Positions 1 to 24,003 of a stretch of 24,003 nt of DNA are shown here, piece after piece. A model generated the notes under the pieces. That model saw only the letters and a program-made list of their open reading frames with translations. It was not told where the DNA came from and did no database searches. This DNA comes from Arcobacteraceae bacterium. Its GTDB lineage: Bacteria > Campylobacterota > Campylobacteria > Campylobacterales > Arcobacteraceae. A program made the translations under genes and the position numbers. The stretch is from positions 1-24,003 of the forward strand of contig JBLWVX010000036.1 in assembly GCA_048268245.1 (NCBI GenBank), read 5' to 3'. The number at the start of each line of letters is the position of its first letter. The stretch's first letter is position 1.

Positions 1-1776
1 GAATTAAAGAAAAGATATTTAAAAAATAGTAGAGAAAAAATATATGATGAAGTTAATAATGTAATTAAATATATTGAGTATGAATATAATGATACAGAAG
101 AGAAATTAAAACAGGATCTAAAAAATAGAGTAAATGAAGCTTATTTAATCATTAATGGTATTATAAAGAACAATGCACGTTTAACTAAAGATGAGCAAGT
201 TAAGCTGATTAAAAATGCTTTAAGAGATATTAGATTTAATGATGGTAGAGGTTACTACTATATTTATAGTATGAAAGGAGAATGTGTACTTCTTCCTATT
301 CAAAAACGTCTTGAAGGTAGCTCTTTTTTAGATATCAGAGATAAAAGAGGTAAGTACATTACTAGATCTATTATTGACTCTTTAAAAGATGGTAAAGAAG
401 AATTTATGACTTGGTGGTGGTATAAACCTGGAAATAGTAAAACACAATACAAAAAAATATCTTTTAATAAGTATATTGAAGAACTTGATATGTATGTAGG
501 GACTGGTGATTATATTGACGATTTTGAAAATGTAATTAAACAAAAAGTTTTAACATATCTTTCTTCTTTAGAGTATGAAGCTGGTAATTATGTATTTATA
601 TTAAATCATAATGGTAATGTATTACTTCATCCAAATGAAGAACTTAAAAAAAATAATATAAATAATTTAGATCAAAGGGATAAATATAATTTTAAATCAA
701 TTATAGAAATTGGTAAAAGAGGTGATGGGTATATCACATACTCTTCTGATTTTTTAGGTTTATATAATAAGAATATTTATAAAACTTCATATATAAAAGG
801 TCTTGATAAATGGAACTGGGTTGTAGGAAAAGGTTTTTATAAAAATGACTTGTATGAAACTATTTCACATAATCAAAATGTGCTTGAAAATGAAAATAAA
901 GAGCTTGCTCTTAAAATCATATTGATTAGTATTATTGTTACTTCTATTTTAGTTTTTATCATTTTATATAATGTAAAATATTTAAGAAGTAAATTTGATT
1001 CAATTAGTAAAAAAATAGAAGATGAAATAAAATTAAATCATGAAAAAGATAAATTACTATTTCAGCAATCAAAAATGGCTTCTTTAGGTGAAATGCTTCA
1101 AAATATAGCTCATCAATGGAGACAACCTTTATCTGTAATATCAACAGCTACAAGTGGTCTTAAACTTAAACATGATTATAATATTCTAGATGAAAATAGT
1201 ATTAATGATACAGTTAGTGTTATTATGAAATCTACTACATATCTTTCTAAAACTATTGATGATTTTAGAAACTTTTATAAAAATGAAAAAGAAGAAAAGA
1301 TTTTCAATATAAAAACCGCTGTTGAAGACAGTATTGATATTATTACTCTTAAATTAAAAAGTAAAAATATTCAATTGATTTTTGATTCTATAGATTATGA
1401 ATATAAAGCATTGAAAAATGAGTTGATTCAAGTAATAATAAATATTGTTAATAATGCTATTGATGCTTTTAAGAATCAAGATGAAAAGTTAGTATTAATT
1501 AATATTATAAAAGATGAAGAGTTAATTAATATAGCTATTAAAGATAATGCAGGTGGAATACCATCGGAAGTTATAGATAGAGTTTTTGAACCATATTTTA
1601 CAACTAAACATCAGGCTCAAGGTACAGGTATTGGTTTATTTATGAGTGAAGAGATTATTACAAAACATTTTAATGGTCAAATAAAAGTACACAATTGTAA
1701 ATTTGAGTATAAAAATAAAAACTACTTTGGTGCATGTTTTGAGATTAAATTACCCATAAAAAAAGGCCAGTTGTAA
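1..1776 (+). CDS. Sensor histidine kinase with tandem Cache-type periplasmic domains (5' end outside window)
   Basis: Frame 1 is open from base 1 (ELKKRYLKNS...) into the called ORF at 271, so the true start lies upstream. Two Cache-like repeats (GRGYYYIY...YVGTGDY; GNYVFIL...WVVGKGFY), a TM helix IILISIIVTSILVFIILY, H-box NIAHQWRQPL, N-box NIVNNAIDA, G1 DNAGGI, F-box FEPYFTTK, G2 GTGIGL. Confidence 0.93.
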   Translation, partial: ELKKRYLKNSREKIYDEVNNVIKYIEYEYNDTEEKLKQDLKNRVNEAYLIINGIIKNNARLTKDEQVKLIKNALRDIRFNDGRGYYYIYSMKGECVLLPIQKRLEGSSFLDIRDKRGKYITRSIIDSLKDGKEEFMTWWWYKPGNSKTQYKKISFNKYIEELDMYVGTGDYIDDFENVIKQKVLTYLSSLEYEAGNYVFILNHNGNVLLHPNEELKKNNINNLDQRDKYNFKSIIEIGKRGDGYITYSSDFLGLYNKNIYKTSYIKGLDKWNWVVGKGFYKNDLYETISHNQNVLENENKELALKIILISIIVTSILVFIILYNVKYLRSKFDSISKKIEDEIKLNHEKDKLLFQQSKMASLGEMLQNIAHQWRQPLSVISTATSGLKLKHDYNILDENSINDTVSVIMKSTTYLSKTIDDFRNFYKNEKEEKIFNIKTAVEDSIDIITLKLKSKNIQLIFDSIDYEYKALKNELIQVIINIVNNAIDAFKNQDEKLVLINIIKDEELINIAIKDNAGGIPSEVIDRVFEPYFTTKHQAQGTGIGLFMSEEIITKHFNGQIKVHNCKFEYKNKNYFGACFEIKLPIKKGQL

Positions 1777-1793
1777 AACAACTGACCTTTTTT
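1758..1793. terminator. Bidirectional intrinsic terminator between the convergent kinase and rpsU
   Basis: AAAAAAAGGCCAGTTGT-AAA-ACAACTGACCTTTTTT: stem flanked by A and T tracts. The C/A mismatch on + is a G-U pair on the minus (rpsU) transcript. Overlaps the kinase stop codon. Confidence 0.85.
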
Positions 1794-1811
1794 ATCGGAA
1801 AGAACGAATTC

Positions 1812-2024
1812 TTATAACCTAGATTCATATCTTCTAAGCATATATAATCTTTTAAGCATTTTCTTTCTAGCATTGATTTTTTGCTTTTTTCTGATCTCTG
1901 TCATTGGCTCAAAAAATCTTCTAGCTCTAGTTTCAGTAACAATAAGATTTCTATCACATTGTTTCTTAAACCTTCTGTACGCTTCGTCAAAAGATTCGCT
2001 CTCTTTTACTTTAATGCCTGGCAT
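1812..2024 (-). CDS. rpsU: 30S ribosomal protein S21
   Basis: 70 aa basic protein [22 protein letters not shown]...RRFFEP; SD AGGTG at 2033-2037 (minus). Confidence 0.97.
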
Positions 2025-2061
2025 GTAAAGTTCACCTACTTTCTTTTTAATTTAGAAGTGC

Positions 2062-2112
2062 ATTATATTTAAAATATACTTAATTTCAATTTAACTAAAG
2101 TTTGTATATAAT
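2062..2112. promoter_or_regulatory. Divergent sigma70 -10 boxes for rpsU (minus, 2062-2067) and moaC (plus, 2107-2112)
   Basis: Perfect TATAAT on each strand, suitably placed upstream of each gene. The AT-rich background lowers specificity. Confidence 0.5.
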
Positions 2113-2139
2113 AAATATACTAAGAAAAAAGGTACTATT

Positions 2140-2619
2140 TTGAATTTAACACACTTAGATGATAATAATAGACCAAAAATGGTCGATGTTTCAGATAAAA
2201 ATGAAACTACAAGAATAGCTGTTGCTTCAGGTGAGATTTCTATGAGCCAAGAAGCATATGATGCTATTATGGAAAACAGTACAAAAAAAGGTCCTGTTAT
2301 TCAAACAGCTGTAATTGCAGCTATTATGGGTGTAAAGAAAACTAGTGATTTAATCCCTATGTGTCATCCACTTCTTTTAAGTGGTATTAATTGTGATGTA
2401 ACAGAATTATCTGAGCTACCTGGATTTAAACTTATTGTAACTGCAAAGTTAAATGGTCAAACTGGAGTTGAAATGGAAGCTTTAACAGGTGTTAGTATAG
2501 GATTACTTACAATATATGATATGGTTAAAGCAATTGATAAATCAATGGTTATCTCAAAAGTACAATTAGAAGAAAAGTCTGGTGGTAAGAGTGGTGACTT
2601 TTCGAGAAATGATAAATAG
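2140..2619 (+). CDS. moaC: Cyclic pyranopterin monophosphate synthase MoaC
   Basis: LTHLD...[45 protein letters not shown] start with AAGG SD. Confidence 0.97.
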
Positions 2620-2635
2620 GTATAAAGGAGTTTAA

Positions 2636-2899
2636 ATGATTGATTTAAATAAAGAAAAACTAAAATTAGATTATCCTTGTAACTGGAAATACAAAATAGT
2701 TGTATTAGAAACTATCAGTATAAAAAAAGTAGTAACTGAAGTAGTTTCTCAAAGAGAACACAGTGTAAAAGAATCAAATATAAGTAAGAAAGGTAAATTC
2801 AAAAGTTATACTTTAGAATTGCTAGTTCACAGCGATGATGATAGAAAAGGTTTATATGAAAACCTTGGAAATCACTCTGATATAAAAATGGTTTTATAG
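2636..2899 (+). CDS. DUF493 (YbeD/HP0495) family protein
   Basis: 87 aa with LDYPCNWKYKIV, SKKGKFKS and C-terminal IKMVL pattern; AAGGAG SD; follows moaC. Confidence 0.85.
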   Translation: MIDLNKEKLKLDYPCNWKYKIVVLETISIKKVVTEVVSQREHSVKESNISKKGKFKSYTLELLVHSDDDRKGLYENLGNHSDIKMVL

Positions 2900-2902
2900 A
2901 AT

Positions 2903-3673
2903 ATGAATAGAAGAGACTTTCTAAATATTTCAAAAGCTGGAATAGTTACTTCTGCATTTTTAGGTAAGGATATACTGGCTTATGAACCTCCTGAGATAAG
3001 ATCAACATATTTTTACATTGAGCAAAAAAATGAAAATGACTTTCACGAGATAAGAAGAAAATTAAGTCTTATCCAAAGACATGTAGGATATGGGAATTTT
3101 AATATTTTAGGATTCGATGAAGCTTTAAAAATAGCCAAGAGAGTCTCTTCAATAGGAGAATTTAATAAGTCACAATTAGAATTCCTAGAGTTTATGTTTT
3201 ACTATAATCCTTCTTCACATGGTTTTTATGGAAAAAGAATTACAAATGGTATAACTGATGAAATAAATAAAAAAGAGATTGTAAAAGTTCCTAAAACAGG
3301 TCATTATCTTTTTAAAGGTAAACCTTTAGAAACTTATAATGACATGGTTAAAGATATAGGGAACACTCTTACATTAACTTCTGGTATTAGAAGTGTTATG
3401 AAACAAACAAAACTATTCTTTGACAAAATAGCTTCTGTAAATGGCAATATTACAATTGCTGCTATTTCTTTAGCTCCTCCTGCTTATACTTATCATTCTG
3501 TTGGGGATTTTGATGTGGGTAAAAAAGGGTTTGGTTATGCAAACTTTACATCAAGATTTGCACTTACTGATGAATTTAAAAAAATTAGAACATTAGAATA
3601 TGTTGAAGTTAGATATACAATTAATAATAAGGATGGTGTAAGATATGAACCTTGGCATATTACGACTGTTTAA
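2903..3673 (+). CDS. M15 (VanY-like) zinc D-Ala-D-Ala carboxypeptidase with Tat signal
   Basis: N-terminal NRRDFL twin-arginine motif; TSGIRS, APPAYTYHSVGDFD and YEPWH zinc-peptidase motifs. Confidence 0.82.
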   Translation: MNRRDFLNISKAGIVTSAFLGKDILAYEPPEIRSTYFYIEQKNENDFHEIRRKLSLIQRHVGYGNFNILGFDEALKIAKRVSSIGEFNKSQLEFLEFMFYYNPSSHGFYGKRITNGITDEINKKEIVKVPKTGHYLFKGKPLETYNDMVKDIGNTLTLTSGIRSVMKQTKLFFDKIASVNGNITIAAISLAPPAYTYHSVGDFDVGKKGFGYANFTSRFALTDEFKKIRTLEYVEVRYTINNKDGVRYEPWHITTV

Positions 3674-4961
3674 AATCTCAATAATATTTTTATTAATTCA
3701 AAATTTATATGCACAAGTACAAACTTATGATTTCGATTTTATTAAAAAAGGTGAGCAAGATGAGAATACACTTCTTTTAATTGGAGGTATTCAAGGTGAT
3801 GAACCTGGTGCTTTTATGGCTGCATCTTTAATCGCAACTCATTATGATATTAAAAAAGGTTCTGTTTGGGTTATTCCAAATCTTAACTTTTATTCTATTA
3901 TTAAAAGGTCAAGAGGTCCTTATGGAGACATGAATAGAAAGTTTGCTGATCTTTCTGCTAGTGATCCTGACTATGAAACAATACAGCGTATAAAAAAGTA
4001 TATTAAAGCTCCTGAAGTCAACTTAATACTTAATTTACATGATGGAAGTGGTTACTATAGAAAAAACTATATTAATAACCTTTACTCACCTAAAAGATGG
4101 GGACAATCTTCCATCATAGATCAAGCAAAACTTGATATTCCTAAGTATGGTAACCTTGAAGAGATTTCAACAAAAGTTGTAAATAGTATAAATGAAAAAT
4201 TATTAAGACCAAAAGATGTTTATGGTGTAAAAAATACAAAAACAAGACTTGGTGACAAAGAGATGGAAAAAACTCTTACTTACTTTGCAATAAACAATAA
4301 AAAGGCTGCTTTTGCAAATGAAGCTAGTAAGGATTTACCATTACATGAAAGAGTTTATTATCATTTATTAGCTATAGAAGCATATATGGATATTATGGGA
4401 ATAGAATTTGAAAGAAAATTTGAAGTTTCTACTGCTTCTATTAAAAATGTAATTGACCATGATATTTATATTTCTTTTTATGACGAGCAAATTAAACTTC
4501 CACTTAGTAAGGTTAGAAGTATTTTAAAATATTTCCCAATTAATAAAGATGGTGTTTTAGAGTTTACTCCTTCAAATCCTTTAATGACTATAGTTAAACA
4601 AGGTAAAGAGTATGTTATTCACTATGGAAATAGAAAGTTAGCTAAACTTCATCCTGATTATATTAAAGTTATAAAAGATGATAGAGATATTAATTTCACG
4701 ATTGATGGACAAAAGAAAAGTGTAAAACTTGGTGATATAGTTTATGCACAAGAAAACTTTTTAATTGAGCCAATTGATGATTTAAGAGTTAATATTATTG
4801 GTTATGTAAATAAAGATTTAAAAAGTGAAGTTGGTGTAATGGTAAATAAAAATGAAATCCAAAAAAGATTTTCTGTTGATAAAGACGGAGATTTATTTAG
4901 AGTTGAGTTTTATAAAAAAGATAAGTTTATAGGTATGGTTCTTTTAGGATTTGAAAAATAG
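3645..4961 (+). CDS. M99 family peptidoglycan DL-carboxypeptidase (Csd4/Pgp1-like)
   Basis: Signal peptide; GGIQGDEPG (Gln zinc ligand typical of Csd4/Pgp1), DMNRKF, LNLHDGSG, WGQS, AFANEASK. Overlaps the upstream gene by 29 nt. Confidence 0.88.
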   Translation: MNLGILRLFKISIIFLLIQNLYAQVQTYDFDFIKKGEQDENTLLLIGGIQGDEPGAFMAASLIATHYDIKKGSVWVIPNLNFYSIIKRSRGPYGDMNRKFADLSASDPDYETIQRIKKYIKAPEVNLILNLHDGSGYYRKNYINNLYSPKRWGQSSIIDQAKLDIPKYGNLEEISTKVVNSINEKLLRPKDVYGVKNTKTRLGDKEMEKTLTYFAINNKKAAFANEASKDLPLHERVYYHLLAIEAYMDIMGIEFERKFEVSTASIKNVIDHDIYISFYDEQIKLPLSKVRSILKYFPINKDGVLEFTPSNPLMTIVKQGKEYVIHYGNRKLAKLHPDYIKVIKDDRDINFTIDGQKKSVKLGDIVYAQENFLIEPIDDLRVNIIGYVNKDLKSEVGVMVNKNEIQKRFSVDKDGDLFRVEFYKKDKFIGMVLLGFEK

Positions 4962-4980
4962 AGTTTTAAACTCTATTTTT
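4954..4980. terminator. Bidirectional intrinsic terminator
   Basis: Perfect inverted repeat AAAAATAGAGTT-TTA-AACTCTATTTTT between convergent genes. Confidence 0.8.
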
Positions 4981-4982
4981 GA

Positions 4983-5246
4983 TTAGTCAAAAGATACAAG
5001 TTCTTTTTTGAAAAGTTCTTGATTTAACTTTTTACAAGCAGTTTTATAAAGCTTTTCAACTCTTTCTTCATCATCTTTAACAATTTGTACTACTTCTTCT
5101 AAAGATTTACCTTCTTCAAAAGCTACAAAAGTTTTATACTCTTTTTTTGTGAATTTTCTTTTTAATACATCTTTGATTTCATCTTCAGGTCTTAATACAC
5201 CTACTAGTTTATCAATATGTTTAAAAACAGCTTCTGTATAGTTCAT
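4983..5246 (-). CDS. Hypothetical protein, possible stand-alone sigma70 region 4/LuxR-like HTH
   Basis: 87 aa ORF with AAGGA SD, 10 nt after the surE stop; pattern FTKKEYKTF..EGKSLEEV...RVEKLYKTACKKL. Confidence 0.7.
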   Translation of the reverse strand: MNYTEAVFKHIDKLVGVLRPEDEIKDVLKRKFTKKEYKTFVAFEEGKSLEEVVQIVKDDEERVEKLYKTACKKLNQELFKKELVSFD

Positions 5247-5256
5247 TTTTTTCCTT

Positions 5257-6051
5257 TTAATTATTTATCCAATTTTCTAGAGACCTGATATCTTTATATG
5301 ATGTAAGATCAAGCATTATTGGAGTTATAGAAACATAGTTTGCTTTAATTGCTTCAAAATCACAAGACTTATCAGAGCTTTCTTGCCAGATTAAAGGGTG
5401 TAATCCAATCCAGTAATACTCTTCACCTCTTGGGTTTAGATGTCTATGCGTATCATTACCATATTCTCTATATCCAGCTTTTGTGATTTTAATACCCTCA
5501 CACTCATTAGGTTTAATAGGTGGGATATTAACATTTAATAGCTTTCTTTCATCTAATGGGAACTCATTATTAAGTATTTTTGATGCTAATTTAGTAATAG
5601 TTTCTTTTGCTAAAGCAAAATCCCAACCATCTTTTATATCAAGGCATTTATTTCTACATACTTGTGAAATAGCAATTGCTGGAACACCTTGAAGAACAGC
5701 TTCCATCGCACCTGCTGCTGTTCCACTATATGTAATATCTTCTCCCATATTTGCACCAATATTAATACCACTTATTACTAAATCAGGCTTAAACTCTTCA
5801 GTAAAAAGATTGTTTAGTGATATAAAAACACAATCAGTAGGTGTTCCATCATCAACCCTATAATAGTCATCATCAACTTTGTCAAGTTTTAGAGGTCTAT
5901 CTAACGTTAAAGAGTGTCCACATGCTGATTTGTTTTTAGCAGGAGCAACTACAGTTAGTTTTGCAATTGGGCTTAAAGCTTCGATTAAAGCTTTTAAACC
6001 AATAGCATCAAAACCATCGTCATTTGTAAGTAAAATATGTTTTTGCATCAT
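5257..6051 (-). CDS. surE: 5'/3'-nucleotidase SurE
   Basis: ILLTNDDG, VVAP, GTPTDCV, SGINIGANMG, YSGTAAGAMEA; start overlaps the dnaE stop (ATGATG). Confidence 0.97.
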   Translation of the reverse strand: MMQKHILLTNDDGFDAIGLKALIEALSPIAKLTVVAPAKNKSACGHSLTLDRPLKLDKVDDDYYRVDDGTPTDCVFISLNNLFTEEFKPDLVISGINIGANMGEDITYSGTAAGAMEAVLQGVPAIAISQVCRNKCLDIKDGWDFALAKETITKLASKILNNEFPLDERKLLNVNIPPIKPNECEGIKITKAGYREYGNDTHRHLNPRGEEYYWIGLHPLIWQESSDKSCDFEAIKANYVSITPIMLDLTSYKDIRSLENWINN

Positions 6052-9000
6052 GCTACTACATAAGCTCCTTCTATTTGTTTAATTAGGTTTTCTACATTTG
6101 AAGTTACTTTAAAACCTGTTTCAAGCTCAATATCTGCTAATTTTGATTTTACAAGTACTTTAAACTCTCTTCTTCCTTGATTATTTGCAATAATATCAAA
6201 AAGTTTATACATCACATCATCTTTATCATCAAAGGGAATAGCAACAGTTAGAGGTGGTTCTACTTTTTCTACTTGTTTTGTTTTTACTTTCTCCTTTTTT
6301 GCATCTAATAAACTCTCAATTTTAAGAATGTTCATTCTAGTAAAGTTTTCATCTTTTGTGATTCTTACTTTAAATGCAATAGGTTCAGATTCACTTGGAT
6401 TTCTTAAATCAATCCCAAAATTCTCTTCAAGCTCTTTTAGTCTGTTTTCAAACATCATAAGTTCAATATTTCCGTGTAAGTCCATGATTGAAGCAATACC
6501 AAACTTATTACCTTTTTTAGAAATTTTTTCAGTAATATTCTCTATTTTACCTACAAATAAAGCTTGAGAACCATCAGCAATTTCGTCAATTTCTGATGAT
6601 AAAGTATATTTGATTTGATCTAACTGTTCTCTGTAATCATCAAGTGGGTGACCAGATACATAAAAACCTAAAGAAGCTTTTTCAAGTTCAAGAAGTTCTT
6701 TATTATCAAATTCTGGTAATTCTTCAAGTTCTATTTCAATAGAAGTTAACTCTTCACTATCTCCAAATAGTGAACCAACAGCCATTTTTTTGGCTTTTGC
6801 CACATTACCAACTGCTTCACCAATTTGCTCGATTTGCTCTAACATCGCTCTTCTTGTATAGTGGAAGCCATCTAAAGCACCTGCTTTAATAAGTGCTTCA
6901 ATTACTCTTTTATTTACTTTACTTCCATCAATTCTTGAAATAAAGTCAGATAAGCTTGTAAATTCTCCACCTTCTTTTCTAACTCTCAAAATTGAGTTAA
7001 TGGCAATATCTCCAGCACCTTTAATGGCACCCATACCAAACATAACAACTTCTTCCCCATCAATTTTCTTAGCAGAGAATACAAGGTCAGATTTATTTAT
7101 ATCAGGTGGGAATAAATCAAGTCCTAATCTTTTTACTTCATCCACATACTTAACAACTTTGTCTGTATTATCTTTTTCAAGAGTAAGTAGGGCTGCCATA
7201 AATTCAGATGGATAATAACATTTAAGATATGAAGTATAGAATGTTACAAGGGCATAGGCTGCTGAGTGAGATTTATTAAATCCATATCCTGCAAACTTTA
7301 CAATTAAGTCGAATAGCTCTTCTGTATACGCTCTTGTATAACCTTTTTCTTGGGCACCATCGGCAAACTCTGTTTTAAGTTTGTCCATTTCTTCTTTAAT
7401 CTTTTTACCCATTGCCCGTCTAACTAAGTCTGCGCCACCAAGTGAGAAGCCACCAATACTTTGTACAATTTGCATAACTTGCTCTTGATATACAATAACT
7501 CCGTATGTCGTTTCTAATATTGGTTTAAGTGCTGGTTCTAGTTCATCATAGAAGTAGTCAATCTTTGCTCGACCATGCTTTCTATCAATAAAATCATCAA
7601 GCATTCCTGACTCCATTGGACCTGGTCTGTATAGTGCAAGAACGGCAATAATATCTTCAAAGTTTGATGGAGCTAGTCTTTTACATAAGTCTTGCATACC
7701 ATCTGATTCTATTTGGAATAATCCAATTGTATTACCTGTTTGTATTAGGTCATAAACACCTTTGTCATTAACATCTGTTGTTAAGAAATCAACTCTTTTC
7801 CCATGTCTTTTCTCAATTAGTTTATTCGCTTCTTCAATTACAGTTAGGGTCTTAAGACCTAGGAAGTCAAATTTAATTAAGTCAACATCTTCTACATACT
7901 TACCATTATATTGAGTGGCAAGAGTATCAAGACCTGAGGGTTTAAATAAAGGAGTTTTTTTCCATAAAGGTTCATTTGAGATAACAACACCTGCGGCGTG
8001 TGTACCTGCATTTCTATTTAGACCTTCTAAGGCTAGGGCAAATTCCCAAACTCTTTTTGATAATGGGTCTGAATCACAAAGTTCTTTGATTTTTGGTTCT
8101 TTTTCCCATGAGTCAGTAAGGTTAATACCAAGTTCATCTGGAATAAGTTTTGCCATAGCATCAGCTTTTGCATAAGGCATATCAAGAACTCTGGCAACAT
8201 CTCTAATAACCCCTTTTGCAAGAAGTTTACCAAAAGTAATAATCTGAGCAACATTGGCACGACCATATTGTTGTACAACATAATCAATAATTTCACCCCT
8301 TCTACTTTGACAAAAGTCCATATCAATATCGGGCATTGATACCCTCTCTGGATTTAGGAATCTCTCAAAAAGTAAACCATAAGGCATAGGGTCTATATCG
8401 GTAATAAATAAACAATAAGCTACAAGTGAACCAGCAGCAGAACCCCTTCCTGGACCTACTGGAATTCCCATTTGTTTGGCAACAATAACGAAGTCCCATA
8501 CAATAAGCATATATCCTGGGAATTTCATATTGTTAATAATGTCAATTTCTACTTGAAGTCTATCTCTGTACTCTTCATGTTTTTCAGCAGGAACTATTTC
8601 AAGTCTTTTTTCTAAACCTTTCCAACACTCATGAATAAATAGTTTTTTATCATTTTCAAGTGAGTATTCTTCATCAGGAAATGGGATCTCTACATTTTGC
8701 TCTTCTAATTTATTTCTTGTAAATTTAAAGTTTGGAGGTGTAGGATTACCTAGTTTTATTTCTAAATTACACTTATCAGCTATTTCCTGAGTTGCCTCAA
8801 TTGCTTCTGGAATATCAGCATATAGTTTTGCTATTTGCTCTGGTGATTTTAAATAAAACTCATGAACAGAGTGTCTTAACCTATTTGGGTCATCATAAAG
8901 TTTATTCATTGCAATACACATAAAGGCTTCATGTGCATCAGCATCTTTTGGATTTAAGTAGTGTGTATCATTTGTAGCAACTACTTTTATTCCTGTTTCA

Positions 9001-9614
9001 TGGGCAATTCTTAGAATTTGGTCATCAACATAGTGTTGGTCACCAATTCCATGTCTCATGATTTCTAAATAGAAATCATCTCCAAAAATATCTCTGTATT
9101 CTAAAGCAATCTCTTTTGCTCTTTCATACCCCTTTGCTCCATTTCTTACATTTCTTTCGTTTTGTAAGTTTAGGTGCCAGTTTATTTCACCTTGTAGACA
9201 AGCAGCAGAACAGACTAAACCTTCACTATTTTCTCTTAAAAGCTTTTTATTGATTCTTGGATAGTAGTAAAAACCATGCATATAAGCTTGTGAACTTAAA
9301 TACATTAGGTTTTTATATCCTGTATCATTTTTTGCATATAAACATAAGTGGTATCTTTGTCTATTTGTTTTATCTCCTAACTCTTCTGAGTTATGAATAT
9401 AAGCTTCCATTCCAATGATAGGTTTTATTCCCTCATTTCTCATGGCATTGTAAAAGTCAATTGCTCCAAACATATTACCATGGTCAGTCATAGCAACAGA
9501 TGTCATCCCAAGTTCTTTAACTTTTTTAGCCAGTGGTTTAATTTTGTTTGCACCATCAAGTAGTGAATATTCTGTATGTAAATGTAAATGTGTAAATTGT
9601 GGTGTATCAGACAT
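6048..9614 (-). CDS. dnaE: DNA polymerase III subunit alpha
   Basis: PHP domain HLHLHTEYSLLDG/TDHGN, GPGRGSAAGS, FERFLNPERVSMPDIDMDF, KFDFLGL, YGFNKSH; 1188 aa. Confidence 0.99.
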   Translation of the reverse strand: MSDTPQFTHLHLHTEYSLLDGANKIKPLAKKVKELGMTSVAMTDHGNMFGAIDFYNAMRNEGIKPIIGMEAYIHNSEELGDKTNRQRYHLCLYAKNDTGYKNLMYLSSQAYMHGFYYYPRINKKLLRENSEGLVCSAACLQGEINWHLNLQNERNVRNGAKGYERAKEIALEYRDIFGDDFYLEIMRHGIGDQHYVDDQILRIAHETGIKVVATNDTHYLNPKDADAHEAFMCIAMNKLYDDPNRLRHSVHEFYLKSPEQIAKLYADIPEAIEATQEIADKCNLEIKLGNPTPPNFKFTRNKLEEQNVEIPFPDEEYSLENDKKLFIHECWKGLEKRLEIVPAEKHEEYRDRLQVEIDIINNMKFPGYMLIVWDFVIVAKQMGIPVGPGRGSAAGSLVAYCLFITDIDPMPYGLLFERFLNPERVSMPDIDMDFCQSRRGEIIDYVVQQYGRANVAQIITFGKLLAKGVIRDVARVLDMPYAKADAMAKLIPDELGINLTDSWEKEPKIKELCDSDPLSKRVWEFALALEGLNRNAGTHAAGVVISNEPLWKKTPLFKPSGLDTLATQYNGKYVEDVDLIKFDFLGLKTLTVIEEANKLIEKRHGKRVDFLTTDVNDKGVYDLIQTGNTIGLFQIESDGMQDLCKRLAPSNFEDIIAVLALYRPGPMESGMLDDFIDRKHGRAKIDYFYDELEPALKPILETTYGVIVYQEQVMQIVQSIGGFSLGGADLVRRAMGKKIKEEMDKLKTEFADGAQEKGYTRAYTEELFDLIVKFAGYGFNKSHSAAYALVTFYTSYLKCYYPSEFMAALLTLEKDNTDKVVKYVDEVKRLGLDLFPPDINKSDLVFSAKKIDGEEVVMFGMGAIKGAGDIAINSILRVRKEGGEFTSLSDFISRIDGSKVNKRVIEALIKAGALDGFHYTRRAMLEQIEQIGEAVGNVAKAKKMAVGSLFGDSEELTSIEIELEELPEFDNKELLELEKASLGFYVSGHPLDDYREQLDQIKYTLSSEIDEIADGSQALFVGKIENITEKISKKGNKFGIASIMDLHGNIELMMFENRLKELEENFGIDLRNPSESEPIAFKVRITKDENFTRMNILKIESLLDAKKEKVKTKQVEKVEPPLTVAIPFDDKDDVMYKLFDIIANNQGRREFKVLVKSKLADIELETGFKVTSNVENLIKQIEGAYVVA

Positions 9615-9653
9615 AATATAATCTTTTTAAAATAATTTTTGTTTTTTAATAGT

Positions 9654-10412
9654 TTATATTATATCTAAAAAATGATTTTGAGCCTCTTTAAAACCAAGAT
9701 TAAAACACTCTTCAAGTTCTTTGAAAGTGAACAAAGAAAAACCTCTTATATGTGGACTTCCTAAATACTCGTGTGTATGAGAGATAGAGTGAGCATGATT
9801 TTCATATAACTGTTTGAAAAGTTTTTTATGAATTGTTTTAATTGGGTTAAGTTTTTTGATGTTTTGTTTACTAGATTTTGGAAATAAATCTACACTAAAA
9901 ATATGATAATCTTTTCCTAATAATGGTTTGATTGGAATATTATCAAATAATCCCCCGTCTATCAAGTGCATACCTTTATATTTTACAGGTTTAAAAAGAG
10001 GAACTAATGCAGATGATGCCATACATAAAGTTACTGTATCACCTATGTTGAAATAGTGAAGTTTTTTCTCTTTTATATCATAAGCATTTACATAAACTGG
10101 TTTTGGAATATCTTCAAGTTTTTCTATAGGTAGTAACTCTTTTATAATCTTATTTGAGGAATCAATTTTAAGTAAGCCATTTCTAAAATAGTTAAATTTT
10201 AAAGCTTGTCTTACATCTTTACTTCCAAAGATTTTTAATTGTTCTTTTGCAGGAATTCCACTTGCATGAGAAGCACTTATGATACTTCCAATTGATGAGC
10301 CACTATAGGCTTTAATATCTATTTTTTTCTCTTCACAAAAATGTAAAACTCCTAAGTGAAAAGCACCTCTAGCAGCACCTCCACCAAGAGCTAAACCCAA
10401 GTTATTTATCAT
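9654..10412 (-). CDS. Patatin-like phospholipase
   Basis: Oxyanion loop LGGGAARG, nucleophile elbow GSSIG, catalytic DGG; overlaps the upstream gene by 11 nt. Confidence 0.92.
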   Translation of the reverse strand: MINNLGLALGGGAARGAFHLGVLHFCEEKKIDIKAYSGSSIGSIISASHASGIPAKEQLKIFGSKDVRQALKFNYFRNGLLKIDSSNKIIKELLPIEKLEDIPKPVYVNAYDIKEKKLHYFNIGDTVTLCMASSALVPLFKPVKYKGMHLIDGGLFDNIPIKPLLGKDYHIFSVDLFPKSSKQNIKKLNPIKTIHKKLFKQLYENHAHSISHTHEYLGSPHIRGFSLFTFKELEECFNLGFKEAQNHFLDII

Positions 10413-11148
10413 TTTTATCTAGCCAATCTATTATTTTAAATTCTCCATCAAAGGTTTCAACAATAGCAGTACAATTCTCAACCCAATCACCACAGTTGAG
10501 GTATTCAATACCATCTATGTCTCTTATTTCAGCTTTGTGGATATGTCCACATATAATACCATCATATCCTTTATTTTTTGCGTGAGTTGATAAGACACTT
10601 TCAAAATCATTTATAAATGAAACTGAGGATTTTACTGAGTCTTTTACATATTTTGATAAAGACCAATATTTTTTTATTCCAAGTTTTTGTCTGATAAAGT
10701 TTAACCCAGCATTTAAATATAAAAGTAAATCATATCCATAATCACCTAGAATGGCTAACCATTTTTTAGTCATAGTAATAGAATCAAAAAAGTCTCCATG
10801 GGTAATATAATACTTTTTACCATTGATTCCTTTATAGTCAAGTTCGTTTGATATATTTAAAGAATCTCCTAAAACAAGTGGAACAAAAGGTCTTATAAAC
10901 TCATCGTGGTTACCAGTAATAAAATGTACATTTGTACCTTTTCGGGCTTTCTTTAAAACTTTTTGAATAACATCAGAGTGAGTTTGTGGCCATACAAATT
11001 TTCTTTTTATAGCCCAACCATCTATAATATCTCCTACTAAAATTAGGTTTTCACTCTCATTATGTTTTAAAAAATTTAATAATTTCTTTGCTTTAGAAAA
11101 TCTTGTTCCTAGGTGTACATCTGATATAAAAATGCTTTTGTATTTCAT
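10402..11148 (-). CDS. Calcineurin-like metallophosphoesterase, PlcP/LpxH2-type (putative phospholipase C)
   Basis: SDVHLG, GDIIDGW, GNHDE, HGD, CGHIH, N-GDWVE-CT motifs. GNHD rather than enterobacterial LpxH GNRD, plus WPQ-H-DV-QK and KARKG segments that I recall from PlcP. Confidence 0.8.
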   Translation of the reverse strand: MKYKSIFISDVHLGTRFSKAKKLLNFLKHNESENLILVGDIIDGWAIKRKFVWPQTHSDVIQKVLKKARKGTNVHFITGNHDEFIRPFVPLVLGDSLNISNELDYKGINGKKYYITHGDFFDSITMTKKWLAILGDYGYDLLLYLNAGLNFIRQKLGIKKYWSLSKYVKDSVKSSVSFINDFESVLSTHAKNKGYDGIICGHIHKAEIRDIDGIEYLNCGDWVENCTAIVETFDGEFKIIDWLDKNDK

Positions 11149-11154
11149 ATTCAG

Positions 11155-11188
11155 ATTCTAGAGTAGTTTGATTACAATTGAATAACAA
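11155..11188 (-). promoter_or_regulatory. Putative promoter: -10 TAGAAT plus 11-bp-period direct repeat (OmpR/PhoB-type box)
   Basis: Minus strand reads TTGTTAT-tcaa-TTGTAAT-(10 nt)-TAGAAT-(6 nt)-ATG. Confidence 0.55.
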
Positions 11189-11273
11189 AAGAAAAATAGT
11201 ATTTATGGGTTTCTTCAAGATTTTATAAGCTAGTTTTAAATAAAATTTAAACAATTATACTAAGGGGAATTTT

Positions 11274-11987
11274 ATGTTGAAAACTTTTACAAAGACTTGT
11301 TTATTAGCTGCAGCTGCTATGTTATTTTCGGGGTGTCAAATACACCAAACGATTGTACAAAAAGAACAACTACCAACTGTAAAAGGTCAACAAACTAATA
11401 GTTCTGGAAGTGCAAACTTAAGTACTAACCATCTTCAACAAACAAATAACGAAGTTCAAGTTACTAAAGAGTACTTAAAAATTGCAAATGACCAAGAAAA
11501 ATTTGTAACAAAACAGTATACTTTAGAAGGAACAATAAACTCTTTAGCAACACAAATGATGAGAAACCAAAAGCTTGCAACAAATAAACCTGTAATAATT
11601 ACTTCTTTTGTAAGACTTGACCAATTTAAGAAAACTACTGAGTTTGGTAGAATTGTAAGTGAGAGTTTAATTAATGAACTTTCAAACAAAGGTTTTAATA
11701 TTATTGAATTTAGAGGTCAGTTAGCTGTATCAGTTGATAACAATGGTGAATATTTTATCACTAGAAAAGTTAGACAAATGAAAGGTAAAACACCAAATAC
11801 TTATGTTGTTGTTGGTACTTACTCTAGACAATACAAAAAAGTAATTTTAAATGCAAGAGTTATTGATAATATAACTGGAAGAATTATCACAAGTGCGAGA
11901 TCTACTTATAATCATGGAAGAGCAAATGATTGTATGATGTTCAATGACTGTAGACCAGCTAGAACTGTAAAAATCGTAAAAGAATAA
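11274..11987 (+). CDS. FlgO-family outer membrane lipoprotein
   Basis: Lipobox LFSG-C; ITSFV-L...FGRIVSESLINEL..GFNIIEFR...GEYFITR...VVVGTYS...LNARVID pattern; AAGGGG SD. Confidence 0.8.
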   Translation: MLKTFTKTCLLAAAAMLFSGCQIHQTIVQKEQLPTVKGQQTNSSGSANLSTNHLQQTNNEVQVTKEYLKIANDQEKFVTKQYTLEGTINSLATQMMRNQKLATNKPVIITSFVRLDQFKKTTEFGRIVSESLINELSNKGFNIIEFRGQLAVSVDNNGEYFITRKVRQMKGKTPNTYVVVGTYSRQYKKVILNARVIDNITGRIITSARSTYNHGRANDCMMFNDCRPARTVKIVKE

Positions 11988-11995
11988 CAACCTAA

Positions 11996-12583
11996 ATGAA
12001 ACCCTCTTATTTTAAAAGCTTAAGAAGTATTTTACTTCTTAGTTTTTTAACTCTTTTTCTAACTTCATGTTCATATTATAAAATCCCAATTGATGGTGCA
12101 AATGACTTTCATTCATTAGTTTCAAAATTAGTAGATGAATCAGCAGAAAAAATTAAAAAAAATGTAGCATATGAAGAAGTAGTATTAGTTTCTGATTTTG
12201 TAAATATACAAGATTTAGAGAATAAATCACAACTTGGTTTTTTACTTTCAAATATGTTAAAAGATAAACTTGTATCTTTAGATATTATTGTAAGAGAAGT
12301 AATCTTTGGAAAAGAGTTCCAGTTAGGACAACAAGGCTTTAATATGCTTATTAGAGATAAAAATAAAATCATTTCTGATGAGGTTACACAGGCTAGATAT
12401 GCTGTTGTTGGTACTTACTCTATATCTACAAGAAGTTTAAACATTTTTATAAAGCTTATTGACGTGCAAACAGGAAATATATTAGCATCTTCTCATGAAA
12501 GAACATCAATAGATAAAGAGATTTTAGATTTAGAGGGTGAAGAGAAAAGAAGTATTGTTCTTAGACCAAGATTAGTTTTATAA
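11996..12583 (+). CDS. FlgO-family lipoprotein (paralogue)
   Basis: Lipobox FLTS-C; VSDFVN...LGFLLS...AVVGTYS...IKLIDVQTGNILAS, similar to the upstream gene. Confidence 0.75.
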   Translation: MKPSYFKSLRSILLLSFLTLFLTSCSYYKIPIDGANDFHSLVSKLVDESAEKIKKNVAYEEVVLVSDFVNIQDLENKSQLGFLLSNMLKDKLVSLDIIVREVIFGKEFQLGQQGFNMLIRDKNKIISDEVTQARYAVVGTYSISTRSLNIFIKLIDVQTGNILASSHERTSIDKEILDLEGEEKRSIVLRPRLVL

Positions 12584-14143
12584 GATATCTTGGATTAAGA
12601 ACTGAGCACTAAGCTCTCCTCTAAACTCATTTTTATTTACAGATACAATAATATCAAGACTATTTTTAAAGTTTGTATTACTATCATTGAATTTTAAGGC
12701 TTCAAATATAACACCATCACTATTAAGTGTAAGTTTTAAGTGATTTTTATCTCTTCCTATTAAATCATATTTTACTAGTTGTACATTTGATAGTTTGAAG
12801 ATAGGTTTGTGATTTTGTAATCCATATGGCTCAAACTGTTCAATTATAGATAAAAACTCTAAATCGACAGATGATACATCTAATTCACCTAATGTTTTAG
12901 GTTCAATATGTAATTTATCTTTTTTATCTTCTAATTGTCTATTTATGATAGCTTTAAACTCTTCAAGGTTCTCTTGTTTCATAGATAAACCAGCAGCATT
13001 TTTATGACCACCATATCCTAATAATAAATGTTTTGCTTCTGTGATTAAATCATATAGATTAATATCTGCATTTGCTCTTGCACTTCCTTTTGCAATTCCA
13101 TTGTTTAGTGAGAAAATAAAGGCAGGTTTTTTGAAATGATTTGACATTTTAGAAGCAACAATACCAATAACACCTTCATGCCAATCTTTACCCCAAACTA
13201 CTACAGCATTATCTTCTTTTTTCGAAGCATTTAAGGCTTTTTGAGAAATCTCTTCTTGTAAAGTTTTTCTATAGTTATTTAACTCTTCCAATAATTGTAA
13301 AGACTCATTTGCACTAAAAGAGCTATTTGAAAGTAAAAATGATAGTGCCACTGAGGCATCATCCATTCTTCCTGCGCTATTTATTTTAGGAGCTATAAAA
13401 AAGCCAATATCATCAGATACTAAAGCTTCTTTACTCATAACTTCATTTAGTTTCTTAAAGGCCTCTCTTTGAGAGCTTTTAATTTTTTTAAGACCTTGTT
13501 TTACCATTGTATAATTAAGTGCAGTCATGGGCATGATATCAGCAACAATAGCTAAAGCTAAAAGATCTAGAAAATCAGTCATATTGATATTCAGGTTCAA
13601 CTCTTTTTTAATTGCTGCACATAAATACCAAGCAACTTGAGCTCCACATATATCTTTAAACTCAAAATTACAATCTGCTTGTTTTGGGTTTACTATTGCA
13701 ATAGCAGGTGGTAACTCACCACCTACTGTGTGGTGATCTGTAATAATTAAATCAATACCTTTTTCTTGAAGCTTTTTTGCAGCTTCAACTGCTGATATAC
13801 CATTATCAACAGTGATAACTAAGCCATTATCAATCATGTCAACTATTTTAGGAGACAAGCCATATCCATGTACAAATCTATTTGGTATGATGTGATTTAC
13901 TTTATATCCAACTTTGTTAAAAAAATCTAACATTATAGTAGTAGAGACTACTCCATCAACATCATAGTCACCAACTATAGTAATAGTTTCATTGTTTAGA
14001 ACAGCTTCTTTTATTCTAGTTGAGGCTTTTTTTATATCTTTGAAGTTATTAGGTGAGGGGATATCAGCAAGACGTGAATAAGGATTATTCACATGTCTTG
14101 CTGACAGAATTTCAAAAAGTCTATTTTTTGTAATTTTAGACAT
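12578..14143 (-). CDS. recJ: Single-stranded DNA-specific exonuclease RecJ
   Basis: GDYDVDG, PNRF..GYG, TVDNG, ITDHH, NSAGRM, GSAR, GGHKNAAG, EPYG. Confidence 0.97.
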   Translation of the reverse strand: MSKITKNRLFEILSARHVNNPYSRLADIPSPNNFKDIKKASTRIKEAVLNNETITIVGDYDVDGVVSTTIMLDFFNKVGYKVNHIIPNRFVHGYGLSPKIVDMIDNGLVITVDNGISAVEAAKKLQEKGIDLIITDHHTVGGELPPAIAIVNPKQADCNFEFKDICGAQVAWYLCAAIKKELNLNINMTDFLDLLALAIVADIMPMTALNYTMVKQGLKKIKSSQREAFKKLNEVMSKEALVSDDIGFFIAPKINSAGRMDDASVALSFLLSNSSFSANESLQLLEELNNYRKTLQEEISQKALNASKKEDNAVVVWGKDWHEGVIGIVASKMSNHFKKPAFIFSLNNGIAKGSARANADINLYDLITEAKHLLLGYGGHKNAAGLSMKQENLEEFKAIINRQLEDKKDKLHIEPKTLGELDVSSVDLEFLSIIEQFEPYGLQNHKPIFKLSNVQLVKYDLIGRDKNHLKLTLNSDGVIFEALKFNDSNTNFKNSLDIIVSVNKNEFRGELSAQFLIQDIL

Positions 14144-15759
14144 TAGTCTTTTTTATTTGCTTGTTTTACAAACTCTAAAATAATTGGATTTGGAGTCTCT
14201 AAGTGTGATGTAAATTCTGGGTGGAATTGTACACCTACAAACCATGGATGGTCTTTAATTTCAACAGCTTCGATTAATCCATTTGATTGACCAGAAATAA
14301 TCATACCTGCTTCTTCAAGTCTTTCTTTATAAGCTGGGTTTGCTTCATATCTATGTCTGTGTCTTTCATGGTAAATCTCTTCATTTCCATAAGCTTTTTG
14401 AAGGTTAGTTCCTTTTAATGGCTCAAATGGATATTCACCAAGTCTCATAGTTCCACCCATTGGTGATTTATGAGTTCTTAATTGTTTGTTACCACTTTGA
14501 TCCATAAATTCATCAATTAAGTAAATTACAGGTTCTTGTGCATTTTCATCAAACTCTACTGATGTAGCATTTTCAATACCTAAAACATTTCTTGAATATT
14601 CTACAATTGATAATTGCATACCAAGACAGATACCTAAGTAAGGGATTTTATTTTCTCTAGCATATTGAATAGCTTTTAACTTTCCTTTAACACCTCTATG
14701 TCCAAATCCACCTGCAACTAAAATACCATCAGAATTTCCAATAACTTCAAAGGCACCTGTATCTTCAATTTTTTCAGAATCACACCAGTGAATGTTTACT
14801 TTTGTGTTTAAGTGTGCTCCTGCATGAATTAAGGCTTCAATTAATGACTTATACGACTCTTTTAAATCTAAGTATTTACCAACAAATGCAATAGTTACTT
14901 CATCTTTTGGAACTAAGATATTCTTAACTAGAGTATCCCATCTTTCCATATTTGGCTTAAATTTGATATTAAAGTGATCTGATAAAGGAGTTAAAATCCC
15001 TTCTTTGATAAAGTGTAATGGAACTTGATAGATTGATTGTGCATCACCTGCTTCAATAACTGCATTTCTATCAATATCACAAGATAATGCTAATTTATCT
15101 TTTAAGTTCTTAGGTAACTCTTTTTCTGTTCTACAAACTAACATATGAGGAGTAATACCAATTCTTCTTAACTCTTGAACAGAGTGCTGAGTTGGTTTTG
15201 TTTTAAGCTCACCTGCTGCTTTAATGTAAGGAACTAAACTTACATGAATATTCATAGTTTTATCTTTTGGTTTTTCATGTCTGATAGCTCTAATTGCTTC
15301 CATAAATGGTAAACCTTCGATATCTCCTACTGTTCCACCAAGCTCGATAATTAAGAAATCTTTTTCATCAGCTGCTGCATAGATTCTATCTTTGATTTCA
15401 TCAACAACATGAGGGATAACTTGAATAGTTTTACCTAAGTAACCACCTTCTCTTTCTCTTTTAATTACACTTTGGTAAACTTGTCCAGTTGTAAAAGAGT
15501 TTTTAGCAGTTAATGTTGTGTCAATAAATCTTTCATAGTTTCCTAAGTCAAGGTCAGTTTCAGCACCATCAGCAGTAACAAAAACTTCACCGTGTTCTAG
15601 TGGACTCATCGTTCCTGGGTCTACATTTAAGTAAGGGTCGATTTTAAGCATACTTACTTTGAATCCAGATTGTTTTAAAATTGTTGCAATAGAAGCAGAA
15701 GTGATACCTTTACCAAGCGAACTTAGTACTCCACCCGTTACAAAAATGAATTTAGTCAT
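14143..15759 (-). CDS. pyrG: CTP synthase
   Basis: [67 protein letters not shown] overlap with recJ. Confidence 0.99.
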
Positions 15760-15804
15760 TAAAAATACTCCAATTAAATTAAATAGTCATAAATATATTT
15801 CGCG

Positions 15805-15815
15805 ATTTTAGCTAA
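15805..15815 (-). promoter_or_regulatory. Putative sigma70 -10 for pyrG-recJ
   Basis: Minus strand TTAGC-TAAAAT (gnTAnAAT type), about 45 nt upstream of the pyrG ATG. Confidence 0.45.
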
Positions 15816-15856
15816 AGTTTGTTGATAGATAAGTTAAGCTATGCTTATGTGAGTTA

Positions 15857-15887
15857 CTTAAAAGCTAGCTTCTAGCTAACTTTTAAG
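15857..15887 (-). terminator. Hairpin/probable terminator downstream of ccoG
   Basis: Minus strand CTTAAAAGTTAGCT-AGA-AGCTAGCTTTTAAG: 14-bp stem with one G-U pair, 10 nt after the ccoG stop. Confidence 0.65.
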
Positions 15888-15897
15888 ATTCAATAAA

Positions 15898-17280
15898 TTA
15901 TTTAAGTTTATCTGCTCTTGGATAAATAAATACAGCTTTTCTTAGAACGCTTACTCTTTCAGGGTCTTCTTTAGCGTAAGCTCTAATAGTTACAGTTATT
16001 GGTGTATCTTTTGTATTATCTTTTACTAAAACTTTATTTGTTTGTAAAATTACAACTTTTTTTCTAAGTTTTCCAGGTTGTAGAGTGAATGGTTTAAATC
16101 TCTTAATTTCAATATCTTTATTATCAACTACTTCTAAGTGATAAGTTAAAGGTTTTGACTCAGTGTTTTGGAATAAGAAGACAAAGTTATTTGCAACTAC
16201 ATTGTTTTCTTTTATTTTGTATAATTGAGTTGTTTTATTAACATTTAAAAGCATATACTCTTTTGTTCCACCCATTGCAAAAAGTAAACCTAAAACAATA
16301 GTAAGTGCAGCTGCATACATAATAGTTTGCTTTCTTAACATTTTTGTTGGTTTATCATTTTTGATTTCATTTGTACTTGACCATTGTACAAGTGAAGGCT
16401 TTCCAAGTTTTCCCATAACTGTAGTACAAGCATCAACACACTCTAAACAGTTGATACATTCAAGTTGTAAACCTTTTCTAATATCAATATGTGTAGGACA
16501 AACAGTTACACATGACTCACAAGTAGTACATTCATCAGTTTGGTTTGGCAAATCTTTTGCTTTGAAGATTATTTTTTCTTTGCTTTCATTGTAAATATCC
16601 CCACCTCTATTTGTTGAGTAAATAGCTTGGTAAGTATTGTCATCATAAAGTACTGATTGTACCCTTGAATAAGGACAGATATATACACAAAAGTCTTCTT
16701 TTAAAAATACTGCATCATAAACTATAAATGCTGCAATTGCTAAAACAAATCCTATTAAGAACATGTGTTCTGTTGGGTTTTGAATATAAGCAAAGAAATC
16801 TTCAGGAGGTATAAAATACCACATGAAGTTTGATGCTGCAAGAAGTGCTAAACATGACCAGATGATAATAGCAATTACTCTTTTTGCAGCGTTTTTTGGT
16901 TTTGAGTAGTCAGGGTCTTTTTGTTTATTTTTAATTCTTCTAAGACCTAAAAGTTTACCTTCTATTAAATCTCTAAATACAACCCTAAAGATTGTTTGAG
17001 GACAGGCCCAACCACACCAAGCTCTACCACCTAGTGAAGTTACAGCAAAAATCCCCAAAAATAGAAGCATTAGTAGAAATGGCATAAGATATAATTCTTG
17101 CATATCAAATGCAGTACCTAAAAGATGTAGTTGTTTTTTATCAAAAGATAATAAGAAAATGTGATTACCACCTATAGTGATAAAAGGTAAAGATAAAGAT
17201 ACAATAGTTGCAATAATGTATCCATAATACCTTTTAATTCTATAAGGAGTCTTACTTAAAAATTCATTTTTCTCTTTCAC
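15898..17280 (-). CDS. ccoG: cbb3-type cytochrome c oxidase accessory protein CcoG/FixG (4Fe-4S membrane protein)
   Basis: GRAWCGWACPQT, FCVYICPY, CTTCESCVTVCP, ECINCLECVDAC, multiple TM helices; GTG start with AAGG SD. Confidence 0.95.
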   Translation of the reverse strand: MKEKNEFLSKTPYRIKRYYGYIIATIVSLSLPFITIGGNHIFLLSFDKKQLHLLGTAFDMQELYLMPFLLMLLFLGIFAVTSLGGRAWCGWACPQTIFRVVFRDLIEGKLLGLRRIKNKQKDPDYSKPKNAAKRVIAIIIWSCLALLAASNFMWYFIPPEDFFAYIQNPTEHMFLIGFVLAIAAFIVYDAVFLKEDFCVYICPYSRVQSVLYDDNTYQAIYSTNRGGDIYNESKEKIIFKAKDLPNQTDECTTCESCVTVCPTHIDIRKGLQLECINCLECVDACTTVMGKLGKPSLVQWSSTNEIKNDKPTKMLRKQTIMYAAALTIVLGLLFAMGGTKEYMLLNVNKTTQLYKIKENNVVANNFVFLFQNTESKPLTYHLEVVDNKDIEIKRFKPFTLQPGKLRKKVVILQTNKVLVKDNTKDTPITVTIRAYAKEDPERVSVLRKAVFIYPRADKLK

Positions 17281-17387
17281 TATAAAACCTTTCGTTTGTG
17301 ATTATTACCTTAATTATATATAAAGGTTCCTTATAATAACCATAAAAAAGTATAAGTATTACTTATATTATGAAAGAGTATTCATAA

Positions 17388-18221
17388 TTAGCCTTGAGTA
17401 AGCTTTTTATAGGCTTCTATTTTTTCAGAAATTTCATTTTTTACATCTGAAATATCATATATTTCGAAGTTTTCTATAGTTGGATAAGATTTTATAATAT
17501 CTTCAAACTCTGAAATAGTATCATCAATTGATTTAGCTTCAATTACAGGAATATTTAGTTTATTGATTAGTTCTTCATTATATGCTTTATCTTCTCTTTT
17601 AAATAAAACAGGACTATTTCCACATGAAATAGATTCTAAAGCTGTTTGAAGAGAAGCTGTTAATAGGTATTTACTATTTTGAATAGTCTCAACGTATTCT
17701 TCTTCATCAATTACTTCATTAAAGTGTTGTGTAAATACTTTTTCATTTCCTAAAAAGAAATAGTGTCCCATAAGAAGTGTAATATCATGCTTTGATGATT
17801 CTTTTACTCCTTGTAAGAATAGTTCATTATAATCATCATCACCAAAGAAAATAGCTTTTTCAATATTTGGGTTTTTAACCTTTGAATAAAGTTCTTTATC
17901 TACAATAATTTCACTTAATTCTTCTAAATTGTAAACTAGTGAACAAAACTCGCTCATTCCTTCTTGCATAAGTTCGTTTGTTTCATCTGTGTTATAAAGT
18001 AGAATATCTCTTTTTTGCATGATGTTATGAAGATTTCTTACTACATCAATATTTACATATCTTCTAATCCCTAATAAATCTTTCGCAAAAGCACCAGCTC
18101 TAAAATCACTAGTACATAAAACAGGGTCAAACTCTTTTAATTCATTTGCTATTGCTGCACATCTTTTTGCACCTTCTAATCCAATAGCATGACCACTTTT
18201 TGCATAAAAATAAACTTGCAT
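17388..18221 (-). CDS. Hypothetical protein, degenerate PseG/SpsG-like GT-B fold
   Basis: 277 aa, GAGG SD; N-terminal GHAIGLEGAKRCAAIA, middle IFFGDDD and C-terminal LLTASLQTALESISCG resemble PseG/SpsG motif positions. Confidence 0.55.
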   Translation of the reverse strand: MQVYFYAKSGHAIGLEGAKRCAAIANELKEFDPVLCTSDFRAGAFAKDLLGIRRYVNIDVVRNLHNIMQKRDILLYNTDETNELMQEGMSEFCSLVYNLEELSEIIVDKELYSKVKNPNIEKAIFFGDDDYNELFLQGVKESSKHDITLLMGHYFFLGNEKVFTQHFNEVIDEEEYVETIQNSKYLLTASLQTALESISCGNSPVLFKREDKAYNEELINKLNIPVIEAKSIDDTISEFEDIIKSYPTIENFEIYDISDVKNEISEKIEAYKKLTQG

Positions 18222-18340
18222 ATTAATTACCTCTTATAATAGTTTGTATGTATTTAAAAATTTAGTATACAAAAAAGCTGCAAAGCTTTTGGTTAAACTA
18301 AGTTTAAAATAAAATACTAATTTTAAAATATTTTTAAAAA

Positions 18341-19021
18341 CTAAGTTTTATATGAAATAGCAGCCTTAACAAACTTCTCAAAAATCTTTCTATGTTCTTT
18401 TAGATATATCAAGTATTCAGGGTGCCATTGTAAAGCTAATAAAAAAGGATAATCCTTCTTTTCAATAGATTCAATTATTGATTCATGGGTAGAAGATACA
18501 TCCAGATCTTTACCAACTTTATTTATAGCTTGATTGTGAATACTATTAATGACAATTTTATCTTCCTTTACTGTTTTATGTAAAGAACTATTTTTTTTGA
18601 TCTTTGCTTCTTTTATTGGAAATATTGAATTTTGATGAATTATATATTCATCTAAATCAAGTATTTTTGCATATAAATTTCCTTCAAAATAAATATTTAT
18701 AAGTTGAGCCCCTCTACATATACCAAGAATTGGTAATTCTTCTTTATATGCTTTGTCAATCATCTCTAATTCAAAGGTATCTCTTTTTTTATCAAGTTCA
18801 GTATTATGGGCATCTTTGTGCGCACCATATAAAGTGGGGTCTATATCATTTCCTCCACTAAGGATTAATCCATCTAGTTTTTGAAAATCAATATTGTTTT
18901 TTGATGGTTTTAATCTAATACAAGAAGCCCCTTGTATTTTTAGATTTAGTTTTATAAATATATAGGCAAAAAAGTTGCCGTTATCTGGTAAACATATACC
19001 TATTAGTGGTTTAGTATCCAT
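18341..19021 (-). CDS. Peptidase C26 / gamma-glutamyl-GABA hydrolase family (class I glutamine amidotransferase fold)
   Basis: DGLILSGGNDIDP, RDTFE, nucleophile LGICRGAQ, NSIHNQAI, QWHPE (intact Cys-His-Glu triad). Confidence 0.92.
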   Translation of the reverse strand: MDTKPLIGICLPDNGNFFAYIFIKLNLKIQGASCIRLKPSKNNIDFQKLDGLILSGGNDIDPTLYGAHKDAHNTELDKKRDTFELEMIDKAYKEELPILGICRGAQLINIYFEGNLYAKILDLDEYIIHQNSIFPIKEAKIKKNSSLHKTVKEDKIVINSIHNQAINKVGKDLDVSSTHESIIESIEKKDYPFLLALQWHPEYLIYLKEHRKIFEKFVKAAISYKT

Positions 19022-20001
19022 TTTTCAACTCTTTCTTCCCAACTTGTAAGATTTATAAGATTATCAAGATGTGTAATATACTCATTTGATAATAACTCTA
19101 AGTTTTTTGTGTCATTAGCAAGATTTTCTACTAAAATCCATCTATTCCACTCTTCACTAATTTGCCAATTAGAAGAGCCTACCATTGAGTTTGATAATCT
19201 ATAGTGAAAAGCTGGTCTTGGTTTTATTTTTTCATTTGGTAGTTTATTTCTTACTCTTTTTTCATCAATAAAAGTTAGAATAGGGAGTAAATCTAAAGAT
19301 CTATTTCTAGTAGGATTGAACTTTAAGTAGTCATCTATAAACTCTTGTATCGTTGGCTTATAAGAATTATCTAAAATGTGCTTTATGTAATCAGTTTTAA
19401 AATTATCAATAAAAGGGCTTATTTTTCTTGCAATATCGATTTTTGCATCTTTATTTATAAAGTCTTGAAGAATTAAATAGGCCTTTGTATAGTTCAATAA
19501 GCTTTCTATCTCAAGTGATACCACTTCAATATTTATATGTAAACCAAAGGCATAATATAATTTATGTTTTGTACCTTTTGCATCATTTATTGCAAGTTTA
19601 TTTGTAAGTTTTTCAACAAGTGAAATCTCATCTAAAGGTAATGGTGGAGTACTTATCTCATAAGGAACTATATCTTTTGATAAATCACCAATTGTTTTTT
19701 CAATAGCTTCAATATCATTTGCTTTTATATCAATACCTATTGTTTGAGAAAGTTTTTTTGCACCTTCTTTTATCTTCTGTTTAGTTAGAAGCTCAAAATC
19801 AAGCTCTAAAATAAAATCTCCATACTTTGATTCTAGTTTATAAAAGAAGTTATTTATCTTTTTCTCTTTAAAGTGAAAATCCTCTTTTAAGATATTTAAG
19901 ATTTCATCTAACTCAATATTTGAAAACTCTATTTCAAAACCTACATGTCTTATTTTATTTTCATAATTGTTTTTGATTTTAGGATTTAGAAAATTACTCA
20001 T
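19003..20001 (-). CDS. Putative amidoligase (COOH-NH2 ligase, glutamine synthetase/GCS2 fold, Amidoligase_2-like)
   Basis: VGFEIEF (ExE), PYEISTPP, FGLHINIE, NPTRNRSLD, RPAFHYRL. Confidence 0.8.
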   Translation of the reverse strand: MSNFLNPKIKNNYENKIRHVGFEIEFSNIELDEILNILKEDFHFKEKKINNFFYKLESKYGDFILELDFELLTKQKIKEGAKKLSQTIGIDIKANDIEAIEKTIGDLSKDIVPYEISTPPLPLDEISLVEKLTNKLAINDAKGTKHKLYYAFGLHINIEVVSLEIESLLNYTKAYLILQDFINKDAKIDIARKISPFIDNFKTDYIKHILDNSYKPTIQEFIDDYLKFNPTRNRSLDLLPILTFIDEKRVRNKLPNEKIKPRPAFHYRLSNSMVGSSNWQISEEWNRWILVENLANDTKNLELLSNEYITHLDNLINLTSWEERVEKWILNH

Positions 20002-22267
20002 TTGTTTTTCCTTCTTGTAAAGCTTTTTTATAGTATCTGTTTAGGTCAAATAATCCAGCTTCAATAGGATTTGTTTCATAAAATTTATTTTGAAACCAAT
20101 CATAAACTTGCCAGAAATTTTTATCGTTTCTATTTATAAAAAACTTAGAAAGCTTTGATTCATCAACATTTCCTTTTAAAAGCTCAAAAAATTCTTTGAT
20201 ATCATCTTCTTCTACAACAACAAAATAATTAGGGTAAGACCCTATAAATCCTTCTATTATGTTTATTTTGTCCTTTTTAACATTTAACCGAGCTTCTTCA
20301 TTAAATAAAAAGGCAACACTATCATGCCATCTATTTATAACTGCTGTGTAGACTAAATCTTCTTTTTTCATTTTGAATCTAACATATACTAAATTGAAGT
20401 TATCGCTTGAAAACTTTTTGAATTTGTTTATTTCATTGTGAAAAATTATACTTTTTAGTGCTTTTTGAATATCATCTTTTGTTTTAAACTCTTTTATATT
20501 TTTATAAAAATCAACTTTTGTATCAATAAAGTTTATTTCATCTTTAGGGGTTTTTGTATAGTCTAATAAGTTTACAACAAACTCTTTAAATTCATAATCA
20601 ACTTTAGGATCTAAGTTTGAGGGTGTATATGTAGCTACTTGTTTTGCGATATCTCCTATATACCAACTATTAAAGATATCATTTCTTTTGCTTCGTGGAA
20701 GATACTCTAAAAAGTTGCTTTCTCCCTCAATTCTTAGTCTATCCATATATTTTCTTACAAGTATTTTATGTTGAGTATTTCCATATACATCAAAACCTGC
20801 AACAAGAGAGTAATAAAGTCTTTCAAGTAAAGGATAATCTATAACCCATAAAGTCTTAGGTATATCTCCTAGAGCTCCTTTATGTACAGAAGAAGAATCA
20901 AAGTGTCTATATATTGTTAAAATAGCATCATTATCTTTTTCTCCATAGTTGTTTCCTTTCCAAATAGATTGGAAATCTAAAGGACTATTGTATTTTTCAT
21001 AAAGTTTATTTTTGTTTTTATAGTAATCAATAGTTACACTATTATATTTATAAATACTAAAAACATCTAAAATCCCACTATTACCACCATATTCATTTGG
21101 TAAAGATAAGTTTTTTTGATTCTGTATTAAAAAATCTTTATCTTGAATTGTGTAATCATATTTAGGATCTTTAAATGCAACCCAAAAATGGTCATTTATA
21201 ACATTTAATGCAACTTGTCCTTTACAAACTGGACCTCTAATATATGTCATAATAAAGTAGTGTATATTGTCAAGCATAAATTCATATCTTGATTTTGCAG
21301 GAATTTGCTTAAATGCAATCAAAGGATTTGCAGCTATTTTAGGTTCATAGCTAGGCATATTAGGTTTTTCTTCCCAAGTAGGTCTTATAAATAAATCTTT
21401 ATATCTTTGTAACTTATCTTCATTTAACTTATAAACCATGTGTGTTTTATGTACTATAGTAGATGTTATTTTTTTAAATTTATAGAAAAACTTCTCTTTA
21501 GCTTTTCCATAAGGAACTCTTGTTTTTACAGCATCTGAGCCATTTGCATTGTATGTTCTATATAAAGAGTAAAAGTTATCATCCCCATCAAACTTGATGT
21601 GAGCTAAGAAAAGATGTTCATAAATATATCTTGCAGTAACTTGATGTTTCATATCTGGGTTATTTAAGAACAACTCAAATGCTTTGATAATTTTAGAAGG
21701 TTTTTGTTTCTCTTCTTCTTGTTTTTTTATATCACCTTTAAGCCATGAAATAAGCATTTCATGCTCTTTTTTATTAAGTGCTGGGAAACCATAAGGCATA
21801 CCATGATTTGGATTATCTTCTAAATATTCATCTAGTTCTTCCATATTTTTACTACATTGAAGGTCATCTGTTTCAGAGGCATAATCTCCTATATTTTCAG
21901 GTTTTAGTTGTTTTTGCTTTAAAAGCTTGGACATAATACTTTCTTGATTATATTTTTTCAATACAGAGTGAAAACCTAAAGCCTCCCACTCTTTAGATGT
22001 TGTTGCGTCTATAAACATTCTTGAAGGTTTTGCAGGATCAATTCTATTGTCATAAATTTCTTCTTTTGTGGCACCTCTTAGTAAGCCATCAACAGAACTA
22101 AGTTTTAATTGACAAGGTGAGTTGTAACATGAGTGGCAAACTACACATCTATTGTCAAGTATAGGTTTAATATCTTTCATAAAAGATGGTTCATCATTAC
22201 TTTTAGCTAGTAATATAGTTTGTAAAAATATACTTATAAAAAGTATTAAGAAGTTAGTTTTTTTCAT
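19994..22267 (-). CDS. cti: Fatty acid cis/trans isomerase (periplasmic heme-c protein)
   Basis: Signal peptide; RCVVCHSCYNSPCQL heme-c motif, MPYGFP, YEHLFLAH, IRGPVCKGQVALNVI-DHFWV, RHFDSSSV, YYSLVAGFDVYGN, YMDRLRIEGESNFL, GSYPN, GLFDLNRY; 757 aa. Confidence 0.92.
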   Translation of the reverse strand: MKKTNFLILFISIFLQTILLAKSNDEPSFMKDIKPILDNRCVVCHSCYNSPCQLKLSSVDGLLRGATKEEIYDNRIDPAKPSRMFIDATTSKEWEALGFHSVLKKYNQESIMSKLLKQKQLKPENIGDYASETDDLQCSKNMEELDEYLEDNPNHGMPYGFPALNKKEHEMLISWLKGDIKKQEEEKQKPSKIIKAFELFLNNPDMKHQVTARYIYEHLFLAHIKFDGDDNFYSLYRTYNANGSDAVKTRVPYGKAKEKFFYKFKKITSTIVHKTHMVYKLNEDKLQRYKDLFIRPTWEEKPNMPSYEPKIAANPLIAFKQIPAKSRYEFMLDNIHYFIMTYIRGPVCKGQVALNVINDHFWVAFKDPKYDYTIQDKDFLIQNQKNLSLPNEYGGNSGILDVFSIYKYNSVTIDYYKNKNKLYEKYNSPLDFQSIWKGNNYGEKDNDAILTIYRHFDSSSVHKGALGDIPKTLWVIDYPLLERLYYSLVAGFDVYGNTQHKILVRKYMDRLRIEGESNFLEYLPRSKRNDIFNSWYIGDIAKQVATYTPSNLDPKVDYEFKEFVVNLLDYTKTPKDEINFIDTKVDFYKNIKEFKTKDDIQKALKSIIFHNEINKFKKFSSDNFNLVYVRFKMKKEDLVYTAVINRWHDSVAFLFNEEARLNVKKDKINIIEGFIGSYPNYFVVVEEDDIKEFFELLKGNVDESKLSKFFINRNDKNFWQVYDWFQNKFYETNPIEAGLFDLNRYYKKALQEGKTNE

Positions 22268-23624
22268 TTGATTCTTCTATTTCTTTTATGGCATTAATAG
22301 CTGCTGGAAGTAACTCTTCACTTAATGCAGGATGAATATAAAGCATATCTTTTAAATGTCTTATATCATTGTCTATATGCATAATAGTTAAAACTTGGTG
22401 TATCATGGTTGAGCTTTGTGGTCCTATCATATGACAACCTAGGATTTCATAGTTGTTTTTATCTACAATAAATTTAGTAAAAGCATATTCAACTTTCATA
22501 GCTTGGGCTTTTGCACTTGCTTTCCATGTAGTACTTGAAGCTACAAAATTAAGGTTTTTTTCTTGAGCTTGTTTTTGAGTTAAACCAACACTTGCTATTT
22601 CAGGATAAGTGAAAACTGCATGGGGCATGTATTTAAACTTTAATGCTTCATTCTTATCTTCATATAGATATTTAAAAAGATGATTCATTTCATAAGCTGC
22701 TGCATGTTGAAGCATATATTTTCCTGCTGCATCACCTACTACATATATGCCTTTAGCATTAGTTTGAAAATACTTATCTCTTTTTATAAAGCCTCTTTCA
22801 TCTACTTGTATTGAAGTATTTTCAAGTTTTAAATCTTTTGCATTTGATTCTCTTCCTGTTGCATAAAGTAAGGCTTCACTTTTATGAGTTTTTATTGTTT
22901 CATCTTTATTTTCTAAAGTTATATGAAATAAATCGTCTGTATATTTTGCATCTTTTATTGTGGTATTAAACTTTATATCTACATATTTACTAAACTCATT
23001 TTTAAATACTTCTTGAATCTGCTCATCTTCATTTGAAAGAAGAGTATTGCTTCTAACTATTAGTTTTGTATCAATTTTTAAAGCACTAAAAACATTTGCC
23101 AATTCACATGCAATAAAACCAGAACCAACAATCGTAATAGATTTGGGAATATTATCTAAAGGGAAAATATCATCACTAGTCCACGCTTTTTCAAAAGGTG
23201 GTTTTAAAGGTTTTGTTCCTGTAGCGATTATTATATTAGGAGCTGTAAGTTTCTCTTTGTTTACTTCAACTATATTGTCTGCTAAGAAAAAGCCTTCTCC
23301 TCTATATAAATGCACGTTTTCATTTAGCTTTGATTTATAGATTTCATCAACACTATCTATAAAAGAGTTATTGTTTTCAAAAATCTTTTTTATATCAACT
23401 TCTTTAATTTCACTTGATATAAAATGTTTATGAGAGTTTTCAATACTTCTTATAACATCTGCATAACCAATTAGAAGTTTTGATGGCACACAACCTCTGT
23501 TTGCACAAGTTCCACCTAGACTTGATTTTTCTATCAATGCAACTTTTTTGCCTAAAACTCCTGCTTTTTTTGCAATATTTGAGGCTCTTCCTCCTCCAAT
23601 GATGATTAAGTCATAATTTTTCAT
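22254..23624 (-). CDS. Flavoprotein disulfide reductase (LPD/mycothione/glutathione reductase family), probably NADPH-dependent
   Basis: FAD loop IIIGGG, redox GGTCANRGCVPSK, IIIATG, GSGFIACE followed by IVRS, ATGR, GD, C-terminal HPALSEE His-Glu dyad. Confidence 0.88.
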   Translation of the reverse strand: MKNYDLIIIGGGRASNIAKKAGVLGKKVALIEKSSLGGTCANRGCVPSKLLIGYADVIRSIENSHKHFISSEIKEVDIKKIFENNNSFIDSVDEIYKSKLNENVHLYRGEGFFLADNIVEVNKEKLTAPNIIIATGTKPLKPPFEKAWTSDDIFPLDNIPKSITIVGSGFIACELANVFSALKIDTKLIVRSNTLLSNEDEQIQEVFKNEFSKYVDIKFNTTIKDAKYTDDLFHITLENKDETIKTHKSEALLYATGRESNAKDLKLENTSIQVDERGFIKRDKYFQTNAKGIYVVGDAAGKYMLQHAAAYEMNHLFKYLYEDKNEALKFKYMPHAVFTYPEIASVGLTQKQAQEKNLNFVASSTTWKASAKAQAMKVEYAFTKFIVDKNNYEILGCHMIGPQSSTMIHQVLTIMHIDNDIRHLKDMLYIHPALSEELLPAAINAIKEIEESNEKN

Positions 23625-23681
23625 TTGGCACTCTCTTTTTTATTTATAAAAAATATTGTGGTTTAATTATTTTATGACTTT

Positions 23682-23710
23682 ATTATAGGGTAGTTTTCTC
23701 AAAGTTTACT
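23682..23710 (-). promoter_or_regulatory. Putative promoter of the reductase-cti operon
   Basis: Minus strand AGTAAACT-ttg-AGAAAACT-accc-TATAAT, 57 nt upstream of the ATG. Confidence 0.45.
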
Positions 23711-23755
23711 TATACAAAAATAATAAAAAAGGTTTTTGTTGAAAAGATTAATAGG

Positions 23756-23787
23756 AAGTATCATTTAATTTTTATTAAATGATACTT
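23756..23787. repeat. Perfect 14-bp inverted repeat (terminator or operator)
   Basis: AAGTATCATTTAAT-TTTT-ATTAAATGATACTT. Confidence 0.8.
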
Positions 23788-24003
23788 ATAGTTTTACTTA
23801 GTTAGATTCTTCTTTTTTAATGTCATATGAAAAATAAATTGATAATGAGAAATTTAAAGAGATGCTCACTATTTAATGAATTATCTTTTAACTCTTATAA
23901 AAGTGAGATTAATTACAATCAAATAAAAAATGATAATAAGAAATTAAAAATTGATAATACGAATTTTTTATTATTCATGAATAATGGATAATACTTAATT
24001 ATG

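Follow-up and report, generated by a model that had tools for sequence, protein, structure and literature searches.

The gamma-glutamylation pathway of E. coli, PuuA/PuuD, pairs a glutamine synthetase (GS)-fold ligase with a C26 hydrolase, and the Cti protein of the Pseudomonas and Vibrio type is a fatty acid cis/trans isomerase. A pairing of an amidoligase with a C26-type peptidase was published in 2008 by Iyer et al., whose passages on the family suggest glutathione-like peptides for it and report that in firmicutes a gamma-glutamyl cyclotransferase takes the place of the C26 partner (PMC2588565). As to reductases, homologues of the haloarchaeal gamma-Glu-Cys reductase are stated to be often annotated as dihydrolipoamide dehydrogenase (PMC7278568, in its passage on annotation), and the redox thiol of the Nautilia genome (Campylobacterota) is described as unrecognised in the part of the genome paper that deals with it (PMC2628731). 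The full-text literature, whose coverage leaves out most subscription papers and supplements, gives no substrate for the amidoligase-C26 pair. The same literature, with the same coverage, holds no paper on the four-gene combination described here, which agrees with the preliminary description of this DNA, where the combination was put forward as a candidate undescribed one.

The block in question couples such a pair to a disulfide reductase and a cti gene, and as it stands it is a new genomic context for an enzyme pair predicted in 2008, a modest finding. It provides a compact, culturable setting for finding the substrate of the widespread PF12224+C26 pair, and also that of an orphan mycothione-reductase-like enzyme.

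Organization of the four-gene block

The window, i.e. the whole 24,003-nt stretch of DNA that was analysed, belongs to a shellfish-associated Arcobacteraceae bacterium. Four minus-strand ORFs span positions 18341-23624: RED (22254..23624, 456 aa, Pyr_redox_2/Pyr_redox_dim in Pfam), Cti (19994..22267, 757 aa, CTI PF06934, E 1.8e-221), LIG (19003..20001, 332 aa, Amidoligase_2 PF12224, E 4.3e-65) and C26 (18341..19021, 226 aa, Peptidase_C26 PF07722, E 7.5e-45). The overlaps first noticed between neighbours are present (14 nt for RED/cti, 8 nt for cti/LIG and 19 nt for LIG/C26), and Pfam confirms the enzyme classes originally assigned to all four genes. Their GC and GC3 are like those of the neighbouring genes. 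Both of the flanking gaps previously taken to delimit the block exist; since the window is the entire contig, however, the 5' gap before RED reaches the contig end, and the 3' gap after C26 is only 119 nt long, contains no terminator-like site and is followed by a gene on the same strand.

A likely sigma70-type promoter, TAAGT ... TATAAT (23682..23712, minus strand), lies ~58 nt upstream of RED and presumably resembles the Campylobacter RpoD consensus. It is the sole match within the window, where 0.67 would be expected by chance, and both elements also precede RED in 6 of the 7 orthologous regions compared. A generic promoter scan of the window yielded fewer sites than in shuffles. On the basis of the overlaps and of the promoter-like site kept in relatives, the four genes likely form one transcript, as had been proposed. 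A run labelled RNA-Seq was discarded as expression evidence, being probably DNA.

The amidoligase and its C26 partner

LIG is predicted to be an Amidoligase_2 carboxylate-amine ligase with the fold of glutamine synthetase and glutamate-cysteine ligase (GCL), forming amides in an ATP-dependent manner. The top 19 structural matches of its model (pLDDT 91) all belong to the GS/GCL superfamily (GS, GCL, GmaS, PafA, Dop; Z 7.6-12.2), with GS at Z 12.2 (rmsd 3.9, 218 aligned) and GCL at Z 11.6 (rmsd 3.9, 235 aligned), in support of the fold named in the preliminary description. Foldseek alone gave weak matches (best E 1.4e-3), and the LIG profile matched neither the sequences of solved structures nor YbdK of the same genome. 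Residues E23, E25, E115, N157, R232, R262, H266 and R268 are invariant across 150 LIG sequences; E23, E25 and E115 would be the acidic metal ligands expected of the fold. H266 is part of an H-x-R motif and is invariant in the LIG clade, where GS/GCL enzymes have E-x-R. A paper on a Vibrio amidoligase was set aside, its subject being an ATP-grasp protein.

C26 is predicted to be a gamma-glutamyl hydrolase of the class-I glutamine amidotransferase fold and a constant partner of LIG. Its Cys102/His200/Glu202 triad is invariant in 58 LIG-partner C26 sequences, and its solved relatives include Lin1909 and PuuD (structure 6vtv). In 41 of 42 Campylobacterota loci C26 lies directly downstream of LIG, the sole miss being at a contig end. 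Other phyla were sampled through metagenomes (best 80 of 563 loci) and 7 of 11 plasmid matches; the two genes are adjacent in 55 of the 61 metagenome loci with room among those best 80, and an adjacent annotated C26 is missing from 4 of the 7 plasmid loci. Each of the 30 LIG homologues with a length of 582-2000 aa is a fusion of LIG with C26, and a model of one such natural fusion has pTM 0.73 and pLDDT 81, scores that do not decide the domain packing. Judged by gene order, the real conserved unit is LIG+C26 only.

The window has the hallmarks of the second family of Iyer et al., namely PF12224, a GCS2-like size, the GS/GCL fold and an adjacent triad-intact peptidase. In both cases a GCS2-sized GS/GCL-fold ligase is followed by a class-I GATase/C26 peptidase, and peptide or gamma-glutamyl chemistry has been proposed; unlike the family in the 2008 passages on it, the pair in the window shares its block with a disulfide reductase gene and cti. 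The LIG-C26 fusions, VTT-LIG fusions and osmotic or membrane neighbours also go beyond what those passages describe. With PuuA/PuuD the pair shares a GS-fold ligase and a C26 hydrolase with a Cys-His-Glu triad. Unlike PuuA, LIG belongs to PF12224, not Gln-synt_C; it has no PF00120 match, and the only PF00120 gene of the genome is on another contig. C26 does not qualify as PuuD itself (77 bits against a cut-off of 266), and among the LIG+C26 neighbours scanned no oxidase, dehydrogenase or polyamine/amine transporter recurs.

The reductase and the isomerase

RED is predicted to be a group-I flavoprotein disulfide reductase, mycothione-reductase-like and NADPH-dependent. Its CxxxxC (residues 40-45) and C-terminal His431/Glu436 are intact, and Cys40/Cys45, His431/Glu436 and Arg191 each show 95% conservation or more across 120 orthologues. 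Arg191 closes the second Rossmann strand, where an arginine is an established mark of NADPH use. The best solved relative is mycothione reductase 8qcj (E 1.5e-67), and among plasmid-encoded proteins RED best matches haloarchaeal ones (about 32%) that carry the annotation dihydrolipoyl dehydrogenase. CxxxxC, the C-terminal His-Glu and a predicted NADPH preference are common to RED and the mycothione, glutathione and haloarchaeal bis-gamma-glutamylcystine reductases; unlike these, RED scores under all 25 NCBIfam cut-offs among the matches listed. It thus falls short of mycothione reductase (NF005884/TIGR03452, 335 vs 501 and 313 vs 636), of the glutathione reductase Gor (327 bits vs 480) and of dihydrolipoamide dehydrogenase (E3, 356 bits vs 409), for which it also has Arg191 in place of an NAD-type acidic residue. 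The host genome, 99% complete, has no PF00198 match for an E2 partner, so that a disulfide-recycling flavoprotein, as initially suggested, is the better description of RED than E3.

In line with the earlier remark that well-studied members of the lineage are not known to synthesise glutathione, the genome has no PF04262 match for a canonical GshA. Of its four ATP-grasp matches, one of them weak, the three that were scanned as GshB candidates are RimK or RimK-like and below GshB cut-offs. A YbdK-type ligase elsewhere in the genome could make gamma-Glu-Cys.

Cti is predicted to be a fatty acid cis/trans isomerase and an exported haem-c protein. It shares with its Pseudomonas and Vibrio counterparts a full-length PF06934 match, a CxxCH (residues 41-45) and a signal-like N-terminal stretch (residues 6-20), the export signal being judged by hydrophobicity alone. 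The gene is common in Arcobacteraceae (62 of 151 genomes), and lies near LIG in only 5 of the 20 genomes of the family with both. No conclusion can be drawn from the missing coverage of cti in runs X12 and X14.

Conservation and allele mosaicism

RED, cti and LIG occur together in 20 of 151 Arcobacteraceae genomes, in 3 of which, all of one genus, they form the same-strand four-gene operon; 2 have a convergent cluster and 15 have the genes split. The dedicated four-gene system first envisaged is therefore not upheld, the block also being broken both ways at one slot. Between mnmG and ccoG-pyrG this slot holds RED-cti in G004, RED alone in G005 and RED-LIG-C26 in G128, G133, G155 and G167, and a second genus has 4 genomes with a direct overlap of RED and LIG. 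RED of the window's subclade adjoins cti, LIG or C26 in 14 of 17 genes examined, vs 0 of 14 in other clades.

Nor did the four families prove to co-occur more widely, the set being absent outside Arcobacteraceae among the genomes and loci sampled. No RED orthologue was found in 12 LIG genomes sampled outside the family, 3 genomes there have RED without LIG, cti was not found in any of 5 LIG genomes tested, and 1 of 5 tested for a group-I reductase has no match whatever. The best 80 of 563 metagenome loci include one case of the four-gene set, interrupted, and in the 35 of these loci that have a distant LIG and 2.5 kb or more of upstream sequence neither cti nor a RED orthologue occurs. In other genomes, as far as gene order tells, the reductase and cti are thus largely unlinked to LIG/C26. 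LIG and RED are both present, on separate contigs, in one MAG of Sulfurimonas (L044/G448).

Where the genes do meet, they do so as a mosaic. The window cti is 95-100% identical to that of G002 and its LIG 74%, while against G001 the values are about 80% for cti and 94% for LIG. In run X6, a contig with this cti-LIG-C26 segment (16 differences in 5.2 kb) has another allele of RED beside it (141 differences in 0.87 kb). Alleles of cti and RED are thus exchanged one at a time, and such replacement in place, with the order kept, suggests selection for the operon. In G107 and G122 all four genes are assembled with a LIG from a different clade, in L073 the order is RED-cti-DUF389-LIG-C26, and in G401 RED overlaps C26 without LIG. 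The Cache histidine kinase gene that occurs near several loci does not connect them, since the copies of different lineages are paralogues from a large family, with 31-40% identity.

Possible functions

The block is probably an accreted stress operon, consisting of the conserved LIG+C26 unit and of RED and Cti as likely independent stress genes behind the same promoter. An assembly of stress modules, the fallback of the preliminary description, fits best, with the amendment that the modules are three (LIG+C26, RED and cti) and not two; RED and cti probably each act on their own under stress, and enter or drop out of the block. With ATP and Mg, LIG would activate glutamate at its gamma-carboxyl and couple it to an amine, and C26 would take the glutamate off again via a Cys-His-Glu triad, so that tagging and release would alternate as in PuuA/PuuD. 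The genes that recur beside LIG+C26 have osmotic and membrane roles: ectABC (6 genomes of genus g13), BCCT (3 genomes), YqaA (VTT; 11 of the best 80 of 563 metagenome loci), and AI-2E and MscS, the last three having no background rate for comparison. These neighbours suggest that the acceptor is not a thiol but an amine that is small or handled at the membrane and connected with osmotic or envelope stress. RED and Cti would each work independently, RED by NADPH-dependent reduction of a small disulfide and Cti by rigidifying the membrane from its periplasmic side.

We think it rather unlikely that, within the same loose operon, LIG and C26 are the two subunits of a glutamine-dependent amidotransferase, in which C26 would release ammonia from glutamine and LIG would use it to amidate a carboxylate, perhaps one carried by a lipid or by an envelope component linked to a lipid; GatD/MurT is analogous in logic. 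The constant coupling and frequent fusion of the two proteins would suit such an enzyme, as would the hydrophobic helix insert found in 17 of the 58 C26 partners and in fusions, the two VTT-LIG fusions together with the YqaA neighbours and one PLD neighbour, and the lack of modifying enzymes between ligation and hydrolysis, unlike the Puu pathways. However, the window's C26 has no such insert, some LIG genes have no C26, and the solved relatives of C26 are gamma-glutamyl-amide hydrolases such as PuuD. Because the C26 partner is replaced in firmicute homologues by gamma-glutamyl cyclotransferase, according to the 2008 passages (PMC2588565), gamma-glutamyl removal is favoured over ammonia supply.

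A new low-molecular-weight thiol system, with LIG making a gamma-glutamyl thiol, RED recycling its disulfide, C26 degrading it and Cti co-regulated, appears improbable. It draws on the place of GCL among the top structural matches of LIG, the glutathione-like peptides suggested in those passages of Iyer et al. (PMC2588565), the closeness of RED to mycothione reductase in a genome without E2 and GshA matches, and the haloarchaeal gamma-Glu-Cys reductase as described in part (PMC7278568) as precedent. The direct RED-LIG overlap in the second genus also speaks for it, as does the presence of RED in 28 of 29 Arcobacteraceae LIG genomes (21.1 expected within genera; 19 of 20 vs 14.1 with physically linked cases removed), whereas the YbdK-type ligase shows no excess with RED (16 vs 15.9). 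These co-occurrence P values disregard kinship within genera and genome size and are not used as proof. Against the thiol system, ectC matches RED in its co-occurrence with LIG (28 of 29, 23.3 expected), several joint losses are single events at one slot, and RED and cti have no within-genus excess (33 vs 31.6 expected). Moreover, half of the RED genomes in the family (28 of 56, from the 151) are without LIG, RED is missing from the 12 LIG genomes sampled outside it, one of 5 tested has no group-I reductase match, and no cysteine- or sulfur-related gene recurs beside LIG in the neighbours scanned. If true, the thiol reading would mean a new thiol system in Campylobacterota and a first substrate for PF12224. 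Finding the thiol would answer the question on the Campylobacterota redox thiol left open in the Nautilia account (PMC2628731, in the part cited above); its absence would point the pair toward osmotic or membrane chemistry. It is likewise improbable that in marine Arcobacteraceae, with LIG making such a thiol, RED keeping it reduced and C26 turning it over, the RED-LIG-C26 core travels as a cassette from genus to genus and acquires cti on the way.

Finally, the heavy allele mosaicism and the unrelated genes that also fill the slot in G001, G002 and G128 would fit a positional accident, in which a recombination hot spot behind mnmG gathers unrelated genes with no shared regulation or benefit, but this is very improbable, since exact start-stop overlaps are seen repeatedly and in varying pairings (RED/cti, RED/LIG and RED/C26), and these genes also come together elsewhere (G107, G122, G164, L073 and G401).

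Organization of the probable operon

The four genes on the minus strand of the window encode a disulfide reductase (RED, 22254-23624), Cti (19994-22267), a ligase (LIG, 19003-20001) and a hydrolase (C26, 18341-19021). The open reading frames, strand, coordinates and overlaps of 14, 8 and 19 nt of the preliminary description are all confirmed in the window, which is the whole of contig C36, from a genome (G000) of 99% completeness. Named homologues assign this genome to Arcobacteraceae, and the runs that cover it best are oyster and mollusc metagenomes. As judged from the sequence, RED-cti-LIG-C26 is likely a single transcript. A TAAGT...TATAAT element at 23712-23682 has no significance taken alone; it is present 5' of RED in six of seven orthologous regions, and no terminator-like site was found in the 119-nt gap after C26. 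A 277-residue gene without a Pfam or NCBIfam match (17388-18221, minus strand) may belong to the same transcript; it is kept in most relatives directly 3' of the chromosomal slot that lies between mnmG and ccoG-pyrG, and the start of its product may resemble PseG-like sugar-nucleotide hydrolases.

Conservation of the four-gene set

Among 151 Arcobacteraceae genomes 62 carry cti and 56 carry RED orthologues, defined by at least 52% identity. LIG gives strong matches in 29, another genome with no more than a weak cross-match to YbdK being excluded; all three are present in 20. Pairs lie within 5 kb in 7/33 genomes for RED-cti, 9/28 for RED-LIG and 5/20 for cti-LIG, and many of the more distant pairs are split across contigs, with other neighbors in the flanks that were fetched. 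The gene order of the window is limited to three genomes of one genus (G000, G001 and G002). Between mnmG and ccoG-pyrG-recJ, G004 carries RED-cti, G005 carries RED alone, and four genomes of a second genus (G128, G133, G155 and G167) carry RED overlapping LIG-C26.

The block is a mosaic of alleles. Compared to G001 the flanks are 92-93% identical in nucleotides, cti 80% and LIG 94%; compared to G002, LIG is 74% identical and cti reaches 95-100% across most of the gene. In sequencing run X6, a single contig carries a near-identical cti-LIG-C26 next to a RED allele of ~84% identity. Alleles of cti and RED (19994-23624) are replaced in place, between and within species, at a recombination hot spot behind mnmG.

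Outside the family, in a sample of 301 genomes of the class, 0 of 12 LIG genomes have a RED orthologue and three genomes have RED without LIG; cti was not found in any of the five LIG genomes searched, by a search that is positive in 62 family genomes. In metagenomes, where the survey covered the best 80 of 563 LIG loci, cti is seen in one and a RED orthologue in two of the 42 loci with sufficient upstream DNA, all carrying window-like LIG, and seven plasmid LIG loci have neither gene (0/7 for each). The dedicated four-gene system first proposed is thus not borne out, given the restricted order, the variable slot and the failure to find RED or cti in the LIG genomes searched for them outside the family. 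The four-gene set had been thought undescribed, and no account of it was found in the literature searched, most subscription papers lying outside the coverage.

The ligase and hydrolase core

LIG and C26 form a conserved, though not universal, core, to judge from their gene neighborhoods. C26 lies immediately 3' of LIG in 41/42 Campylobacterota loci and in 55 of the 61 metagenome loci with room (from the best 80 of 563), and all 30 homologues of 582-2000 residues are LIG-C26 fusions; four of seven alphaproteobacterial plasmid loci have no annotated C26 alongside. The pairing was already described in 2008, with glutathione-like peptides guessed as the product, in PMC2588565, where in firmicutes a gamma-glutamyl cyclotransferase takes the place of the peptidase beside the ligase.

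Pfam assigns LIG to Amidoligase_2 and its partner to Peptidase_C26. The LIG structure model (pLDDT 91) has as its top 19 structural matches glutamine synthetases, glutamate-cysteine ligases, GmaS, YbdK-like proteins, PafA and Dop (Z 7.6-12.2, with unrelated entries at or below 5.6); the Foldseek ranking agrees, with weak E-values. The modeled fold does not single out any one of the reactions of these enzymes. Residue 266 of LIG is a histidine invariant in 150 sequences, within an H-x-R motif that stands in place of the metal-binding E-x-R of GS/GCL enzymes; the change may signal that another metal or substrate is used.

The account that we favor, with some confidence, is that of a stress operon formed by accretion: LIG would gamma-glutamylate an amine, C26 would reverse this reaction, and RED and Cti would each act apart from the pair. 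A glutamine-dependent amidotransferase formed by LIG and C26, perhaps acting on lipid, is a distinctly less probable alternative. The C26 triad Cys102/His200/Glu202 is retained in 58/58 LIG partners, and 17 of the 58 have a hydrophobic helix insert that the C26 of the window lacks. This insert, together with the neighbors of the core (raw counts), appears to point to osmotic or membrane stress: ectABC in six genomes of genus g13, a single lineage, BCCT in three genomes, recurrent AI-2E transporters, MscS and DUF389, and YqaA/VTT proteins near LIG in 11 of the best 80 of 563 loci (two of the 11 identical).

Two VTT/DedA-LIG fusions were seen (P0196; L129:4930-6945), and in L128 (689-3712) one putative ORF carries an NAD-dependent epimerase domain ahead of LIG. 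An annotated dihydroneopterin aldolase gene adjoins LIG+C26 in Dinoroseobacter shibae (L052:2207-2602) and a gene that we take to resemble it does so in G091 (L030:6225-6584), a possible folate or pterin link in two cases.

The reductase and its association with the ligase

RED belongs to the pyridine nucleotide-disulfide oxidoreductases of Pfam, with CxxxxC (40-45), His431/Glu436 and a conserved Arg191; it scores under the cut-offs of all 25 NCBIfam families shown, and its nearest solved structure is mycothione reductase. The label dihydrolipoyl dehydrogenase is doubtful because RED is the sole G000 gene matching the RED query and no E2 domain was found in this 99% complete genome. We infer that RED is an NADPH-dependent reductase of small disulfides.

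A new gamma-glutamyl thiol system, as envisaged in the preliminary description, would join RED to LIG in metabolism. RED is indeed present in 28/29 LIG genomes of the family against 21.1 expected within genera, and in 19/20 against 14.1 when physically linked cases are removed, and a YbdK-type carboxylate-amine ligase (26/151 family genomes) has no such excess with RED or LIG; however, ectC occurs as often, in 28/29 against 23.3 expected, and all these tests ignore kinship and genome size. Likewise RED of the window's subclade adjoins cti, LIG or C26 in 14/17 loci examined versus 0/14 for other clades, G107 and G122 have all four genes, convergent, with LIG from another clade, L073 has the four with one gene inserted, and in G401 RED overlaps C26, LIG not being found; yet half of the RED genomes are without LIG, and on a dnaE tree of 31 genomes some cases of joint loss trace to single events at the slot. 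Because of the equal ectC count, these losses, the RED genomes without LIG and the limits of the tests, the association is read as a pool of stress genes shared by lineages that tolerate salt, together with a single cassette that is mobile and decaying, rather than as metabolic dependence. The thiol system is accordingly improbable, and a purely accidental assembly we consider scarcely credible.

In G401, of another family, the genes that overlap at L170:7299-9367 are RED (73%) and a C26 of the window type (72%); neither LIG nor cti was found in this genome, and the locus is probably what remains of a transferred cassette. On a G000 contig other than that of the operon (C4:54456-57049; L053:3457-6050), overlapping YbdK-type ligase and gamma-glutamyltransferase genes form a second gamma-glutamyl module, which may supply gamma-Glu-Cys.

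Cti and other loci

Cti (Pfam CTI) is full length, and its CxxCH motif and signal-like N-terminus predict that it acts outside the cytoplasm, away from RED, LIG and C26.

Elsewhere in G000 (C6:61138-67259; L055), a gene cluster encodes a possible peptide-ligation system: an M20 peptidase, a pair of RimK-like ATP-grasp ligases of which one has a helix-hairpin-helix region at its C-terminus, and an 861-residue protein with a weak DNRLRE match. The window also holds an overlapping pair that by motif is patatin-type esterase-like and metallophosphoesterase-like (9654-11148, minus strand), and two FlgO genes in tandem (11274-12583, plus strand).
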